A stretch of 64,000 nucleotides of DNA, taken from assembly GCA_018664485.1 (NCBI GenBank), contig JABJOE010000009.1, positions 76,635-140,634 on the forward strand, read 5' to 3'. Below are positions 1 to 64,000 of this stretch, piece by piece (position 1 is the stretch's first letter; every line of letters begins with the position of its first letter). The translations under genes were made by a program, and so were the position numbers. The notes beneath the pieces were generated by a model that searched no databases, was not told where the DNA came from, and saw nothing but the letters and a program-made list of their open reading frames with translations. Origin of the DNA: Candidatus Uhrbacteria bacterium (GTDB taxonomy: Bacteria > Patescibacteriota > Patescibacteriia > UBA9934).

Positions 1-105
1 TCCATACCCATGGTGGAGCGGTTCGATAGTCATGATCTGCTCATGAGCTATGTCGCCGTCCTGGAACGTCATTTTAGATGGTAGGAGGATGTTCTCCATA
101 AACAT
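1..105 (-). CDS. rpoA: DNA-directed RNA polymerase alpha subunit, N-terminal fragment (gene continues past window start)
   Basis: Minus-strand translation from ATG at about 105 gives MFMENILLPSKMTFQDGDIAHEQIMTIEPLHHGYG, matching the RpoA N-terminus (TIEPLERGFG motif region). It is in the expected position after rpsD. Confidence 0.7.
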   Translation of the reverse strand, partial: MFMENILLPSKMTFQDGDIAHEQIMTIEPLHHGYG

Positions 106-123
106 TGCTAAAAATAGTTGAAA

Positions 124-765
124 TTATCGAGAGTAAAATTCAACGATCAGCTTCGGGTCGTAAACCTCCTTGAGATCCTCCCCCTCAGGCAAACTGACAA
201 TCTTTCCGCTTCGGTTTGGCCCATCAGTATGTAGCCAACTTGGAACATTGTAACTTTGTAGGCGTTCATCCAAATCAACGAAAACCTTTTTCTCACGCTT
301 ATTATCACGAATCGCGATTACATCATCCACACGAACTTTGTAAGATGCGATGTTTACCTTCTGTCCGTTTACAGAAAATAGTGCGTGGCTAACCATCTGT
401 CGAGCCTGTGGTCGCGTTTTAGCGAAACCAAGTCTGAACACAACATTGTCCAGTCGAGTTTCTAGCAATCGAGCCAGATTCTCAGACGTATTACCCTGCA
501 TTCGTGTAGCCTTTGAGAAATAGTTTCGGAACTGCTTCTCCATAACGCCGTAAAGACGCTTAGCCTTCTGCTTTTCACGCAATTGCGTTCCATATACAGA
601 AACTCGTGCACGTCGTCGTCGTCCCCCACCTGTTCCGCTTGGGGAATTATGAACACCCGGTCCATATGCACGTCGTTGCATGACCTTCATGACTTTGCCA
701 CCTGTTGAGAGGGCAACACCCTCTCGGCGACTCATCTTTCCTAATTTTTTTAATGTCTTTCCCAT
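124..765 (-). CDS. rpsD: 30S ribosomal protein S4
   Basis: ORF 124..801 trimmed to the internal MGKTLKKLGKMSRREG start. S4 signature along the whole length (YGPGVHN..., KATRMQG). Conserved S13-S11-S4-rpoA order. Confidence 0.95.
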   Translation of the reverse strand: MGKTLKKLGKMSRREGVALSTGGKVMKVMQRRAYGPGVHNSPSGTGGGRRRRARVSVYGTQLREKQKAKRLYGVMEKQFRNYFSKATRMQGNTSENLARLLETRLDNVVFRLGFAKTRPQARQMVSHALFSVNGQKVNIASYKVRVDDVIAIRDNKREKKVFVDLDERLQSYNVPSWLHTDGPNRSGKIVSLPEGEDLKEVYDPKLIVEFYSR

Positions 766-770
766 ATGAA

Positions 771-1271
771 CTAGACACGACGTGGTCGACGAGCTCGGCA
801 TCCATTATGTGGAACCGGAGTCGTCTCACGCATTGATGTAATATTGAAACCTTGTGCATTTAGTGATCGGACAGCCGCATCTCGTCCATTTCCGATTCCC
901 TTTGTGAATACGCTCAACTCTTTGACACCATACTGCTGAGCCTTAGTAGCGAGCTTTTCAACCACTTTTCCAGCTGCATACGGTGTAGCCTTCTTAGGTC
1001 CACGGAATCCGCAGTTACCAGAGCTAGACCAACAAAGTACGTTTCCATTCACGTCGGTGATAGTAACGATCGTGTTATTCAGAGATGACTGAATATAAGC
1101 AAGACCTTTTGGTACCTGCTTAACGGCACGACGCTTACCTTTTGCAGTTCGAAAATACTTCGACTGCTTTTTCGTTGCAGATTCTTTTGAAGTAGAATCG
1201 TCTGAAGCCTTTACAGCCTCACCCTTCTTCTCTTCTGATTCTGCAGTAGATTGTTTTTTTTCTTCACTCAT
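771..1271 (-). CDS. rpsK: 30S ribosomal protein S11 with Lys/Glu-rich N-terminal extension
   Basis: The C-terminal 130 aa match S11 (ends HNGCRARRPRRV). There is an N-terminal low-complexity extension of about 35 aa. Confidence 0.95.
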   Translation of the reverse strand: MSEEKKQSTAESEEKKGEAVKASDDSTSKESATKKQSKYFRTAKGKRRAVKQVPKGLAYIQSSLNNTIVTITDVNGNVLCWSSSGNCGFRGPKKATPYAAGKVVEKLATKAQQYGVKELSVFTKGIGNGRDAAVRSLNAQGFNITSMRETTPVPHNGCRARRPRRV

Positions 1272-1274
1272 AGT

Positions 1275-1661
1275 CTAAGTCTTTGTAAGCGTTCGACGTC
1301 CAGAACCGGCCGTATTTCGCTTATTTCCTCTCACTGTTCGTGAGTTTGTCTTAGTTCTCTGACCATGCACAGGCAGATTGCGAGTGTGACGAACTCCACG
1401 GTAACAACCGATATCTTTCAATCGCTTGATGTTTTGAAGAACCTCACGACGTAACTCACCTTCAACTGTATATTCAGCATCGATAAGAGTTCGGATCTTG
1501 TTAATCTGATCGTCAGATAGATCCTTTACTCTGATACTGTGGTCAACCTGCGCAGCTGTCAAAATCTTCTTTGAAGCTGTTAGACCGATACCATAAATAT
1601 ACGTCAATGAGATCACGACGCGTTTATCAGATGGAATATTTACTCCGGAAATTCGTGCCAT
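1275..1661 (-). CDS. rpsM: 30S ribosomal protein S13
   Basis: [10 protein letters not shown]...GLRH-like motifs characteristic of S13. Confidence 0.95.
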
Positions 1662-1663
1662 AA

Positions 1664-1777
1664 TTATCCTTGACGTTGCTTATGCTTTGGAATTTTACAG
1701 ATTACCCAAACACGACCCTTTCGACGGATCACTCGACAGTCTCGACACATAGGTTTTACTGATGCTCGAACTTTCAT
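1664..1777 (-). CDS. rpmJ: 50S ribosomal protein L36
   Basis: Not in the ORF track (37 aa). Manual translation gives [37 protein letters not shown], the canonical zinc-ribbon L36, 2 nt upstream of the rpsM start. Confidence 0.9.
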
Positions 1778-1854
1778 AATTGGGTGTTGAAAATAGTTCT
1801 ATCACAAAGTCATCCTTAAAACTTGGATGACATTGTCAGGCAAGAGATACCGTA

Positions 1855-2070
1855 TCAGAAACGATACGTGATTCTTCCCTTTGTGAGATCATACGGACTG
1901 ATCTCGACTTTGACATCATCGCCTGGCATGACGCGAATACGGAACTTCCGTAGCCGGCCGGCCAATTTAGCGATAACTTCTTGTTCGTTCTCGAGTTTTA
2001 CGCGGAACGTAAGACCAGGCAGAGCCTCCTCTATTGTTCCTCGCATTTCGATGAATTGTTTTTCTGCCAT
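1855..2070 (-). CDS. infA: translation initiation factor IF-1
   Basis: Internal start [19 protein letters not shown]...; 72-aa S1-like OB fold typical of IF-1. Confidence 0.9.
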
Positions 2071-2162
2071 AACTACGAGCGGAATTCTATCAGAATTAGG
2101 CAAAAAGTACAAATGAACGTTGCGGCACGATTGTATTGCATGTTGATAGTTTAGTCAAGAAT

Positions 2163-4022
2163 CTACTGTGGATCACCCAAAATAGCCTTTATTCGGCGTA
2201 CTCCGGCTGACGAAGCCTGCTCCTTTTTTATCTTAAATTGGCCAAGTTCTGAAGTATTTTCAACATGAGGCCCTCCGCAGATCTCTTTTGAGTAATCTCC
2301 CACAAAATACACCTTAACCTTCCCTTCCATCTGTGCATACTTATCCTCAAATAATCCAATAGCTCCACGCTCTTTTGCTTCATCGACACCCAATAGCTCA
2401 AAATGGACCGGATAAGCAGCCTTAATTTGCTCATTTACAAGCCTTTCAACCTCGACCTTTTCCTCATCTGTCATCTTCTCATCATGTGAGAAATCAAAAC
2501 GAAGGCGTTCTTTGGTGATATTCGATCCACGCTGTGCAACATGATCACCTAAAACAGTACGCAGAGCCTGATGCAGCAAATGTGTAGCTGTATGCAAACG
2601 AGTAGATTCAGCAGAATCATCGGCTAAACCACCCTTAAACTTCTGTTGAGCACCTGCACGTGACAGGTCCTTATGCTTCTGAAACTCTTTCTTGAACATT
2701 TCACGATCTACATCTTGCCCCTCTTCCTGCGCAAGTTCTTCGGTTAGCTCAAGCGGAAATCCGTATGTCTGGTACAAATCGAATGCATCTTTTCCAGAAA
2801 TACTTCCACTCTTATCCCAAACCTTCTTAAACTCTCGGAGACCTTTCTCAAGAGTTTTAGCAAATTTTATTTCCTCTTTTTCTATTTCATCCAGGATTTT
2901 TTCGGATAACTCTGGATATGCTTCCTTATATGTTTCAATATAAGTCTTTGCAACGGCACTTAGAAGTGAATCTCTTACCCCAAGCTGACGAGCAAACCGA
3001 ACCGAACGCCTAAGCAATCGTCGAACAAAATAGCCCTGATCCTTATTAGCAGGGAAAACATTATCTCCTATAAGAAAAGTTGCAGCGCGGACATGGTCAA
3101 GAATTACTCGAAAAGCATAAGTATCCTTAATATCATCTCCATAGACCCTACCACTCACCTGCTCGATAACTTTCTTTGCACCATCGAATAGATCTGTCAT
3201 GAACACATCTGGCGCATCAAGCTTTGCTGCCAAAATACGCTCTAATCCACCTCCAAAATCTACATTTTTGTTTGGCAAGGATTCAAAACCGTCATCCGTC
3301 TTCTGATACTCCATGAAAACATTGTTCCCTATCTCAATGAAGCGGCCGCATTCACAAGTAACCTGACAGTGCTCACCCTTCCATTGCGAAGACTCGTGCA
3401 AACCGTGATGCTCACCAAAGTCCCAGAACATCTCTGAATCTGGACCACCCGGCTCACCACTAGGCATATTTTCTGGCATACCAGTGCGAGACCACCAATT
3501 TTCTTTTTCATCATAGTAAAAAATTCGACCTCCCTGCATACCGTTACTCTCCGCATCATCAACAATCTTTGCATCAACACCAACTTCAGTAAATTTATTT
3601 TGCCAATGCCCTGCCGAAACTTCGTCTCGATCAATCTTACTATTACCACTAAATACCGTAACGTATAAACGCGATGCATCAAGTCCAACCTCCTTTATGA
3701 GAAAATCAAACATCCACGGAATCTGTTCATCTTTAAAATAATCTCCCAAAGACCAGTTTCCCAACATTTCAAAAAACGTTGTGTGACGATTGTCCCCCAC
3801 TTCTTCAATATCTTGTGACCGAAAACACTTCTGAGAATCCGTAATTCGATTACCTGACGCATGTTCTTCACCTAGTAAATATGGAACCATGGGCTGCATA
3901 CCAGACCCAGTAAAGAGCGTCGTTGGATCATTCTCTGGAACCAAAGAAGCGGAAGGAATCTCCGAATGCCCCTTCTCTTTGAAGAAGTCTAAATACTTTC
4001 GCCGTAATTCATTTGCTTTCAT
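2163..4022 (-). CDS. alaS: alanine--tRNA ligase, short form (catalytic plus editing domains, no C-Ala domain)
   Basis: Class II AlaRS motifs at the N-terminus. Editing-domain HxxxH (HTATHLLH) and CGGPH motifs near the C-terminus. 619 aa against about 875 aa for full-length AlaRS. Confidence 0.9.
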   Translation of the reverse strand: MKANELRRKYLDFFKEKGHSEIPSASLVPENDPTTLFTGSGMQPMVPYLLGEEHASGNRITDSQKCFRSQDIEEVGDNRHTTFFEMLGNWSLGDYFKDEQIPWMFDFLIKEVGLDASRLYVTVFSGNSKIDRDEVSAGHWQNKFTEVGVDAKIVDDAESNGMQGGRIFYYDEKENWWSRTGMPENMPSGEPGGPDSEMFWDFGEHHGLHESSQWKGEHCQVTCECGRFIEIGNNVFMEYQKTDDGFESLPNKNVDFGGGLERILAAKLDAPDVFMTDLFDGAKKVIEQVSGRVYGDDIKDTYAFRVILDHVRAATFLIGDNVFPANKDQGYFVRRLLRRSVRFARQLGVRDSLLSAVAKTYIETYKEAYPELSEKILDEIEKEEIKFAKTLEKGLREFKKVWDKSGSISGKDAFDLYQTYGFPLELTEELAQEEGQDVDREMFKKEFQKHKDLSRAGAQQKFKGGLADDSAESTRLHTATHLLHQALRTVLGDHVAQRGSNITKERLRFDFSHDEKMTDEEKVEVERLVNEQIKAAYPVHFELLGVDEAKERGAIGLFEDKYAQMEGKVKVYFVGDYSKEICGGPHVENTSELGQFKIKKEQASSAGVRRIKAILGDPQ

Positions 4023-4147
4023 AATAGAGCCATCGTAGCCGATTTACCCTGTATGATCAAATAAAAATACAGCCGACAATTAATGATCGGCCGCCAATTT
4101 ATCTTAATTTTTGAGTTCTCAGAGATCGTCCATGACGAGCTCATTCA

Positions 4148-4174
4148 AACCCCCGAGATCGCTCGGTGGGTTTA
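4148..4174 (-). terminator. GC-rich hairpin (AAACCCCCGAG-ATCG-CTCGGTGGGTTT) after the last cassette of the array, before alaS
   Basis: Perfect inverted repeat seen in the sequence. The same CCCGAG...CTCGGG hairpin type follows every cassette ORF. Confidence 0.4.
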
Positions 4175-4237
4175 CAGACCTATATTAGAAAGCGGGCCTG
4201 CTAATAACGCTTTTTAGAAAGACTCCTAAAACTCAGA

Positions 4238-4669
4238 CTATGCCCAAAGCTTATTCAAGTCATTGCCGCTGATGAACTCAGGCATGTGAACACCTCTTTT
4301 TGTCTGACGAGAAGCCCTTGCCTGTCTACGAATCAACTGGCAAAGCTCCATTGCCCTGGGCACTTCGTTAGCGTCCACGTGTGCCCCTGAACTCATACGG
4401 CATGTAACACCGCCATCACCGTTCTCCATGTACTTCAACACACCTGGATGACGAACCATCTTAACGCCCAGATCCAGAACCTGCTGATAGGTGATGTCTC
4501 CAAAACCCAGCGCATGTGCCGAAACGACTGTCTGCCTACGACTCGTAGGAAGAGCGCCGTGCCCCAGAAGGGCTGTAGGACGAATTACTGTGACCGATGA
4601 ACCGTCTGCGAACCAAAAGGTCCTCATTCCGAGCTCATCCCTCTGATAAAGCGGCTGATTTTCAGCCAT
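4238..4669 (-). CDS. hypothetical protein, GC-rich cassette A (143 aa)
   Basis: ORF 4238..4762 trimmed to MAENQPLYQ..., which follows the conserved leader repeat directly. The N-terminal extension in the ORF track is just translation of the repeat. No recognisable family. Confidence 0.5.
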   Translation of the reverse strand: MAENQPLYQRDELGMRTFWFADGSSVTVIRPTALLGHGALPTSRRQTVVSAHALGFGDITYQQVLDLGVKMVRHPGVLKYMENGDGGVTCRMSSGAHVDANEVPRAMELCQLIRRQARASRQTKRGVHMPEFISGNDLNKLWA

Positions 4670-4729
4670 ATCGTCTCTTCTGAACCGTAGTTTTGTCCGG
4701 CTCGCAGCGCATCCCTGGGGAGATCCCAG
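4670..4729 (-). repeat. conserved cassette leader, copy A (about 48 nt plus covarying 5-bp hairpin)
   Basis: Gene-strand consensus CAGGGATGCGCTGCGAGCCGGACAAAACTACGGTTCAGAAGTAAAGAGGA then ATG. Four copies at 4670, 5162, 5601 and 6171. Confidence 0.85.
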
Positions 4730-4786
4730 AGTGTACGCATCTAAGCCCCCGAGTGATCGCACTCGGGAGACGCAGTATCTGTGGAC

Positions 4787-5161
4787 CTAAAGGCAAACCG
4801 GATAATGAATCACTCCTGATTGATCAGAAGCTACAGACTGCTCAGCGAGCATTCTCTCAACCTGCCTAACCTTGTCCATATCGCGAAGCACTTGTGTTAT
4901 TCCTTTGTCATCAACCCATTCAAACGCCACTCTGTAGCGACCCTTGAAGTGCTGCCGGAATATCTTCACCCCTCGGACTTCACGAGTTCCAGGAAGGAAC
5001 CAAGTCATAAGGAGTGACAAGAGCCACGGCCACTTCACGAAAAAGTTCGTGAGTCTCGTCTGCTCTCCAACAAGCCTTCTTCCACTGGAGAACCAGATTT
5101 CCAGCTCACCCTGTCCGTTCACTGCCGTGTGAACGGGAACCATTTCCTTGATAGATTTCAT
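4787..5161 (-). CDS. hypothetical protein, GC-rich cassette B (124 aa)
   Basis: The ATG sits immediately after the leader repeat, which ends in an AGAGGA Shine-Dalgarno sequence. No recognisable family. Confidence 0.5.
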   Translation of the reverse strand: MKSIKEMVPVHTAVNGQGELEIWFSSGRRLVGEQTRLTNFFVKWPWLLSLLMTWFLPGTREVRGVKIFRQHFKGRYRVAFEWVDDKGITQVLRDMDKVRQVERMLAEQSVASDQSGVIHYPVCL

Positions 5162-5225
5162 TCCTCTTTACTTCTGAACCGTAGTTTTGTCCGGCTCGCA
5201 GCGCCTCTTTGAAACCAATCAAAGA
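5162..5225 (-). repeat. conserved cassette leader, copy B
   Basis: Near-identical to copy A. The preceding hairpin TTTGA-ttggt-TCAAA covaries with CTGGG-atctc-CCCAG of copy A. Confidence 0.85.
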
Positions 5226-5276
5226 AGAGCGATAGAGCCCCAAAGCGTCACGCGCTTTGGGAAGGTCTGGACCTTT

Positions 5277-5600
5277 TTAGATCCGATCAATTCTTGCCAT
5301 GACACAAATACACCTAATAGTATCACCTAGTTCAAAGATGAAGCGCAGCGTTACCTGTCTAGCAGCTTGAATACAGGTGTAGACCAAAATGTTCATGGCA
5401 CCATCCTCACTGTAATGGCTTCCTGCACGGTACCAAAGTGGACTATCTCTAAGGATTTCGTCCAACTCTGCGAACCAGTCACTATTTCGAGACACCATCA
5501 CTCGATAATGAGACTCGTGAAGAAAGTCTCTCGGAATGAAATTCGGATTAGGCTCGAAGGTTCCATAAGGAACTGGAACTATGACTATAGAGCTACTCAT
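5277..5600 (-). CDS. hypothetical protein, GC-rich cassette C (107 aa)
   Basis: The ATG sits immediately after the leader repeat. No recognisable family. Confidence 0.45.
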   Translation of the reverse strand: MSSSIVIVPVPYGTFEPNPNFIPRDFLHESHYRVMVSRNSDWFAELDEILRDSPLWYRAGSHYSEDGAMNILVYTCIQAARQVTLRFIFELGDTIRCICVMARIDRI

Positions 5601-5661
5601 GTCTTTTTACAGAACCGTGGTTATTTCCGGCTCGCAGCGCATCCCTGAAACGAATTTTCAG
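5601..5661 (-). repeat. conserved cassette leader, copy C
   Basis: The GGGATGCGCTGCGAGCCGG core is conserved. The hairpin CTGAAA-attcg-TTTCAG covaries with the other copies. Confidence 0.8.
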
Positions 5662-5753
5662 AGCTGTGCAGTTGAGCCACCGAGAGAAAATCTCTCGAGT
5701 GACACGAACTTTTGTTTATGCGGTGTTCGTACGTAGAACCGCTAGATATGAAC

Positions 5754-6170
5754 TTATTTTACTGGCGGTCGAAGGAAGCGCTGATCAACCATTTTTTTGT
5801 ACTTTTCAGTTGACAGTTCTTCGTATGTGAGCTGAGTCGGGTAAACAATCCCCTCACAGATACTAGCAGCCTCCTGCTGTCCAGCAATCCGCAACAGGAG
5901 CTCTCTTCGATCGTCTGCGAGTGTGACGTGGTAGCCACCTCTCACGTCCAACCAATAGACAGTGTCACCTTCCTCATCATCAAAGTAAGCCAGAATTCCT
6001 GCAAAGAATCCGTACTCGACGTCATTGAGGACATTGTCAGGATCCTTCACCTTTCCGTACCTGTACTCCGTTCCTTTTGGGGCCCCGCAGCACCTTCCGT
6101 CCAGTGCGAAGATCCATTCTTTTCCGGTGATGATGACCTTGATCAGGTCACTAGATGTGCTATCGGGCAT
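5754..6170 (-). CDS. hypothetical protein, GC-rich cassette D (138 aa)
   Basis: ORF 5754..6293 trimmed to MPDSTSSDLIK..., which follows the leader repeat (…GTAAAGAG ATG). No recognisable family. Confidence 0.5.
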   Translation of the reverse strand: MPDSTSSDLIKVIITGKEWIFALDGRCCGAPKGTEYRYGKVKDPDNVLNDVEYGFFAGILAYFDDEEGDTVYWLDVRGGYHVTLADDRRELLLRIAGQQEAASICEGIVYPTQLTYEELSTEKYKKMVDQRFLRPPVK

Positions 6171-6233
6171 CTCTTTACTTCTGAACCGTGGTAGAACCGG
6201 CTCGCAACGCATCTCTAGAAAAGAACTTCCTAG
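6171..6233 (-). repeat. conserved cassette leader, copy D (first in transcription order)
   Basis: …GATGCGTTGCGAGCCGGTTCTACCACGGTTCAGAAGTAAAGAG ATG. Confidence 0.8.
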
Positions 6234-6366
6234 CTTATGCGTATTTAGGCCCCCGAGATAACTCGGATGTAAAAAAACTGGCAACCACAACAATTAAGTC
6301 GTAATCCCAGTAATCTGATCGCTGGTTCAGAGATATATTGTCTGACAATTCTTTACCTCTGAGACA

Positions 6367-6395
6367 AGGATAGCATAAAATCGCACTTTTGTCAA
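6367..6395 (-). promoter_or_regulatory. putative promoter of the cassette array (TTGACA, 17 nt, TGcTATCCT)
   Basis: Gene-strand ACTTGACAAAAGTGCGATTTTATGCTATCCT. About 24 nt are identical, spacer included, to the promoter at 18625 and highly similar to the one at 29905. Confidence 0.45.
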
Positions 6396-6427
6396 GTACG
6401 ACCGAACAAATAAATCGCTTATCTTAG

Positions 6428-8035
6428 CTAATTTTGTTCCAAAATTGCCTCTTCGGGGTGATTTTTACGCATAATCTTTCGGCGAAGTCCGCTAACTATA
6501 TTGAGTAGCTCCTCGCTTTTGAACAGATAAGCAATTGATACATAAACAAGAAGTCCAGCGCCACCTGCAACCAACAATTGAGCGAAAACGCCAACAAATG
6601 TATCGAGTGTAATCCACTCAACTACAACACCCTTAACAATCTGAGTAACGACCCCACAGCATGCCGCAGCAGCCACAAAGACCAATAGAGACTTTGCAAT
6701 GTGCAACTCGCCCAAGCTCCCCATCTTCACACGTAACCACCCCCATAGGAAGACGAACTGAATGACAACAGCAATCGAATATGCAGCGCCTAATCCGATT
6801 ACACCAAATTCTTGGGTTAATAACACCGCGGCAAATCCATGAAATACAGCCGCGAACGTTCCTATTATAAACGGAGCAACTGTCTGCCCACGTGAAAAGT
6901 ATACTCGCACCAATAAGTAAATTAGCGCCTGGATAGTCAGCGTCATAGCAAAGAGCCCCAATGTGTTCGCGGTAAGAATTGTAGCCTCCCAGTCGAATTG
7001 ACCAGCACCCACCACTAAACGGACAACCTGCGCACGAAGCATGATGAATAGAACTGTTGCAGGAACTAAAAAGAATAACATCTGCCTTGCCGTGGATGAG
7101 ATCGTTTGTACAAACGCTTTCTTCTTTTTATCATTCGCCAACTCGCACAATGTCGGATACGCAGCTATAGCGTACGACACCCCAATGATCCCAACTGCAA
7201 AAAAGTTCAAATTATATGCGAATTGCAAAACCGTTACTGACCCTACAGCTAACGTTGAAGCGATAGCAGTCATCAAAAAGATATTCACCTGCCCCACCGC
7301 AAGACCTAGGGTTCTCGGCATCATATGCTTAAGCGTATAGATAACGTCTTTGTCTTTGAGAACTAAACTAAATTTAAAACGATGACCAAGCGCCCTCGCC
7401 CCCATCCATTGCGTAAACATATGCAATGCGGCTCCGATAACAACACCCCAAGCCAGACCTATCGGCCACTCTTCCGTTGCAATCCATACAGCTCCAACGA
7501 TAATACCTACATTGTAAAAAATTGGAGCCAGCGAGTATATAAAGAACCGCTTAGCACCCTGTAGCACCGATCCGTAGATCATAGACACGGACAAAAGGAA
7601 CTGAGCTAAGAACATCACACGGGACATGTCAGCGACCATATCAAGCTTAGCCTGCGAGAATCCAGGGGCAACCATGGCGGCTAATGGATCGGCCGCAACC
7701 ATCATTATAAGCGTCACTACACCAAAACCGATAGCAACCAGTGTAAGCATGGTGTTTGTAAATTTCCACGCCTTCTTTATTCGTTTTTTGTGATAGTACT
7801 TTGTAAAAATCGGAATGAAACTAGCAGAAAGTGCTCCCACGACAATCATCTGAAACATCAAATCAGGAATCCGAAATGCTGCAAAATACACATCTAAGAC
7901 ATCAGAAGCTCCAAACAGTCCAGCCAAGATTCTATCGCGAACGAATCCTACAAGACGAGACAGAATCGAAAACAGTGCAACAATTGCTGCTGCACTTGTA
8001 ATCGTATTAGATTTTCCTGAGAGCCATGAAAACAT
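6428..8035 (-). CDS. murJ: lipid II flippase MurJ (MviN family)
   Basis: 535 aa polytopic membrane protein. The N-terminal VGFVRDRILAGLFGASDVLDVYFAAFRIPD is characteristic of MurJ. Confidence 0.85.
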   Translation of the reverse strand: MFSWLSGKSNTITSAAAIVALFSILSRLVGFVRDRILAGLFGASDVLDVYFAAFRIPDLMFQMIVVGALSASFIPIFTKYYHKKRIKKAWKFTNTMLTLVAIGFGVVTLIMMVAADPLAAMVAPGFSQAKLDMVADMSRVMFLAQFLLSVSMIYGSVLQGAKRFFIYSLAPIFYNVGIIVGAVWIATEEWPIGLAWGVVIGAALHMFTQWMGARALGHRFKFSLVLKDKDVIYTLKHMMPRTLGLAVGQVNIFLMTAIASTLAVGSVTVLQFAYNLNFFAVGIIGVSYAIAAYPTLCELANDKKKKAFVQTISSTARQMLFFLVPATVLFIMLRAQVVRLVVGAGQFDWEATILTANTLGLFAMTLTIQALIYLLVRVYFSRGQTVAPFIIGTFAAVFHGFAAVLLTQEFGVIGLGAAYSIAVVIQFVFLWGWLRVKMGSLGELHIAKSLLVFVAAAACCGVVTQIVKGVVVEWITLDTFVGVFAQLLVAGGAGLLVYVSIAYLFKSEELLNIVSGLRRKIMRKNHPEEAILEQN

Positions 8036-8036
8036 C

Positions 8037-9341
8037 CTATTTCTTCTTCGGCGTCTTCTTTGTGACTCGCTTTTTAACCGGCGTTTTTTTCTTCGTAACT
8101 ACTTTTTTCTTTACAGTTCGTTTTTTTACCACTCGCTTTTTAGGAGCAGATACCTCAGCTGGTTTAACTACATTGGTCTGCACACTCTCAGCGGCACGAT
8201 GAGCTTTACGCAATGCTACGCTCGACAGAATGAGCAGGATCAACAGAATTCCAATCAGCATCTGAATCATCGGGTTTGCAAGATGGAACAACGATATTGT
8301 AATCACCTGTGAATCAACTGTCGTCACTCCCTGTGCATCCGAAACGGTAAGCGACACAGTGTAGCGCCCTGCATTTAAAAACGTGTGTGAGATGGTTCTC
8401 TGAACAGAAGAAGTTCCGTCACCGAAATCCCATTTCAACGAATCGTATGATCCTTCAGGTGTAAGCGCTTCGAATTCATACGTCTTCCAATCACGGCGTA
8501 CATATACGAAAGAAGAATCTGGAGAAACATTCAAGACCGCACCCGAAGACCGCTCTAACAAAGTCGTATCAACTGATGTCGTCTCTTCAACTACTTCCAA
8601 CTCTTCAACAGCGTCCACAGATTCGTCGCTCACCTCAACCTCCTCCACTTCAACCACAACCTCCTCAGCAGCTTCTTCGACTGCTATTTCTTCAACTTCT
8701 TCAGCTACTTCTAACTCGCTTCGTGATGCATCCGTTGGATAAGCGTCACTTGCGTCAGGCACTCCATCACCATCTGAGTCTTTATCAAGTGGATCGGTAC
8801 CCAGCTCATCCTCGACATCATCATCAATACCATCGTTATCATCGTCATCGTCACAGACATCACCCTCACCGTCACCATCTGAATCAGTCTGATTTGCGTT
8901 TGAGACAGTTGGACAATTGTCGTCATCGTCATCCACACCATCGCCGTCCTGATCAAAGATCGGAGTATATAGTGGCGTAAGATATGAGTTGTTTGATGTA
9001 TCACTGTCTTCTGGAGTCGTGCTGTCAATCTGAATGAAAATATTGAAAGAATCAGATGGCACCGTGAAGTCAGCCCAGACCTCTTCATCATTTCCACCAG
9101 ACACAACCGTTACAACCTGGCTTCTGCCGAGTAAATCATCCGCGTGATAAAAAGCTACGTAGCCAGTCGTATCTTCATCTCCCGAATTTCTGATTGTTGC
9201 ATATACACGCACCTCATCGCCAACTGTAAACGTTTCTGTCGAAAAGCGAGTATGAGTTGATCGTAATTCAAGATCCGACGTGGCAAACGTGGCCATCGGG
9301 AACAAGAGTATTGCAAGACTTATAAAAAGTAATCGTTTCAT
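8037..9341 (-). CDS. cell-surface protein: signal peptide, acidic Asp-rich calcium-binding-like repeats, PKD-like domain, one TM helix, poly-Lys cytoplasmic tail
   Basis: Signal peptide at the N-terminus. DxDxDG-type runs (DSDGDGVPDASD) resemble thrombospondin type-3 repeats. WDFGDGTS...YTVSLTVSD resembles a PKD domain. TM helix, then a KKRVVKKRTVKKKVVTKKK tail. Confidence 0.6.
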   Translation of the reverse strand: MKRLLFISLAILLFPMATFATSDLELRSTHTRFSTETFTVGDEVRVYATIRNSGDEDTTGYVAFYHADDLLGRSQVVTVVSGGNDEEVWADFTVPSDSFNIFIQIDSTTPEDSDTSNNSYLTPLYTPIFDQDGDGVDDDDDNCPTVSNANQTDSDGDGEGDVCDDDDDNDGIDDDVEDELGTDPLDKDSDGDGVPDASDAYPTDASRSELEVAEEVEEIAVEEAAEEVVVEVEEVEVSDESVDAVEELEVVEETTSVDTTLLERSSGAVLNVSPDSSFVYVRRDWKTYEFEALTPEGSYDSLKWDFGDGTSSVQRTISHTFLNAGRYTVSLTVSDAQGVTTVDSQVITISLFHLANPMIQMLIGILLILLILSSVALRKAHRAAESVQTNVVKPAEVSAPKKRVVKKRTVKKKVVTKKKTPVKKRVTKKTPKKK

Positions 9342-9353
9342 AGCAAAATTATA

Positions 9354-9926
9354 TCATGATACGAGCCTGGCATGCGTTGGCCGTGTAATCCACAACTCTC
9401 TCGCGTGATCGGCATGTAAATCAACCTGAAGTTTAAAAGTAGGATGAACCCGTACCACAACGTTATCAATGCGTCGTGGACTATTCCCAATTATCTCAAT
9501 CGATACTTCGTCACCATTATTAATATGGAAAGATCTAGCATCTGACGGAGAGCATCGCAAATGCGGACGCATAACAATCACACCTTTTTTTAACTCAACC
9601 TCCCCTGCCGGGCCAACCAACCTACAAGAAGCAGCCTGAGACAAATCGCCAGACAATGCGTCTTTCGCATTAATACCTAAAAATGCAGACTCGGTAGATG
9701 TTATTTCAACAAAGCTGTGCTCCCACGACGGACCGAGCACTCGAAGTTTCATAGATCGCTTCAACTTTCCAAAAACTTCAACACTCTCCTCGTAGAAATG
9801 CTGTCCGCCTTGTGTAAGCGAACCCTCTATGGTCATTGCATAACCATGACCAAACAATGCCAGCTGGTCATCCTGGCTGAGGTATACATGTGACGGAATA
9901 ATATCTACTGGAATTGGGCGAGACAT
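9354..9926 (-). CDS. pduL: PduL-type phosphate acyltransferase (phosphotransacetylase/propanoyltransferase)
   Basis: Two-repeat architecture aligns block by block with Salmonella PduL (RPIPVDIIPSHVYLSQDDQLALFG; VIVMRPHLRCSPSDA; GDEVSIEI). Confidence 0.75.
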   Translation of the reverse strand: MSRPIPVDIIPSHVYLSQDDQLALFGHGYAMTIEGSLTQGGQHFYEESVEVFGKLKRSMKLRVLGPSWEHSFVEITSTESAFLGINAKDALSGDLSQAASCRLVGPAGEVELKKGVIVMRPHLRCSPSDARSFHINNGDEVSIEIIGNSPRRIDNVVVRVHPTFKLQVDLHADHARELWITRPTHARLVS

Positions 9927-9937
9927 ATGTAAGTAAG

Positions 9938-10846
9938 CTACCGCTTTTTATCGATCCAGAAAACAAATGCTACGAAAACCAATACTGAGATAGAGATAAT
10001 ACCCGTAACCGTTCCGACAGAATCAGAAAAAGGCAAACCATCTACATTCATTCCATAATAGCTCGCTATCAACGTCGGAGGCATGAAAATCACAGAAATA
10101 ACCGTGAGCCAACGAATAATCTGGTTAGTTCTATGCGAGAGAATTGCTTCATTCACATCGAATAAACTGTCGATGATATTCTTAAGATTTTCCGTTATCA
10201 CCCAAATACTATCCAGTGTATCTTTAACGTCATCGAAATAAACATCCAAATCTTTTGGAATGAACTTCTTTCGCGAGTTTAAAAACTGATGGATGATTAA
10301 ACGTTGCGGGTCAATCACATGCTGAAGATACAACAAGTTTCGCTTCATTAGACCAAGTTTTTCCGTTGTGCCACGGGACTGACTTCCGTACACTCCAGTT
10401 TCAATCTGACGAGTCTCACGAGTAAGCTCTCTTAGTATGATCTTTGAATCTCGGAAAACGTAATCAAGAAGTTTATACAAGAAATAACCTGTTGATTTTC
10501 CAAGAGCTTCACGTCTTAGTCCGGTACTCTTGCTGGCTCGTGCAAAAAATCGGTCCACTATATCAATCGGAGTACGTCCAACCGTAACCACGTAATCTGG
10601 TCCAATAAAAATTGCTAAATCTAGCTTATCTACCAGGTGATGTTCCGCACCATATTGTGGAATAGCTAGAACAGCAAACAAATAATATTTGTATACATCT
10701 AATTTTGGAAGCGCCGTATCGTCTCTCAAGTCGTCAAAATCCAAAGGATGGAATTTGAAATTCTTTTGTAGATAATCAAAATCGCTCTCAACGAGAGATG
10801 AAATATGATGCCAAGTAAACGATTTACCCTTTATTGTCTGTGCCAT
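9938..10846 (-). CDS. corA: magnesium/cobalt transporter CorA
   Basis: Two C-terminal TM helices with the YGMN signature. Typical CorA length of 302 aa. Confidence 0.85.
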   Translation of the reverse strand: MAQTIKGKSFTWHHISSLVESDFDYLQKNFKFHPLDFDDLRDDTALPKLDVYKYYLFAVLAIPQYGAEHHLVDKLDLAIFIGPDYVVTVGRTPIDIVDRFFARASKSTGLRREALGKSTGYFLYKLLDYVFRDSKIILRELTRETRQIETGVYGSQSRGTTEKLGLMKRNLLYLQHVIDPQRLIIHQFLNSRKKFIPKDLDVYFDDVKDTLDSIWVITENLKNIIDSLFDVNEAILSHRTNQIIRWLTVISVIFMPPTLIASYYGMNVDGLPFSDSVGTVTGIISISVLVFVAFVFWIDKKR

Positions 10847-10866
10847 ACCCCCTTGTATAGAATAAT

Positions 10867-11577
10867 CTATTTGTCTTTCAAAACTTTCTCTTCCCTTTTT
10901 ACAGCTGATTCAAGAGCTCCTCGATATTTTCTAAATCCCAACAGCATGAAAATAATAAATGTAGTCACGACGACTCCTGCAAGGTTTACTGCAAAAAGCA
11001 ATGCGGCGTCAGCCATAAGCTCCCAGTCCGTTCCACCAATTCCAATTCCGATAGTAACAAGCGGCGGCAACAAGGCGACAGAGATCGCAATACCCGTAAC
11101 AACCTCTTTGACGTTTTCGTAACAAATAGCGAATGCAGCAGCTACTCCTGCGGCAATAGCAATCGGTACCATGAATCCAAAGTTCGTCTGCTGAAGAATC
11201 TCGTGTGATGCCCCAAGTGGTACATAGAAGAAAGTAATGATCATGGCAGTACCAATAGCAATGATAATCGATGACACAATGCTAAATATAGAAAGTCTAA
11301 GCATTCGAGCGTCCAACAGTAAAACTCCCATACTCAGTCCTAATACAGGCCATAATAAAGGCGCTACCAACATAGCTCCGATCACAACCGCTGCACTATC
11401 GTTTAGAAGTCCCAACGCCGCGATAACACTTGAAATGAATATCAAAACAAGAAACGTCTTCCGTGGAGAGCTCTCAACTACCAACTTTTCAATAACATCC
11501 TTGTGATCAACTTGCTGAGCGTCGAATAATCTATTTTTCTTCCGTGGAATCAGAGCCATAATCAAATGTGTAGTCAA
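10867..11577 (-). CDS. DUF389-family integral membrane protein
   Basis: VIGAMLVAPLLWPVLGLSMGV resembles the conserved hydrophobic block of the DUF389/TIGR00341 family. Multi-TM protein. Confidence 0.5.
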   Translation of the reverse strand: MTTHLIMALIPRKKNRLFDAQQVDHKDVIEKLVVESSPRKTFLVLIFISSVIAALGLLNDSAAVVIGAMLVAPLLWPVLGLSMGVLLLDARMLRLSIFSIVSSIIIAIGTAMIITFFYVPLGASHEILQQTNFGFMVPIAIAAGVAAAFAICYENVKEVVTGIAISVALLPPLVTIGIGIGGTDWELMADAALLFAVNLAGVVVTTFIIFMLLGFRKYRGALESAVKREEKVLKDK

Positions 11578-12259
11578 AACTATTGTCTAAAATTGGTCCT
11601 CTGAAAATCAGATGCAATTCTGCTTTTATAAACTTCAATGCAATTGAGAACCGTCCGTCTTTATCGAACCTGCGAACCGATGTTGGAATCTTAACCGAAT
11701 TAAGAAAACCAAATTGTCCTTGTTTTGCTGCGCGACCGACATATTCATGGTCCTCACAAAATACAATTCGCTCATCAAAGCCACCGATCTTTGCGTGCAA
11801 TGCTCGACGGATTATAATGAAAAATCCTGGCGCATGTGCGCGGCGCGACCCCCAAGCACGAACGTATCTATTATACACCCAAAACGAAAACCGGTCATAC
11901 CGTCGTATACTCTTTGGGATAACATCTGCCGTCGCAACATCAAACGGCCTCGTTGCAAACTCATTCAATGCACGTGATAGAAAATTTTCGTCTGGCAAAA
12001 CAACGTCAGCATCTAAAAATAAAATGATATCTCCGGTCGCAACTTTAGCGCCTGCATTACGACCATATGACGGAAGTCCGCCGTCAACAACACGTGCTCC
12101 GAAAGACTCAGCTATCTTCTTTGTGTCATCAGTCGACTTGGCGTCGGCTACTATAACCTCAGCGTCTACAGTCTGCTTTTTGATGGAACTTAATAAATCC
12201 GAAAGGAGTTTCTCCTCATTTAATGCCGGGATAACGATGGATAAACTATGTGAGCGCAT
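11531..12259 (-). CDS. family 2 glycosyltransferase
   Basis: SIVIPALNEE...DDTKKIAESFGARV...LFLDADVVLPDENFL; GT-A fold DxD motif. Start trimmed to MRSHSLS. Confidence 0.7.
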   Translation of the reverse strand: MRSHSLSIVIPALNEEKLLSDLLSSIKKQTVDAEVIVADAKSTDDTKKIAESFGARVVDGGLPSYGRNAGAKVATGDIILFLDADVVLPDENFLSRALNEFATRPFDVATADVIPKSIRRYDRFSFWVYNRYVRAWGSRRAHAPGFFIIIRRALHAKIGGFDERIVFCEDHEYVGRAAKQGQFGFLNSVKIPTSVRRFDKDGRFSIALKFIKAELHLIFRGPILDNSFDYTFDYGSDSTEEK

Positions 12260-12677
12260 ACATCGCAACGCCTGAAGCAACTGACACATTTAACGACCGC
12301 TTCTTCCCCATTGGAATCTCTACAATTCCATCGAGCAACTCGAGAGTATCTTTATCAATTCCATCAACCTCACTCCCCAATACGAGCGCTATTTGTTTTT
12401 CTGTATCTACGTCTTTTATTGCGATTGCGTCAGCGCCAGTCTCGAGGCCATACACAATATAATCACGCCGGCGAACCCACTCTATTACTTGTGATATCTC
12501 ACCCTGCTCCCAATCAACTAAATCCTGGGCACCCAAGGCAACCTTGGCTATCTCTTTACGAGGAGGAGTTGCGGTAATTCCAGTCAAATAAAGTTTCTCA
12601 ACACCAAAAGCTGCCGCATTTCGGAAAATTGCACCTACATTGTGCAAGCTCCTTATATTGTGAGCGATTATAATCAT
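12246..12677 (-). CDS. SpoU/TrmH-family RNA 2'-O-methyltransferase (TrmL-like)
   Basis: 143 aa single-domain SPOUT methyltransferase; the NIRS..N.GAI.R and GLETG...LV.GSE motifs are present. Confidence 0.7.
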   Translation of the reverse strand: MIIIAHNIRSLHNVGAIFRNAAAFGVEKLYLTGITATPPRKEIAKVALGAQDLVDWEQGEISQVIEWVRRRDYIVYGLETGADAIAIKDVDTEKQIALVLGSEVDGIDKDTLELLDGIVEIPMGKKRSLNVSVASGVAMYALT

Positions 12678-12709
12678 TGCGAGCAGTATACAATAAATTT
12701 GATATTCCC

Positions 12710-12739
12710 TTGACTCTACGGACTTATAACGAGTTATAT
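12710..12739 (+). promoter_or_regulatory. putative promoter (TTGACT, 18 nt, TTATAT)
   Basis: Seen upstream of ORF 12797. Confidence 0.35.
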
Positions 12740-12796
12740 CTTGCTTTTTTGCTAATATTTGCTACGATCTTTGCGAACATCAGCCCGGATTATTGA

Positions 12797-13117
12797 ATGA
12801 GCCACGTGCTACCTGTTATTAGCAGTATTATTTTCACCGATCTTTTAGACTCGTTTCAGCCTGCTAGATTCACCGGCCAAGGCCCCGCCTACGACGTGAC
12901 ATCAGACACACCCCTTAAAAGTGGGCCAATCGGACTCTATCGTCCAAAGGAAAAGGGTGCTGCCCCCTACAGGGTCACGTTCCGACATGGACAAGGAGAC
13001 GATTTCATTGTCATCCAGGACCTATCCATGAACATCCGAGTCCCCAAAGGTCTCACAACCTTCGGCGCGCTTATCACCGCGTTGAACGAGACCATTAAAG
13101 CTGAAGAGACTAAATAG
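12797..13117 (+). CDS. hypothetical protein in a moderately GC-elevated patch
   Basis: ORF of 106 aa with no recognisable motifs. Local GC is visibly higher than the flanks. Confidence 0.4.
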   Translation: MSHVLPVISSIIFTDLLDSFQPARFTGQGPAYDVTSDTPLKSGPIGLYRPKEKGAAPYRVTFRHGQGDDFIVIQDLSMNIRVPKGLTTFGALITALNETIKAEETK

Positions 13118-13191
13118 TCAAGCGGCAGCAACAACTCTAGCCCTCTCCGCCGGCCCCTTGTGGTCGGCGCCCGTGCTTAAACAATATTTTT

Positions 13192-14370
13192 ATGGCTACA
13201 ACATCCAAATGTCCAAAACATGAAGTCTGCGGATCATGCAAATGGTCTCATATTCCATACAAAAAGCAGCTGAAGCAAAAGTTGTCAGATATCAACGGGT
13301 CTCTTGCTATCAAGAAGCTTGATTTAAAGTGTACGGAAATTCTTCCATCACCTGTCACAGACCATTACCGGAACCGAATGGATTTTGTGATCAACTTTGA
13401 AGGATTGGTTGGAATGCGAGAGAAAGGAAAATGGTGGCGCGTAATTGATAATCACACCTGCTTTTTATCAGACGAAAAAATCGAAAACTTATTTTCAAAA
13501 ATACACGCATGGTCCAAGTCTGCCGGCCTATCATATTTTGATCGTAAATCTCACGTTGGACTTCTACGCTACGCTGTAGTTCGCTCAACAAGTACCGGTG
13601 AGACTCTCATCAACATCATTACAAGCGATCCGTCGGTAAGTGAAGTTCCGGAAGATGATAAATCTACTCACAAGCCATGTGTCGAATCTGAGGAAGACAT
13701 TCGTGCGGTGCTTGAGAACCTGCAAGAATTAGCAGGGCCGACTACATTGATCTGGACTACAAACGCAACTATCTCTGACGTATCATTTGGAGAGAAAGAA
13801 ACTGTAATCACAGGGCCAGGTTATTTGACTGAGAACATTAACGGAGTTTCATACCGTATAAGTCCGCAGTCATTTTTCCAAACTAATCTATACGCGGCAC
13901 CCCTTCTGCAAGAAACCGTCGTTGGACTAATCGATGAGGATGCAAAAACTGTTTTGGACCTTTACTGTGGATCTGGATTCTTCAGCCTTCCGATTGCGCA
14001 GAAAGTAGATCATGTCACAGGTGTGGAGTTAAACGAGTTCGCCATTGCTGACGCCAAGATTAACGCTGAGCAAAATAAAATTACAAACGTTGAGTTCTTC
14101 TCTGCGAAAACTGAATCGCTAAAACTTACTGATTACAAGGCTGACACAATAGTTGTGGACCCTCCCCGCTCTGGAATGCACGACGATGCCCTTGCGTCCC
14201 TCATGGAGACCGGTGCCAAGCAAATCATATATATTTCATGTAGTTACAAAAATCTCGCGCGTGAACTCGTTACACTAACCGAGAAATACGAAGTGGCCGA
14301 CATGCTCGCAATCGACATGTTCCCCCACACGCCTCACGTAGAGGTAGTGTGTAATCTAAGGTTAAAGTAG
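13192..14370 (+). CDS. RNA (uracil-5-)-methyltransferase, RumA/RlmD/TrmA family
   Basis: N-terminal Cys cluster (CPKHEVCGSCKW). SAM-binding LDLYCGSGFF. Catalytic VDPPRSG near the C-terminus. Confidence 0.75.
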   Translation: MATTSKCPKHEVCGSCKWSHIPYKKQLKQKLSDINGSLAIKKLDLKCTEILPSPVTDHYRNRMDFVINFEGLVGMREKGKWWRVIDNHTCFLSDEKIENLFSKIHAWSKSAGLSYFDRKSHVGLLRYAVVRSTSTGETLINIITSDPSVSEVPEDDKSTHKPCVESEEDIRAVLENLQELAGPTTLIWTTNATISDVSFGEKETVITGPGYLTENINGVSYRISPQSFFQTNLYAAPLLQETVVGLIDEDAKTVLDLYCGSGFFSLPIAQKVDHVTGVELNEFAIADAKINAEQNKITNVEFFSAKTESLKLTDYKADTIVVDPPRSGMHDDALASLMETGAKQIIYISCSYKNLARELVTLTEKYEVADMLAIDMFPHTPHVEVVCNLRLK

Positions 14371-14381
14371 TGCAGCTCTTG

Positions 14382-14428
14382 AGGTTATAGGTTTCAAGTA
14401 TTAGGTTTTAGCGCCGATACCTAAAACT
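14382..14428. repeat. partial copy of the TAGGT-heptad palindromic (IVS-like) element
   Basis: GAGGTTATAGGTTTCAAGTATTAGGTTTTAG-cgccga-TACCTAAAAC. The left arm carries TAGGT heptads and the right arm is truncated. Confidence 0.3.
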
Positions 14429-14450
14429 CCGAGACTGATATAAACAGAAG

Positions 14451-14475
14451 AACCGTCCTTTCGGGCGGTTTTCTT
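14451..14475. terminator. bidirectional intrinsic terminator between convergent genes
   Basis: AACCGTCC-tttc-GGGCGGTT hairpin followed by TTTCTTATTCT. Confidence 0.6.
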
Positions 14476-14496
14476 ATTCTGAAAGTTCACCTTTTA

Positions 14497-14892
14497 CTAC
14501 CGCTCAAACAAAGACCATCGTGGTTTCATCAAGAAGTATAAAATCGCTGGCCCCACGAATCCAAGTAGTGAGCGAACGATATCGATTCCAATTACCAAAT
14601 TTATAACAAACGCTATAGCGGCTACAAAAACAATTGCATAAAACCCTGACACCTTGAAGCGTATCAACAATATTGCTGACACAATATTTACAACTCCCAA
14701 CAACCCAAGCATCACCAGCGCCCAAGACGGCGTAATCTCTGTAGCACCTTGAAGCGGACTTAACTGTGGTGAAATCACTGCTCCTAAATGCGCGATAGCT
14801 ACGATCACGTTTGAAATAAGCACAAGCCACAACCAAACCAATAACCACAATCCATGCTTCTTTACTCTTGCGCTCGGCTTTGAAGATTCCAT
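14497..14892 (-). CDS. hypothetical small integral membrane protein
   Basis: Four predicted hydrophobic helices; no family recognised. Confidence 0.5.
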   Translation of the reverse strand: MESSKPSARVKKHGLWLLVWLWLVLISNVIVAIAHLGAVISPQLSPLQGATEITPSWALVMLGLLGVVNIVSAILLIRFKVSGFYAIVFVAAIAFVINLVIGIDIVRSLLGFVGPAILYFLMKPRWSLFER

Positions 14893-14909
14893 AATAAAAA
14901 ACTGTAAAA

Positions 14910-15377
14910 TTAACTATTAGCTTTTAGTCGTTTAGCAACGTCCTCATCGAGCAGGCCTTTTTGTGAAGCACTATGCACCCACTGCGCGAATGTAGTTTTT
15001 GCAATCGGTAAAATATCCTGCAGGTCATCTAGTAAATCCTGATCTTTGCGAGATAAAATATCAGGGTGATCAATCAGTGACCGCCAATCAAGTCCCAGCA
15101 TTGCACGGGCCTCACGAACAAGTTCTGGCTTGCGTGTAAACTTCGCGAGAGCTCCCAGTACTTCTATTTCAAATCTGGCATCCGGGTAATGTTCAAACTC
15201 ATCTAATAACAACTGTCTCTCATGAGGATCCGACGGCAAGGAATTTAACACCGCGGCAATAGGCTCCCCGTCCAAAGACACAGCATCCTTGAAACGGATC
15301 TGGAAGTTCATGATCAAATTGTCGACTGGTGTAGTTCCCACAGTAACGTTTAAATATTTTATTGCGACGTTAATCAC
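14910..15377 (-). CDS. hypothetical protein
   Basis: ORF of 155 aa; the start may be the internal MNFQIRF. Confidence 0.45.
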   Translation of the reverse strand: MINVAIKYLNVTVGTTPVDNLIMNFQIRFKDAVSLDGEPIAAVLNSLPSDPHERQLLLDEFEHYPDARFEIEVLGALAKFTRKPELVREARAMLGLDWRSLIDHPDILSRKDQDLLDDLQDILPIAKTTFAQWVHSASQKGLLDEDVAKRLKANS

Positions 15378-15583
15378 ACTTACAACTTAAGTATAACTCA
15401 ATTCTCATAGTTACTGGGCTATACGTATGTGGATTAAATAAACCGTGTTGCGCTACATCTCACTATTACTGTCTATATAGTCATATCTTATATTCGGCTA
15501 ACACTCGGTAAATACCCTTGATTGAAACGCAAAAAGATGTTAGTCTTGGGCATAAGATAATATTTTCTTCCATCATTTTTATT

Positions 15584-16438
15584 ATGAAATCAGGATTTGC
15601 TGTCCTTATCGGGCGTTCAAACGTCGGTAAGTCGACTCTCATAAACAACCTAGTCGGTACAAAGGTAGCTATTACCACACCGAAACCGCAAACCACGCGA
15701 CGACCGTTGCAGGGTGTTTTGACACGTGATGATAGTCAGGTTGTTTTCGTTGACACGCCTGGGGTGATGCAGAAAAGCAAAGACCAGCTTACAAGCAAAC
15801 TTTTGCAGTTCATCAAAGATTCGCTCAAGGACATCGACATGATTCTGTATGTTGCCGACCCAACGCGCGAAATCGGTAATGAGGAAAAGCAAACGCTAAA
15901 GATGATCGAGCCGCTTACACAGCCTAAGCTCTTGATAATCAACAAGATCGATGATTCCCGATCTAAAATGTACATCGACGTTTACCGTGATTTGGGTGAA
16001 GAGCAGTTTGATAAAGTTATCGAAGTTTCAGCACTTAAAGGTTTGAACACAAATTATTTAAAAGATTGGATCTTTGAACAATTGCCTGAGGGTGAGTTCT
16101 ATTACCCTGAACACGCAGTTTCAAATATTACAAAAGAAGAACAGCTTGCAGAGATCGTTCGTGAAAAACTTTTCCTCCGATTACGTCAAGAAGTTCCCTA
16201 TTCAACACATGTTGAAGTGGATGAGATTAGCAATCGAAAAGATGGTACACTCTATATAAAGGCACGAGTGCTCACAACTGAGGAGCGCTATAAGGGAATG
16301 ATTATTGGCCTAGGTGGTCGTGGTATTAAAGAGATCGGTCAATCAACCCGAAAAGAACTCGAAGCCATGACTGATAAAAAAGTTTATATCGACCTGAGTG
16401 TTAAGGTAGATCCACGATGGATCGAACGACTGGTGTAA
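15584..16438 (+). CDS. era: GTPase Era
   Basis: Start trimmed to MKSGFAVLIGRSNVGKSTL (G1 box). G3 DTPG. C-terminal KH domain. Confidence 0.9.
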   Translation: MKSGFAVLIGRSNVGKSTLINNLVGTKVAITTPKPQTTRRPLQGVLTRDDSQVVFVDTPGVMQKSKDQLTSKLLQFIKDSLKDIDMILYVADPTREIGNEEKQTLKMIEPLTQPKLLIINKIDDSRSKMYIDVYRDLGEEQFDKVIEVSALKGLNTNYLKDWIFEQLPEGEFYYPEHAVSNITKEEQLAEIVREKLFLRLRQEVPYSTHVEVDEISNRKDGTLYIKARVLTTEERYKGMIIGLGGRGIKEIGQSTRKELEAMTDKKVYIDLSVKVDPRWIERLV

Positions 16439-16488
16439 GAACTCCTTCACCCTTCATTACCGATAAAAAGGTATTTTAATATCAATAT

Positions 16489-17709
16489 ATGAGACGAAGA
16501 GAATTTGGCAGTCCACCTCCAGAAGCCAAGGAACGAATTCGACCAGCTGTTTTAGCTGCACTAGTTTTTGGAGCGCTAAGCCTATCATCTGGAGAAGCAC
16601 GTGCCGACGCACCTTCTTTGGAAACTGGAAAAGATACCATCGAGGATATTGAAGGGGCTGCCGGAAATACTGACACACTTTTAAAAACTACAATCGACCA
16701 ATCAGCGCAAGAAGGTGAACGAATGGTTGAAGACGTTGAAAGCTCAGTACTTTCGACAGAAACTCTGATCGAAAAAACAATCGACCGCACAACCGCTGAG
16801 GGAGAAGCTGCTGCAGAAAAAGCTATTGATGAAGTTCTAGGTACTGCACTAGATTGTATTGGCGATGATTCTGCTGTTAGTGGAGTGAAAAAAATCCTCA
16901 TCACAGCCCAATCGCTCAACACACCTGATGGCCTTATGGGTGCTGCAAAAATCGCACAACAATGTGCCGACTTAAATGTAGAACTTGAACTCATAAAGAA
17001 GCACCCAAAGTGGAATCAAACCCTTCAGAATACAGCTAGCATTGGGTACCAGATTGTAATTGGTAACCCGATGGGGGCTGCCGATTCAGCAATTGGCAAC
17101 TTAAAAGAAAGAGGAACTAAACTCAGAGCCCTAAAGCTCTCTCCTGAAGCAGGTAATGCGTTAAACAGCATCGATGAGAAAGGTGAACAAATAAGTAGCG
17201 AAGTAGATAACGTTAACGAGACTGATTCAGAAACATTTGGCAAAGACCCTCAATGGGCAAAGTCTCTTTCCTTTGGGATCTCTAAAGATCTTGATACTTC
17301 AAGTATTGGAAGCGTTAAAGATGATCTTGCTAAAACTGGAATAAGTGCTAAAGACCTTCTCAACGCTCAAGCATATTCAGTCGGATTCTCACTAGAAAGA
17401 GATTTAGTAGACAACGGCCTGCAACTTGAGTTCAATGGCTCGCTAGTAGGTTCTCGGCAAGGGAAGGAATTTAATGGTCTTGCTGGATATCTCCAAGGAG
17501 GTATCGACCCAGGTGGAACAGTGCTGGGCCGCGACATAAGTACAGGTGGGCTTATTGGATACGGAACAGAAGGACTTGAAGCTGGAGGTTATTTACAATT
17601 CGACTCTGGAAGCTCTGCTGTGAAAGCCATCACAACGATCGACGATGATGGGAAGATTGGAGCGAGAGTAAGCTACCAAGTACAATTCGGACTAGAGAAA
17701 AAAACATAG
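16489..17709 (+). CDS. hypothetical secreted protein
   Basis: Signal peptide (…ALSLSSGEARA). Ser/Thr/Glu-rich repeats. No family recognised. The antisense ORF 16482..16994 is low-complexity and judged spurious. Confidence 0.55.
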   Translation: MRRREFGSPPPEAKERIRPAVLAALVFGALSLSSGEARADAPSLETGKDTIEDIEGAAGNTDTLLKTTIDQSAQEGERMVEDVESSVLSTETLIEKTIDRTTAEGEAAAEKAIDEVLGTALDCIGDDSAVSGVKKILITAQSLNTPDGLMGAAKIAQQCADLNVELELIKKHPKWNQTLQNTASIGYQIVIGNPMGAADSAIGNLKERGTKLRALKLSPEAGNALNSIDEKGEQISSEVDNVNETDSETFGKDPQWAKSLSFGISKDLDTSSIGSVKDDLAKTGISAKDLLNAQAYSVGFSLERDLVDNGLQLEFNGSLVGSRQGKEFNGLAGYLQGGIDPGGTVLGRDISTGGLIGYGTEGLEAGGYLQFDSGSSAVKAITTIDDDGKIGARVSYQVQFGLEKKT

Positions 17710-17761
17710 CCTTTGCGGGTTATGTTTTTACTTATACAGACGTACCTAAAAAGAAACAACC

Positions 17762-17793
17762 AAAAAACGCGGCTGTAATAGCCGCGCTTTTTG
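17762..17793. terminator. bidirectional intrinsic terminator
   Basis: AAAAAACGCGGC-tgtaata-GCCGCG-CTTTTTG. Confidence 0.7.
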
Positions 17794-17802
17794 AAATTTA
17801 TT

Positions 17803-18063
17803 TTACTTCCCTTCTGCCCAGGCTTTGAGTGAATCGTAATCTGTTGATCCGCAAATATGCTTACCTGAATCTGTATTGATGAAAAACGGGACTCCGCCAC
17901 ACAAACCCTTATCATACTCTTTTTGCTTTTGGGCGTTCTCGTCATTATTCCAAACTTCATTCTGCTCAACTTTCACTCCAAGCTCCTCTTCGAGCTTTGC
18001 AATAAGCGGCTTCATTTCAACACAATGTGGACAGGTTTCTCCGAAGAATTCTAGTAAGGCCAT
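17803..18063 (-). CDS. thioredoxin-fold protein (CPHC active site)
   Basis: FGETCPHCVEMKP; small size of about 86 aa. Confidence 0.6.
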   Translation of the reverse strand: MALLEFFGETCPHCVEMKPLIAKLEEELGVKVEQNEVWNNDENAQKQKEYDKGLCGGVPFFINTDSGKHICGSTDYDSLKAWAEGK

Positions 18064-18088
18064 AAATGTCACTTAGTTATTAAGTCAT

Positions 18089-18116
18089 TGAGTCATTAAG
18101 TCCTTGAGAGTATACT
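18089..18116 (+). promoter_or_regulatory. putative promoter (TTGAGT, 17 nt, TATACT) giving a near-leaderless mRNA
   Basis: The -10 element ends 8 nt before the ATG at 18125. Confidence 0.35.
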
Positions 18117-18124
18117 CAATATAC

Positions 18125-18592
18125 ATGAAGAATTTTAGCACATATATCATAGTTGGCATTGCCATTCTATCCACCGTTCTGCTGACCGGTCGTCTTTTTG
18201 ATACTACCTGGGCTGGAGGCGACGGATATAGCACTCAGGGCACTGCAGTCGCAGATGAAGCCGTCTATCAACGTGGAGAAACAATAGCTACTCTAGATGG
18301 CGAATGGCTGGAAGTGCAAATCGGCGACACGACAGTCTGGATGTACGAGAATACTGAATTGAAGCTCATCAACCTATCTGAGGATGGTCTCGAACTGACG
18401 GTAATTCAGGGACGAATCGTGCTATATGGTCACGCCGACATGCGAATACGCGATGAGGTCGAAACTTTGGATGGATTATATTCCTACGTTAACTATAGCT
18501 GGCTTTTAAAAACAGATGTCCAATACATAAATGACGATTTTAACTACTCCGAGTCTGAAGCTGCAGACTTCTACGATTGGGCTTTGTTTTAG
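18125..18592 (+). CDS. hypothetical membrane-anchored protein
   Basis: First ATG of ORF 18104..18592. N-terminal TM helix, then a beta-rich domain. Confidence 0.5.
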   Translation: MKNFSTYIIVGIAILSTVLLTGRLFDTTWAGGDGYSTQGTAVADEAVYQRGETIATLDGEWLEVQIGDTTVWMYENTELKLINLSEDGLELTVIQGRIVLYGHADMRIRDEVETLDGLYSYVNYSWLLKTDVQYINDDFNYSESEAADFYDWALF

Positions 18593-18624
18593 CTAAAATT
18601 AGCGACTTTTTTGCTCAAAGGTAC

Positions 18625-18653
18625 TTGACAAAAGTGCTTTTTTATGTCATTAT
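18625..18653 (+). promoter_or_regulatory. promoter module ACTTGACAAAAGTGCTTTTTTATGTCATTAT (shared with cassette arrays)
   Basis: Consensus -35 TTGACA, 17-nt spacer, CATTAT. Spacer sequence is identical to the array promoter at 6367..6395. Confidence 0.55.
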
Positions 18654-18753
18654 GGGCACGACGAAAGTCACTTCACCCAAAAACAACGGCTCAAAGCCAA
18701 AACGCGGCAACCCCGCAATCGAGAGACTATTGAAACTGAAGACACTGGTCGCA

Positions 18754-19122
18754 ATGGCCACCATCATGTTCGCAACCTTCGCCACCAAGACCGCCGAGGC
18801 ATGCGGAGGTGAAAACTTGCATATGTACTTCGGCTACGACTGGTTCGTCTACAGGTTGCCGAAGGATCACCCAAAGGGTGCTACGGTTGTAAGAGCGATC
18901 CCCAAATCGAAACTCACCGTTGTCATTGACGACGAGGGCGATAGCACGGTCGTCACTCTCCATGAGGGTGATAAAACCCTGATGACCGGAAAGATCTTCG
19001 CATGCTTCCGCTGTATGAGTTCCCCGACCTACATCAAATGGGAAGACCCTGAGACAAGAAAAGAACGAAAAGTGAACGACAAGGGTACCGCAGCGGCCCG
19101 ACTCGCATGCGTGAGCGAATAG
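18754..19122 (+). CDS. hypothetical protein in a GC-rich island (start uncertain)
   Basis: The upstream part of the ORF overlaps the promoter -10, so the start was moved to MATIMFATFATKTAEA (signal-peptide-like). The 5' UTR carries a GAC-GAAA-GTC tetraloop hairpin like the cassette leaders. Confidence 0.4.
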   Translation: MATIMFATFATKTAEACGGENLHMYFGYDWFVYRLPKDHPKGATVVRAIPKSKLTVVIDDEGDSTVVTLHEGDKTLMTGKIFACFRCMSSPTYIKWEDPETRKERKVNDKGTAAARLACVSE

Positions 19123-19200
19123 CGCTCTCACCCCGCATGACATCACCCCCTCCTGGTTCTCCGGGAGAGGGTGATTTGCTTTTGCGGTACCCTTCACCAA

Positions 19201-20574
19201 CTAAAACACAAACTCTTGCGAGAACATCGGAATGATTACCTCGCTATCAATTTCTTTTTCAATAAACTCTTTGAATTCTGGCTTTACCTTCTCATCACCG
19301 TGCACCAAAAATACCTGATCTATCTTCCCTTCTTTTGGTTTGAGCCAGGATCGTAGCTTGTTACGATCACCATGCGCCGAGAATGACCCGATAGCCTTGA
19401 TAGTCGCGTTTACATCTATATCCTTCTGGTGAATCTTAACTTTCTTTGCACCATCTTTAATCTGGCGCCCCAGAGTTCCCTCTGCCTGGTAACCGATGAT
19501 CAATACCCCGCTCTTTTTATCTGACAGATACCGAATAAGATGATGCAGGATTCTCCCACCTGTCATCATTCCGGATCCAGCAATAATAATCTTTGGGCCA
19601 CGATCGCTGTTGATCTTTTTCGACGCATCCATTCGCAACGTCTCCACCAAACGTGGGAACGTAAAGAAGTCATGGTCTGAACTTGAATGAATCGGCCGAT
19701 CAAAACGTAGATAATGTTTAAAATGTCTGTAAATTTCAGTAGCTTTAATTGCAAGCGGACTATCCAAATATACCGGAACCTTGGGTAGAACCCCCTCGTC
19801 TGCCAGCAGGTCCAACTCATAAAGTAACTCCTGTGTACGCTCGATCGAAAATGCAGGAATAAGCAATGTTCCTCCACGATTAATGATCGACGACACCATC
19901 TTTACCAACTCCTTATTACGTTGCGGAACAGGTTCATGATCGCGATTACCGTAAGTCGTCTCACATACAACTATATCCGCCTTCAAAATAGGCTCTGTGT
20001 CTGGTAGAATTGGTACCTCCTCATTTCCAATATCTCCACTAAATAGTAATCGTTTTGGTTTACCGTCTTCTGTTTCACTCCCTGGTACATCGATAGTTAC
20101 ATACGCAGAACCTAAGATATGACCTGCGTCGTGGAACATCACATTTACACCCGGAACAATCTCAAACTGAGTGTGGTATCCGATACCTTTCATCTGGGAT
20201 TCTGTTCTCTTTACATCATCAGGAGAAAATAAAATAATGTCACCATTACGCCGAGCATTTTCGGACATGACATGCTGAGCGTCTTCAAGCACGATAGATG
20301 CCAACGCTTTGGTTGGTGGAGTTGTATAAATCGTTCCCCGGAATCCCTGCTTCACGATGAGCGGATAGCGTCCGATGTGATCGTAATGAGCATGCGTGAT
20401 AATTCCAGCATCGATGTCCTTAGCATTAAATCCAACGTCTATCAGATTCTTATTAGACACCATTCGCTGACCCTGGAACATTCCACAGTCAACAAGTATT
20501 TTACTCTCTTTAAACTCCAACAAAAAACACGACCCGGTTACGCCGCGGACTCCTCCGTGAAAAGATAGCTTCAT
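19201..20574 (-). CDS. metallo-beta-lactamase / beta-CASP family ribonuclease
   Basis: HAHYDH metal-binding motif plus a beta-CASP region and C-terminal His, typical of the RNA-metabolising MBL family. Confidence 0.75.
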   Translation of the reverse strand: MKLSFHGGVRGVTGSCFLLEFKESKILVDCGMFQGQRMVSNKNLIDVGFNAKDIDAGIITHAHYDHIGRYPLIVKQGFRGTIYTTPPTKALASIVLEDAQHVMSENARRNGDIILFSPDDVKRTESQMKGIGYHTQFEIVPGVNVMFHDAGHILGSAYVTIDVPGSETEDGKPKRLLFSGDIGNEEVPILPDTEPILKADIVVCETTYGNRDHEPVPQRNKELVKMVSSIINRGGTLLIPAFSIERTQELLYELDLLADEGVLPKVPVYLDSPLAIKATEIYRHFKHYLRFDRPIHSSSDHDFFTFPRLVETLRMDASKKINSDRGPKIIIAGSGMMTGGRILHHLIRYLSDKKSGVLIIGYQAEGTLGRQIKDGAKKVKIHQKDIDVNATIKAIGSFSAHGDRNKLRSWLKPKEGKIDQVFLVHGDEKVKPEFKEFIEKEIDSEVIIPMFSQEFVF

Positions 20575-20580
20575 ATACTC

Positions 20581-21045
20581 CTATTTTTTCTGCAATTTAT
20601 ATAGCGAACCGGCAATGATCAGTATAGCGGCCTGTGATGCCAAACATAGTAAACACCATGTATGTAGAACGAAAGCCTCAATTCCCGTGAGATAGAGGCT
20701 AAAAACCAATCCACCCGCCCCTAAAATCAATAGTAGATCAAGAAGCTTTCGAGATTGATTCTGTGCATACATCATAATACCGACAAAAATCACAACGTAC
20801 GCTGCGATTCCCATAATTGATACTGGGATTCCAAAAATCTCAGAGTATGCACTTTGATTCACGAGATCACAATCAAACGTTTCGTTGATCTTGCAGAATC
20901 CTGTCGGTGCCGATCCGTAATGAGCTAATGCTGAATAGATTGAAACCAATACTCCAACTACCGCAGACACTGCGATGAGCGACGTTAGACGATCTACAGC
21001 GCTCGAACCGGCATCACAAATTGGTTGACTACACTTATCTTTCAT
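20581..21045 (-). CDS. vitamin K epoxide reductase (VKOR) family membrane protein
   Basis: Loop Cys pair (FCKINETFDCD) and TM CxxC (WCLLC). 4-5 TM helices. Confidence 0.65.
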   Translation of the reverse strand: MKDKCSQPICDAGSSAVDRLTSLIAVSAVVGVLVSIYSALAHYGSAPTGFCKINETFDCDLVNQSAYSEIFGIPVSIMGIAAYVVIFVGIMMYAQNQSRKLLDLLLILGAGGLVFSLYLTGIEAFVLHTWCLLCLASQAAILIIAGSLYKLQKK

Positions 21046-21124
21046 AATTTTCCGTATTATTTTACTGAAGTTTGTCGAGGAGCAGAGTTATAAGCCGACA
21101 ATAATCCGAAGATATTAATCCGGC

Positions 21125-21511
21125 TTATTCTGGCAGTTCACATCCAAACCACTCCCCTAGATCACTCATACTCTGAACACCACCATTACGCTCCCCCGTA
21201 TTTGTATTCTCCCAGGTTGGAGTCCCTGTAATGTCATCCTCGGCACAAAGGTCAAAGTTATTTGAACCACGTGAAGAACATTCCTTTTCATCAATGTATC
21301 TATACGCTGTTCCAAACATAGCCTCCTGAGTAGCACAATTACTACACCAATAAGCTGAGTAAACTTTTGCACCGTTATCATTAAGGCATTGCGCAAAATC
21401 ATCAAACTCTGATGGCGCAACGTTCTGCCATACGATTGAGCCCACCAAAAGTGCTAATACTGCTATTCCCCCAACAAAAACGCTCTTTGTAGATGACCAA
21501 GATGATGACAT
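21125..21511 (-). CDS. thioredoxin-like periplasmic partner of VKOR (WCSNC active site)
   Basis: Signal/anchor at the N-terminus. CxxC thioredoxin-fold motif. Sits directly upstream of VKOR. Confidence 0.55.
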   Translation of the reverse strand: MSSSWSSTKSVFVGGIAVLALLVGSIVWQNVAPSEFDDFAQCLNDNGAKVYSAYWCSNCATQEAMFGTAYRYIDEKECSSRGSNNFDLCAEDDITGTPTWENTNTGERNGGVQSMSDLGEWFGCELPE

Positions 21512-21598
21512 AACGCAAAAACTTACAGATTATGGATACATGATACGATGAACGTAAAGGATTGACAATCGCTCGATTTTTTAGCATACTACTGCCTT

Positions 21599-22597
21599 AT
21601 GAAACTCGACTGGAACAATATCGAGCGTCCAATATTGGCCCTATCACCAATGGCGGACATGACAGACTCTGCGTACTGCCAGATTGTACGTAATGTTGTT
21701 AATGGATCAATCCCACAATCCCGACTTATTGTTTTTCGTGAGATGGTATCGTCCGAAGCTGTTGTTCGTGGAAATGAAAAAACTCTCGGAATGACAGAAA
21801 TACATCCTGCAGAACGTCCGCTGGTTCAGCAAATTTTTGGATCAAATCCAGATGTAATGGCTCGCGCTGCAAGTTTTATACAAGAGAATTACAGTCCAGA
21901 AGGAATCGACATCAACATGGGATGCCCCGTTTACAAAATCACACACAACTTTAATGGATCAGCGCTCATGAAGGACCCTGATCTTGCGGTAAGCATCGTA
22001 AAAGCGATGAAGAAAACAATTACAGTACCTCTATCTGTAAAGATGCGTGCCGGTTGGTCAGATCACAACGAGTGCATCGAATTTGCAAAGATTATCGAAG
22101 ATGCTGGCGCTGACTTGATCACAGTACATGGCCGTACAAAAAAACAAGGCTACTCAGGGCTTTCAAATAGAGAGGTTGTAGCGAAGGTAAAACAGAGTGT
22201 ATCTATCCCCGTACTCTACAATGGAGATGTATTCACATGGCAAGATTATTTTGAAGCATTGGAGCAGACAAAATGTGACGGAGTGCTAATCGCACGAGGT
22301 GGACTCGGTAATCCCTGGATCTTCAAACAGATAGAGCAAAAACTGGCAGGACAAATACCAGACGAAGTTTCGCTTGAAGAACGTATCAAAGTAACAATCG
22401 AACATCTTGATCAACACCTCGCACAATATGGTCAAGACCGTCTACCAACTTTCCGAAAACACATATCGTGGTATCTCAAAGGTCTTTCAGGATTCAAGCC
22501 GTACAAACAAATTATTATGACGGCAAAAGATCGCGATACTGTTGTCAAAACGCTAGAGCAATTCCTACACGATCAACCATTGACATCAAAGGCTTAA
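21599..22597 (+). CDS. dus: tRNA-dihydrouridine synthase
   Basis: SPMADMTD...GIDINMGCPV...KMRAGW: the Dus family TIM-barrel FMN-binding signature. Confidence 0.85.
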   Translation: MKLDWNNIERPILALSPMADMTDSAYCQIVRNVVNGSIPQSRLIVFREMVSSEAVVRGNEKTLGMTEIHPAERPLVQQIFGSNPDVMARAASFIQENYSPEGIDINMGCPVYKITHNFNGSALMKDPDLAVSIVKAMKKTITVPLSVKMRAGWSDHNECIEFAKIIEDAGADLITVHGRTKKQGYSGLSNREVVAKVKQSVSIPVLYNGDVFTWQDYFEALEQTKCDGVLIARGGLGNPWIFKQIEQKLAGQIPDEVSLEERIKVTIEHLDQHLAQYGQDRLPTFRKHISWYLKGLSGFKPYKQIIMTAKDRDTVVKTLEQFLHDQPLTSKA

Positions 22598-22637
22598 AAG
22601 ACTAGAATAGCGGCGTTATCAACTCTCTCCCCTTTTT

Positions 22638-23579
22638 ATGAGAATTGGAATTCTTTCATTTGTTAGTAGCCCAAAAGGACTTGCCAAAGGAACAAAGAAG
22701 ATTATCAAAGAGGCAAAGTCCCGCGGCCACAAAGTTAACGTTTTATATACCCCTTATGTGGGGCTAGTTTTCGGGAACGGGAAACAACTGACATACAAAG
22801 GCAAGGTTTTAGCACCTGAGAAATACGATGTTATAGTGGTTCGTCCAGGATTTACAGCTGATCCAAGCGTAAATTCATCAATCATCAAACAATTCCAATT
22901 AGCAGGGTTCTACGTTCTAAACGGGTACATCGGAGTATTCCGCGCAAAGAACAAGATTCGAACGATGCAGATGCTTGATCATTTCGGTATCCCAGTTCCT
23001 AAAACAGTTGTACTGAAAGACTCTGGTTTACTTGCTGAGGCAGCGCAGGAATTCCGATACCCTATCATCATCAAAGCAGTCTACGGAACTCATGGGCGCG
23101 GAGTATTTCTCGCGGAATCAAAGCGATCACTAAAACCTATTGTTGAATACTTAACAGCGAAAGAGAAAGGGCCGGTCTTCATTCAGGAATATATAGCCGA
23201 AGCGAAAGGAAAAGATCTACGTGTATTCGTGCTTGGTAAGAAGATCGTTGCAGCCACAGAACGATTTGCCAAAGGTGGAGAGTTTCGCGCCAACTTCAGC
23301 ATTGGAGGAGGATTGCAAAATGTTGTACTTACAAAAGAAGAAAAAGATGTTTCAAAACGTGCCGCTCAAGTTTTGAACCTAGACATTGCCGGAGTAGACA
23401 TCCTTCGAACTAAAACGGGTCCAAAAGTTATCGAAGTGAATTCCAACCCAGGAATTACAAGTATTGAAAAAGGATCTGGAATAAACGTAACGGAGAAACT
23501 TGTAAACTTCATAGAGCATCGCGTTGAAAAATACGGCAAGAATAGAAAGCCTCTCAAAAAACGAGCAATGAAAGAATAG
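22638..23579 (+). CDS. RimK-family ATP-grasp ligase (alpha-L-glutamate ligase-like)
   Basis: ATP-grasp fold with the typical RimK layout and length. Confidence 0.75.
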   Translation: MRIGILSFVSSPKGLAKGTKKIIKEAKSRGHKVNVLYTPYVGLVFGNGKQLTYKGKVLAPEKYDVIVVRPGFTADPSVNSSIIKQFQLAGFYVLNGYIGVFRAKNKIRTMQMLDHFGIPVPKTVVLKDSGLLAEAAQEFRYPIIIKAVYGTHGRGVFLAESKRSLKPIVEYLTAKEKGPVFIQEYIAEAKGKDLRVFVLGKKIVAATERFAKGGEFRANFSIGGGLQNVVLTKEEKDVSKRAAQVLNLDIAGVDILRTKTGPKVIEVNSNPGITSIEKGSGINVTEKLVNFIEHRVEKYGKNRKPLKKRAMKE

Positions 23580-23580
23580 A

Positions 23581-23608
23581 AAAAATGACCTTTACAGGTC
23601 ATTTTTAC
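23581..23608. terminator. bidirectional intrinsic terminator
   Basis: AAAAAATGACCT-ttac-AGGTCATTTTTAC. Confidence 0.6.
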
Positions 23609-23969
23609 TTTCTAACAATTCACGACACAAGCCGATATCGTATATAATTTTTTGCCGCAGTCTTTCTGTCGAATATCCTCTCACGTACTCACTTATTTTC
23701 TCTACAATCTCGCATGAGAGTTCATGGCCAACGATATCTTTATCAAAATCTAGAATATGAATTTCCAACTTTCGCCCACCCTCATCTCCGTAGCATACTG
23801 AAGATCCATAACGAGTACCATCGTGCTCGACCCATGCAGCATAAATACCATGCTCCAGATCAGGCATAACAGCAGCCTCCATATTAGCTGTAGCAGCACC
23901 AAAGATTCGTTGCGCTACGCCATCACCCTTTACGACTTTTCCTTTAAAAGAAATATCCATAAAATTCAA
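23592..23969 (-). CDS. stand-alone riboflavin kinase domain protein
   Basis: KGKVVKGDG...GAATANM...GIYAAWV...EIHILDF...RLRQKI matches the RibF C-terminal riboflavin kinase domain. Confidence 0.65.
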   Translation of the reverse strand: MNFMDISFKGKVVKGDGVAQRIFGAATANMEAAVMPDLEHGIYAAWVEHDGTRYGSSVCYGDEGGRKLEIHILDFDKDIVGHELSCEIVEKISEYVRGYSTERLRQKIIYDIGLCRELLESKNDL

Positions 23970-24039
23970 CGGTAAGGAGTATAACAGGAAGTCTATCTGG
24001 GTTCAATCGTCTACTGTAAGGCTATAATTTACAAAAATG

Positions 24040-25341
24040 CTAGGTATTTAGCCATTTTCCATCTTGTCGAACCAATAGCTCATTTGCACGACCAGGCTCT
24101 GCCATAACGTCCTTTACAACTTTCTCCATCCTGGAGGACTGAGAACCCTTCACATAAACCACATCCCCCTGCTGAATGATGCCATCTAAGAAACGTCCAG
24201 CATCCTCACTATTGCCAAATATATGCACTGCATTTGCGTCCATTCCGGCCTCTTTTGCAGCATCAATTGCGATACCCATCCGATCACCAACTCCGATAAA
24301 TATATCAGCACACTCTGGCACCTTCATTCCAACGAAACGATGCTCTTGCTCGTCATACGCTCCCAACTCCGCCATCTGACCGAGTACGGCTATTCTACGG
24401 TCGACTTTTTCTCCAGGTTGAAATTGTTTTAGTACGTCCAATCCATGCTGCATCGCTGCAGGTGCTGCGTTGTACGAATCATCAATAATCAGTGAGCCCT
24501 TAATCCCCGCAAGTGGACGAAGCCGTCCTGGCAAAGCGTGAATATCTTTGTTAAGGGCATCGATTGAATCTGACATTGATACATTAAGATAATCCCCGAC
24601 AGTAAGTGCCGCTAAACACGTGAGTACCGGAGCGTACCCGATAGCATTCTCAAGCCTCAGCGATCCGACTGTATGACCTCCCACCTCTACAGACGCCGTT
24701 GTAATAGAAAATACTTCACCGATATCAAAGTCATCATCTAATCGGGTTGAAAGAGCAATGTTAGTCGCTCGCACATCCGACAACTCGCCGGCACCGTAAC
24801 GAAGAACATCAGCTTTCGTTTCGTCAGCCATTGCACTTACACGAGGATCGTCACCATTAAGTACCGCAAGACCAACACCTTTTCCTTTAAGTACTCGCAC
24901 GAGGTGAGCCTTCTCGGTAGTCAAAGCATCCAGATCCGCAAAATATTCGGCATGAACAGGCGACACTCCGGTTACAACTCCGATCTTTGGAGGAGCCAAC
25001 TCGCATAACGCTTTAATGTCACCTGGGTGATCTGCTCCGAATTCCAAAACCAATACCTCTGGCATTTCTTTTAGTCGACGAGCCCGCCATAACAACGACA
25101 GCCAACCGATAGACGACCGACCTGGACTCTTCATCCCGAGGATGGTGAGAGGAACGCCGATCTCGTTATTATAGTTCTTCTCAGCAGTACGTACTTTATA
25201 TTTAGTACGAAGAACCGTAGCTACAGCATCTTTGGTTGATGTCTTTCCAAACGATCCGGTTACAGCAACTATAATTGGCTTATGTTGCTCGATTGCTCGT
25301 TTAGCAGCCGACTGCAGTTTTGATACTAGAAATTTTTTCAT
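24040..25341 (-). CDS. murF: UDP-N-acetylmuramoyl-tripeptide--D-alanyl-D-alanine ligase
   Basis: P-loop VTGSFGKTSTKD; Mur ligase middle and C-terminal domains. Confidence 0.85.
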   Translation of the reverse strand: MKKFLVSKLQSAAKRAIEQHKPIIVAVTGSFGKTSTKDAVATVLRTKYKVRTAEKNYNNEIGVPLTILGMKSPGRSSIGWLSLLWRARRLKEMPEVLVLEFGADHPGDIKALCELAPPKIGVVTGVSPVHAEYFADLDALTTEKAHLVRVLKGKGVGLAVLNGDDPRVSAMADETKADVLRYGAGELSDVRATNIALSTRLDDDFDIGEVFSITTASVEVGGHTVGSLRLENAIGYAPVLTCLAALTVGDYLNVSMSDSIDALNKDIHALPGRLRPLAGIKGSLIIDDSYNAAPAAMQHGLDVLKQFQPGEKVDRRIAVLGQMAELGAYDEQEHRFVGMKVPECADIFIGVGDRMGIAIDAAKEAGMDANAVHIFGNSEDAGRFLDGIIQQGDVVYVKGSQSSRMEKVVKDVMAEPGRANELLVRQDGKWLNT

Positions 25342-25427
25342 ATTTGGAGCTTATTACTCTTTGATTTTAGCCCATAGACTGACCTAAATCAATGAACAGA
25401 CTTTCAACTGTGTACAAAGTTTGATCG

Positions 25428-27302
25428 CTATCTACTCGGAGCGATCTCCAGGTAATCAAGCATAAAATCTGCTATCTCACCGAAAATTGGTGCCGCAGTG
25501 TCGGCGGCCCACGGAGTTGCTCGAGGATGCTCTATCTTCACCACCATAACGAACTGTGGATTTTCAATCGGACCAAAACCTACAAAAGTAGCATTTGTGA
25601 GATCTTCTGAATAACCACCGCTATCGGCAACCTGAGCTGTACCAGTTTTTCCAGCAATGTAATACCCATCAACTCCAGCCAATCCGGCATGCCCATTCTC
25701 AATCACTGACACTAGCATTGCCCCTATCGTCGTTGCCGTTGTCTTGTCGAGTACCTGTCGCACACTGCGTGGGGACATATGCTCAACGGTCCCGTCAGTA
25801 TAACGTTTTTCATCAACCACATAGGGCTGCATCAGCCAACCGCCATTTGCAATCGCACCATAAGCAGCAGCGATCTGCATTGGCGTCGACGTTATACCCT
25901 GACCATAACTACCAGTAGCATAATAAATCTCGTGATCTTTATACAAAGATTCAATAGTTCCACTTACCTCGGTATCCAAATCGATCCCCGACAATGTTCC
26001 AAATCCAAAATCTTCGTAATATCGAGTCATTACAAGACCTGTCATCTGGCGCATCACGAAAATCATTCCCGTGTTTAATGATTCTTCCAGAACCTGCGTC
26101 ATGGTCTGCAGCCCATGTGACTTCAAGTCCGAGTTTCGAATAGTGTACTCTTCAATTTCCTCCTCCCCGGTATCAACATAGGTAGTACTTGGAGTAACCG
26201 CTCCCACATCAATCGCCCCAGCCATTACCAACGCCTTCATCACAGACCCCGGCTCATACGCTGTGAAAATGGCATCGTTGTTGTACACAGCGACATCTTC
26301 TACTTCATTATACGCATTAGGATCGAAGTCTGGTGCGCCACACATGGCGATTACACGTCCCGTTGCAGGCTCTAGGATGACCACAGACCCGCCATCGGCA
26401 TCATATCGCTCAACTCCCTCTTGAAGCTTCCTGCACGCAGCGTGCTGGATTGTGCGATCGATTGTAAGCAGTAAGTCTCCCCCATCTTTTGCAGCTTCAA
26501 ACTCACGGCGTCCAACACCAATCCATCGCCCTACAGAATCAGTCTGAGCGTCTAGGAATCCGTTATCTCCATCGAGAAAATCGTTATAATAACCTTCAAG
26601 GCCATACTGTCCATATATCCCTTCGTTGGTATTTGAAACAAAGCCAAAGAGATGACCTCCCATGTTTACCTCTGGGTAAGATCTGACATCTTCGAGAATA
26701 TAGTAAATACCATCCAGCTCCAGTTCTAGAATTTTGTCTAAAGTTGATTCTGGTACATGACGTTCTATCGGTTCATATGGATCGTTCTCTTTTGAAAGTC
26801 GTTCAAGTAAAATTTCGTATTCTGAAAATTCAGGAGCCACTTCAGCTTCCTCGACAGGTACAGTCTCCTCGCCGTCAATTTCATCTAGCAATAAATCCAG
26901 TACATCATCGGGTTCTGTAATTTCAATTTCGTATCCTAAAATTTTCGCTATTGCGAGCGCTGTATATTCGGGGTCTTCAATCTTTCGAGGTTCTGCGTAG
27001 ATGAATGCTCGAGCTTCATTTGTAGCTGCAGCGTACTCACTGTCGTCTTTCCAATCTTTTACATATATAGTCCCCCGTTCTGCAATGAGCTCTTTATATA
27101 CATCATGCTGTCCGGAAGCAAGTGACGCATAAAACCCAGCATTTACAACCTGCAATGTAAAAAGTCTAAAAACAAGTAATCCAGCAAAAACAAAAAAGAA
27201 CGCTCGAAGGGCATTGAAGCGCCAATCTTTGCGTGTCTTTGTTGATTTTCTCTTACGAGGAGGCATGAGCGCATTATAGCAGGAGGCGCCTATCACCTCC
27301 AC
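25428..27302 (-). CDS. ftsI: penicillin-binding protein 2 / FtsI-type transpeptidase
   Basis: N-terminal TM anchor. SxxK (SVMK), SxN and KTGT (AGKTGTAQV) motifs. Confidence 0.85.
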   Translation of the reverse strand: MEVIGASCYNALMPPRKRKSTKTRKDWRFNALRAFFFVFAGLLVFRLFTLQVVNAGFYASLASGQHDVYKELIAERGTIYVKDWKDDSEYAAATNEARAFIYAEPRKIEDPEYTALAIAKILGYEIEITEPDDVLDLLLDEIDGEETVPVEEAEVAPEFSEYEILLERLSKENDPYEPIERHVPESTLDKILELELDGIYYILEDVRSYPEVNMGGHLFGFVSNTNEGIYGQYGLEGYYNDFLDGDNGFLDAQTDSVGRWIGVGRREFEAAKDGGDLLLTIDRTIQHAACRKLQEGVERYDADGGSVVILEPATGRVIAMCGAPDFDPNAYNEVEDVAVYNNDAIFTAYEPGSVMKALVMAGAIDVGAVTPSTTYVDTGEEEIEEYTIRNSDLKSHGLQTMTQVLEESLNTGMIFVMRQMTGLVMTRYYEDFGFGTLSGIDLDTEVSGTIESLYKDHEIYYATGSYGQGITSTPMQIAAAYGAIANGGWLMQPYVVDEKRYTDGTVEHMSPRSVRQVLDKTTATTIGAMLVSVIENGHAGLAGVDGYYIAGKTGTAQVADSGGYSEDLTNATFVGFGPIENPQFVMVVKIEHPRATPWAADTAAPIFGEIADFMLDYLEIAPSR

Positions 27303-27733
27303 TACGTAGCACTCACATCATCCTCTGCAACGATCTGACCGATTGAAACCACTCGGTCTCCTGTAACGTCAGATATAACAACTCGGAGGAGCTCTCCCTC
27401 ACTTTCAAAGTCTTTAAACGTAACAGGCTCAATAACTACACCATCCTCGTCGATCACGTTACCCTTCCCTTCGTAAGAAAACTCAAAGTCTTTGTTGCGG
27501 AATACGACGATAGCCTCACTTGGGTCTACATCTTCATCAGCTTCTTCAAAAAGCATAATCTCATCAGATCCGATGTCGATAGATAGCCAACGTCCGCTCT
27601 CATTGCGAATCCAATAAACACTCTCACCTGTATCTAAAACGGCCTGATCGATTGTGTCTGGGTCGAAAGACAAGCTCTTAACAAGAACCGGCTGCTCCTC
27701 CTGTAGACGGCTTAATAGGTCTTGGATATTCAT
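27302..27733 (-). CDS. hypothetical acidic protein upstream of ftsI
   Basis: ORF 27302..28192 trimmed to MNIQDLLSRLQ. The upstream part overlaps the GC-rich plus-strand gene and was discarded. Confidence 0.45.
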   Translation of the reverse strand: MNIQDLLSRLQEEQPVLVKSLSFDPDTIDQAVLDTGESVYWIRNESGRWLSIDIGSDEIMLFEEADEDVDPSEAIVVFRNKDFEFSYEGKGNVIDEDGVVIEPVTFKDFESEGELLRVVISDVTGDRVVSIGQIVAEDDVSAT

Positions 27734-27929
27734 ACGAAAAGAGTATAACGCTCTGTGGGTTTTTTTGTAAATACCTAGCGCGGAATTGTCCACATTATTG
27801 ACTATTTGGCTCAAAATTGCTAACTTAATTCCTTCTTCGCTTTTCTGGCGTGGAGAGGGCTTACGGACCCTGGCAATGCCAAAGACGTAAAAACAACCTG
27901 AAACCTTGCGCCAGTGGCGCGGAGGTAAT

Positions 27930-28733
27930 ATGAGACGACCAGACGATACACCCCTTCCCAACCAGTCAACATTCGAAAAGGCCGTAATGGGACACGGTGA
28001 TTGCACGTACTTCGGTACCATGTTCACAAAGTCGCAGGCACAAGCCGGCAAGTCGGTAGATCGGGCGTACGAAGCAGCCGCTACGGCAGCGGGCATGCTG
28101 ACGACTGATGGAAGGGACGAAGTAGATATTCCCGGCGACTTTTTCGTAGGTCGCTGCTCTGCGGCAAATGAGAATGGACACTCGTGGTTCACGGCTCACT
28201 GGTTCGAATATAGGCTTCCTTTGTACGGAATGATGCTGACCAATCCCGAGTATCAAGCGACAGCGCTCCTGCTTGCAGGATATCTCCAGCTTGGCGAAGG
28301 GATAACCGGAAAGAAATTCGCTCACTACAGGGTACTCGAAGGACTGAAGTTTCTTCCAATCGTCCTGTCCCCCTCGGGCATTCGGTTCTACATGTATCGT
28401 CCGACCACAGAGAGTATGCGCAAAGCGGCGATACAGTTCGCAGAAGTCCTCACGCGCATGCGCGCTCACGGATTTCTGAGCAAAGAAGGTTTGATGAATG
28501 CATTCCTGAGCGTGCACACAATTCTGGGAATCAAGCGGGTACAGGACCTTGCTCGTAATGAAGTTACTGCAGAGTCAATTGCTGCCGCCATTGCAGCCCT
28601 CCATACAGAGTTCGTGGAATCCCTAGGCGGAATGACTGGCGGTTCCCTGGGCATGGTTCTCAGGGATGTCGGACACGGCCCGCACGATACAAAGCTCTTC
28701 GACGCTGGTAAAGGCAAAATTCGTCGGAGCTAG
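27930..28733 (+). CDS. hypothetical protein in a GC-rich island (267 aa)
   Basis: Start at the ATG 5 nt after a GGAGG SD. GC is clearly elevated over the flanks. A strong terminator follows. No recognisable family. Confidence 0.5.
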   Translation: MRRPDDTPLPNQSTFEKAVMGHGDCTYFGTMFTKSQAQAGKSVDRAYEAAATAAGMLTTDGRDEVDIPGDFFVGRCSAANENGHSWFTAHWFEYRLPLYGMMLTNPEYQATALLLAGYLQLGEGITGKKFAHYRVLEGLKFLPIVLSPSGIRFYMYRPTTESMRKAAIQFAEVLTRMRAHGFLSKEGLMNAFLSVHTILGIKRVQDLARNEVTAESIAAAIAALHTEFVESLGGMTGGSLGMVLRDVGHGPHDTKLFDAGKGKIRRS

Positions 28734-28744
28734 CTGCCACTCGT

Positions 28745-28784
28745 CCGCCATCGACCCTCGTGTCGGTGGCGGGCTGTTGCTTTT
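28745..28784 (+). terminator. intrinsic terminator of the GC-rich gene
   Basis: CCGCCATCGAC-cctcgt-GTCGGTGGCGG followed by GCTGTTGCTTTT. Confidence 0.65.
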
Positions 28785-28815
28785 AACCAACTATTCACCA
28801 CACGCTTTAAAATAT

Positions 28816-29403
28816 TTAAAAATCCAATCCCTCGCGAGCTTTTACTCCTGAATAGAAATAGTGACGTTCAAGTTTTGATTCTGTAATTAAATGGGCGGCT
28901 TCTAAAAATTCAGGACATGGATCACGGCCGGTCAAAATAACTTCTACATCTTCGTTCTTTTGCGCAAGAGCATCTAAAACCAGCTTTGAATCGAGCATCC
29001 CAAGATCAGTTGTAGAGTTTATTTCATCGAGGATAACAAGACTGTATTCACCGCTCGTTAAAAACCCTCGTGTTAACTCAAGTCCGCGACTCGCTTCTTT
29101 CTTATCGATGTCTGTAATTGAAAAATCAAAGCGTCCATTCACAGGATCTATTCGATCACGACCTGTTACGAAATAATCAATGTTTTCTATTTTATCTAGC
29201 GCAAGGCGCTCGAAGTAATGATCATTCCCACCTTTATCAAAATAAACAATAGTCACTTTGCGACCTGATCCAGCACAACGAATTGCCTGCCCAAGCGCCG
29301 CCGTTGTCTTTCCTTTACCATGCCCGTGAATGAGCTGAATAAGTCCATACCCTTGCCTTCCAAGGATTCGTTTATCCGCTATTGGTTGTTGTTTTTCCGT
29401 CAT
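28816..29403 (-). CDS. cobO: cob(I)yrinic acid a,c-diamide (corrinoid) adenosyltransferase, CobO/BtuR type
   Basis: P-loop GHGKGKTTAA. Conserved ILDEI and the C-terminal HYFYSGVKAREGLDF block. Confidence 0.8.
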   Translation of the reverse strand: MTEKQQPIADKRILGRQGYGLIQLIHGHGKGKTTAALGQAIRCAGSGRKVTIVYFDKGGNDHYFERLALDKIENIDYFVTGRDRIDPVNGRFDFSITDIDKKEASRGLELTRGFLTSGEYSLVILDEINSTTDLGMLDSKLVLDALAQKNEDVEVILTGRDPCPEFLEAAHLITESKLERHYFYSGVKAREGLDF

Positions 29404-29537
29404 AAAATTGACAAAGCCTTGTTTTGTATTAAAATTTGATCAAATTCCTGCGTCACATACCAGGTCGGTTTACGAAAGTGAACTAAGTAGGAAAATTTCA
29501 CCTCACCAAATGAAATCTATTGAAGCTGGAGGATACC

Positions 29538-29753
29538 ATGGCTCTGGATGACGTTTTGGCAAGAGAGATGGGTCGTGAACCTGCAGCCGGCCACCAAGGA
29601 CAGACACGCGCACCCACTGACCAATCAATCGGTAATGCGATGAGATTCGCTGCCGCATGTAGACGACTCTCAGCGAGAGCGAGGCACGGCCACCACAAGC
29701 GACTCCCACGACGCCAAACAGAACAAGAAACGCCCCATTGGCACATCGACTAG
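29538..29753 (+). CDS. hypothetical small basic protein, GC-rich tandem cassette 1 (71 aa, ends PHWHID)
   Basis: ATG 5 nt after a GGAGGA SD. The last 6 codons lie inside the 123-bp direct repeat. Confidence 0.45.
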   Translation: MALDDVLAREMGREPAAGHQGQTRAPTDQSIGNAMRFAAACRRLSARARHGHHKRLPRRQTEQETPHWHID

Positions 29754-29860
29754 CCCGCGTCACCATCTTGGCGTGAGGAGCACCCGTACGATCTGATCGT
29801 GCGGGTGCCTTGCTTTTTACATGTAAAAAAACCGCTCTACCCTCACAACAAAACTTTCTA
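29738..29860 (+). repeat. 123-bp direct repeat copy 1 (ORF 3' end + terminator + T/A palindrome)
   Basis: Near-identical to 30421..30543. Contains the hairpin GCACCCGTACGATC-tga-TCGTGCGGGTGC, then CTTGCTTTTTACATGTAAAAAAA. Confidence 0.9.
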
Positions 29861-29904
29861 CGCATACACAACCAAATTACGTATTTTTTTGCTACTCATA
29901 TACT

Positions 29905-29933
29905 TGACAAAAGACCTATTTTATGACAATATT
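29905..29933 (+). promoter_or_regulatory. promoter module ACTTGACAAAAGACCTATTTTATGACAATAT for cassette 2
   Basis: TTGACA, 17 nt, CAATAT. Homologous to the modules at 18625 and 6395. Confidence 0.5.
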
Positions 29934-30040
29934 TTATCCTAATTCCTGTGCTATATGCCAGGTCGGTTCACGAAAGTGAGCTCAGGAGGACCAGGTTTCC
30001 ATCCTTATCCAATGGGGACATCAGAGACAAGGAGGGCTAC

Positions 30041-30436
30041 ATGCCCGCAACCGGAGACAAGGACTACGTCCGCTATCTCGTCAGAACCAGTGGAGGAGTC
30101 AAACGATTCCGTGACTCACAGGATTCGCCTGATGGCGGCCGCGTTGAAGTCCCGTTCGAACTCAGCATCATGTCCTGGAATGGCAAGAGATGGGTCCACC
30201 CGCAGCCTACCAATAACTGGATCGTGATCATCGACGGCACGCATCGTGGCAATATCGCTGGAAGTGTTCTTCTTCGAGGTAAAATGCGTCGACGGCACCA
30301 TGACGCAGGTATCCGTAAAGAATACGACTTCAAGGGCATCCGGTTCTTCGGCCATAGCCCTCTTGTAGGAAGTGCTCTCGGATTCCTCAACGTCTGGGAT
30401 CACGGCACAAGCCCGCCCGCTTGGCACATCGACTAG
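30041..30436 (+). CDS. hypothetical protein, GC-rich tandem cassette 2 (131 aa, ends PPAWHID)
   Basis: ORF 29948..30436 trimmed to MPATGDKDY, 6 nt after an AAGGAGG SD. The C-terminal 6 codons are shared with cassette 1 through the direct repeat. Confidence 0.45.
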   Translation: MPATGDKDYVRYLVRTSGGVKRFRDSQDSPDGGRVEVPFELSIMSWNGKRWVHPQPTNNWIVIIDGTHRGNIAGSVLLRGKMRRRHHDAGIRKEYDFKGIRFFGHSPLVGSALGFLNVWDHGTSPPAWHID

Positions 30437-30543
30437 CCCGCGTCACCATCTTGGCGTGAGGAGCACCCGTACGATCTGATCGTGCGGGTGCCTTGCTTTT
30501 TACATGTAAAAAAACCGCTCTACCCACGCAACAAAACTTTCTA
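30421..30543 (+). repeat. 123-bp direct repeat copy 2
   Basis: See copy 1. Confidence 0.9.
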
Positions 30544-30668
30544 TATATACGCAACCGGGTTGCGTATTTTTTACTACCAACAACCCCAGGTCTTCTCGAC
30601 CCGGGGCTTTCGTATTCCTTCTCTTAAAACCTTCAGAATTGCGTTAGATCTGGCTGTGAAGCTTCGGT

Positions 30669-30792
30669 GTAAAAATGGCTAAGTCGCCATGTCGCTAGGC
30701 GTAAGCCGAGCACTAGTTGAGCCGTACTCAAATGTACGGTGAGACTAGCGCAGGGTTACAACAACGCGAGATGGCGACTTGGGCCGTTTTTA
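30669..30792. terminator. bidirectional structured terminator: about 100-nt long-range stem flanked by T-runs on both strands
   Basis: AAGTCGCCATGTCGC pairs with GCGAGATGGCGACTT (14 of 15). GGGCCGTTTTTA on the plus strand and AGCCATTTTTAC on the minus strand. Lies directly after the nrdJ stop. Confidence 0.45.
30713..30747. repeat. REP-like palindrome copy 1 (outer stem - TGAG-CCGTAC-loop-GTACGG-TGAG - outer stem)
   Basis: CTAGT-TGAGCCGTACtcaaatGTACGGTGAG-ACTAG. The second copy at 54124 has the same core with a different outer stem. Confidence 0.5.
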
Positions 30793-33700
30793 GCTACAAC
30801 CGGAGGTTGATCCGCAGTTCAGGCATTTATAGCACGCCCCATTCCTCACCATCATAGACCCGCAAGTATCACACGCTGGTGCATCTGCAGAGTTATCAAA
30901 TGTCATAGTATGAGCACCTGCAGCGCCTACATCCGGCGTAACCTGCTCAACTACTTCTGCAACAGCGGTCTGCACTGTCTTTTCAAACAAATTTGTCTGG
31001 TCAACAGCATTCACTTCTACCTTCGCTACCTCTTCTTTTTCTAGATTATTCAATCCAACCTGCTCTTGCGCATCTGACGGCAAGAACTTCAATGCCATCC
31101 ATCGGAAGATATAGTCAATCAAAGACTTCGCCATTCGAATGTTCGGGTTGTTCGTAAATCCAGATGGCTCAAAGCGCATATGAACAAACTTATTCACCAG
31201 AACTTGCAATGGCACACCATACTGCAACGCCATTGAAATACTTGTAGCAAATGCATCCATTAAACCGGAAATCACCGAACCTTCTTTTGCCATTGTAATG
31301 AACAGCTCACCTGGAGTTCCGTCATCGTATTTACCAACTGTAATATACCCCTTATGGCTCGCAACATTAAAACGATGCGTGATTGAATTTCGTTCATCTG
31401 GCAAACGTCGTCGTCGAGGTGCCACAACCTGTGAAACTGGTACTGAAACTTCCTGCTCTGTAACCGCCGGAGCCGCTACAGCCGCCGGAGCAACCTCTTC
31501 TTTCGCTTCATGACCCTTCTTTGAGTCACTCTCCTTTGACGTTGTAAGAGCCTGCTGACGCTTAGAACCATCTCGGTACACGGCGATAGCTTTCAGACCC
31601 ATGCGCCATCCCTCCATGTAAACCTCTTGAATATCTTCGATCGTTGCCTCATGTGGCATGTTTACAGTCTTTGAAATTGCACCTGAGATAAACGGTTGAA
31701 CTGCTGACATCATTCGAAGATGTCCCATATAATCAATCGTTCGCTTTCCATTCTTCGCTTTAAACGCGCAATCAAATACAGCAGTATGCTCGTCGGTAAT
31801 ATGCGGAGCACCCTCGATGGTATCCATCTTGTCGATGTAGTCCATTATTTCCTTTACCTGCACTTCGCTGTAACCCATTCGTGCCAAAGCTTCCGGTACC
31901 GTCTTGTTTACAATTTTCATCATTCCGCCACCGACAAGCCACTTGTACTTCACAAGAGCAATATCAGGCTCAACTCCAGTTGTATCGCAGTCCATCAAGA
32001 AAGAGATGGTTCCGGTTGGCGCAAGTACAGAGATCTGCGCGTTTCGCATACCGTGTTCTCGTCCATGCGTTACGACATTATCCCAAGACTTTCGAGCTTC
32101 GAACAACAAGTCAGCAGGTACGCCTTCTGGAGAAATTTGATATGACGCATTGCGGTGCATCTGCATCACCTCAAGCATTGGTTCCTCATTTTGAGCATAA
32201 CCGGCAAACGCTCCAATCTTTTCTGCGATCTTTGAAGACTGATAGAATGTCTGACCTGAAAGTAATGACATGATCGCTCCTGCCAAGTTACGACCTTCGT
32301 CTGAGTCGTATGCCAAACCACGGCTCATAAGTAGAGCTCCTAGGTTTGCAAAACCTATTCCAAGTGGTCGGTAGTCATGGCTGTTCTGCTCGATTGCTGG
32401 TGTTGGATAGCTAGAGTTTCCAACTGCGATTTCCATTGCAGTAATCATCACTGATGCTGTGTGCTTAAAAGACTCAACATCAAATTCCATTACGCCATTG
32501 ATTTCCTTTCGGAACTTCAATAGGTTCAGTGAAGATAGGTTACACGCAGAATCATCCAAGAACATGTACTCAGAACATGGGTTTGATGCGTAAATTCGAT
32601 CCGTGTTCTTACACGTGTGCCAGTCATTGATAGCTGTATCGTACTGGATTCCAGGGTCCCCACATTCCCACGTAGCCTTTGCCATTTTATGCATCAAATC
32701 TCGTGCACGGTATGTAGTAGCTGGATTTCCAGTAGTAACTTCGCGTGTTGACCATTCTCCATCTGTGTCCACGGCACGCATGAATTCATCTGTAACACGT
32801 ACTGAGTTGTTTGCGTTCTGGAAGAAGATTGATCCGTACGCCTCTCCGTCCATTGAAGAATCATATCCAGCATCAATAAGTGCCCATGCCTTCTTTTCTT
32901 CTTTAGCTTTGCAATCAATAAATTCCTCTACGTCAGGGTGCGCAATGTCCAAGATAACCATTTTAGCTGCCCGCCGCGTCTTTCCACCGGACTTTACGAT
33001 TCCGGCAAACGCATCAAATCCCTTCATGAAAGACACAGGACCAGATGACTTTCCGTTTGATCGACTCAAAAATTCAAAACTAGATCGTAATTTTGAAAGG
33101 TTAGAACCAGTCCCAGACCCTCCCTTGAACAACATACTTTCAGTTGTACAAAGGTGCAGGATTGAACGCATGTCATCTTGAACTGAGTTGATGAAACATG
33201 CAGAACACTGTGGGTGTGGGTTCACTCCAACGTTAAACCATACAGGACTGTTGAAAGCCGCCATCTGGTTTATAAGAATATGCGTAAGCTCTTCTTGGAA
33301 AACCTGCGCGTCTTGAGCACTCTGGAAATATCCGTCATTTCGGCCCCATCCAGACATAGTGTCTGCCACACGAGAGATCAATTGCTTCATTGAAGCCTCA
33401 CGATCAGGCTCCCCAATCTTTCCTCGGAAGTACTTCTGCGCCACAACATTTGTTGCAGTCTGTGACCACTCTGTTGGCGTTTCGATATTATTCTGTTCAA
33501 AAACGACATTTCCCTTAGCATCCGAAATCTTTGCAGTACGCATCTCCCAATTGATCGCATCGTATGGGTGCACACCTTCTTTTGTATAGTAACGATCAAA
33601 TCGAACTCCGTTTCCGTAAACCGGCATGTTGCCCTTTGCTGGAGACATCTTCTGCTTGAACACCATGTACTTGCGCGCAATATGTACCAGGTTGTTATCA

Positions 33701-34005
33701 ATAAAAGTCATTGACACCACTTCTCGGATGTCGCCGGTAGACGGAGTAGTGTGTCCGTTGTAGATCTTCTGCAATCGAGACAAGACCTGTCCGGTAACAC
33801 GATCGATCACCTGCTCGTTTTTCATCCCGCCGGCCTCAAGGGCACCGCGTATCGATCCATTCAATTTCTGAGAATTAAAATCAACCTCCTGTCCGCCGCG
33901 CTTTTGCACAGCTTTAAGTGAGGTCATATATTGCCAAACGGAATCACTGACGGTTCCCGCTTTGACATTGGGATCAACAGCTTTTGTAGCCTGAGACTGA
34001 TTCAT
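30790..34005 (-). CDS. nrdJ: adenosylcobalamin-dependent ribonucleotide reductase (class II), ATP-cone plus C-terminal zinc ribbon
   Basis: N-terminal ATP-cone. Class II active-site region (NPCSEYMFLDDSACNLSSLNL). C-terminal CDTC...CYKCLNCG. 1071 aa with no intein-like insertion. Confidence 0.9.
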   Translation of the reverse strand: MNQSQATKAVDPNVKAGTVSDSVWQYMTSLKAVQKRGGQEVDFNSQKLNGSIRGALEAGGMKNEQVIDRVTGQVLSRLQKIYNGHTTPSTGDIREVVSMTFIDNNLVHIARKYMVFKQKMSPAKGNMPVYGNGVRFDRYYTKEGVHPYDAINWEMRTAKISDAKGNVVFEQNNIETPTEWSQTATNVVAQKYFRGKIGEPDREASMKQLISRVADTMSGWGRNDGYFQSAQDAQVFQEELTHILINQMAAFNSPVWFNVGVNPHPQCSACFINSVQDDMRSILHLCTTESMLFKGGSGTGSNLSKLRSSFEFLSRSNGKSSGPVSFMKGFDAFAGIVKSGGKTRRAAKMVILDIAHPDVEEFIDCKAKEEKKAWALIDAGYDSSMDGEAYGSIFFQNANNSVRVTDEFMRAVDTDGEWSTREVTTGNPATTYRARDLMHKMAKATWECGDPGIQYDTAINDWHTCKNTDRIYASNPCSEYMFLDDSACNLSSLNLLKFRKEINGVMEFDVESFKHTASVMITAMEIAVGNSSYPTPAIEQNSHDYRPLGIGFANLGALLMSRGLAYDSDEGRNLAGAIMSLLSGQTFYQSSKIAEKIGAFAGYAQNEEPMLEVMQMHRNASYQISPEGVPADLLFEARKSWDNVVTHGREHGMRNAQISVLAPTGTISFLMDCDTTGVEPDIALVKYKWLVGGGMMKIVNKTVPEALARMGYSEVQVKEIMDYIDKMDTIEGAPHITDEHTAVFDCAFKAKNGKRTIDYMGHLRMMSAVQPFISGAISKTVNMPHEATIEDIQEVYMEGWRMGLKAIAVYRDGSKRQQALTTSKESDSKKGHEAKEEVAPAAVAAPAVTEQEVSVPVSQVVAPRRRRLPDERNSITHRFNVASHKGYITVGKYDDGTPGELFITMAKEGSVISGLMDAFATSISMALQYGVPLQVLVNKFVHMRFEPSGFTNNPNIRMAKSLIDYIFRWMALKFLPSDAQEQVGLNNLEKEEVAKVEVNAVDQTNLFEKTVQTAVAEVVEQVTPDVGAAGAHTMTFDNSADAPACDTCGSMMVRNGACYKCLNCGSTSGCS

Positions 34006-34158
34006 AGGGAAAACATTAGGTAGAACGCAAAACGAATCTACTCGGAGTTAAAATCGACGAAAACGGCAACAATCAGAAGGAAATTTTGGATTATAAAAAT
34101 CCCTTTCGGGACCACTAATTTCCCCCATTTAGATTTGCATACATGCAGTTTCTTGTAC

Positions 34159-34204
34159 CACTACATGTTGTGCCACTGGAGAGATTATACCACTATATGT
34201 TGTG
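34159..34204 (-). promoter_or_regulatory. tandem NrdR boxes overlapping an extended -10 promoter of nrdJ
   Basis: Gene-strand CACAACATATAGTGgTATAAT...(32-nt pitch)...CACAACATGTAGTG. Matches the NrdR box consensus (acaCwAtATaTwGtgt) and the typical 31-32 bp spacing. Confidence 0.6.
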
Positions 34205-34359
34205 TCGGAGAATTTTCTGGGTGTGGATAAAATTTACCGGCAAAAGTACTTGGCTAGCATTGGCGGAGCTACATTGACACGACTCGTAATCTTGTATAAT
34301 ATCCCGTACGACCACTGCAGTAAATTTCTTCTCTGTATTTACAACCTATTGGAGACCGC

Positions 34360-34851
34360 ATGTGCCCCCTTTTGGTCACAGCTACTTCGCAACCCGACTT
34401 TTCAAACCCCTTCTCCATTGTTGGATTTCTGGTACAAAATGCAGCCGACCGTGAAGATGTACAACAAAATGAAATCGACCGGTGGGTAGCTGCAATCGCA
34501 AATATCGACTCTATTACCCGGCACGAAGATCCCGATTTGCGATACAGGCTCGCACAGTGTATTGCCAGATGCGGCTTCGGCCACAGTACCGGGCGCGACG
34601 TCTCGGGCAGTATGCTGCTCAACGAACTGAGCAGCACGGAATGCTACATGGATGGAAGCGAACCGAAAACCGCCCAAGAGATACGTGTAATGCTCTATTG
34701 CGGAAACCTGAATTCTCTTGCAGAAGCACAAGAAGGCGACATTCGTGCTGCGATCTTCGCAGCCTGCGCACTGAAGTATGCGGTTAGAGAATTCGCCTCA
34801 GAGCACCCCGTGCTCGCAATCCAAGTCTACTTGTTTGGTCACGGTAACTGA
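34360..34851 (+). CDS. hypothetical protein in a GC-rich island (163 aa), divergent from nrdJ
   Basis: ATG after a GGAGA SD. Extended -10 TGTATAAT upstream. GC clearly elevated. A strong terminator follows. Confidence 0.45.
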   Translation: MCPLLVTATSQPDFSNPFSIVGFLVQNAADREDVQQNEIDRWVAAIANIDSITRHEDPDLRYRLAQCIARCGFGHSTGRDVSGSMLLNELSSTECYMDGSEPKTAQEIRVMLYCGNLNSLAEAQEGDIRAAIFAACALKYAVREFASEHPVLAIQVYLFGHGN

Positions 34852-34865
34852 TCAACGCCCCTCAC

Positions 34866-34902
34866 CCCCGTTTCCTCCTTGGAGACGGGGGATGTCTGTT
34901 TA
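34866..34902 (+). terminator. intrinsic terminator
   Basis: CCCCCGTTTCC-tcctt-GGAGACGGGGG followed by ATGTCTGTTT. Confidence 0.6.
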
Positions 34903-35484
34903 AAATCCCATTGTGAGATTGATTCCTGATGACTCTTTTTTCGGAACGGAGAAATCAATATCTACCTTCTTACGCTCGCCACCTCTATCATCAAAAAGAA
35001 TGAAACCATTCTCTACTCCAAACTCAAAAACCTCTTTTGTAACTTTAACGTCCTGCATACAATAATCAATGATCTCCTGTACCTTCCCTTCTTTCCACCA
35101 TGCAACAGCCTGCAAACCATGTGCACTTTTCTTTGCACCTATCGTAGCGGACGCAACATCATCAAGCTTGATTCGAAAGCCTAGACTCAATCGAATTTTC
35201 TCAAGCATGTCGATCTGCGGAATCTTCAAAAAGTCACCTGCGTAATATTTGTTCAAAATCGGAACATCAAAACCGATTGAGTTGTATCCGATAATAGAGT
35301 CAGCCTGTTCTAGTCGTATAAATAAATCCTGCAATGTCTCTTGAGTGTACGACTCCCAAGAATCATCTTCATAAAAATATGCACACACAACAGATAGATC
35401 CAGCTTGGTAGGAAAATACCCACCAACATCCTGAAATGTATTTCTCGTTTCAATATCTAGGACAACAGCTTTTGACATACGCAA
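34900..35484 (-). CDS. DEDD-family 3'-5' exonuclease (DnaQ/RNase T-like fold)
   Basis: Exo I LDIETRNT; Exo II YNSIGFDVPIL; Exo III YCMQDV (DEDDy). Confidence 0.6.
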   Translation of the reverse strand: MRMSKAVVLDIETRNTFQDVGGYFPTKLDLSVVCAYFYEDDSWESYTQETLQDLFIRLEQADSIIGYNSIGFDVPILNKYYAGDFLKIPQIDMLEKIRLSLGFRIKLDDVASATIGAKKSAHGLQAVAWWKEGKVQEIIDYCMQDVKVTKEVFEFGVENGFILFDDRGGERKKVDIDFSVPKKESSGINLTMGF

Positions 35485-35539
35485 GGCATTGTAGCATATC
35501 TACTTAAACCAACAGAATATAGCAGGCTATCAGGAAAAA

Positions 35540-36076
35540 CTATGCTAAATCTTTAACGTGATAGATATAAAAAGTACTTCCATCTACTTTAAAGCTACGC
35601 ATCGGAATAACTCCAGTAAACGGAAAACCTCGCGAAATTACTCGAGTAGTCTGAGGGAGCTTACTTAATGGTGCGCGCAATCTATCAACCGCTTTTGGAA
35701 ATAGATACATGAAGATGACATCTGTTTTCTCCAGCGATGAATTGAACATATTCTCACGTGAAATTGTTACATTTCCGCCACGAAGACGAAAACGCGCGAT
35801 GTATGCAAGGATCGGGTTAATCTCATACCCAACAAGCTTGCCGGCACCAGACTTGCGAGCAGCGAGCAATACAGAACCATCACCGCACCCTATATCTGTC
35901 ACAGACTGACCTTCTTTCAAACCAGCTTTCACAAAAGCTTTCTCCATCATCTTCTGCTTCGTCGCAACAAATGGAGCGCCAAACAAAATACTTACCCCGA
36001 ATGACCCAATCACAAGCGAAAGGAGCATCAAGATAATGACTAGCAAAAACATTAACAGTAGAAATATATTATTCAT
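35540..36076 (-). CDS. membrane-anchored class I SAM-dependent methyltransferase
   Basis: N-terminal TM helix; DIGCGDG SAM-binding motif. Confidence 0.65.
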   Translation of the reverse strand: MNNIFLLLMFLLVIILMLLSLVIGSFGVSILFGAPFVATKQKMMEKAFVKAGLKEGQSVTDIGCGDGSVLLAARKSGAGKLVGYEINPILAYIARFRLRGGNVTISRENMFNSSLEKTDVIFMYLFPKAVDRLRAPLSKLPQTTRVISRGFPFTGVIPMRSFKVDGSTFYIYHVKDLA

Positions 36077-37454
36077 AGCGTCCTAGTGCCGCAGCAATAC
36101 TTTCAGAATATGTCGGGAATGCGTGGATCATGGTACTAAGATCCTTTGCGGTTGCGCCCAAATGCATCCCTAGAGCAATTTCGTGGATTACCTCTCCGGC
36201 ACACGCACCGATCATATGACCACCTAAAATTAAACCTGTTTTCTTTTCAACAACAATCTTTATGATTCCAACTCTATTATTATCAGTCACCGAACGACCT
36301 AGGCCGCCAACTGGAAACTTAGCAACTTCAACCTTAATCTTTCTATCAGCAGCCTCTTTCGCCGTAATACCCACAGATGCAACTTCTGGATGAATAAAGG
36401 TAGCACGAGGCACAACACGCATATCGCGCTTTTTCATAGAACGAGTTGTCTTTGAAAGTGCATTGTGAGCCGCGATAGTACCTTCCAGATGTGCTGTATG
36501 GGTAAACTGCATTCCACCATCAACATCACCTGCTGCGAATATGTGTTTTATATTTGTACGCTGATATTCATCTGTATGCAAGCGTCCAACTTCATCTAAC
36601 TTAACTCCCGCTTTATCTAACGACAACTCGGTTACAGCAGCTCTTTTACCGGCAGCCAGCAAAACATGGTCAACTAGAATGCTCTGTCTTTTTTGCGCCC
36701 CAACCTGATACTCAACTCTAACCCTCTTCCCCTCCTTCTTTACAGACAATGTTTTTGTACTTAGTTTAATGTCTACCCCAATCTCCTGGAGTTGAGCGCC
36801 AGCAATAGCACCGATCTCAGAGTCCTCTCGTTGCAGAACCTGCTCCGACAACTGAAGGACCTTTACCTGGGTTCCAAGCATCGCAAAAAACGTTGCAAAC
36901 TCACAACCAACCGGGCCACCGCCAATAATAGCTATGGACTTAGGCTGCACTGTGAGTGAAACTGCGTCATGGAAAGTGAGATACCCAGATTTTTTCAAAC
37001 CATCAATAGGCGGAACGAATGTAGTGGTTCCAGTAGCTAAAATTATACTCTTACCTTTGTACTTATTCTTTCCGACTCTGACAGTGTGGTCATCAACAAA
37101 CACAGCAGAACCGCGAACAACATCTATGCCAAGCTCTTTTGCAATCCGATCCATCTTTTTACCCTTCCCGGTTATAGCGCTTACCACAGCGTCCTTACGC
37201 GCCATAATTTCCTTAAAGCTAAATGACACAGATGAAGCATGGATTCCAAAATCTTTCAGATCATTTTTGGCTTCGTGATACAGCTTTGCGCTACGAAGAA
37301 GTGCCTTTGTTGGTACACATGCCCAATTTGGACACTCGCCACCCATGCGGCCTTTCTCAATTATGCAAACACTAGCTCCGGTGTTTGCCGCAACCTCAGC
37401 CGCACTAAATCCGGCTGACCCTCCTCCAATCACAATAACGTCGTACATCGCCAT
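36069..37454 (-). CDS. FAD-dependent pyridine nucleotide-disulfide oxidoreductase (dihydrolipoyl dehydrogenase / mercuric reductase-like)
   Basis: N-terminal GxGxxG FAD site. Redox-active GGECPNWACVPTK. C-terminal dimerisation domain with HAFPT. Confidence 0.75.
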   Translation of the reverse strand: MAMYDVIVIGGGSAGFSAAEVAANTGASVCIIEKGRMGGECPNWACVPTKALLRSAKLYHEAKNDLKDFGIHASSVSFSFKEIMARKDAVVSAITGKGKKMDRIAKELGIDVVRGSAVFVDDHTVRVGKNKYKGKSIILATGTTTFVPPIDGLKKSGYLTFHDAVSLTVQPKSIAIIGGGPVGCEFATFFAMLGTQVKVLQLSEQVLQREDSEIGAIAGAQLQEIGVDIKLSTKTLSVKKEGKRVRVEYQVGAQKRQSILVDHVLLAAGKRAAVTELSLDKAGVKLDEVGRLHTDEYQRTNIKHIFAAGDVDGGMQFTHTAHLEGTIAAHNALSKTTRSMKKRDMRVVPRATFIHPEVASVGITAKEAADRKIKVEVAKFPVGGLGRSVTDNNRVGIIKIVVEKKTGLILGGHMIGACAGEVIHEIALGMHLGATAKDLSTMIHAFPTYSESIAAALGRYE

Positions 37455-37456
37455 AG

Positions 37457-38458
37457 CTATTCATTTATTATTTCTCGAGCACCATCCCATAATCTTGGTT
37501 CGCCCTGCTGTGCTAAACGGGCCCACCATTCTACTCCCCAAAAATATACCTCACTCACCCCAACTTGCTGCGCGAAAGCAACGTTAGCTTCAAGATCTTC
37601 TACTGGAAAAGCAGCATACAAATCTTCTGTAGTTCCACTCTGTTCATACAGACCTCCATCAAACCACGGTTCAGCCTGCAATTCTGACACTATCACCTCA
37701 TCTATAAATGGTTCTACAATCGCTCTTTGTATGGAATAAAAGACTGGTGAGTGCGGAAATACAAAAGGTCCTATGACCGGGGTGTGAACCTCTCTATACA
37801 AACTAATACCTAATATATCAACGCGTTCTGCAGAAAAAATCCAAAGCGACTGTTCTCCACTCGTCGTTGACTGAATCGGATGACCAGGATCTAGCCGCCT
37901 GACAATCTCGAACTCATCTGCAATGCGTTCTGGACTTGGTGACGGACATTCACCAAACGGAAAGAAAGGTTCGTTCTCAATCTGCCAACGATGCAAAGCT
38001 TCATGATCCTTATATTGATCGACTGTATTTTTTAACAGTGCATAGGTATGAACATCAAGCTCTGATACCTCATAATCCTTCGCCCAATCAGGCAAAAAAC
38101 ATTCCGGCCATCTTGGAACCTTCAATCCAACAGCAAGTGTTACATCTACTCCACGAGTAGCCGCCTCATCCATCATCCAGTCCAAATCTTCGAAGTCATA
38201 TACATTGGGCTCAACTTCGATCTCTGACCAGTACACAGGAATCCTCCACGCCTCGATTCCCAGATCATCCATTCCTGCAATATAAACTTCACGCCAATCA
38301 AGCTCAAGATACTCAGCGTAAACATTCGAAAATGTAGCTCCGTACGTTATATCTTCTTTTGGTGCCAACCATTTAAAATACCAAATACCAGTCGCGGCTA
38401 TAACGACTAGCGCGAGGATAATGACTAGAATAATTTTCCTCAACCCCCTCTTTTTCAT
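37457..38458 (-). CDS. membrane-anchored TIM-barrel glycoside hydrolase (GH5/GH113-like)
   Basis: N-terminal anchor. The NEP catalytic acid motif (IENEPFFPFGE) is typical of clan GH-A. Confidence 0.5.
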   Translation of the reverse strand: MKKRGLRKIILVIILALVVIAATGIWYFKWLAPKEDITYGATFSNVYAEYLELDWREVYIAGMDDLGIEAWRIPVYWSEIEVEPNVYDFEDLDWMMDEAATRGVDVTLAVGLKVPRWPECFLPDWAKDYEVSELDVHTYALLKNTVDQYKDHEALHRWQIENEPFFPFGECPSPSPERIADEFEIVRRLDPGHPIQSTTSGEQSLWIFSAERVDILGISLYREVHTPVIGPFVFPHSPVFYSIQRAIVEPFIDEVIVSELQAEPWFDGGLYEQSGTTEDLYAAFPVEDLEANVAFAQQVGVSEVYFWGVEWWARLAQQGEPRLWDGAREIINE

Positions 38459-38537
38459 AGTCCAATTAATACATCACGCTTCTTTTCCTGCATCTCTCGC
38501 CGATAATTATAAATAGGCTAAATATTTTGGGAACTCT

Positions 38538-38636
38538 GAGGTACGTTTGCTTGGTCCACCACATTTCTACTAAGGCGGAAACGTACCGAGGTGTTAGATG
38601 AGCTGCCGCAGGAGCAGCGAGTCGTCCCATAAATAA
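38538..38636. other. GC-rich intergenic structured element (9-bp perfect stem GGTACGTTT/AAACGTACC plus second hairpin)
   Basis: Inverted repeats seen in the sequence; function unknown. Confidence 0.3.
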
Positions 38637-38649
38637 TTAGTCGTATTTA

Positions 38650-40230
38650 TCATGATAGCTCCTCCTTCTTCTCTTTTACAAATTCAAACCATTCTTCCGT
38701 GAAGCGTACAGCAACTTTGTATGGAGCCTCAATAATGAAGTCGAAGAAATAGATAAAGACATTCACCTTTGCAACCTTCACAGATAACCATCGTCCTGCA
38801 CGCACTATTGGAAGCATTAGAAGGTCAAACATTGAACCGATGATACCGCGGCGGGACTTTGAAAGTATAATATCCCTTGTAAGCCCACGAATGCGAATTC
38901 CAAAGAATGTTACAAGCGACAGGAAGAACAAGAACAATGCAATAGAAAAAGCATTGAAACCAAGCTTATGCAAGAAAAATGCGATAGCACCGTATATAAC
39001 AAAGAACAATAGAGAATATACTACCGCAAAAATCTGCTTCCACGCACCGAATCTATTGACTTGCACCTTAACATTCAACATATCGTGGCTCGCACCTACT
39101 ACAAGAGCGCGTGCTGCTGACTTATAGTCCTCAGCATTACGACGTTCCGGCAAAGTTACAGTAAGTCCTATGATGGCCAAGAAGATCGGGTGGAATAAAA
39201 TATTTACAATAAGTGGAACTATAAATAGCTCACCATGTACAAGTAAGTCGTATGGAATCTCGAGTATCAGAGCTAAGAACATCTTTGTTATGAACAAAAA
39301 TGCTACTGCCCGCACAACCGTTCTCCGTAAACGTTTTCGGAATGTACTAGTCTGTACTTTTAACCTCTTCCACATTGCACGACCTAACAAATCCGGTTCC
39401 TGTGTAACATACCCCTCAAACTCATGTGGAAAATTTTCAATGACATCCAGCAACACGCGGAACAATCCAGCCTTACGACGAACGCGATGAGTAAGCTTCT
39501 CAGTCAACCAATGCTCAATCTGCAAATCAACGGTCGCTATTACAGTTTCTAGATTTTGTGCAATCTCCAAAATTCGAGCCCGCGATGATGCGCCAACCCA
39601 ATCCGGATAATACAGTGTCATCAACCTGTAACGAAGTGTTGCATGGTTAGATTTGAGTAATGTCTTGTGGCATGCAACGAAAAGTCTAATGTCCCTATCC
39701 TCTTCACTTACATCAAGTTTAGTATCCCACGCGGTTCTCTTCTTTAACTCCTCATACATGTAACTTGCCATGTACTCCTCTCTATCATGCGAAATCAATG
39801 TATATTCAACTTCTGTCGACAATACATCTAACACCCATGTCATTGCATATTCTGGGTTTGATGTCTTCTGAGCTGCGTCAAAGATTGGTCCGTACTTTAA
39901 AAAGACTGGTTTTAAATCGTTAATAAATGATGTTGGGACCTGCTTATTTGGAAGATATTTTGCCCAAACAAGTTCCTGCAATAAAAGTGATGCCATGTCT
40001 TCCAGAACCGTATCGGAACCCAAATACCTACGCAATATTCGCGTAATGGCATTCCGTCTAAGAAGATGCTCTTCCTGATATTCAAGCGTTGTACGAACAC
40101 GTTCATACAGTGCTGCGGCAGTAGATGCCGGAACACTAACCTCAATAGTCTCCTCCCCATCACCTTCAGGTGGAACCATTGGTTTTGAGCCGATAATAGC
40201 TTGGCCGATTTGTGAGAGTCGATTGGACAT
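38650..40230 (-). CDS. hypothetical membrane protein (about 270-aa cytosolic N-domain plus about 6 TM helices)
   Basis: Hydrophobic C-terminal half; no recognisable catalytic motif. Confidence 0.5.
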   Translation of the reverse strand: MSNRLSQIGQAIIGSKPMVPPEGDGEETIEVSVPASTAAALYERVRTTLEYQEEHLLRRNAITRILRRYLGSDTVLEDMASLLLQELVWAKYLPNKQVPTSFINDLKPVFLKYGPIFDAAQKTSNPEYAMTWVLDVLSTEVEYTLISHDREEYMASYMYEELKKRTAWDTKLDVSEEDRDIRLFVACHKTLLKSNHATLRYRLMTLYYPDWVGASSRARILEIAQNLETVIATVDLQIEHWLTEKLTHRVRRKAGLFRVLLDVIENFPHEFEGYVTQEPDLLGRAMWKRLKVQTSTFRKRLRRTVVRAVAFLFITKMFLALILEIPYDLLVHGELFIVPLIVNILFHPIFLAIIGLTVTLPERRNAEDYKSAARALVVGASHDMLNVKVQVNRFGAWKQIFAVVYSLLFFVIYGAIAFFLHKLGFNAFSIALFLFFLSLVTFFGIRIRGLTRDIILSKSRRGIIGSMFDLLMLPIVRAGRWLSVKVAKVNVFIYFFDFIIEAPYKVAVRFTEEWFEFVKEKKEELS

Positions 40231-40238
40231 GTGTTGTT

Positions 40239-40690
40239 TTAGGGATTAGGGATTAGGTGTTAGGTATCAAAACTCATCAGAGACCAGCTTTCAATGAACG
40301 GATTGAGCTATTTAACATCTTCATAACCTCAGTAAGTGACCCCAATAACGGGTTGACACCGTCATCGTCAACAAACTTTAAACGTTTTGCGATCTCTATC
40401 TGTGTTTCCAATTCTGACCCTGAAGCATACGCAATATAAACAAAACGCAGAAATTCTTTTCTGGAGCCCCTGCCACGTCCCTCTGCAATATTAGAGGGAA
40501 TAGAAACGGCGCATCTCCTCATCTGTGATATAAGTCCATATTGTTCTTCTTTGGGGAAACTCGCAGTCATACGATAGACCGATACCACTAAGTCCATTGC
40601 CTTTTGCCACATGACTAAATCTTTATAACTCTTCACCTCCATACCTATAAGATAGTGTCTATCACCTAATACCTGATACCTATAACCTGA
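40239..40690. mobile_element. IVS-like element: long imperfect inverted repeat of TAGGT heptads enclosing a four-helix-bundle protein gene
   Basis: Left arm TTAGGGATTAGGGATTAGGTGTTAGGTATCA (40239-40270). Right arm TGATACCTATAACCTGA region (40661-40690). The arms are reverse-complementary with wobble pairs and abut the ORF stop and start. Confidence 0.45.
40277..40642 (-). CDS. four-helix-bundle protein (23S rRNA intervening-sequence protein family; Avd-like)
   Basis: 121 aa; …VYRMTASFPKEEQYGLISQMRRCAVSIPSNIAEG… is the hallmark block of the PF05635/TIGR02436 family. Confidence 0.8.
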   Translation of the reverse strand: MEVKSYKDLVMWQKAMDLVVSVYRMTASFPKEEQYGLISQMRRCAVSIPSNIAEGRGRGSRKEFLRFVYIAYASGSELETQIEIAKRLKFVDDDGVNPLLGSLTEVMKMLNSSIRSLKAGL

Positions 40691-40693
40691 CCA

Positions 40694-41416
40694 CTAAAAG
40701 AAGGTTCTGTCTTTTGAGCCCTTGATAAGGTTAAAAGCCTCCTCTCCTGAATCAACAATTTTTACAAGATCCAAGTCCTCCGGGGAGATCGTTTCAAACT
40801 CCTCCGCCATTGTCTCTTTGACCCACGAGAATAAGCCGTTCCAATAGTCTTTACCGATTAAAATAACTGGGATCGTTTCAGATTTCCCTGTCTGAATGAG
40901 TGTAAGGATTTCAAACAACTCATCCATTGTTCCAAATCCACCAGGCATATATACATACGCCTGAGCAGAAGCTGCAAGCATCACTTTTCTGGTGAAGAAA
41001 TAATGAAATCCCAATCCCTTGTTTACAAAAGGATTTAAACTCTGCTCCATTGGTAATTGAATGTTCATTCCAACAGAAATACCACCACCTTCGTGTGCAC
41101 CTTTATTTGCCGCTTCCATCATTCCGCCGCCACCTCCTGTAACGACAGTAAAGTCATTCTCTGCCAGTAAGCGTCCAAGAGTAACTGCTTCTCCGTACCA
41201 CTTACTAGTCGGAGCGGTACGTGCAGATCCAAAGATGGTCACCTCGCGTTTGAGCGTAGAGAGGAACTGAAAACCTTCCACGAACTCAGCCATTATTCGA
41301 AAAATCCTCCAAGTGATGTCTGACATCTTTGGTGGTTCTCCCGCCTGTTTTTTTGACTCAATTTCATCCGCGGCTAAAGGAATGCGGCAAATATCTTCTT
41401 GATGTTTTTTTCCCAT
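40694..41416 (-). CDS. LOG-family protein (cytokinin riboside 5'-monophosphate phosphoribohydrolase-like)
   Basis: GGGxGxMEAANKGA and PGGFGTMDE motifs. Confidence 0.8.
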   Translation of the reverse strand: MGKKHQEDICRIPLAADEIESKKQAGEPPKMSDITWRIFRIMAEFVEGFQFLSTLKREVTIFGSARTAPTSKWYGEAVTLGRLLAENDFTVVTGGGGGMMEAANKGAHEGGGISVGMNIQLPMEQSLNPFVNKGLGFHYFFTRKVMLAASAQAYVYMPGGFGTMDELFEILTLIQTGKSETIPVILIGKDYWNGLFSWVKETMAEEFETISPEDLDLVKIVDSGEEAFNLIKGSKDRTFF

Positions 41417-41481
41417 ATAACAGAATTATAACACGTCTAAAAACCAAAAACGAGACCTTGCGACAGTCTCGTTTCTAAGCT

Positions 41482-41859
41482 CTAGTCAGTGTACTCTCTA
41501 ATCTTTTTAATTACGGTTTCAAGTGTCGTATCCGATTTTACAATATAATCAACTACGCCAAGTGTTTTCGCCCTATCAACATCAGTAACCTGACCTAAGT
41601 TAGTAAGCATTATTACAGGTATATCCTTAAGCTCATCATCTTCTCTCATAGCATCGAGCACGCCAAACCCATCTAACTTTGGCATGATAATATCCAACAA
41701 AACCAGAACGGGTTTTCGTGAACGCATCAACTCTAAACCAATTTCACCATTCTCAGCTACTTCAGCAACAAAGCCTTCTTTATCGAGCTTTGTATTGTAT
41801 ATATTCGCTAAAAACTTGTCGTCTTCAACAATAAGAACATATTTTTTTGAATCCTCCAT
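41482..41859 (-). CDS. single-domain response regulator (receiver only)
   Basis: LIVEDD; phospho-Asp LLDIIMP; T and K positions present. No output domain. Confidence 0.8.
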   Translation of the reverse strand: MEDSKKYVLIVEDDKFLANIYNTKLDKEGFVAEVAENGEIGLELMRSRKPVLVLLDIIMPKLDGFGVLDAMREDDELKDIPVIMLTNLGQVTDVDRAKTLGVVDYIVKSDTTLETVIKKIREYTD

Positions 41860-41862
41860 ACA

Positions 41863-42285
41863 TTAGGCGATCGCCCCCTGCAGATCAGTTGCGGGCAACT
41901 CAATTATTAACTTCACTCTAGAAATAATATCAGTCAATCTATGTTCAGCTTTCACAAAGAATACAGTAGCTTCAAGTTCAAAAGCCTGAGCCACTACCTC
42001 CTCTGATCCTACATTTGAAACAATCACAACTGCAATATGCTTCCATTTTGAGTTTGCACGAACTCGTTTCAAAAAATCTATTCCACTCATTCCGGGTAAC
42101 ATAACATCAAGCCAAATTAGATCAAAAGATCCACCACCCTCTAACTTCTCGAGCGCCTTTTCAGCTGTAACAACAGTCACCACTTCAAAACCCTCTTGCT
42201 TCAGCTTCCTTGAAACCGCTGATTGCAACGGGACCTCATCCTCTACAACTAGAATCCTTTTTGTCTCGTTTTTTGAAATGGCCAT
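41863..42285 (-). CDS. single-domain response regulator (receiver only)
   Basis: LVVEDE; IWLDVMLPGMSG. Confidence 0.8.
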   Translation of the reverse strand: MAISKNETKRILVVEDEVPLQSAVSRKLKQEGFEVVTVVTAEKALEKLEGGGSFDLIWLDVMLPGMSGIDFLKRVRANSKWKHIAVVIVSNVGSEEVVAQAFELEATVFFVKAEHRLTDIISRVKLIIELPATDLQGAIA

Positions 42286-42287
42286 AA

Positions 42288-42614
42288 TTATTTATCAAGT
42301 ATTTTTTTTATCTTTTCTATCGTATTATCCAAAGACACTTCTGCTTTTACAAAAAAGTATGTCTTACCATCCTCAAGATAATCCTCATAAGCTTTCTCAT
42401 CTGAAGTATTTGTAACTACAAATACCGGAATATTTTTCCAATTATCACTATTCCTTATGTTTTTTAAAACCTCCAAACCATTCATGTTTGGCAAATAGTG
42501 ATCCAGCCAAATTACAGAAGGTGAAGGGTCTAGGTGATCCAAATAATCTAATGCTTGAGCACCATCCCGAGCAGTCACAACATCAAACCCAGAAATACCG
42601 AACTTCCGCACCAT
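42288..42614 (-). CDS. N-terminally truncated or atypical receiver domain protein
   Basis: Phospho-Asp (VIWLDHYLP), T and K are present. The beta1 acidic pair is missing and there is a stop 8 codons upstream in frame. Confidence 0.45.
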   Translation of the reverse strand: MVRKFGISGFDVVTARDGAQALDYLDHLDPSPSVIWLDHYLPNMNGLEVLKNIRNSDNWKNIPVFVVTNTSDEKAYEDYLEDGKTYFFVKAEVSLDNTIEKIKKILDK

Positions 42615-43962
42615 GCGGCGTAACTTTTGGCATTAACAATCCAAGTACCAACATTAATGCTCCACAAATCACACATGCAATACCTACAAAAAGTCCAATA
42701 AATGCAAACGCCATCGGTGAAAAGAAAAGGAACGGGAAACTAATCAATATTCCAACTACCTGGCGAATAAATGATCCTCTTACAAAATACCCATCATCAA
42801 CTAACTTGCGCGTTATCGCTCGTTTAATCTTGGTAACATCTGAAGGCAAAATTCTATTCTTTACCTTGTTTAGCTTAACCTCCGTCTTCTTCTTAAATAG
42901 AAGATCAAACAAGAGCTTATGAGCTTCATCTAAGTCGTCGCCCTCTTTCTTTTTGATGATCGTGATATTACCTGGATGCTTTTTCTTTGTATTCCCCTTT
43001 ACATCCATGTCCAAATACCCCTTAGAAGCAAGCTGGATCACCATTGATGACAATAACCTCTGGCTTGGCTGATGAGATAAAAACGAACCTACATACACAG
43101 CCCAAAGTCCATCAGGTGGATCATACTGGGCTATTATTGTGTCATTACGCTTTGGATCTCGACCGGCCCTAGTCCACCAAAAGAACATTGCGCACAAAGC
43201 CATTAACGGAATAACTCCAGCCCAATTATCCATCAAAAACCACAACACTCTATCAAGCGACGTTGGCCGCCAGATTACGCCCGCTGGAACATCCACGGAA
43301 ACGGTCATAAATCCGTCTGTCGCAAAAGCAATTATATTGTCATCTTGTGCTGAACCACAATCCTGTGACGTAGAACCATATGCGCCCGTATAACAGGACC
43401 ACTGAGTGGGCATAAGTCCATCAGGGAAAATAATTGCAGTCGAACTTTCGTTGATTGGCACCTCCCAATCCGTTCCAGTCACATTCCAATATAATGTCGT
43501 TGCAGTATCGCTATACAACAGTGCACGCTCAACCTCATACACAATCGTATACTCATGCTCACCCGTAATGGTAAGGCTAGGATTACCGATCTTAATAGTT
43601 CTGTCCCCTCCTGATTTATATATATCAACCTGAACTTCCTCTCCATCCAATAAAACACCTTGAACGTTCAAATCTATAGTTTGTCGATTTCCAAGATGGT
43701 CCCGATATACAACTGGAATATCCCGATATATTCCATGCTTCTCAGCATTAAACGTGACATCAATCGTTTCTGTAACTAAAAACGATGCATCTTCACGCAC
43801 CTCAATCTCAGAATCAAAATGATCTATTGACCAGCCGTAAAGATCAACATACATGTCATCTTCAAAATAATCGTATCGATCGTACTCAAGTGCTTGGGCC
43901 GGCAATACAAAAACAACCAACAAAAAAATACTTGCAATAACGCCTGAAAAGAATCTAAACAT
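42583..43962 (-). CDS. DUF2207-family membrane protein
   Basis: The HGIYRDIP block after the signal/anchor is the signature of the DUF2207 N-domain. C-terminal TM helices. Confidence 0.6.
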   Translation of the reverse strand: MFRFFSGVIASIFLLVVFVLPAQALEYDRYDYFEDDMYVDLYGWSIDHFDSEIEVREDASFLVTETIDVTFNAEKHGIYRDIPVVYRDHLGNRQTIDLNVQGVLLDGEEVQVDIYKSGGDRTIKIGNPSLTITGEHEYTIVYEVERALLYSDTATTLYWNVTGTDWEVPINESSTAIIFPDGLMPTQWSCYTGAYGSTSQDCGSAQDDNIIAFATDGFMTVSVDVPAGVIWRPTSLDRVLWFLMDNWAGVIPLMALCAMFFWWTRAGRDPKRNDTIIAQYDPPDGLWAVYVGSFLSHQPSQRLLSSMVIQLASKGYLDMDVKGNTKKKHPGNITIIKKKEGDDLDEAHKLLFDLLFKKKTEVKLNKVKNRILPSDVTKIKRAITRKLVDDGYFVRGSFIRQVVGILISFPFLFFSPMAFAFIGLFVGIACVICGALMLVLGLLMPKVTPHGAEVRYFWV

Positions 43963-44347
43963 TTTCTTTGGTCTCGTTAGCACAGACATGTATTATATCA
44001 ATAATATCCTGAATTTTAACCTCTGTTTTTACTAAATATTTTGTTACCCCAAAGCGGCCCGCCTCTAATTTATCAGACTCCTGTCCAAGGTTGGTGAGCA
44101 TCACTACCTCAACATCTTTCCCACCATCTATTCCACGAAGTTTTTCTAAAAACTCAAAACCATTCATCTTTGGCATCATAACGTCCAACAGAATAATCGA
44201 CGGCATCTGATTCTCAACATATTCCATTGCTTCCAAACCGTTTGCCGCTGACACAACGTCTACTCCCCCCTTGGAAAGCTGTTCAGTGTAAACACTTCTC
44301 AGGAACTCATCGTCGTCTACAATTAAAACTGTGCAATTTTTATTCAT
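43955..44347 (-). CDS. single-domain response regulator (receiver only)
   Basis: LIVDDDEFLR...ILLDVMMPKMNG. Confidence 0.8.
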   Translation of the reverse strand: MNKNCTVLIVDDDEFLRSVYTEQLSKGGVDVVSAANGLEAMEYVENQMPSIILLDVMMPKMNGFEFLEKLRGIDGGKDVEVVMLTNLGQESDKLEAGRFGVTKYLVKTEVKIQDIIDIIHVCANETKENV

Positions 44348-44350
44348 ACA

Positions 44351-46228
44351 CTAATCAAAATGAATCCAAAATCGTGAACCCTCACCTTCAGTTGAGTTAA
44401 ATCCAACATTTAAATCCATTACATCGGCTAGCTGTTTAAAGGCGTACAGACCGAGCCCTATACCGTCATTACGACCTCTATCTACGTTGGAGCCACGATG
44501 GAATTTAGAAAATATCTTATCCTGCTCCCCTGCCGGAATACCTACACCTGTATCTGTTACTGAAAATAGTTTTCCAGTGCTATCAGATTTAACATCAATA
44601 ATAATCGAACCTTTCTGTTGAGTATATTTCATTGCGTTTGAAATTAGAATCGTACAGAGCTCACGAACAAGCAGAGGGTCAGCAAAAACGTAAATCTTTT
44701 CTTCGCGTAAAGTCTCTACATCAAATTCTTTATTTTCAATTACATCCTCGTATTTGTGCAGTATCTTCTGCACCAATGTCACGAGTTCAACACGTTCTGG
44801 ATTACTTTTCACAAGACGGCTATCAATGCGGGATATGTTTAAGAACCCATCAACCAATTCAACCATCTCTACTGTCGACTCGTTCATACGAGCGATGTAC
44901 TTATGCTGTTCATCTGACAATTTACCAACCTTTTCATCTGACAGTAATTCTCCTGACCATTTAAGTACAGCTAAAGGCTTTCGGAGCTGATGCGAAGCGA
45001 GAGAAATGAACTCTGTTTTCATGGTGTCAATAACATTAAGCCTTTCAGCCATGTTATTAAACAACCCTCCTAGAACACCGATCTCATCTGAACCACTCGG
45101 ATGCGCACGCGCTGTAAAATCGTGACCATCCATTTTCTTTACAGCGGAACTCAAATCTCTCAATGGCACCAAAATACCACGCGCAGGAAGTATCGTGAGT
45201 AACAATGCAATAATCAAAACTACAAAACTAGATATTGCAACATTACGTTTCAACCTAGCCAACCCTTCAAGCGCTGCATCCTCTTCCACCTCCACTACCA
45301 GAACCCAGCCTCTTGGCAAACAAGATGAAGCACCTATGACGGGAATACCGAACACATTACTGTACCTAAACTCTGCACTATAATTTTCGTCACAAGCAGT
45401 TGCAGCCGGTGTATCAACTTCCTGACTTAATATCACCTGAGCTACATACCTCGACTCACTAATCATCAGCCCCTCACTGTTAACTAAATACATCTCTGAT
45501 GAATATTCAGAACTATCGTCGTCCCAAGTTCCTCCCAAGTCGGTTTGACGTCCTCCGTTTAAAACAGCATTCAGCTCATCTAGTTCAACGTATAAAGCCA
45601 ATACACCCAAGAGCTCCCCCGTGTCACGATGTGTAAGAGGTGCCGATACAACGATCAATTCCTGACCTATATCAAAGTGAGTCTGCACAATCACATCACT
45701 CACAGACGCTTCCCCATATTCATTATTCAACGTATCTAATACGTATAAATGGTCAGATATATCGTACCCCTTAGTTAACTCTACTAAATCTGAAGAAGCG
45801 ACGATATTTATATCTCTATCGAAAATATTGATTCCCGAGATTGTTCTATCTAATGACATCTTATTATCAACGAGATGTCGTTGAAGTTCTTGAGACATGT
45901 CTTCTCCTAAAATAATCTGATTCGTTGCATCTCGAATGAAGCCATCTGACGCAAAATCTACAGCACGCCCTTTTTCTGACTCCAAAAACTCAAGAACATA
46001 TCCTTGCATTACAGAATTAATATCCATTACATTCCGAGACGCTGCATCCGTTAGACTCTCTTGAGCGATATCAAATGCAAAATATGCCGTTGCTCCAACT
46101 GAAAATAAAGAAATGAAAACAAAACCAATAGCGAGCTTAACTGTAATACTAAGATCTCTCCACCAACCGAACTTCTTACCGGAGGTAGATGTTTTTGTTT
46201 TGGACGTGCTGGTCGTGAGTCGTTGCAT
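44351..46228 (-). CDS. sensor histidine kinase with N-terminal TM, Cache-like periplasmic domain, HAMP, HisKA and HATPase
   Basis: H-box ISLASHQLRKPL; C-terminal N/G1/G2 ATPase boxes. Extracytoplasmic domain between two TM helices. Confidence 0.8.
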   Translation of the reverse strand: MQRLTTSTSKTKTSTSGKKFGWWRDLSITVKLAIGFVFISLFSVGATAYFAFDIAQESLTDAASRNVMDINSVMQGYVLEFLESEKGRAVDFASDGFIRDATNQIILGEDMSQELQRHLVDNKMSLDRTISGINIFDRDINIVASSDLVELTKGYDISDHLYVLDTLNNEYGEASVSDVIVQTHFDIGQELIVVSAPLTHRDTGELLGVLALYVELDELNAVLNGGRQTDLGGTWDDDSSEYSSEMYLVNSEGLMISESRYVAQVILSQEVDTPAATACDENYSAEFRYSNVFGIPVIGASSCLPRGWVLVVEVEEDAALEGLARLKRNVAISSFVVLIIALLLTILPARGILVPLRDLSSAVKKMDGHDFTARAHPSGSDEIGVLGGLFNNMAERLNVIDTMKTEFISLASHQLRKPLAVLKWSGELLSDEKVGKLSDEQHKYIARMNESTVEMVELVDGFLNISRIDSRLVKSNPERVELVTLVQKILHKYEDVIENKEFDVETLREEKIYVFADPLLVRELCTILISNAMKYTQQKGSIIIDVKSDSTGKLFSVTDTGVGIPAGEQDKIFSKFHRGSNVDRGRNDGIGLGLYAFKQLADVMDLNVGFNSTEGEGSRFWIHFD

Positions 46229-47219
46229 ATATCACTTCACCCTCGTCTGTAGTGAGGAAATAATAATATTGATTTGATGTCGGATTCAATACTGCCATTA
46301 TAGCATCCATCCCCGGACTACTAATAGGCCCCGGTGGCAATCCAGCATACTGGTAGGTATTATACAACGAATCAATGTCCCGATCTGTAAGTGAAATCGC
46401 TGGTGTGTCCGCGCCTGTAATATAATTGACAGTTGAGTCCGCCTGAAGTGGCATTCCAATCTCTAAACGCTTTAAGAAAATATCAGCAACCATCGCCATC
46501 TCTGACGGAACCATAACTTCTCGCTGAATAATCGATGCGAGAGTTAGTACGTCGTGATTTGTTTCAAGTTGAGACGGGATATTGTTAGCCGAGACCTCTT
46601 CGAGTAACCGGTCTTCCATTGTACCCAATAGCTTCTCTACAACATCTTCACCGCTTGCGTCTGTATAAAATCGATACGTGTCTGGAAATAAATAACCTTC
46701 GAGGTCAACATTGTCAGGTTTTTGTGACTGTACGATGAGATCATTTGACTCATATACAGAATTCATTCCGACAAGTTGATCCCACTCACTTTCTGAAACT
46801 GGAAAAATTGCCATTAAACGTTCACCTATTTGTGCCAAGGTGAACCCCTCTGGAATAGTAAACAGCAAGTCGTCATGAGTTGCATCATGAAGGCTTATCA
46901 CCACAGATGCATAGCTGCTCCCCGGAGTAAGCTCAAACAATCCTGCCTGGATAGATTTTGAGTCTCCGCCAATCACTGTATAAACCTTGAACCAAAAAGC
47001 GCTTGCGATAATGCCATCGTCTTCCAGTGCGCTCGCTATATCGCCTAAAGATGTACCGCTTTCTACTTCAAAAACTATAGTCTCTACATCTTCGCTAGGG
47101 CTCTGCAACCAAAATCTGTAGAGCTGAGAAAATGCGGTAATAGCAAAAATTGCTGACACCAACACAATGAACGCCATGAATCCTAAAAATCCTGCAGCAA
47201 CCTGTTTCGTTGAGATCAT
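46176..47219 (-). CDS. mltG: endolytic murein transglycosylase MltG (YceG-like)
   Basis: N-terminal TM plus YceG fold. The conserved GLPPGPI block near the C-terminus. Confidence 0.8.
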   Translation of the reverse strand: MISTKQVAAGFLGFMAFIVLVSAIFAITAFSQLYRFWLQSPSEDVETIVFEVESGTSLGDIASALEDDGIIASAFWFKVYTVIGGDSKSIQAGLFELTPGSSYASVVISLHDATHDDLLFTIPEGFTLAQIGERLMAIFPVSESEWDQLVGMNSVYESNDLIVQSQKPDNVDLEGYLFPDTYRFYTDASGEDVVEKLLGTMEDRLLEEVSANNIPSQLETNHDVLTLASIIQREVMVPSEMAMVADIFLKRLEIGMPLQADSTVNYITGADTPAISLTDRDIDSLYNTYQYAGLPPGPISSPGMDAIMAVLNPTSNQYYYFLTTDEGEVIYATTHDQHVQNKNIYLR

Positions 47220-48271
47220 AGGTAATCGTTATGGTTTTGATCTTTTAGAATTTGACGAACTTCTTTTAGGCGTTGTGAATCTTCCAACTTGCAAACCAAT
47301 AATGCATCAGATGTATCAACAACGACAACACCTTCCAACCCCACAATAGTAACCAACTTTTCTGGCGGACCGTACACTAGCGATCGTTTTGTATCTACAC
47401 AAACAACCTTTCCTTTTGTAACGTTTCCACCCTCTTCATCACATAGCCTGTCGTGAAGAGAATCCCACGCACCAATATCACTCCAACCGAAGTCACCACG
47501 GATGATTAGCACGTCTTGTGTATCCATCTTTTCTGTCACTGCGTAATCAAAAGAAATTCTTTCAATCTCAGAGTATAAAGCGTTGTCGCCTGTCTTTTGG
47601 ATCTTCCTAAGAAGCGCCCCTGTTTCTGGCGCGTAACGATCAAACGCATCGAGGAAAGCGCGCGGCGTCCACATGTAATAGTTTGCATGCCAAAAGTACG
47701 ATCCGTCTTGCAAATACTGTTTTGCAACTTCGTAATTCGGCTTCTCTGTATGTCCTGCAAATTCAAACACCTCTATGTCTTCAATCGTTTCAAATTGTGA
47801 AGCAACTTTCGTATACCCCATCGCTGTACTTGGAAATACTGGAGGGATTGCAATGTCGAGCAACTTACCTGTTTTTATAATTAAATCCGCACCAACCTTC
47901 AAACACCGCAGGAATAACTCTTCGTCGTTTATATAGTGATCGGACGGAACGAAAACTATCGGTTCGTCCGGGCAAATGTTCATCAGGTGCGCTGCAACGT
48001 ATCCCATCGCAGGACCTGTATCACGCTTTTCAGGTTCGATGATTATGTGATCGTCTTCTACTTCAGGAAAATGCTCGGAAAGTAGCGACGCAAATTCAGG
48101 AGAGGTTGATATATAAATGTCTTCGGGAGCGAAAGATTTCGCCAACCGTTCATACGCATCACGAACTAAAATTTGGTCTCCAACAATGTTGAAAAACTGT
48201 TTCGGCCGATTAGATCGACTCATTGGCCACATGCGTGTACCCGCTCCTCCAGCTAGTAGAATTGCTTTCAT
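47216..48271 (-). CDS. mannose-1-phosphate guanylyltransferase (nucleotidyltransferase domain only)
   Basis: MKAILLAGGAGTRMWPMSR...; NDP-sugar pyrophosphorylase G-rich loop. No cupin isomerase domain. Confidence 0.75.
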   Translation of the reverse strand: MKAILLAGGAGTRMWPMSRSNRPKQFFNIVGDQILVRDAYERLAKSFAPEDIYISTSPEFASLLSEHFPEVEDDHIIIEPEKRDTGPAMGYVAAHLMNICPDEPIVFVPSDHYINDEELFLRCLKVGADLIIKTGKLLDIAIPPVFPSTAMGYTKVASQFETIEDIEVFEFAGHTEKPNYEVAKQYLQDGSYFWHANYYMWTPRAFLDAFDRYAPETGALLRKIQKTGDNALYSEIERISFDYAVTEKMDTQDVLIIRGDFGWSDIGAWDSLHDRLCDEEGGNVTKGKVVCVDTKRSLVYGPPEKLVTIVGLEGVVVVDTSDALLVCKLEDSQRLKEVRQILKDQNHNDYL

Positions 48272-48441
48272 ATCAACAGTATTAAGTGCAGACATATTAG
48301 CACGCTACAGCCTACCGGGCTAATACCGCCGAATGCACAAAACTCCGGCCCTTGAGAGAGCGCGGAGTTGAGAGTGGTAGAGGTGATGTAACTCTAGAAA
48401 AAGCTCCACGTAGAAGCACGTTCTAGAGTTGCACCGGTCAA

Positions 48442-49161
48442 TCACTGGTCGGGGTCTGCTTCGTCAGTCAGGTCAACGAATGGCATGTCGTCGCGGTGCG
48501 CGACCATGATGACGCGACCGTCCTCGTACTCACAGGCCACAGAGTAGTTCATTCCCAAGTACCAACGGTATGCAGGAGAGGCTCTCTTTGTACGAGCTAC
48601 AAATACCTTGAGACCGGCCATTGCCAACTTCCGGTAGCGAGCACGGAACAGGCGTTTGCCAATGCCGTTGGACCAGAGACGTTCAAGAACGAAGATCTCG
48701 TCCTGGTAAGCCACGTGCCCTTCTTCAGGATACCTTCGGTTTAGAAATTCTGCGATCTTTTCATGCCCGGTGGTTCGCTGTACACGACTGGGACGCAGAG
48801 CATATCCCCACGTACCCCCCACTACACCAGGCTTTCCGTCCTGTGTAGCGACAACACAAACCGCGTGCGGATTTTGCATTTGCTTGTGGAGATCAGCGAG
48901 AACATCACTAGCAGGCCAATACGGCACAACGAGTCCGCTACACTTCGGGCAACTCCCATGTGCCGGTGGGCTATCAAGTGGCCAAACGTACGAGCTGCCG
49001 TTGCTCTTGCAGTTTGTACACTTCCACCCCTCATTCCAAGGAGATCCTCCAAATACCCAGGTGTAGCATGTGATGACGTCAGACGCCAAGTCACACACAA
49101 CTGCTTTTTTCTCACCAGCAAGAGGTAAGTACCTGATGCGAATATCCTCAATCAATGCCAT
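48442..49161 (-). CDS. hypothetical protein in a GC-rich island (Cys-rich zinc-ribbon-like segment plus possible GNAT-like C-terminus)
   Basis: Start trimmed to MALIEDIRIR after a GGAGAGG SD. CTNCK...CPKCSG. IGKRLF...AGLKVFV resembles acetyltransferase motif A. GC clearly elevated. Confidence 0.45.
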   Translation of the reverse strand: MALIEDIRIRYLPLAGEKKAVVCDLASDVITCYTWVFGGSPWNEGWKCTNCKSNGSSYVWPLDSPPAHGSCPKCSGLVVPYWPASDVLADLHKQMQNPHAVCVVATQDGKPGVVGGTWGYALRPSRVQRTTGHEKIAEFLNRRYPEEGHVAYQDEIFVLERLWSNGIGKRLFRARYRKLAMAGLKVFVARTKRASPAYRWYLGMNYSVACEYEDGRVIMVAHRDDMPFVDLTDEADPDQ

Positions 49162-49284
49162 GGCCTCTCCTGCGTTACAGGGTTTGCGGTTGATGTGAGT
49201 TTCTCGAATTGAGAAACGGTAAAAGAACACATTTCATATAAACACAAAAATCCCCATATGTCCAGGAGGACTTTACATGGAAAC

Positions 49285-49367
49285 TTAGGTGGTAGGTATT
49301 AGGTACTAGGTTTTAGGCAGGTAACTCATCGCTGATACTTATAACCTAATACCTAGAACCTATAACC
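49285..49367. repeat. empty-site copy of the TAGGT-heptad IVS-like palindrome (no ORF)
   Basis: TTAGGTGGTAGGTATTAGGTACTAGGTTTTAGG - caggtaactcatcgctgatac - TTATAACCTAATACCTAGAACCTATAACC. The loop retains AACTCATC, as found next to the ORF stop in the full copy. Confidence 0.5.
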
Positions 49368-49649
49368 TTTCGAGCGTGCAGAGTGGGTAATGCGGTCGCT
49401 CGCAAAGCCCCGACCTCTGCGAACAGCCATGTTCCAGATTCAATCAAAAGAATGTTTGTACTAAACCATGTCTGTTCACTAAGCCCAGGTTCTTGTAATT
49501 AGTTATGTTCTTGATTTATTTGGATGAATATTTAGACGAAATGGATGACAGGCAAGGAAGCATAGCAGAGCTACGCTGACGAGCCTGGAGTGCATTGCAG
49601 TCAAATATACGACAAATAGATCAGAACGATAACTGATTTCAATAACCCC

Positions 49650-50810
49650 CTACTCCCACTTGTCGACTATTAATCGATACGCTTTTTCAAATCGTTCAAT
49701 TGCAGGGATTTCCACGTATTCATCGCTTCCATGCATGTTCTTTCCCTTAGGCCCCCAAACAACTGTTGGGACATCCCATACCTCGGCAAGCATCTGTGCA
49801 TCTGAGTATCCAAACTGATCTACAGGATAATAACTTACAGCTCCCATAACCTCTTCCTGTACTTCCTCGAGCATCTTCAAATCTTCTGTCGATGTCACAA
49901 ATGAACCAAGATTCATAGAAGTCTGAATTGACTCAACAACCGTACGATGCTTTTTCAAACCACTATTGAATGCATCAAGGATACCCTGGTGAGTAACTGC
50001 CGGAATAGTGCGAACTTCCAATGTTGCTTCACAATAATCCGGGATAACATTTCCCATCGATCCTAACATCGGACCATCATCAGGGTTCTTGGAAGGTCCC
50101 TGCAGTGCTCCACATCGAATCATTCCAATATTCAAAGTTGCAGGCCCAAGTAATTCGTCTACTTCTTGTGACAGATACTCACGCAGAGAATCTACTCCCA
50201 TCATGAATCCGGCGAATGCATCAATACCCGTATGCGGACGTGCAGCATGACCAGTCTTTCCTCGCAGTATCACGCGGAATTCAATAATCCCACGAGCTCC
50301 ACGCAACAACATGTCCTGCGTAATCTCGGGACACACAACCAAACGTGGCTTCAGCCGATCAGCATATCCCTTCACAAACTGCTTCATTCCTAAAAAGTCG
50401 TACTCCTCATCACAATAAAACAACGCAGCGATTCCCTTTTTACCAGTATCTCGAGCCTGATCAAGTGCAGCTAAAATTGCAACGAGCCCTGCTTTCATGT
50501 CGGCGGCACCACGACCATACAGTCGTCCACCTTTTCGCTCACCGCGAACGCTGTGTTTCCAACCCGCCCCCTCTTCAACCGTATCCATATGACCAACCAT
50601 CAAAAGGCCAACAGAAGTACCATCATGTACATACAAGTTAACTCGGCCTGGATCGATCTCCTGTTCCTCAATGATAAGATCTGGGAAATTCTTTTCCAAA
50701 TAGGCTTTTAAAAACATCGCTACACCGTATTCCACTCTTCCACCTTCCGGATTAGCGTGTCTGTCACTACGAATAGCGATCAAGTCTTCAAGTACTTTTA
50801 ATGAATCCAT
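49650..50810 (-). CDS. M20-family metallopeptidase (ArgE/DapE-like)
   Basis: GHMDTV and GRGAADMKAG motifs. Confidence 0.75.
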   Translation of the reverse strand: MDSLKVLEDLIAIRSDRHANPEGGRVEYGVAMFLKAYLEKNFPDLIIEEQEIDPGRVNLYVHDGTSVGLLMVGHMDTVEEGAGWKHSVRGERKGGRLYGRGAADMKAGLVAILAALDQARDTGKKGIAALFYCDEEYDFLGMKQFVKGYADRLKPRLVVCPEITQDMLLRGARGIIEFRVILRGKTGHAARPHTGIDAFAGFMMGVDSLREYLSQEVDELLGPATLNIGMIRCGALQGPSKNPDDGPMLGSMGNVIPDYCEATLEVRTIPAVTHQGILDAFNSGLKKHRTVVESIQTSMNLGSFVTSTEDLKMLEEVQEEVMGAVSYYPVDQFGYSDAQMLAEVWDVPTVVWGPKGKNMHGSDEYVEIPAIERFEKAYRLIVDKWE

Positions 50811-50902
50811 ATCTAAACTATTTTCTAATTTCTATCTTTAAGATAACTCGTCAATTGATGCTTTTGTTTAACATATTTGACCGTAGTGGTCAATCAAGAC
50901 AT

Positions 50903-51436
50903 CTAGCTCAACCCGAACATTAGAAGAGTCACAAACGTTCCAAGAAATGCACCGGCTAGTACATCTCCGGCATAATGTACCCCGACAACAATACGGGACA
51001 ACGATATAACCACAGCCAATAGGAAAAATCCGATGACAAAAATCCACGCAAGTTCAAACGACGATTCTAAAAATGCATATGACAATGATGTAGCCACTGC
51101 AAAGCTAGATCCAGCGTGATTAGATGGAAAGGAATATGTAGGAACGATTGGTTTGTAAGGAGTTTTTGTTTCCTGCGGTCGAGGTCGTTTAACTATAGCT
51201 TGCAGTATAACCGTTGTAATCGCAGTGACTAAAACTGGAATCAGCCAGATAAATACTCGATGGTCTTGCAAGAAGAGCAGGAGTGCGAGCATTATAACAG
51301 CGTACACAAAAGCACCCTTCGAGGAGCTTATCTCCCAAAACATCTTATGCCACTTATCACCGTATTTTGGTCCACGGCGACCTGAAAAAACTTCCTGTAT
51401 TTTTTTTGAAACTTTTACATCGTATGCGTGGAACAT
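50903..51436 (-). CDS. PAP2-family phosphatase
   Basis: KxxxxxxRP, PSxH (SFPSNHA) and SRxxxxxHxxxD (SRIVVGVHYAGD) motifs. Confidence 0.7.
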   Translation of the reverse strand: MFHAYDVKVSKKIQEVFSGRRGPKYGDKWHKMFWEISSSKGAFVYAVIMLALLLFLQDHRVFIWLIPVLVTAITTVILQAIVKRPRPQETKTPYKPIVPTYSFPSNHAGSSFAVATSLSYAFLESSFELAWIFVIGFFLLAVVISLSRIVVGVHYAGDVLAGAFLGTFVTLLMFGLS

Positions 51437-51438
51437 AT

Positions 51439-52155
51439 CTATATAATAGCTTGTTCACGTAATAATTGTAATTCCGCTTCCCGTCTATCTATGTCAGCAA
51501 TGATTTTCTCTGAGTCTTTTGGAGATTCGAGTTGCTTATTTTTAAATGCACACATATCTGCAACCGGACATGCCCAACACCGCGGGTTCTTGATGCAAAT
51601 GTAACGACCGTGTTTTACAAACACACGATTGACTGTGGGCGACAGATCCGAGGGTATTAAAGCGAGCAATGCCTGCTCTGTTTTCTCTGGAGTTTTTGTA
51701 TCAACCCATCCGAGACGATTCGTAACGCGGTGGACATGCGTGTCGACTGCAATTGCCGGTTTGTTGAATTGGTACGGAAGAATAACGCTCGCCGTTTTAC
51801 GACCTACGCCCGCAAGCGTGATGAGCTCGTCGAGAGTTCCCGGAATCTCACCGCCATACTCACCCACAACACGTTTTGCTAAAGCTGAAAGATTCTTCGC
51901 TTTTTGTCGGAACATTCCAATAGTGTTGATCTTCTTTTGGATTTGCTCGGGAGTTGCGCCTGCGAGTTTTTCAACCGTAGGATATGCTTTAAAAAATCCT
52001 GGCAACAATTTTAGCACTTGTTCGTCGCGCGTGCGTGCCGTCAACATCACAGCAACCAAAGACTGATACGCATCACCAAACTCCATCGCACCCGGCGTTG
52101 GGAAACGTTTTTTCAATCTCGCGAGTGTATCGACGATTGTTTTCTTACTCGTCAT
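51439..52155 (-). CDS. nth: endonuclease III
   Basis: HhH-GPD (LAGVGRKTAS), catalytic Lys/Asp, and a C-terminal 4Fe-4S Cys cluster (CIKNPRCWACPVADMC). Start trimmed to MTSKKT. Confidence 0.8.
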   Translation of the reverse strand: MTSKKTIVDTLARLKKRFPTPGAMEFGDAYQSLVAVMLTARTRDEQVLKLLPGFFKAYPTVEKLAGATPEQIQKKINTIGMFRQKAKNLSALAKRVVGEYGGEIPGTLDELITLAGVGRKTASVILPYQFNKPAIAVDTHVHRVTNRLGWVDTKTPEKTEQALLALIPSDLSPTVNRVFVKHGRYICIKNPRCWACPVADMCAFKNKQLESPKDSEKIIADIDRREAELQLLREQAII

Positions 52156-53017
52156 CCGGGATATATTCGCGACCACAAATAATTTCACGTCCTTCAATTG
52201 AATTTCCTTCATCGTCTGATGCAGGACCCGCAGTGCAGCCCTCAAGGAAATCGCTTGTATACACAGAAGAGTCTAATGAATAGTATTCCCAGAACGACCA
52301 ACCAGCATCACCATACCCAAGACTGACTACGGGATATCCATTTCCGGTCAAATCTCCATACATAGAAAAATATGTATCTGTAATTCCACCAATTGGTTGA
52401 TGAACTACGAAACGCGAGTTTGTTATCAGTTCTTCTGGATTCCAGACCAACATCCGAAGAGAGCTTGAATCGTCTAAAAATGCCGAATATAACCGATTAT
52501 CAAAGTTACATTGAGCTATAAGACGTGACTCATAACGGTCTAACAAATCACTCATCTTCTCATAATATACTTGGGTCCACCCAGCTCCAACTACAAGTTC
52601 TGGTGCAATCGCTGTATAAACACCTTCATCGAGAAGAGCTGCGGGCGTAAGCCCTCCGAAAGAATAATAACCCTCATCTAATGTATCTGTATCAATCTGT
52701 TCATATACATCTGTACAGAGGTCATGCCCAGCGTCTATAACCATCTGATGAAGATAGGTTACCTCAGACGAATCACGCTCTTCCGCCTCCTCAGATTCTT
52801 CTTTCACGATCGCTTCGTACTCATTTATATTATCCTGAAGTACGCCAACAGTTTCCTCTAAATCATCAACCCGATCTTGCCCGGCGTTACTTTGAGACCA
52901 GAAGAATATTGCGAGCACCAAGAAAACTAGAGCCGGCAGAGAAAGTATAGCTAAGACAATGATGCCTTTTCTACTACGTTTAGGTGTGGTTGGTAATTCA
53001 TCTGACATATATTCCAT
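52145..53017 (-). CDS. hypothetical single-pass membrane protein (paralog 1)
   Basis: TM, then a conserved FWSQSNAGQDRVDDLEETV coiled segment. Paralogous to the next gene. Confidence 0.5.
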   Translation of the reverse strand: MEYMSDELPTTPKRSRKGIIVLAILSLPALVFLVLAIFFWSQSNAGQDRVDDLEETVGVLQDNINEYEAIVKEESEEAEERDSSEVTYLHQMVIDAGHDLCTDVYEQIDTDTLDEGYYSFGGLTPAALLDEGVYTAIAPELVVGAGWTQVYYEKMSDLLDRYESRLIAQCNFDNRLYSAFLDDSSSLRMLVWNPEELITNSRFVVHQPIGGITDTYFSMYGDLTGNGYPVVSLGYGDAGWSFWEYYSLDSSVYTSDFLEGCTAGPASDDEGNSIEGREIICGREYIPDDE

Positions 53018-53911
53018 TTAACCGCCAATAAACCCTTTTGATAAGTCCGATGTACCGATAAACTCCGTATCCTTCATACATCCAACGAGCTCACCTTCAA
53101 ATCGAGAACCTAATCTAAATATAGCTTTAACCGAATCACCCTCGCTGCTGTCATTAATATCTCTTGTATTAAACCATGCTGATTCAATCGCAGCACCTGA
53201 CTCACCGAGAATAATCAAAGGATCTCCACCGTAATGGCTACTACGTACATCGAGGAATGCCATAGCCTCCCATGGTCCATCTGTTACATAAAATGCCTTA
53301 CAGGAAGCCGGCTCTCCGCTACCATCCAGAGTTGTGACCATATCTACATCCACGACATATCCTTCAAGCTCCGCAACTCCAGCATAACCAGCGCCTGGGC
53401 CATCGAAAGTATGTACAAGGATCTCGCTCAATTCATCAATTAAAACGCCTTCTTCCTCCTCAGATTCAAGTGCTTCGAGCGCTTCTTGCTGATAATCAGC
53501 TACTCTAGTTTGAAGAGTTGAAACCGTTTCCTGCAAATCATCAACTTGATCCTGTCCGGCGTTACTTCTACTCCAAAAAACAATCATTAAAACGAACAAA
53601 GTAAGTGCGACAAGCGACACAAGTATCATGAGAACCCTTCCCATCTTATTTGGAGCAGCGTCAACAATACGTACAGTCCCGGCTGCAGACACAGGAGGTG
53701 CTGGTGGAACATGAGGCGCTGCGGGCGCAGGAGCAGGCTTGGGTGCCGGCTGCGGAGTAGGTGCAGTTATCGGCGGAGCCTCTGGAACTACTTTCTTTTT
53801 CGGAGCGGGCGCTACCAGCGGCGCTGGTGCAGGCGCCGGCTTTGCAGCTGGCACAGGCTTAGGTGCAGGTGCTGGCGTAGGATTCTTTTTAGCCGGTTGA
53901 TTCTCTGGCAT
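53018..53911 (-). CDS. hypothetical single-pass membrane protein with Pro/Ala-rich N-terminus (paralog 2)
   Basis: PAPAPKP repeats, TM, then FWSRSNAGQDQVDDLQETV. Confidence 0.5.
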   Translation of the reverse strand: MPENQPAKKNPTPAPAPKPVPAAKPAPAPAPLVAPAPKKKVVPEAPPITAPTPQPAPKPAPAPAAPHVPPAPPVSAAGTVRIVDAAPNKMGRVLMILVSLVALTLFVLMIVFWSRSNAGQDQVDDLQETVSTLQTRVADYQQEALEALESEEEEGVLIDELSEILVHTFDGPGAGYAGVAELEGYVVDVDMVTTLDGSGEPASCKAFYVTDGPWEAMAFLDVRSSHYGGDPLIILGESGAAIESAWFNTRDINDSSEGDSVKAIFRLGSRFEGELVGCMKDTEFIGTSDLSKGFIGG

Positions 53912-54123
53912 ATGTGAACTTACTAATATATAAAATTGTACTCACTCTTAATTGTAATTTATTATTTCATCCAATTTCCAGTAAACGCACGTATTTTAGA
54001 CTAGCCTAGGTGCCTGCCTACCGGCAAGGTAGGTGTGGGTGGCAGACTACGAAGCCAGCGGCTATCCCAGATACCCTTATTTCTTAATCGCATATATTTG
54101 AGGACAGTTTCGACGCATGGAGA

Positions 54124-54164
54124 TGTTTGATTGAGCCGTACTAATCGTACGGTGAGGTCAAACA
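54124..54164. repeat. REP-like palindrome copy 2
   Basis: TGTTTGA-TTGAGCCGTACtaatcGTACGGTGAGG-TCAAACA. The outer stem covaries with copy 1. Confidence 0.5.
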
Positions 54165-54207
54165 GAGGCTCTATAAGTCAAAAATGTGCCAAATAGATGT
54201 GATTAAG

Positions 54208-55818
54208 CTACATAAGGGAAGCTCCTGTCATTTCTGGTGGCTGCTCCAGCCCTAGTTGCGCCAATATAGTCGGAGCAACATCGGCAAGCATCCCAATCGG
54301 TGGCACCAATGACAAATCACCATTAGGTATATCACCAGATGGACCGGGCTGCCCCTCAAGCTCATTGCTTACAACCCAAAATGGAACCGGATTTGTACTG
54401 TGTTCTTTATCCATATCTCCGGTCTGTAAATTCTGAACCTCCTCGGCGTTACCGTGATCTGCAGTAATGAAAACTATTCCATCCTTTTTCAAAACAGCGT
54501 CGACAATTCTTCCGACAGATTCGTCTACAACCTCGACGGCCTTAATCGTGGCATCCAAATTTCCGGTATGCGCAACCATATCCGGATTAGCAAAGTTCAT
54601 AATGATCATGTCGTAGTTATCTGTCTTCAACTCCTTTAAAACACGATCCGTAATCTCTCTCGCTGACATTTCCGGCTGCTTATCATAAGACGCAACCTGA
54701 GGTGACGGAATAATTGCACGATCCTCATGCTCGAAAGGCTCCTCGCGTGTTCCGTTGAAGAAAAAAGTTACGTGAGCATACTTTTCCGTTTCAGCAATAT
54801 GCAGTTGCACTAAACCATTTTTTGAAACAACCTCGGATAATCCATTTTGGATAACCGACGGTGGATACGCTACATCAACCGGCAACCCCTTTTCATATTG
54901 AGCCATCGTAACGAATGTAACGTTCTCAATATAGGTTCGTTCAAACTTATCAAACGATGGAAGTACAAAAGCTTTTGTAATTTGTCGCGCACGGTCAGGT
55001 CGATAATTAAAGAAAATAACAGCATCTCCAGACTTCACCGTAGCCACAGGCTCACCCTTTTTGGTAACGACTGTCGGCGGAAATTCTTCATCGTACACCT
55101 CATTACCATACGAAGCCTTGATAGCCTCAAATACATCCTCAGTCATTGCTTGAGACTCCCCTTTTACAATTGCGTTATATGCTTTACCTGTTCGATCCCA
55201 ACGATTGTCACGATCCATCGCAAAATACCGACCAGAAAGTGTGGCAATTCTCCCAACTCCAATATCTTTAATCTTTTGATCCAACGCAGTTATAAAATCG
55301 ATCCCCGAATTATACAAAGTATCGCGACCATCCATGAACGCATGAATAGCCACATCTTTTATTCCATGTTTTTTGGCAAGATCAAGAAGAGCATGACAAT
55401 GAGCGTCGTATCCGTGAACTTTTCCAGCACTCACAATCCCCATTAAATGCAATGTCCCCCCTGTCTGTTTCACCTGACTCACAGCCTTCAGTAAAGCTTC
55501 ATTTTCAAAAAAACCACCGCCTTGAATATCCTGCTCAATACGCGGCATCGTTTGGTAGTACACGCGACCAGCACCGATCGTAAGGTGGCCAACTTCTGAA
55601 TTCCCCATCTCCCCCCAAAGCAAACCAACCGTCTCGCCCGAAGCACGAACTGTCATCGTTGGGTAACGCTGAATTAGCTTATCGAATGTAGGGGTTTTAG
55701 CGCGAGAAATAGCATTCCCCTCACCATCTGGTGCGGCGCCAAGACCATCTATCACCATCAACACCGCTGGTCGTGGTCGTTTATTTGTATTTGGTATAGG
55801 GGTAGGCAAATCAGACAT
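54208..55818 (-). CDS. gpmI: 2,3-bisphosphoglycerate-independent phosphoglycerate mutase
   Basis: VIDGLG...SEVGHL...; alkaline-phosphatase-superfamily metal ligands; about 535 aa. Confidence 0.85.
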   Translation of the reverse strand: MSDLPTPIPNTNKRPRPAVLMVIDGLGAAPDGEGNAISRAKTPTFDKLIQRYPTMTVRASGETVGLLWGEMGNSEVGHLTIGAGRVYYQTMPRIEQDIQGGGFFENEALLKAVSQVKQTGGTLHLMGIVSAGKVHGYDAHCHALLDLAKKHGIKDVAIHAFMDGRDTLYNSGIDFITALDQKIKDIGVGRIATLSGRYFAMDRDNRWDRTGKAYNAIVKGESQAMTEDVFEAIKASYGNEVYDEEFPPTVVTKKGEPVATVKSGDAVIFFNYRPDRARQITKAFVLPSFDKFERTYIENVTFVTMAQYEKGLPVDVAYPPSVIQNGLSEVVSKNGLVQLHIAETEKYAHVTFFFNGTREEPFEHEDRAIIPSPQVASYDKQPEMSAREITDRVLKELKTDNYDMIIMNFANPDMVAHTGNLDATIKAVEVVDESVGRIVDAVLKKDGIVFITADHGNAEEVQNLQTGDMDKEHSTNPVPFWVVSNELEGQPGPSGDIPNGDLSLVPPIGMLADVAPTILAQLGLEQPPEMTGASLM

Positions 55819-55986
55819 ATATAACATCAGTATACCACTTATTTGAAACTTACTTTCCCTGGCTATGACTACTCAAGTTTTTTATGTGTATACCTTGACG
55901 AAAGCATTAGACTATAATACTTTTCAAAAAGAATCTGAGCAGCATATTCACGCTGTCTGGAACCCTCACTCCAACAAAGAGTCACT

Positions 55987-56124
55987 ATGAGCCCTTTGGA
56001 AATCGGCTGCCTCCTTGCGATCATCGCCATCATGCAAATGTTTGGCAATGACAATGACTTCTCACACCAAGTAGGAACGAAAAAGAAGATGAACGCATTT
56101 CTCACCAACTCGCCCTCAATCTGA
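55987..56124 (+). CDS. possible small hydrophobic protein (45 aa), not in ORF track
   Basis: Manual translation gives MSPLEIGCLLAIIAIMQMFGNDNDFSHQVGTKKKMNAFLTNSPSI, with an AAAGAG SD-like sequence upstream. It ends inside the first trailer repeat. Confidence 0.25.
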   Translation: MSPLEIGCLLAIIAIMQMFGNDNDFSHQVGTKKKMNAFLTNSPSI

Positions 56125-56196
56125 GGGCATTTCCAGAGCAGATCAAAAGATGGTCAATTCTGGAAAATACAAAATCGCCTTAACAGCGTTTTTTGC
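56111..56196 (+). repeat. trailer repeat copy 1 (covarying hairpin plus TGGTCAATTCTG...AAAATCGCCTTAAC(A/G)GCG T-run)
   Basis: GCCCTCA-atc-TGAGGGC here against GCCCTT-tctc-AAGGGC in copy 2. About 45 nt of the downstream part are conserved. Confidence 0.6.
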
Positions 56197-56235
56197 TTTT
56201 ATATCGAAAGTAACCCAAAAACCGTTCACTGCAAC

Positions 56236-56264
56236 TTGACAAAAAGGCTAAAATCTGCTATTAT
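56236..56264 (+). promoter_or_regulatory. strong consensus promoter (TTGACA, 17 nt, TATTAT) for the candidate small RNA
   Basis: ACTTGACAAAAAGGCTAAAATCTGCTATTAT. Confidence 0.55.
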
Positions 56265-56270
56265 ACGCAT

Positions 56271-56410
56271 GTGTTAGAGAAGTAATCTAGTTACGATTAC
56301 TTCAAAGTATCTTCAAAACTCATGGGCCACTCGCCTCGCCCAAAAGTAGGCAAAAACATGAAATCATGTTCCCTTACGTTGACCCGTAAGATTTTGGACA
56401 TGAGTTTTTT
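56271..56410 (+). ncRNA. candidate small RNA of about 140 nt with three internal hairpins, a closing helix and a U7 tail
   Basis: GAAGTAATC/GATTACTTC 9-bp stem. CATG-aaat-CATG. CTTACG-ttgacc-CGTAAG. Closing CTCATG...CATGAG then TTTTTTT. No ORF of meaningful size. Confidence 0.4.
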
Positions 56411-56491
56411 TATAATCAGACTTTGGTACCTCGCGATGATACATAAACGTATTTCGCGCAGCAGGAGCTACACAACATAACAGTCTCGCTA

Positions 56492-56549
56492 CTTGCGGGC
56501 GGTCACATCAAGCACAGAAATCCTTCTGTTCTTGCCATGACCTTTGGAG
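56492..56549 (+). repeat. leader repeat copy 1 (…GGTCACATCAAGCACAGAAATCCTTCTG…GCCATGACCTTTGGAG)
   Basis: About 55 nt are shared with 57276..57335. It contains the CAGAA-atcc-TTCTG hairpin and ends in a GGAG SD. Confidence 0.7.
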
Positions 56550-56554
56550 ACCAA

Positions 56555-57229
56555 ATGTTCCTTATAGCCATTCTTCTGAACCTTCTTGGAAGCATCGCTG
56601 TCGCTTCTGATGACTGCAAACAAGTTGTCAGCGTTTACCACTACACGCTAGCTGAAGGAGTTGTCTTTCTGGCAGGAGAATCGAACAAAAAGATGGAGAT
56701 ATTCGACAACGAATTCTTCTGTGTTACAGGCGACACCTTCACGGCCAGCTACATGAAAAATGGTGAAACTCTAAAAAAATTCACCACCCCAATTGAAGCG
56801 GGAAATCACTACGTATACGAAGGTAGTATGCCCGACCATCCAGATGATGAGTATCTTGTGAAGATTCAACAGCCAACTCAAGAGAACCTCATCTTCCGTT
56901 TTGGAGACGACTGGAAAGCACAGACACTTACTCCGACTGAAAGTAAATGTGTAAAGCTGACCGCCAGAATAACATGCAGCGCAAATACAAACTCCTCACT
57001 TATCGTTGGTGACGAAGTTGTTGAGCAAGGCGACAACGTTGAGCTATGCATCAAACCTTTAAAGAGCATCATCCCCGTAGAAGTAGCAACACAAAATAAC
57101 GCTTGGTATGCAGACGAAGGTGATGAGTGGATCAGAAACTACGGAACCTACTTGTCAAAAGGAAACAACTGGGAATGGAACGCTAGCAGGAATTACTGCA
57201 CAGTAGACATATCCCAAACCAATCAGTAA
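56555..57229 (+). CDS. hypothetical secreted protein
   Basis: ORF 56537..57229 trimmed to MFLIAILLNLLGSIAVASDDC, after a GGAGA SD. Signal peptide; no family recognised. Confidence 0.5.
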   Translation: MFLIAILLNLLGSIAVASDDCKQVVSVYHYTLAEGVVFLAGESNKKMEIFDNEFFCVTGDTFTASYMKNGETLKKFTTPIEAGNHYVYEGSMPDHPDDEYLVKIQQPTQENLIFRFGDDWKAQTLTPTESKCVKLTARITCSANTNSSLIVGDEVVEQGDNVELCIKPLKSIIPVEVATQNNAWYADEGDEWIRNYGTYLSKGNNWEWNASRNYCTVDISQTNQ

Positions 57230-57275
57230 AAGTAAGGCACTTCAACCGCCATACATTCGACCCGCGGCACCTCGT

Positions 57276-57335
57276 TGCCTGCGGGGGTCACATCGAGTGC
57301 AGAAATCCTTCTGCTTTCGCCATGACCTTTGGAGG
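57276..57335 (+). repeat. leader repeat copy 2
   Basis: See copy 1. Confidence 0.7.
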
Positions 57336-57339
57336 ATTC

Positions 57340-57582
57340 ATGACCAAACAGCTAACCAAGACGCCACGAAATCTCACAATATTACTGATTTTATCCCTCA
57401 TTTCCAGCAGCGCATTTCTAGGGGTAGTTCTCAATAACTGGAAATCTGTATTCTTTGGACAGGAGTGGATACCGAGAACAACTTACCTATACGTAAGTAT
57501 AGGTTTATATAGCCTCAGTCTCATTCTCATTACCTTATCAATTATATCCATGTACTCGTGGATCAAAAAAAGTTACTCGTAA
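57340..57582 (+). CDS. hypothetical small two-TM membrane protein
   Basis: ORF 57322..57582 trimmed to MTKQLTK, after a GGAGGA SD. Confidence 0.45.
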   Translation: MTKQLTKTPRNLTILLILSLISSSAFLGVVLNNWKSVFFGQEWIPRTTYLYVSIGLYSLSLILITLSIISMYSWIKKSYS

Positions 57583-57605
57583 AGTAACAATATACTGAAC
57601 TCTTA

Positions 57606-57688
57606 CCCTTTCTCAAGGGCCTCACCAGAGAAGATCACTCAGTGGTCAATTCTGAGAAATAAAAAATCGCCTTAACGGCGCTTTTTTG
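57606..57688 (+). repeat. trailer repeat copy 2 with small terminator
   Basis: See copy 1. CGCC-ttaa-CGGCG then TTTTTT. Confidence 0.6.
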
Positions 57689-57733
57689 TTATTGCAAACT
57701 AGCTATTACTGGCCTGGTCGCGCTCGAATATAC

Positions 57734-58054
57734 CTATCGATTAACTGCAACGGCTGAATCTCCTCCCACCACATATTTAACTTCTTCCATCTCTACCAAT
57801 CCTAGCATCTGCATTCGTGTCGTTACGCTATCCACACTTTGCAATCGAGAAACTGTAAGCTTGAGCCGTTCGTTATCATGCTCCAGCGCAGAAATTCCAC
57901 GATCCAAATCGCGCATAGCGTATCCGGACGTTGCAGCTACATTAACTTGCCAAATATAGGAGAATCCAAGTACGACCGTCGTAATCAACAACGCGCGCAT
58001 CATCCAATTCCCTTGGCTAGTTAGATTCTTCAGTTTTGTGATGGGATTCATCAT
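57734..58054 (-). CDS. ftsL: FtsL-like cell division protein (start uncertain)
   Basis: Small bitopic protein with a TM helix, then a coiled-coil, directly downstream of rsmH in dcw order. Confidence 0.45.
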   Translation of the reverse strand: MMNPITKLKNLTSQGNWMMRALLITTVVLGFSYIWQVNVAATSGYAMRDLDRGISALEHDNERLKLTVSRLQSVDSVTTRMQMLGLVEMEEVKYVVGGDSAVAVNR

Positions 58055-58919
58055 ATTCCTCCAAATTTCTTTCTGCAATACGTAATTTAGCGCTGCGTGC
58101 ACGTGGGTTCTGTAAAACTTCGTCGTGTGAAGCGCGAATCACGTGTTTGTTTATAGGGTCAAGATACGCAGACCCTTTAATGAATCGCTTAACTATACGA
58201 TCTTCCAACGAATGGAATGTAAGTACTGCTAGTCGGCCACCGGGAACAAGTGCCTCTTCAATCGCATCTAGTCCTCGTACCAATTCACCGAACTCATCGT
58301 TAACTACAATGCGTAAGGCTTGGAAAACGCGCGTTGCCGGATGCATCCTGCCACGACGACGAACAGTTTGAGCAATAAAGTCAGCCAACTGTGTCGTACG
58401 TTCAAATCTCTCACGCTTTCTCTGCTTTGTGATGGCGTCGGCAATTTGTGCCGCCATTGGCTCTTCTCCCAATTGACGAAACAATGCTGCTAACTCATCT
58501 TTTGTCCAACTGTTTATCACTCCGTCTGCCGTCATCTCCTGTCGAGTGTCGTAACGCATGTCGAGTGGTCCATCTTTTTGGAATGAGAAACCACGAGTCG
58601 CATCATCGACATGTACGGACGAATACCCAAGGTCATACACTGCTGCATCAATGGAATCCAATTCATATTCTCCTAAGTTTGCATATGAGTCGTGAATAAA
58701 CTTGATACGCTTTGCGTCACTCTTCAAATTCCTTTGTGCCAGATCCAAGTTACGAACATCACGATCAAACGCGATAAGTTCACCATCTGGAGCATTGGCA
58801 GCAAGAAGCAAGCGGGCATGACCACCTAATCCGACAGTTGCGTCTAAAACGCGCATGCCGGGTTTGATATTCAACCCTTCAATTACTTCACCTGCAAGAA
58901 CTGGTATATGTTCCGCCAT
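58017..58919 (-). CDS. rsmH: 16S rRNA (cytosine1402-N4)-methyltransferase
   Basis: MAEHIPVL...DATVGLGGH… is the MraW signature. Confidence 0.9.
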   Translation of the reverse strand: MAEHIPVLAGEVIEGLNIKPGMRVLDATVGLGGHARLLLAANAPDGELIAFDRDVRNLDLAQRNLKSDAKRIKFIHDSYANLGEYELDSIDAAVYDLGYSSVHVDDATRGFSFQKDGPLDMRYDTRQEMTADGVINSWTKDELAALFRQLGEEPMAAQIADAITKQRKRERFERTTQLADFIAQTVRRRGRMHPATRVFQALRIVVNDEFGELVRGLDAIEEALVPGGRLAVLTFHSLEDRIVKRFIKGSAYLDPINKHVIRASHDEVLQNPRARSAKLRIAERNLEEYDESHHKTEESN

Positions 58920-58939
58920 AACTCTGAGAGATATTTAGA

Positions 58940-59380
58940 CTATAATCCCATCTCTCCTAACTCCTCAGCAATGTCGACCGCATCTTTTTCTGTCTGCGTT
59001 CGATATGCCTCCCATTTATCTTTGTCCCACACTTCAAGTCGTGAATGGACACCGACAATAACTACGCCCTTTTTCAAGGATGCGTAATCGCGTAAATACT
59101 CAGGGATTACGAATCGTCCCTGCTTGTCCAATCGCACATCCATAGCGCCCGCAAGCATGAGTCGGGCGAAGGCGCGTGATCGAGCTTGCCCCAAGGGTAA
59201 ACTAGCAATCTTGTCAGATAGTTTCCCCCACTCCTCCAAGGGCAGCAGGAACAACGAAGAATCCAGACCTCGCGTGACAACCGCCCCCTTCGCAAGATCT
59301 GAACGAAATTTCGTCGGAACGGCGAGCCGTCCTTTTTCGTCGATTGAGTGATTATATTCCCCTATGAAATGCATAGGCAT
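58940..59380 (-). CDS. mraZ: transcriptional regulator MraZ
   Basis: Two MraZ/SpoVT-like repeats (…DEKGRLAVP… and …DKQGRFVIP…). Confidence 0.85.
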   Translation of the reverse strand: MPMHFIGEYNHSIDEKGRLAVPTKFRSDLAKGAVVTRGLDSSLFLLPLEEWGKLSDKIASLPLGQARSRAFARLMLAGAMDVRLDKQGRFVIPEYLRDYASLKKGVVIVGVHSRLEVWDKDKWEAYRTQTEKDAVDIAEELGEMGL

Positions 59381-59810
59381 AGAAAGAGCACGGCGGTTTG
59401 TCCCCGATCACAATCCATTTAGAACTCTGATAGATGATTCTAAGCGGTTTATGATAAGGGGAAGATTCCTGAAACGGCTTTCACATTTGGATCACTTTAC
59501 TGATCTCAAATCTGTAAGCCGCTACCGCGCGCTCTTTTTTTATTTAAGAAAAAAAGCCGAAGATAGCTGAATGAGCTTTGAAATATCTCAACGAGACAAA
59601 TCTTTTCTCATTCCCCACTTCGTGCCAGTACTACTCCACTCTAACCCACTACTCACCTAGAGTCAACCAAAGTTATCCACCGAGCTGAGCTCGGTTTAAA
59701 CCTGGTTTTATATTTTTCATGTAAGAAAATTCGGATAAAATAAAAAAACCTGTATGATTTATACAGATACGCTACTCTTGTGTGTCATAAACCCCCGACC
59801 TGGAGTCGGC

Positions 59811-59951
59811 ATGGGAGAGAGAAGAAAACCACAACCACCAAACATGCTCTTTGGTCTCGTCTGCCTGTTCATAGCCCTCACATTGTGGGTCGTGATCAAC
59901 AGCGATTCACTTGAACCACTAGACAGCATCGTCGCACTCGCCGCCAGATAG
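59811..59951 (+). CDS. possible small single-TM peptide (46 aa)
   Basis: MGERRKPQPPNMLFGLVCLFIALTLWVVINSDSLEPLDSIVALAAR, after a GGAG SD. Followed by the terminator CCGCGCC-ctcactcgaga-GGCGCGG + T-run. Confidence 0.3.
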   Translation: MGERRKPQPPNMLFGLVCLFIALTLWVVINSDSLEPLDSIVALAAR

Positions 59952-60072
59952 CTACCGAAGACTCCGCAGAGTCACCCGTTCGCCGCCGCGCCCTCACTCG
60001 AGAGGCGCGGTACATTGCTTTAAAAAAATTACATTACTATTTTTATACAAGATCCGGGGGCACGGCAAACCC

Positions 60073-60101
60073 TTGACAAATGCGTAGAATTCGTGTACTT
60101 T
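60073..60101 (+). promoter_or_regulatory. putative promoter (TTGACA, 17 nt, TACTTT)
   Basis: Seen upstream of the second small peptide gene. Confidence 0.35.
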
Positions 60102-60123
60102 GGCACGTCACCCCAGGAGACAG

Positions 60124-60264
60124 ATGGTCAAACAAAACCTTAACCTGATCGGCCTCATGATAGCTGGAGCCGTTCTTGCCCTTGCACTGTTTGCAGACGA
60201 TGGACAAATCACTCTTCTCAACGCTGACGTCCGTAAAGCTCGCAGTCGATTCAATCAACGGTAA
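60124..60264 (+). CDS. possible small single-TM peptide (46 aa), paralog of 59811..59951
   Basis: MVKQNLNLIGLMIAGAVLALALFADDGQITLLNADVRKARSRFNQR, after an AGGAGA SD. Followed by a near-identical terminator (CCGCGCC-ctcgtaactcgagt-GGCGCGG + T-run). Confidence 0.3.
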   Translation: MVKQNLNLIGLMIAGAVLALALFADDGQITLLNADVRKARSRFNQR

Positions 60265-60343
60265 ACGCTCCGTTGTCTGCCGCGCCCTCGTAACTCGAGT
60301 GGCGCGGTAACTGTTTTATATAATCAGAAAAAACAAAACCACC

Positions 60344-61663
60344 CTATTTTTTTCGGCGTTTTATTCCAGATGCTTTTGTTCGCAACGTACGATGATACTT
60401 AACTGCAAAACGATGGGCTTCATCTCGTGCTTTTTGAAAAATCTCCTTCCCTGCAGCAGCGACACGAGCCAACTCTAAATCACTCCTGTCAAAAACTAAA
60501 CGATCCTGTTTACGATCAAAACCTTTTGCAATACCGATCACCGGAACATGTACATCAAACTCCTCCATCACCTCACGTACTCGATTCACTTGCCCCAATC
60601 CCCCGTCAATAACCATAACCTCAGGCAATGCCCATGCATGTTCGTATTGCTTGGCGCGCTTCAACCGTCTTCGCATCACCTCCTCCATGCACCCTACATC
60701 ATCTGACCCTTCAACAGTTTTTATCTTAAATTTTCGGTACTGATCTTTTGCAGGCTGTCCTTCCATAAATACAACCATCGAACCTACTGCTGACGTTCCA
60801 GAAATATTACTAATGTCGTACGCCTCAATACGACCATTCAAATCAAACACAAAATCGTATACCTTCTTGTACGGCAATGTAACATCCTCTTTTGTGATAA
60901 GCGCTACGTCTTGGATATGTTCAAGTGAGAAAATTTGCCGTCGCAGCACAGCGGCCTCTTCAAACTCTTCGTCCTTAGCACGAGCCTTCATTTCTTTTTT
61001 TAATCGACGAATCAAAACCTCTTTCTTACCATCAAAAAATAACATCAATCTTCGAATCGTCTTTTTATATTCTGTCTTGCTGATCGCCTCAGTACATACT
61101 CCCGGACACTTCTTGATATGTGCATCAAAACAAGGACGCTTTCGCCCAGGCTGACAAATACTCCAGGGAATACTTCCACGAATCAACTCCAACGACTTCT
61201 TCAAAGAACGTGAGCTTGTAAAAGGTCCGTATACAGCTAAAAATTTCTTCTTCGTTTTTGCAGACAAAGTTTTATCAAATGGATTAATCCCCAATCGCTC
61301 AATCTCCTGCCCTCGCATTAAAAGCGGACGCGGATAATCTTCATTCGTGATAACGAGGTACATGAACGTCTTATCGTCCTTCAACAAAACATTGTAATAC
61401 GGGTTGTAAGCTTTTATCTGGTTAGCCTCGAGTACCAAAGCTTCAATGACCGTCGGTGTAATAATAAAATCAATTCGCGCAATCCTTGAAACAAGTTGCG
61501 CTATTCGATTATCATGAGCCTTTGTAAAATATGACCCCACCCGCTTCTTTAGCGATGTCGCCTTACCTATATACAGAAGCTCATCGTCCGCACCATAATA
61601 AAAGTACACCCCTGGTAAATCCGGGAGCTGCCCTTCTTTAATTTTTATATTCTCTGGTATCAT
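60344..61663 (-). CDS. uvrC: excinuclease ABC subunit C, short form
   Basis: N-terminal GIY-YIG (GVYFYYGADDELLYIGKA), UvrBC region and RNase H-like endonuclease domain. 439 aa, without the C-terminal HhH pair. Confidence 0.8.
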   Translation of the reverse strand: MIPENIKIKEGQLPDLPGVYFYYGADDELLYIGKATSLKKRVGSYFTKAHDNRIAQLVSRIARIDFIITPTVIEALVLEANQIKAYNPYYNVLLKDDKTFMYLVITNEDYPRPLLMRGQEIERLGINPFDKTLSAKTKKKFLAVYGPFTSSRSLKKSLELIRGSIPWSICQPGRKRPCFDAHIKKCPGVCTEAISKTEYKKTIRRLMLFFDGKKEVLIRRLKKEMKARAKDEEFEEAAVLRRQIFSLEHIQDVALITKEDVTLPYKKVYDFVFDLNGRIEAYDISNISGTSAVGSMVVFMEGQPAKDQYRKFKIKTVEGSDDVGCMEEVMRRRLKRAKQYEHAWALPEVMVIDGGLGQVNRVREVMEEFDVHVPVIGIAKGFDRKQDRLVFDRSDLELARVAAAGKEIFQKARDEAHRFAVKYHRTLRTKASGIKRRKK

Positions 61664-61665
61664 CC

Positions 61666-64000
61666 CTACTTCAAATATGGAGCCAGGTATTTTCCGGTGT
61701 AACTGAGTGTGCTACGTCGCGCCACGTCTTCAGGTGTTCCCTCGGCAATAATTGTTCCACCCTCATCTCCACCTTCCGGTCCAAGGTCGATAATCCAGTC
61801 GGCTGTTTTTATTACATCCAAGTTATGTTCAATTACCAATACTGAATTACCTTTATCAACTAACTTGTGAAGAATCTCCATCAACTTTCCAATATCTTCA
61901 AAGTGCAGTCCGGTTGTCGGCTCATCAAGAATATAAAGTGTACGACCAGTTTGTCGTTTCGCAAGCTCGGACGCCAGCTTCACGCGCTGCGCCTCTCCAC
62001 CAGACAATGTAGTTGCTGACTGACCAAGTTTTAGATAACCCAGTCCAACTTCGTTTAAAGTTTTAAGCTTCACAAAAACCTGAGGAACATCTTTAAAGAA
62101 GTCTTTCGCCTCTTCAATCGTTAAAGCTAGAACATCCCAAATAGTTTTTTCGTTCCACTTCACTTCCAGCGTCTCTCGGTTGAACCGCTTACCCTGGCAG
62201 ACATCGCATTCCACATATACAGTTGGTAAAAAGTGCATCTCAATCGCTATCTCCCCATGCCCCTCACAGTTCTCACAACGGCCACCAGGAACGTTAAAGC
62301 TAAATCGCCCTGGTTTATATCCACGGAATCTAGCCTCTTCAGTTGCGGTGAACAGCTCTCGAATAGGACCCCAAGCACCTGTGTATGTAGCCGGGTTTGA
62401 TCGAGATGTACGACCAATTGCAGACTGATCCATCAAGATCATCTTGTCGATGTACTCAATGCCCATGATCGCTTTATGCTTCCCTGGTTTAGTTTTTCGT
62501 TTATTCAACCGTTTTGCAATCGTCTTGAAGAGAATGTCATGGATCAATGTTGACTTACCAGACCCCGAGACACCAGTAACACATACAAATCGCCGAAGAG
62601 GAATCTCAACGTCAATATTTTTTAAGTTATGTTCTTTTGCACCAACGATCTTTAACCGATCCCGTCCGATCTTACGACGCTCCTTCGGAACCTCAATCTT
62701 CATATCACCTCGCAAGTACGCGGCAGTCTTTGATTTCTTATTCTGAAAAATCTCAGGCACAGCTCCCGCACAAACAATTTCTCCACCATACGCACCTGCG
62801 TCAGGGCCAATCTCAACCATCATGTCGCTCGCACGAATAGTATCTTCATCATGCTCAACAACGATAATCGTATTTCCCAAATCACGTAGCTCATGGAGTG
62901 TATTGATCAACTTTTCATTGTCTCGTTGATGCAGTCCAATAGTCGGCTCGTCCAACACATACAAAGCTCCAACTAATCGTGACCCAATCTGTGACGCCAA
63001 ACGAATTCGCTGCGCCTCTCCACCAGACAATGTCCCAGCACGACGATCCAATGTCAGATAATGCAAACCAACATCCAGCATGAATGTTAGACGATTTTCA
63101 ACCTCTTTTAATGCCATGCTAGCAATCTCCAACTGCCGCTCGGACAAAGTAACACTCTGGATAAACTCCGTAGCCTTTTTTACAGAGCCGCCAACGAACT
63201 CCGCAATATTCATCCCGCCAATCTTTACGCTTAACGACTCTTTTCGAAGTCGATCTCCATCACAAACCTTACAAACCTCATCTGAAAACAACTCAACAGT
63301 TCCGATTCCGTCACAACCCTGACAAGCACCATAAGGTGAGTTAAATGAGAATAGTCGCGGCTCGATTTCTGGGAAAGCAAAACCACAATCAACACAACTA
63401 AACTTTGTAGAAAAAATCTGCTCTGTCTTATCTGGGAACACAACGAGAGCTGAGTCCTTTCCATAATCCACTGCCGACTCCAACGCCTCACTCAAACGCT
63501 GACGATCATCTTTCTTCACTCGACCTTCAAACATCGCGTATGAAAGTTGGTCAATTACGACCTCAATCGTATGTTTTTTATATCGTGACAATTCGATCTT
63601 CTTTGAAAGGTCATGCATCTTCCCGTCAATCCGGACTCGAGCAAAACCACTATTATAAAGATCGTACAAAAGCTGATAGTACTCACCTTTGCGCCCACGA
63701 ATAACAGGAGCCATAATAGCAACAACCCCCTTCTTAGGCTTATCGGCTCGCACTCGAGATATCACACCATCGACCATTTCATCAATGGTTAACTTGGCAA
63801 TTGATTTTCCGCATGTCGGACAGAACGCCTCTCCTATACGCGCGTATAACACACGCAGATAGTCATAAATCTCCGTCACCGTTGCAACCGTTGATCGCGG
63901 ATTCCGTGAATGAGCCTTCTGATCAATCGAAATAGCCGGCGACAGTCCCTCAATTTCATCAACATCCGGCTTTTGCATCTGACCCAAGAACTGACGTGCA
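61666..64000 (-). CDS. uvrA: excinuclease ABC subunit A (N-terminal about 90 aa lie beyond window end)
   Basis: The two ABC ATPase modules and zinc-finger Cys pairs of UvrA are present. The sequence begins in-frame at …LGQMQKPDVDEIEGLSPAISIDQK, downstream of the true N-terminus. Confidence 0.85.
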   Translation of the reverse strand, partial: ARQFLGQMQKPDVDEIEGLSPAISIDQKAHSRNPRSTVATVTEIYDYLRVLYARIGEAFCPTCGKSIAKLTIDEMVDGVISRVRADKPKKGVVAIMAPVIRGRKGEYYQLLYDLYNSGFARVRIDGKMHDLSKKIELSRYKKHTIEVVIDQLSYAMFEGRVKKDDRQRLSEALESAVDYGKDSALVVFPDKTEQIFSTKFSCVDCGFAFPEIEPRLFSFNSPYGACQGCDGIGTVELFSDEVCKVCDGDRLRKESLSVKIGGMNIAEFVGGSVKKATEFIQSVTLSERQLEIASMALKEVENRLTFMLDVGLHYLTLDRRAGTLSGGEAQRIRLASQIGSRLVGALYVLDEPTIGLHQRDNEKLINTLHELRDLGNTIIVVEHDEDTIRASDMMVEIGPDAGAYGGEIVCAGAVPEIFQNKKSKTAAYLRGDMKIEVPKERRKIGRDRLKIVGAKEHNLKNIDVEIPLRRFVCVTGVSGSGKSTLIHDILFKTIAKRLNKRKTKPGKHKAIMGIEYIDKMILMDQSAIGRTSRSNPATYTGAWGPIRELFTATEEARFRGYKPGRFSFNVPGGRCENCEGHGEIAIEMHFLPTVYVECDVCQGKRFNRETLEVKWNEKTIWDVLALTIEEAKDFFKDVPQVFVKLKTLNEVGLGYLKLGQSATTLSGGEAQRVKLASELAKRQTGRTLYILDEPTTGLHFEDIGKLMEILHKLVDKGNSVLVIEHNLDVIKTADWIIDLGPEGGDEGGTIIAEGTPEDVARRSTLSYTGKYLAPYLK

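Follow-up and report, generated by a model that had tools for sequence, protein, structure and literature searches.

An ORF-less heptad-armed hairpin in Candidatus Uhrbacteria, probably of common origin with a nearby inserted module that encodes a four-helix-bundle protein

The stretch of Candidatus Uhrbacteria DNA analyzed here, which we call the window, is 64 kb long. It contains a complete element of 463 nt (40231-40693, minus strand) that lies between the stop codon of a LOG-family gene and the ATG of a gene for a 526-aa protein without a Pfam match. Between these two immediate neighbors the element carries a gene (40277-40642, minus strand) encoding a 121-aa protein. This protein is a four-helix-bundle (4HB) member of the 23S rRNA intervening-sequence (IVS) family, matching PF05635 (E = 1.7e-40) and TIGR02436 (E = 9e-40), and its closest solved structure, 2GSC, was deposited as five chains.

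The 4HB gene is enclosed by two arrays of a repeat unit with a 5-nt core at 7-nt spacing and two free positions (NNTAGGT). Read in the sense of the gene, the 5′ arm (40657-40696, minus strand) is (CTTTTAG)(TGGTCAG)(GTTATAG)(GTATCAG)(GTATTAG)(GTGATAG); read on the plus strand, the 3′ arm (40235-40270, a minus-strand feature) is TTTTAGG GATTAGG GATTAGG TGTTAGG TATCAA. The outermost 5′-arm unit holds the TAG stop codon of the LOG gene (40694-40696), where relatives use TAA, and the 3′ arm stops 4-5 nt short of the ATG of the downstream 526-aa gene. The arms are 28-34 nt long and 74-84% complementary, and they close both the MFE and the centroid fold.

In five relatives whose LOG proteins are 70-81% identical, the junction between the LOG and 526-aa genes measures 1-9 nt, versus 463 nt here, and their loci contain no arrays anywhere. 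Because the relatives have only 1-9 nt at this position, the module as a whole is a clean, discrete insertion, set between the stop codon of one gene and the start codon of its co-directional neighbor. The filled site reads TTTTAG...CTAAAACAACAC-ATG versus TTCTAA-C-ATG in the empty one; there is no clear target-site duplication, and the outermost units resemble the target. Near-identical strains showed no variation, contigs with identical 4HB or M20 proteins sharing identical arms. A 1-nt deletion with a shifted C-terminus was seen in L176.

About 9 kb from the full element lies an ORF-less heptad hairpin (49285-49368, no strand assigned), referred to below as the solo hairpin. Its left arm (49285-49317) reads TTAGGTG GTAGGTA TTAGGTA CTAGGTT TTAGG, its loop of 22 nt (about 49318-49339) contains AACTCATC, and its right arm (49340-49368) reads TATAACC TAATACC TAGAACC TATAACC T. 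A preliminary description of this DNA had reported an 83-nt near-perfect hairpin with both arms built from TAGGT heptads. Each arm does consist of 4-5 NNTAGGT units, and the window does contain a hairpin here, of 84 bases: plus-strand RNA folds with an MFE of −35.4 kcal/mol (z = −3.87; 0/200 shuffles) and minus-strand RNA at −32.1 kcal/mol (z = −3.63), while the same sequence folded as DNA reaches only −13 kcal/mol. "Near-perfect" overstates the pairing. Over arms of 31 nt (49286-49316 and 49332-49362) complementarity is 77%, rising to 79-83% in registers shifted by 7 nt, so that there is about one mismatch per heptad and several registers are equally good.

Both genes next to the solo hairpin are on the minus strand. 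The stop codon of an M20 peptidase gene lies 282 nt upstream, while most full modules abut their upstream gene. On the other side is a GNAT-like acetyltransferase gene (48442-49230, minus strand), 54 nt away if counted to the start of the longest ORF (262 aa) and 124 nt away if counted to the ATG at 49161, which gives a 239-aa version. The hairpin, 282 nt of unassigned noncoding DNA, this near-orphan gene (only 6 database relatives of its protein were found, the best non-self match being 34% identical), and two 3′ hairpins make up a lineage-specific block of ~1.35 kb (48296-49649, minus strand) that separates the M20 peptidase gene from the ManC gene. In the relative L092, which is 66% (M20), 77% (ManC), and 61% (YceG) identical to the window, the M20-ManC spacing is 16 nt, versus 1,354 nt in the window with the solo hairpin included. 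The comparison of relatives for presence or absence that the preliminary description had called for was positive at both sites, the module being absent from the five 1- to 9-nt spacers and the solo block from L092. The GC-rich island gene said to adjoin the hairpin is likewise real: the GNAT gene has a GC content of 52-55% against 44% and is missing from L092. As for an inverted repeat bracketing it, we saw only a degenerate CTA-spaced stretch (48305-48327), which the repeat finder did not pair with the solo hairpin. The 419-nt spacer around the hairpin (49231-49649) holds no decayed 4HB gene (best E, 0.6). PADLOC assigned neither the 4HB nor the GNAT protein to a defense system, and PHROGs returned for them only a weak Avd match.

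The strong RNA fold, so close upstream of the GNAT start and within the same lineage-specific block, would suit a local regulatory RNA, that is, a 5′-UTR or intercistronic element of the GNAT gene or the M20 transcript (attenuator, stabilizer, or terminator) whose likeness to the full element is coincidental. We consider this very improbable. No terminator-like site was found at the hairpin on either strand, stem GC being low with no T-run following, and no Rfam family, rRNA included, matched anywhere in the window; moreover, two unrelated loci elsewhere in the window have units of this family, and the solo hairpin is collinear with the ORF-deleted full element.

NNTAGGT arrays occur at only three places in the 64 kb (14381, 40240/40657, and 49286/49337), where about 0 are expected. 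At two or fewer mismatches, TAGGTNNTAGGTNNTAGG gave 12 overlapping matches in the window versus 0.30 expected, all of them in these three loci (14388; 40240-40264 and 40658-40689; 49286-49317 and 49338-49369), and four units at up to four mismatches were found 0 times in 20 Markov shuffles. Chance low-complexity sequence or an assembly artifact, for which only the short length of the hairpin speaks, thus has a negligible probability against these shuffles and the alignment described below; since four independent assemblies have an identical solo sequence, it is not an assembly artifact.

The remaining locus is the third, half-decayed copy that the preliminary description had placed at 14382-14428, and it is genuine. 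It begins 11 nt past the stop codon of the gene at 13192-14370 (14381-14428, plus strand) and has four AGGT-type left-arm units, the partner of which is just 10 bp long (14419-14428). Its fold is weak (z = −1.5), and aligned with the solo hairpin the segment 14376-14432 scores a z of 8.5 versus dinucleotide shuffles. Beyond this copy, at about 14449-14475, is an ordinary hairpin of the terminator type. A GC-rich relative suggested at 53990-54050 had to be dropped: it shows neither a periodic array nor a significant fold (z = 0.15), and it does not align (z about 0).

Pairwise alignment of the copies, as had been proposed, placed the solo hairpin too far above dinucleotide shuffles. Against the full element with its ORF deleted it scored 31, versus 8.6 ± 1.4 for shuffles (0/500; z = 15), and the two are collinear in the order left arm, AACTCATC, right arm. 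This octamer is indeed common to both copies (49323-49330 and 40271-40278), as had been described, and at the latter site it overlaps the stop codon of the ORF. Taken alone, it is modestly significant (8 copies in the window; loop-shuffle p of about 0.012), and it occurs commonly on the coding strand. The resemblance among the three copies in the window is confined to the unit and the octamer.

We put at roughly 0.6 the probability that the solo hairpin is an ORF-less member of a heptad-armed module family and has a common origin with the copy at 40271; it was probably derived from an ORF-bearing copy or mobilized like one. The preliminary description had seen in it the element after precise loss of the ORF, or before gaining one. 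Family membership and collinearity stand. Loss of the ORF, or spread of an ORF-less derivative, is favored over a pre-gain state, since at the LOG site the arms came in along with the ORF. The precision is partly a matter of architecture: as the arrays abut or overlap the start and stop codons across the family, any ORF-less copy resembles a precise deletion. We found no orthologous site at which one lineage holds the ORF and another only the bare hairpin.

A wider survey took in 79-80 4HB loci or genes from Patescibacteria, Bacteroidota, Planctomycetota, Proteobacteria, Acidobacteriota, Firmicutes, and others. A strict period-7/8 array was present on at least one side of 62 of 79 4HB genes (78%) and on both sides of 27 of 79. 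Flanking inverted repeats reached z > 5 at 49 loci, and at 42 of 79 the best partner of the 5′ arm was the gene's own 3′ arm. Arrays numbered 101 within 150 nt of 4HB genes versus 111 in the remaining ~700 kb, and a control set of 367 kb without 4HB genes contained 29. A 4HB gene lies inside 31 inverted array pairs, 29 of which have gaps of 345-542 nt, whereas about 15-17 close inverted pairs, separated by 2-170 nt, have no such gene between them. Gap sizes are therefore bimodal, and many phyla have solo and full forms side by side. Gene-less pairs at L019, L024, L034, and L067 share their unit with the local 4HB module, and paralogous 4HB genes within one genome bear different units (L029, L058, and L081); the repeat unit is tied to the lineage of the ORF rather than to the host genome. 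The 4HB genes are co-directional with their upstream neighbor in 64 of 76 cases and with their downstream neighbor in 61 of 76, at median gaps of 59 and 51 nt. A LOG, 526-aa, M20, or GNAT neighbor was found at 0 of 80 4HB loci from other genomes, an absence of synteny consistent with independent insertions.

The order of events could also be the reverse, with the solo hairpin a pre-existing host structure that never held an ORF. The heptad arrays would form and be retained in the host, through polymerase slippage or because they serve in structure or regulation, an origin already suggested for the GGGAATC, TAACTGA, and STRR repeats (the last being heptamer repeats of cyanobacteria), and the 4HB ORF would be a separate cassette landing in their loops. 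ORF boundaries that coincide with arm ends are what such a cassette would produce, and arrays do occur without the gene: 111 of 212 in the surveyed loci are far from a recognized 4HB gene, and in L117 the contig stretch examined contains an AGGT-heptad hairpin but no 4HB gene. Xanthomonas genomes have 70-75 close inverted heptamer pairs each, and the searched text of PMC4692102 makes no link between them and a 4HB gene. A host scaffold would not, however, predict that each 4HB paralog in a genome has its own unit; the LOG relatives, with 1-9 nt and no arms, indicate that arms and ORF came together, and the solo hairpin's own site is empty in L092. We regard a host-made scaffold as unlikely.

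On the favored reading, a module pairs two inverted arrays, each with about 4-6 repeats, that are set tightly around either a 120-aa 4HB gene or a short loop. No promoter or terminator was predicted within the full module or at the solo hairpin. Judging from this and from the folds, the module may have neither and be read through from the operon, forming an imperfect dsRNA stem of ~30 bp that RNase III could cut, which would separate or insulate the flanking cistrons; we hold this to be plausible, at somewhat under even odds. Cutting of the arm stem by RNase III would follow the precedent of the 4HB-encoding IVS in 23S rRNA. The evenly spaced cores might also, more tentatively, serve as recognition sites for a factor acting in trans, the likeliest being the pentamer of the 4HB protein that the resident full copy encodes.

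Arm complementarity is largely a property of the unit consensus that the arms share, and it suits spaced protein-binding sites as well as it suits an RNA stem. Mismatches between arms at 49 loci comprised 55 G:U and 55 A:C pairs. The asymmetry looked for as a sign of selection on the sense RNA is thus missing, and with no wobble signature, pairing is not visibly maintained through such selection. This equality is one of several features that would fit action on double-stranded DNA, with the arrays as subterminal binding sites of a transposon-like element, or iteron-like, and arm pairing incidental; arrays of subterminal binding sites occur at the ends of Ac/Ds and Tn7. Each unit has five conserved and two free positions, the consensus is equal in both arms at 127 of 147 positions, several registers pair equally well, and the insertion is clean, with units specific to the element lineage. 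We nevertheless think a DNA-level end structure distinctly unlikely. The module has no transposase or recombinase, we know of no catalytic motif in a 120-aa four-helix bundle, no clear target-site duplication was seen, and the cruciform or single-stranded DNA hairpin energy is weak. The rRNA IVS relatives that have been studied experimentally act at the RNA level (PMC4990558).

Two other roles for the arrays were considered and rejected. TAG, CTA, or TGA is frequent within the units, so that repetition every 7 or 8 nt would place stops in every frame, as in an all-frame stop insulator. All six frames were stopped in 30% of 4HB-adjacent arrays versus 19.6% of shuffled units, a weak effect, and one strand taken singly showed no enrichment (64 versus 64.6). 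Mimicry of the Shine-Dalgarno or anti-Shine-Dalgarno sequence by AGGTGAT or ATCACCT units is not general, the units differing completely between lineages.

IVSs that encode a 4HB protein are found in Leptospira, Coxiella burnetii, Brucella, and Xanthomonas and also in CPR 16S and 23S genes; ORF-less IVSs are known as well. The full copy resembles an S23p IVS in having a PF05635 protein inside a unit with stem-forming terminal inverted repeats, whereas the solo hairpin shares the stem (31-nt arms; z = −3.9) but not the enclosed ORF, its loop being 22 nt. In contrast to rRNA IVSs of helix 25 or 45, both copies are flanked by protein-coding genes, with no rRNA in the window; the heptad arrays are longer and on both sides, and there is a clean filled/empty polymorphism in an operon spacer. 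In the 23S IVS of Coxiella, 2-3 tandem GACAGAT heptamers precede the S23p ORF, the terminal stem is 28 bp, RNase III cuts at the first repeat, and heptamer copy number differs between strains (PMC4990558). Excision of the present copies by RNase III would be a prediction from their fold energies and from this precedent. The idea that IVSs are selfish or mobile goes back to Ralph and McClelland (1993), as cited in PMC4990558.

In Xanthomonas, the GGGAATC repeats, (GGGANTN)n, likewise repeat every 7 nt, with five positions of the unit conserved and two variable, mostly in four units and often as convergent inverted pairs; about 90% are intergenic, mainly between co-directional genes and near the end of the upstream ORF, and they were studied as G-quadruplex formers whose positions are conserved between two species, not as insertion polymorphisms (Rehm et al. 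2015, PMC4692102). The solo hairpin is similar, with 4-5 NNTAGGT units per arm and convergent arrays 22 nt apart in an intergenic space between co-directional minus-strand genes, but TAGGT units have GG only and no G3 tract. The TAACTGA repeats of Beggiatoaceae, cyanobacteria, and Bacteroidetes are intergenic tandem heptamers that abut starts or overlap the ends of upstream ORFs; they place stops in all three frames, their sets are direct in 169 cases versus one indirect, and their patchy spread across phyla suggested horizontal transfer (MacGregor 2015, PMC4679880). Here, unlike in those repeats, arrays are inverted, the full form encloses an ORF, and all-frame stops are only weakly enriched.

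As short intergenic palindromes that may be co-transcribed with their neighbors, the copies also recall REP/BIME elements and MITEs such as the Neisseria Correia elements, and as in those systems the ORF-less form might need a factor provided in trans. Correia hairpins serve as substrates of RNase III, and REPs are imperfect palindromes of 20-40 nt with a conserved GTAG end that are mobilized by RAYT transposases. Neither has the tandem 7-nt substructure seen in the arms here. MITEs have target-site duplications and near-identical copies, whereas the window has three copies similar at the unit level only, with no evident duplication. The Avd proteins of diversity-generating retroelements have a homologous pentameric four-helix-bundle fold, and the 4HB protein gave weak matches to bAvd, DivGenRetAVD, and PHROG 3206; NF033474, however, scored 26.6 bits against a cutoff of 80, and the gene has neither a reverse transcriptase nor template/variable repeats beside it.

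Related pieces, namely the heptamers of the Coxiella IVS and the inverted GGGAATC repeats of Xanthomonas, are already published. Within the literature searched, we found no paper that ties inverted heptad arrays as a class to the 4HB gene; heptamers are mentioned solely in the one on the Coxiella IVS. The 23S-IVS/S23p family occurs in most phyla and has solved structures (2GSC and 2RLD), but it has long gone without a known function, and the intergenic heptanucleotide repeats of Xanthomonas, Beggiatoaceae, and cyanobacteria are likewise without explanation. At this locus, a gene and its inverted heptad arrays form one insertable unit, with ORF-less hairpins of the same unit alongside, so that these two old puzzles merge into a single question, whether the pentamer binds its own repeats and whether RNase III cuts the stem.

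A wider proposal, speculative and in our view doubtful, is that heptad-armed 4HB modules are a widespread, unrecognized class of mobile element in which the pentamer reads its own 7-nt-spaced repeats and drives insertion or RNA excision, bare hairpins being nonautonomous MITE-like derivatives. About one subunit would then bind each repeat, with about five repeats per arm, and insertion would occur at stop/start junctions. Were this so, the 30-year-old "IVS protein" would acquire a function, and the Xanthomonas GGGAATC pairs, possibly also STRR and TAACTGA repeats, could be footprints of such elements. The 4HB gene has been reported before inside cas operons and rRNA genes (PMC3936711, PMC11270868), contexts that may reflect promiscuous insertion into transcribed spacers rather than membership in those systems. 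The 23S-IVS/S23p four-helix-bundle family has at least about 8,000 relatives at E ≤ 1e-5.

The ORF-less hairpin at 49285-49368, here called the solo, is built from NNTAGGT units and reads CTTAGGTG GTAGGTA TTAGGTA CTAGGTT TTAGG, then cag gtAACTCATCgctgatac, then TTATAACC TAATACC TAGAACC TATAACC T. A repeat finder placed its arms at 49286-49316 and 49332-49362 (31 nt, 77% complementary) and returned other registers, shifted by one unit, that are 79-83% complementary. As RNA, the solo folds at -35.4 kcal/mol on the plus strand (z -3.87, 0/200 shuffles) and at -32.1 kcal/mol on the minus strand (z -3.63); the fold as single-stranded DNA reaches about -13 kcal/mol (z -2.2). The arms, RNA fold and shuffle controls bear out the heptad palindrome of the preliminary description, but "near-perfect," as it was called there, is too strong because each heptad of the stem has 6 bp and one mismatch. 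We scanned the window for runs of four TAGGT units at a 7-nt period, allowing at most 4 mismatches, and found exactly three loci, at 14381 (plus strand only), 40240(+)/40657-40689(-) and 49286(+)/49337-49369(-); Markov shuffles gave 0 such arrays. A second scan with a motif tool gave 12 overlapping TAGGT-array matches at the same three loci, against 0.30 expected. The solo sequence was identical in four independent assemblies of one population.

The full element (40231-40693, minus strand) carries, between inverted heptad arrays, a gene (40277-40642, minus strand) for a 121-aa protein of the 23S rRNA intervening-sequence (IVS), or four-helix-bundle (4HB), family. This protein matched PF05635 (E 1.7e-40) and TIGR02436 (E 9e-40) and scored above the cut-off of NF008911 and far below those of the Avd models. 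Among solved structures, the closest is that of Xanthomonas XCC0516 (2GSC), a deposition of five chains. Read in gene sense, the 5' arm is (CTTTTAG)(TGGTCAG)(GTTATAG)(GTATCAG)(GTATTAG)(GTGATAG), after which two degenerate units lead into the 4HB ATG; the 3' arm begins 8 nt past the 4HB stop codon and stops 4-5 nt short of the ATG of the next gene. The arms form the closing stem of the 481-nt full element in both MFE and centroid folds, and no promoter-like or terminator-like sites were found inside it. In contig L176, a 1-nt deletion at about 2840 (about 40299 in the window), near the 4HB C terminus, changes ...SLKAGL* to ...SLKLVSDEF*, the shifted frame running through GATGAGTT to a TGA abutting the 3' arm; the deletion may be genuine or may stem from misassembly.

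The best homologues of the window's 4HB and LOG-family proteins put its source in Patescibacteria/CPR. We compared the LOG site in five related lineages, with LOG proteins 77-81% (L172, L174, L175) or 70-71% (L181, L182) identical. The LOG stop codon lies 1-9 nt from the ATG of a 524/525-aa gene in all five (...ACC TTC TTC TAA C ATG...), and no period-7/8 arrays occur in their LOG loci, whereas the same spacer spans 463 nt in the window (...ACC TTC TTT TAG TGGTCAG ... CCCTAAAACAACAC ATG...). [quoted passage not shown] The LOG stop codon now sits inside the outermost heptad, and no clear target-site duplication is visible at this insertion when filled and empty sites are compared.

With its ORF removed, the full element is collinear with the solo through the left arm, AACTCATC and the right arm, and the alignment scores 31, against 8.6 +/- 1.4 for dinucleotide shuffles (0/500). 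Pairwise alignment thus places the solo in the same repeat family as the element at 40271, as had been proposed, and its interpretation as a relative of that element minus the ORF largely stands. Taken alone, the shared octamer AACTCATC is weak evidence of kinship; it has 8 copies in the window, and an 8-mer match to either junction arose in 1.2% of loop shuffles. The third copy (14376-14432) aligned to the solo at z 8.5 and to the full-element ends at z 4.8. It begins 11 nt past a stop codon, and its partner arm is reduced to 10 bp, with a weak fold (z -1.5), which agrees with the shortened right arm described near 14382. A GC-rich relative suggested at 53990-54050 was rejected: the locus shows neither a periodic array nor a significant fold (z 0.15), and 53986-54055 aligned to the solo and to the full-element ends at z about 0.

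The solo lies in an M20 peptidase-ManC spacer that measures 16 nt in the related contig L092 (M20 66%, ManC 77% and YceG 61% identical) versus 1354 nt in the window (48296-49649). Relatives thus differ from the window at both loci, the full module's site being empty in five and the solo's block missing in L092. Besides the solo, the block holds 282 nt of noncoding DNA between the M20 stop codon and the hairpin (49369-49649), a near-orphan GNAT gene, which is the GC-rich gene noticed beside the hairpin (GC 52-55% vs 44%), and two hairpins in the GNAT 3' region (48296-48441, minus strand). The noncoding stretch has no L092 counterpart and no Rfam match, and no 4HB remnant was detectable in it or in the spacer around the solo. 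The GNAT 3' region folds with an MFE of -53.5 kcal/mol (z -3.67) into a perfect 10-bp stem (CTCTAGAA.../...TTCTAGAG) and a second, GC-rich stem, then UUUUG. A direct repeat, TTTCATAT[C/A]AACA (12/13 match; 48266-48278 and 49232-49244, 966 nt apart), flanks the GNAT part, its left copy including the ManC start codon. It looks like a target site duplicated when a separate cassette went in, which would place the heptad hairpin outside that cassette. Because the repeat brackets the GNAT part, the hairpin and the GNAT cassette may be separate events. Three contigs from other assemblies of the source population break 130-170 nt before the hairpin (L089 and L090 end 112 nt past the M20 stop codon, L091 153 nt), which may reflect differences among strains at the border of the inserted block or difficulty in assembly.

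Using a 4HB protein profile, we surveyed 80 loci on one-genome-per-species contigs from Patescibacteria, Bacteroidota, Ignavibacteriota, Planctomycetota, Gamma- and Deltaproteobacteria, Acidobacteriota, Gemmatimonadota, Firmicutes, Actinobacteriota and one archaeon. Inverted-repeat flanks at z>5 accompanied 49/79 4HB genes, and by eye almost all flanks were tandem 7-nt (sometimes 8-nt) units varying in sequence by lineage (for example, TTAGCTN, CTAGGCA, GTGAACA, GGCGACG, TAGTGGT and TCAAGGAT). A strict detector (at least 16/21 matches at lag 7/8) found an array on at least one side of 62/79 genes and on both sides of 27/79. The 5' array ends a median of 12.5 nt from the 4HB ATG; 23 of the 47 3' arrays start no later than the stop codon, so that this codon lies inside a unit; and the best partner of the 5' arm was its own 3' arm at 42/79 loci. 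There were 101 arrays within 150 nt of 4HB genes versus 111 in the remaining roughly 700 kb, and 367 kb of control CPR loci picked via the M20 gene held 0 4HB genes and 29 arrays, many of them AT-rich and of low complexity. The 4HB gene was co-directional with its upstream neighbor in 64/76 cases and with its downstream neighbor in 61/76, at median gaps (59 and 51 nt, respectively) that are just array-sized. None of the 80 loci shared neighbors with the window element.

In five CPR lineages (L012, L022, L042, L045 and L072, each at about 4900-5450), the module occupies one common junction: it follows a gene with a ...DPYRE-like end and immediately precedes a conserved gene that starts MQFKVPQF.... 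The unit differs per lineage (TAGCTTC, CTAGGCA, TTAAGTT, CTAGGTT), so that the site is either an ancient common insertion whose arms evolve fast or a hot spot for insertion. Six Flavobacterium loci (L028, L033, L039, L047, L060 and L068) share one conserved position of the 4HB gene, upstream of a gene that starts MINLFNTHIE..., and their 8-nt units drift by species (GGTTCAAA, GGTACTGA, GGCACTAA, GGCAAAGG) while both arms stay alike.

Inverted array pairs surrounded a 4HB gene in 31 cases, 29 with gaps of 345-542 nt. About 15-17 close pairs (gaps 2-170 nt) had no 4HB gene between them; these came from L007, L019, L024, L034, L043, L054, L067, L073 and the window. Full and solo forms coexist in L019, L024, L034 and L067, where the solo unit is that of the local 4HB module, and the L024 solos also match that module's inner nonrepeat stem segment (AGTTTTTACTAATGCC). 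A second unit family is present in L024, L043 and L073. Since 4HB paralogs of one genome carry different units (L029, 584-934 and 2472-2816; L058, 1847-2194 and 3436-3765; L081, 3320-3661 and 4986-5333; each pair a few kb apart and 26-58% identical), the repeat unit goes with the ORF lineage, not the host. We put the probability that the 49285 hairpin is an ORF-less member of the heptad-armed 4HB module family at roughly 0.6 to 0.7, and we lean toward its derivation from an ORF-bearing copy. Inverted heptad arrays and a 4HB gene as one insertable unit, with ORF-less derivatives, across phyla merit follow-up.

The 4HB ORF decays in place in some genomes. Frameshifted or fragmentary copies adjoin intact ones in L038 (4995-5351), L049 (3717-3821) and L053 (5493-5594). 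An unrelated metagenomic contig, L117, has an AGGT-type heptad hairpin (1008-1052/1106-1134; GGTGATAGGTTATAGGTGAGAGG.../...ACCTATCACCTCTAACCT) and no 4HB gene in the 5 kb of contig covered.

S23p-encoding IVSs bounded by terminal inverted repeats have been on record since 1993. The homologous Coxiella IVS has GACAGAT heptamers and a 28-bp stem, and RNase III cleaves it at the first of these repeats (PMC4990558). In CPR, 4HB ORFs lie in insertions of 16S and 23S rRNA genes (PMC11270868), and 18 4HB-family genes have been reported from within cas operons, e.g., between cmr3 and cmr2 (PMC3936711). According to the searched text of one article, which leaves the 4HB gene unmentioned, Xanthomonas has about 185 (GGGANTN)n arrays, which include 70-75 convergent pairs; most have four units and lie in intergenic regions flanked by co-directional genes, and they have no known function (PMC4692102). 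TAACTGA direct repeats adjoin start codons in Beggiatoaceae, cyanobacteria and Bacteroidetes (PMC4679880). No paper joining the 4HB gene, IVS heptamers and intergenic heptad repeats was found in the literature searched. The solo resembles rRNA IVSs, Xanthomonas repeats and MITEs and is a member of no single one, because it lacks the rRNA location that defines the first and the G-tracts of the second and shows no clear duplications or near-identical copies like those of the third.

The modules have no signals of their own and sit inside co-directional gene strings, and the arms, whose pairing is good in RNA but poor in DNA, could act as an RNA stem. By analogy with the Coxiella IVS, this stem might be cut in an RNase III-like manner, a role that we propose only tentatively. 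Arm mismatches in 49 loci comprised 55 G:U and 55 A:C, and the unit consensus was identical between arms at 127/147 positions, with differences confined to within-arm variable positions. Arm complementarity comes mostly from the common unit consensus; this and the equal G:U and A:C counts speak against selection on pairing. A pattern of 5 conserved and 2 free positions per 7 nt, together with lineage-specific units, a pentameric protein and about 4-6 units per arm, suggests an array that may be read by the 4HB protein or another factor; we regard recognition by the 4HB protein itself as less likely than not. An all-frame stop role of the arrays was rejected, the property being only weakly enriched.

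No tRNA or Rfam family was found in the 64-kb window. An 8-nt-period direct array at 18068-18109 (GTCACTTA GTTATTAA GTCATTGA GTCATTAA GTCCTTGA) lacks an inverted partner and does not fold significantly (z 0.56). It occupies a divergent spacer between a plus-strand gene and a small ORF on the minus strand that ends at about 18064 and looks, by eye, glutaredoxin/thioredoxin-like (CPHC motif). Of the window's long ORFs, nearly all are on the minus strand, and its word composition is strongly strand asymmetric (ACCT 328 vs AGGT 148; CCT 990 vs AGG 502).

Follow-up and report, generated by a model that had tools for sequence, protein, structure and literature searches.

A putative accessory operon with structured leader and trailer repeats in the ftsL–gpmI junction of an Uhrbacteria-like bacterium

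The locus and its flanking genes

The window, meaning the whole 64-kb stretch of DNA that was analyzed, stems from an uncultured marine, Uhrbacteria-like CPR bacterium and contains a small putative accessory operon between two housekeeping genes, oriented opposite to both. The conserved left flank of this slot is gpmI, encoding a cofactor-independent phosphoglycerate mutase (54208–55827, minus strand), and the conserved right flank is an ftsL-like gene of 105 codons (57734–58051, minus strand), the last gene of mraZ–rsmH–ftsL. GpmI is 68 to 74% identical to the product of the gene directly following ftsL in relatives, and the Pfam families Metalloenzyme and iPGM_N match a product identical to that of gpmI. 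Going from gpmI to ftsL, the slot contains a possible short ORF running into trailer 1, a promoter with a structured RNA, leader 1 with ORF224, leader 2 with ORF80, and trailer 2. The layout described in the first-pass annotation—a conserved structured leader with a Shine–Dalgarno (SD) sequence, an unrelated ORF, and a conserved structured trailer—is real.

All public contigs agree in this locus, which is fixed and shows 100% identity among them. Presence/absence or order polymorphism is found in none of the 24, and the lone “indel” among them is a scaffolding run of N rather than variation. The module had been described as AT-rich, which does not hold against its surroundings: its GC content is 0.426 compared with 0.443 for the window, and only next to the GC-rich arrays does it count as AT-rich. 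In three genomes, the GC content of the module tracks that of the host.

The leader repeat

The leader was reported as a repeat that precedes two genes and ends in the SD sequence, and it is indeed present in two 65-nt copies that are 87% identical (56485–56549 and 57271–57334; 65 aligned columns with eight substitutions and one indel). Both copies end with TTTGGAG, 5 nt ahead of the ATG of ORF224 (56555) and ORF80 (57340), and the homology stops exactly at the SD sequence. In shuffled sequence, the leader pattern has an expected count of 0.00. Leader 1 (plus strand, as are all elements of the unit) consists of a small hairpin, P0 (56485–56499), a three-helix hairpin (56501–56542), and the SD sequence (56543–56549). 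In leader 2, these parts are located at 57271–57285, 57286–57327, and 57328–57334, the last reading TTTGGAG(G). The covariance model R1 scores the two copies with 102 and 99 bits.

The three-helix hairpin comprises 15 bp, and all 15 pairs are kept in both copies by two double, compensatory changes and one change from G-C to G-U, the G·U pair rendering the structure strand-specific. Under neutral placement of the six substitutions, such a pattern of pair keeping has a probability of about 0.006, in a covariation test that is weak with two copies from one genome only; the shuffle control (145/500) is uninformative with two sequences. Sequestration of the SD sequence differs between the copies and is not kept. 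The leader hairpin had further been proposed as a transcriptional attenuator, which it cannot be because no U tract, only UUU, follows it. The terminator-bearing element is instead the small RNA upstream. No vestigial leader is found ahead of ORF45.

The promoter and the 5′ RNA

The small RNA gene suspected between trailer 1 and leader 1 is substantiated as a candidate by a strong promoter followed by a structured RNA of about 140 nt. The σ70 promoter TTGACA-17-TATTAT with a TG extension (56236–56264, plus strand) matches the consensus at 11 of 12 positions and predicts a transcription start near 56271. The same type of box occurs at 18622 and 29901 of the window, and a σ70 promoter box is found at the same place in relative L039. 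The structured leader RNA, or candidate small RNA (56271–56411), folds with −40 kcal/mol (z = −4.0) and contains a 5′ hairpin (56279–56303), a core (56324–56356; GGGCCACUCGCCUCGCCCAAAAGUAGGCAAAAA), and a long terminator hairpin (56364–56403) with a closing stem of 8 to 10 bp, followed by U7 (56405–56411). The 33-nt core forms two small hairpins whose loops are mutually complementary. Both core and terminator hairpin are kept in L039, with two compensatory pairs in the terminator stem between the two sequences. A riboswitch-type attenuator would be expected to show covariation across many species, and two genomes, in which a conserved core and a covarying terminator hairpin precede unrelated genes, are too few for such an assignment. 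The promoter scan lists no promoter-like site between U7 and ORF224, so the cistrons would depend on read-through.

A second box, TTGACG-12 nt-TATAAT (55895–55920, plus strand), is read from the sequence upstream of ORF45. It is not listed by the promoter scan, and its spacing of 12 nt is too short for a standard σ70 promoter; possibly, the promoter box of the clade has here left a copy in decay.

Known RNA families give no counterpart. No match to an Rfam 15 family, known riboswitches, small RNAs, and ribozymes included, reaches the gathering threshold anywhere in the window. At E values up to 10, leaders and small RNA remain without matches, and the trailers obtain only terminator-like chance matches of 17 to 21 bits. 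The loci of the relatives yield nothing from Rfam except tRNAs.

The trailer repeat

The bracketing of the unit by two trailer copies was likewise confirmed; each copy is about 90 nt long, and they are about 80% identical over 72 nt (56108–56196 and 57600–57690). The expected chance count of the trailer pattern is 0.00. Each trailer folds into a hairpin H1, a conserved two-stem hairpin H2, and a third hairpin that is a putative terminator (z = −4.6 and −3.7). In trailer 1, H1 spans 56112–56128, H2 56133–56163, and a weak terminator of A-tract, stem, and T-tract 56171–56194 (R2, 107 bits; R3, 92 bits). In trailer 2, H1 is located at 57606–57619, H2 at 57626–57654, and the terminator at 57661–57687 (R2, 111 bits; R3, 96 bits). 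The first hairpin, which had been called covarying, leads both copies and needs a register shift of 1 nt between them.

H2 is 29 to 31 nt long with the ends CCAGAG...TTCTGG. The GCCTTAAC-like word of the trailers has no GTTRRRY partner. Across five H2 copies from three genomes, 91% of the cells are paired, whereas slid controls reach 30 to 45%; two pairs covary, and six G·U are found compared with a single C·A. In the elements of this locus, G·U pairs together with compensatory changes indicate that the structures are formed by RNA of the sense strand. As DNA, H2 is also an imperfect palindrome of two 11- to 12-nt arms around a 3- to 5-nt center.

The trailer homology ends at the U tract. The terminator of trailer 2 looks bidirectional (A6-CGCC-UUAAC-GGCG-C-U6), with the stem CGCC/GGCG extended by A6/U6; that of trailer 1 is degenerate, its stem being only CGC/GCG with three G-C pairs. 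A distance of 44 nt separates trailer 2 from the stop codon of ftsL. Neither of them, nor the end of the small RNA, appears in the consensus terminator scan, which needs at least five pairs and at least three G-C. The trailer terminators are missed because their G+C stems measure 3 to 4 bp and are flanked by A/U runs. Equivalent stem and U-tract ends are present in the trailer copies of L039 and L047. A promoter-like site in antisense orientation, a weak consensus match, lies within trailer 2. No vestigial trailer is found after ORF224.

The open reading frames

ORF224 (56555–57229, plus strand) encodes an orphan protein with a hydrophobic N terminus, signal-peptide-like by eye, and eight cysteines. 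A low-confidence AlphaFold model (pLDDT 37) is mostly β. The reading frame of ORF224 has the highest codon score among the six frames, but this score is low (0.077 compared with at least 0.18 for native genes). Among 5.8 billion clusters, only ORF224 itself is found, and an exhaustive HMMER search of 1.84 billion representatives likewise yields only itself, one repeat artefact aside. The latter is a Muc_B2 repeat protein, whose match arises from 22 identical repeats of about 27 bits each.

ORF80 (57340–57582, plus strand) encodes an orphan protein of 80 amino acids with two hydrophobic segments, and GGAGG is located 5 nt upstream of its ATG. The codon score is ambiguous, one public contig (L004) has it called as a gene, and the database search returns only ORF80 itself. 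The two genes had been described as unrelated rather than diverged duplicates, and a BLASTP E value of 4.5 between ORF224 and ORF80 bears this out. ORFs are unrelated both within and between modules.

ORF45 (55987–56124, plus strand) is the possible 45-residue hydrophobic peptide that was noted to end in the first trailer; its stop codon is indeed found inside H1. It has one hydrophobic N-terminal segment, a codon score of −0.10 that is not the best of six frames, and a doubtful coding status. The same overlap of ORF end and H1 is seen for ORF61 in L039. Pfam, PHROGs, PADLOC, and NCBIfam give no family match to ORF45 and nothing above noise for the other ORFs.

The slot in related genomes

In the more distant relatives L013, L052, L053, and L054, ftsL and gpmI are spaced by 24 to 27 nt, and this short junction represents the ancestral state, which gives the insertion its polarity. 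In a subclade, accessory genes on the opposite strand fill the slot, and these genes differ in L039, L042, L047, and L051. The trailer recurs in the slot of two relatives, whose FtsL proteins are 78% and 70% identical, together with entirely different ORFs, and the closer relative also has the same small-RNA core. The trailer of L039 (51.9 bits, E = 6e-8) adjoins ftsL in the same orientation; this genome has the core but not the leader. L047 has two trailer copies, scoring 28.3 and 13.6 bits with R2; R3 was built with both of them included. A partial trailer is kept on the gpmI side in L042. Beyond promoter, core, and trailers, no DNA homology between the modules is found.

Distribution of the elements

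Leader and trailer are confined to one locus of the window, an outcome that the first-pass annotation had counted, as the first half of a pair, against its own reading. No extra copies with up to three mismatches exist in the 64 kb, and R1, R2, and R3, run with filters off, find no further copies there either. REP/BIME and MITE elements were rejected on the same ground, with only two copies of each element being found in the 64 kb. About 270 kb of relatives' sequence outside the slot lacks leader and trailer copies. In the JGI metagenome collection, whose scan includes contigs from the same samples and fragmentary assemblies, the leader pattern matches only its own locus. The structural skeleton of the leader has no matches in GTDB genomes or viral contigs, the trailer pattern none in viral contigs, and blastn of the 1.9 kb none in phage records.

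No recombinase is encoded within about 9 kb, and the ten flanking ORFs belong to housekeeping Pfam families or to none; the flanks of the slot in syntenic relatives are annotated likewise. The locus looks like a lineage-specific regulatory set-up and not like a mobile cassette family. The suggestion that the genome contains more than one family of such modules survives in part: other loci of the window have repeated leaders or trailers of different sequence, but a dispersed or mobile family is not seen.

Proposed working of the unit and alternative explanations

The explanation favored here, to which we give about an even chance, is a fast-changing accessory operon in which an attenuator or small RNA, a hairpin operator before each cistron, and a stabilizing and terminating 3′ element make up a conserved RNA frame for expression. 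A lineage-specific transcription unit would have settled in the ftsL–gpmI junction beside a small older unit or remnant, represented by ORF45 and trailer 1. From the strong σ70 promoter, an RNA of about 140 nt would be made that attenuates the genes downstream, is released as a small RNA, or does both. Transcripts reading through would carry two cistrons, each behind the same 65-nt element ending at the SD sequence. The leader would serve both cistrons as an operator that acts in cis on processing, stability, or translation, such that they may respond together. The trailer of about 90 nt would form the mRNA 3′ end and stabilize the mRNA; trailer 2 may in addition insulate the unit from the convergent mraZ–rsmH–ftsL operon, and trailer 1 from the divergent gpmI promoter region. 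The ORFs would be orphan secreted or membrane proteins that were replaced, or evolved beyond recognition, between relatives, with selection preserving the noncoding RNA frame and not the proteins. We infer the read-through past U7, the roles of the leader hairpin and H2, and the transcript ends and processing of the unit.

Other explanations weight the same features differently. A variant of the favored explanation, which we regard as unlikely, assigns control to the small RNA: the conserved loop GCCCAAAAGUAGGCAA of the terminated 5′ RNA would pair with the loop of P0 in leader 1 (CUACUU...GGGC) as well as in leader 2 (UUGCCU...GGGU), so that one RNA acting in trans or in cis gates translation of each leader-bearing cistron and possibly checks toxic small membrane proteins, as in type I toxin–antitoxin systems. 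When all 24-nt stretches on the plus strand of the 64 kb are ranked as partners of the 19-nt core, P0 of leader 2 comes second (−18.8 kcal/mol, top 0.03%) and P0 of leader 1 tenth (−16.3, top 0.17%), and the predicted pairing involves different loop sequences in the two. As this variant would have it, the core falls within the loops of predicted hairpins and is better conserved than any other part of the RNA, and ORF45 and ORF80 are small and hydrophobic. However, the partner test was post hoc, and the complementarity amounts to just 4 + 6 bp broken by internal loops. Moreover, L039, which has the core without the leader, shows no outstanding target before its ORFs, duplexes of the whole small RNA or the trailers with the leaders are no better than shuffles, and the locus has neither antisense overlap nor an inverted repeat of at least 9 nt. 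A broader proposal, quite unlikely, treats the slot in this Uhrbacteria-like subclade as a dedicated expression dock for new genes, in which the promoter, the GCCCNNAAGUAGGCA-core small RNA, and the H2 trailer with its terminator persist while ORFs for orphan secreted or membrane proteins are swapped or born inside. Control by P0 pairing and a leader spread by copy-and-paste are part of this proposal, which amounts to riboregulated cassette expression without a known recombinase.

Neutral descent is given an equally low probability: leader and trailer would be remains of old local segmental duplications in an intergenic region that is not essential, with no function of their own, and the ORFs chance or young frames. 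The restriction of all copies to one 1.9-kb locus, the weak or lacking codon support for ORF45 and ORF80, the score of ORF224 below native genes, the degenerate terminator of trailer 1, and the lack of homologues are what such relics would show. It is harder to reconcile with them that substitutions in the leader hairpin keep every pair, two by double changes, and that homology boundaries coincide with structural ones, at the SD sequence for the leader and at the U tract for the trailer. Trailer and core are still recognizable at 70 to 78% FtsL identity, with unalignable sequence in between, which is unexpected for neutral DNA, and a 224-codon frame with a well-spaced GGAG is improbable by chance at 44% GC (about 2e-6 per start by our own estimate). 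A recombination cassette, finally, is very unlikely. It would make the trailers, especially the H2 palindrome, DNA sites for a site-specific recombinase encoded elsewhere, comparable in their working to the attC sites of integrons or to module boundaries of the Xer/pdif type, and the slot an integration platform for the insertion and exchange of units bounded by trailers. Slot cargo that differs by lineage, tandem small ORFs terminated by trailers (two each in the window and in L047), direct trailer copies bracketing the main unit, small orphan ORFs as cargo as in chromosomal integrons, and the partial trailer on the gpmI side in L042 all agree with this. Against it stand the missing RYYYAAC/GTTRRRY pair and an H2 of 29 to 31 nt with separate hairpins on either side, as well as arm spacing that varies by 1 nt between H2 copies. 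The excess of G·U over C·A (six to one) and covariance-model matches on one strand only speak for a sense-strand RNA. Finally, the surrounding 9 kb or so encode no recombinase, the 24 public contigs are without polymorphism in presence/absence or order, module GC equals host GC, and no trailer copies exist elsewhere in the window, in the relatives outside the slot, or in viral contigs, the JGI and GTDB scans covering the leader only.

Implications

To our knowledge, only a small number of regulatory RNAs has been described from CPR/Patescibacteria, and a literature search found no relevant papers. The unit offers three candidate structured RNA motifs without an Rfam counterpart—the 5′ core with terminator, the three-helix hairpin before the SD sequence, and the 3′ hairpin H2—two of which are conserved across genomes. 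The noncoding elements of the unit outlast the protein genes between them. The slot is a reproducible hot spot for orphan secreted or membrane proteins in these reduced genomes, which bears on the question of how the surface and the host interactions of episymbionts come to vary. In annotation, the leader and trailer repeats should not be taken for a mobile cassette family.

Comparison with known systems

Integron cassettes and clusters lacking an integrase (CALINs) are similar to the unit in that they occupy a fixed chromosomal site, contain small orphan ORFs followed on the 3′ side by a structured repeat, and differ in cargo between related genomes. CALINs lack the integrase by definition. 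An integron cassette proper was rejected, as there is no integrase within about 9 kb and the neighbors are gpmI and ftsL, and attC was rejected for want of the RYYYAAC/GTTRRRY core pair and of a single imperfect hairpin of 57 to 141 nt with extrahelical bases. Compared with CALINs, the trailers are without R″/R′ core sites or one long attC hairpin. Putative transcription terminators are part of them, and G·U pairs tie their structure to one strand. Moreover, the unit has its own promoter and a 5′ RNA, with no integrase nearby and no mobility seen. Type I toxin–antitoxin systems were also rejected, since the locus has no inverted repeat of at least 9 nt and the small RNA is co-directional; between small RNA and leaders, there is only short loop complementarity.

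Phage morons likewise have a strong promoter and a terminator of their own, are inserted between genes that are adjacent in relatives, and carry genes of unknown function in opposite orientation. In contrast to morons, the unit is not part of a prophage, has no similarity to phage or viral DNA or protein, and equals its host in composition. In polycistronic mRNAs, RNase III sites as in the early region of phage T7 act as processing hairpins, and operon-internal stem-loops confer differential stability. The leader resembles them as a hairpin of about two turns with internal loops, repeated upstream of successive unrelated cistrons, with the similarity of the copies limited to the element itself. 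It differs in being present in two copies on a CPR chromosome, in being known from sequence alone, and in lacking Rfam similarity.

Terminated 5′ leaders can double as small RNAs, as in riboswitch-derived small RNAs, and small RNAs derived from 3′ UTRs exist as well. Compared with the riboswitch-derived ones, no known aptamer class matches, and the 5′ RNA is described from two sequences. It shares with terminated leaders that a promoter-proximal structured RNA ends in a predicted intrinsic terminator ahead of genes. The trailer, in turn, is similar to small RNAs derived from 3′ UTRs in that a conserved structured 3′ end would share the terminator of the mRNA.

Architecture of the locus

The module lies between the housekeeping gene gpmI (54208-55827, minus strand) on its left and an ftsL-like gene (57734-58051, minus strand), the last gene of mraZ-rsmH-ftsL, on its right. 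All content of this junction, herein called the slot, is arranged on the plus strand: ORF45 (55987-56124), whose stop codon lies inside the first hairpin (H1) of the subsequent trailer 1; ORF224 (56555-57229), preceded by leader 1; and ORF80 (57340-57582), preceded by leader 2 and followed by trailer 2, whose end lies 44 nt from the stop codon of ftsL. The GC content of the locus equals that of the genome (0.426 versus 0.443); hence, the label AT-rich in the first-pass annotation is valid only relative to the GC-rich arrays of the window. A repeat search at the locus recovers exactly two families, the leader (87% identity) and the trailer (80% identity), each with a chance expectation of 0.00 matches in shuffles, which confirms the repeats noticed earlier. 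All public contigs with flanking or internal genes are 100% identical over the locus and show one arrangement. The one indel they seem to show is a run of N at a scaffold gap (GAG plus 10 N in trailer 1, position ~1747 of contig L002, window 56136), and several short contigs begin or stop within trailer 1, leader 1, or trailer 2. Gap and contig breaks are most likely low-coverage or repeat-related assembly breaks and not biological variants.

The leader

The leader copies (56485-56549 and 57271-57334, plus strand; 52-65 nt) both finish in TTTGGAG, 5 nt ahead of the ATG of ORF224 or ORF80. They fold into a small hairpin, P0, and a larger 15-bp hairpin with three helices, which ends one base short of the Shine-Dalgarno (SD) site. 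Six substitutions separate the two large hairpins, five in helices and one in a bulge. All pairs survive the helix changes, which comprise two double changes from A-U to G-C and a single G-C to G-U change; random placement of six transitions yields this outcome with P ~0.006. As only two sequences enter, the shuffle control of the covariation tool itself is uninformative. The three changes in P0, read from the alignment, are likewise structure-neutral. The large hairpin had been proposed to be an attenuator, which is not borne out: no U tract follows it, and it is therefore not of the terminator or attenuator type. Since the minimum-free-energy folds of the two copies sequester the SD differently, SD masking is not a conserved feature either.

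The 3' strand of the leader hairpin also contains an ATG (ATGACCTTTGGAG; 56537-56554 and 57322-57339) in frame with both ORFs, which would extend the N termini by MTFGDQ- or MTFGGF-. Placed within helix P1 and lacking its own SD, it is probably unused; gene callers likewise picked the downstream ATG.

The trailer

The trailer cores (56124-56195 and 57616-57688, plus strand; 71-72 nt) fold into three hairpins: H1, which is variable in sequence; H2, in which a 2x2 internal loop separates two stems; and a short G+C stem between A and U runs. Two roles can be weighed for H2, namely a structure in the sense-strand RNA of the small genes and a double-stranded recombinase site. In five trailer copies, H2 pairing fills 91% of cells versus 30-45% with the partner slid, and two inner-stem pairs covary (U·G/C-G/U-A and A-U/U-A). 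The same copies contain six G·U pairs and one C·A, the inner-arm spacing differs by one base between copies, and reverse-strand matches of the trailer models are at noise level. These features favor the sense-strand RNA as the probable role.

An antisense promoter-like site (TTGAGA-16-TATATT, 10/12; 57616-57589, minus strand) lies inside H1 of trailer 2 and aims into the 3' end of ORF80. As a consensus match it is weak (3.3 such sites are expected per region), and trailer 1 shows no equivalent.

Promoters and candidate small RNA

The best promoter match of the region (56236-56264, plus strand; TTGACA-17-TATTAT with TG extension, 11/12) is located between trailer 1 and leader 1. The ~140-nt sequence behind it has a folding energy of -40 kcal/mol (z = -4.0) and terminates in a stem and U7 at 56405-56411, in support of the small RNA suspected there at first pass. 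A short-spaced promoter-like box (55895-55920, plus strand) belongs to the unit of ORF45 and trailer 1. Both leaders carry, in their P0 loops, sequences complementary to the conserved 19-nt core of the small RNA, each using a different stretch of loop; when every plus-strand window of the 64 kb was ranked as a core partner in a post hoc test, the P0 sites came 2nd and 10th. The same test is negative in the relative L039, and pairing of the core with the P0 loops is a more speculative possibility.

An extended promoter box, CTTGACAAAAGTGC.ATTTTATGCTAT(T/A)AT, recurs near word for word at unrelated loci of the window (6395 on the minus strand, 18622, 29901, and 56233) and in contigs of relatives (L039 ~9505, L047 ~930, and L049 ~1630). 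It looks like the strong-promoter consensus of the clade; promoter likeness alone is thus no evidence of module homology.

Encoded proteins

Among 5.8 billion clusters, ORF224 and ORF80 find no match but themselves, so the homologue search suggested earlier yields none. The sole extra match of the exhaustive search, a Muc_B2 repeat protein, is an artefact whose E-value stems from 22 identical repeats of ~27 bits each. Pfam, PHROG, PADLOC, and NCBIfam searches of the module proteins return no families, and the structure model of ORF224 is unusable (pLDDT 37). The codon score of ORF224 (0.077) is the best of six frames, with native genes at 0.18 at least, which supports a coding but atypical gene; codon usage is ambiguous for ORF80 and gives no support for ORF45. 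A simple local duplication with diverged ORFs, the competing explanation named at first pass, would make ORF224 and ORF80 a duplicated gene pair, which they are not, being unrelated to each other.

The slot in relatives

RsmH, FtsL, MraZ, and GpmI place the organism in Patescibacteria near Candidatus Uhrbacteria. In contigs of relatives with an FtsL identity to the window of 46-58% (L013, L052/L053, and L054), gpmI follows ftsL on the same strand at 24-27 nt; at 57-68% (L014, L045/46, and L048), the junction spacer measures 150-180 nt. The junction holds an opposite-strand glyoxalase/Ble-like gene at 69% (L042 and L051), opposite-strand small ORFs with two trailer copies at 70% (L047), and an opposite-strand module with small-RNA core and trailer at 78% (L039 = L040 = L041). 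So a subclade whose FtsL is at least ~69% identical to that of the window carries opposite-strand accessory genes here.

The closest relative found, L039, has the promoter box and RNA core (GGGCUACUUGCCUCGCCCUGAAGUAGGCAGAAA) of the window on its module strand and keeps the long terminator-type hairpin with two compensatory pairs. Three ORFs (141, 55, and 61 aa) follow, then a trailer abutting ftsL that scores 51.9 bits (E = 6e-8) with the model from the window's copies alone; the 61-aa ORF terminates within H1, exactly like ORF45. L047 contains at least two tandem trailer-terminated small ORFs, beyond which lie a promoter, an ORF of 31 aa, and a simple terminator; L042 retains the 3' part of a trailer beside gpmI. 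The leader is absent from the relatives. The nine small ORFs of the three trailer-bearing modules show no mutual resemblance, DNA homology between modules is limited to promoter, core, and trailers, and the GC content of every module is that of its host. The description as a conserved frame with variable ORFs was right and is strengthened by the relatives.

At L042 8365-9246 and L051 396-575, the slot holds the glyoxalase/bleomycin-resistance-like gene, joined in L042 by a gene for a protein of 150 aa whose DGIHR motif looks, by eye, ParB/sulfiredoxin-like; ordinary accessory genes are thus accepted there too. In L049 (1416-2119), the spacer is 700 nt long; the promoter box there is aimed at gpmI and is followed by ~400 nt that are rich in G+C and in hairpins, carry no called gene, and match no Rfam family, perhaps a long structured 5' UTR or an RNA of unknown kind. 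In one relative, the precomputed annotation places a Y1 (IS200/IS605-type) transposase-like gene, called by a weak Pfam match, between uvrA and uvrC, ~3.5 kb off the slot (L045 4171-4686, L046 3988-4686); no Y1-type equivalent is seen near the slot in the window.

Further copies and other leader-bearing loci

No further copy of leader or trailer is found in the 64-kb window, even by covariance models with filters off, nor in 214-270 kb of relatives' sequence outside the slot. The leader pattern occurs only at this locus in the JGI metagenome collection, its helix-skeleton pattern has no match in 185,579 GTDB species genomes or in viral contigs, and the locus has no similarity to phage DNA. Dispersal of a second cassette family across the genome is not supported.

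Other sequences are used in two further arrangements of the window. At 4150-6440 (minus strand), one promoter (~6395) precedes four small unrelated-looking ORFs (~107-179 aa), each after the same ~45-nt leader (GCGYTGCGAGCCGG-N9-CGGTTC...AAGAG; near 6213, 5640, 5215, and 4720) with a 6-bp hairpin just before the SD. Three of the proteins have a loose W-F/I-x-x-x-G motif near the N terminus in common and may, because of this, be very diverged paralogues. At 29440-30575 (plus strand), two tandem units (GC ~0.52), each with the promoter box of the clade, consist of a 50-nt conserved leader (AATTCCTG...CCAGGTCGGTTYACGAAAGTGA...AGGA), unrelated ORFs both ending in a ...WHID motif, and a trailer of 159 nt, 92% identical between the units, that contains two terminator-like hairpins. 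They have no Rfam match and are flanked by cobalamin adenosyltransferase-like and ribonucleotide reductase-like genes, both named by eye.

Proposed function and comparison with known systems

The most economical reading is an accessory operon in which selection acts on the expression frame and not on the cargo. Herein, the promoter-proximal RNA, with conserved core and terminator, would alone be positioned to govern entry into the cistrons, as the stretch ahead of ORF224 has no other promoter-like site; this RNA may, in addition, be released as a small RNA. The leader would act in cis as an RNA element common to both cistrons and, by analogy with intercistronic processing or stability hairpins, may set processed 5' ends or bind a common factor. 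The trailers would provide structured 3' ends and terminators between the convergent (ftsL) and divergent (gpmI) neighbors. Trailer 1 and ORF45 look like a second, older or decaying unit, given the short-spaced promoter-like box, the missing codon support, and a weak terminator.

With this locus, a poorly known phylum gains three RNA motifs not yet catalogued and a hot spot of gene turnover. The locus lacks the defining features of integron attC sites, REP/MITE elements, type I toxin-antitoxin systems, and all Rfam families, and no recombinase is encoded within ~9 kb. Integron or pdif-type modules are similar in logic only, meaning a fixed slot, orphan cargo, and a 3' structured repeat, and phage morons resemble it as autonomous promoter-gene-terminator inserts.
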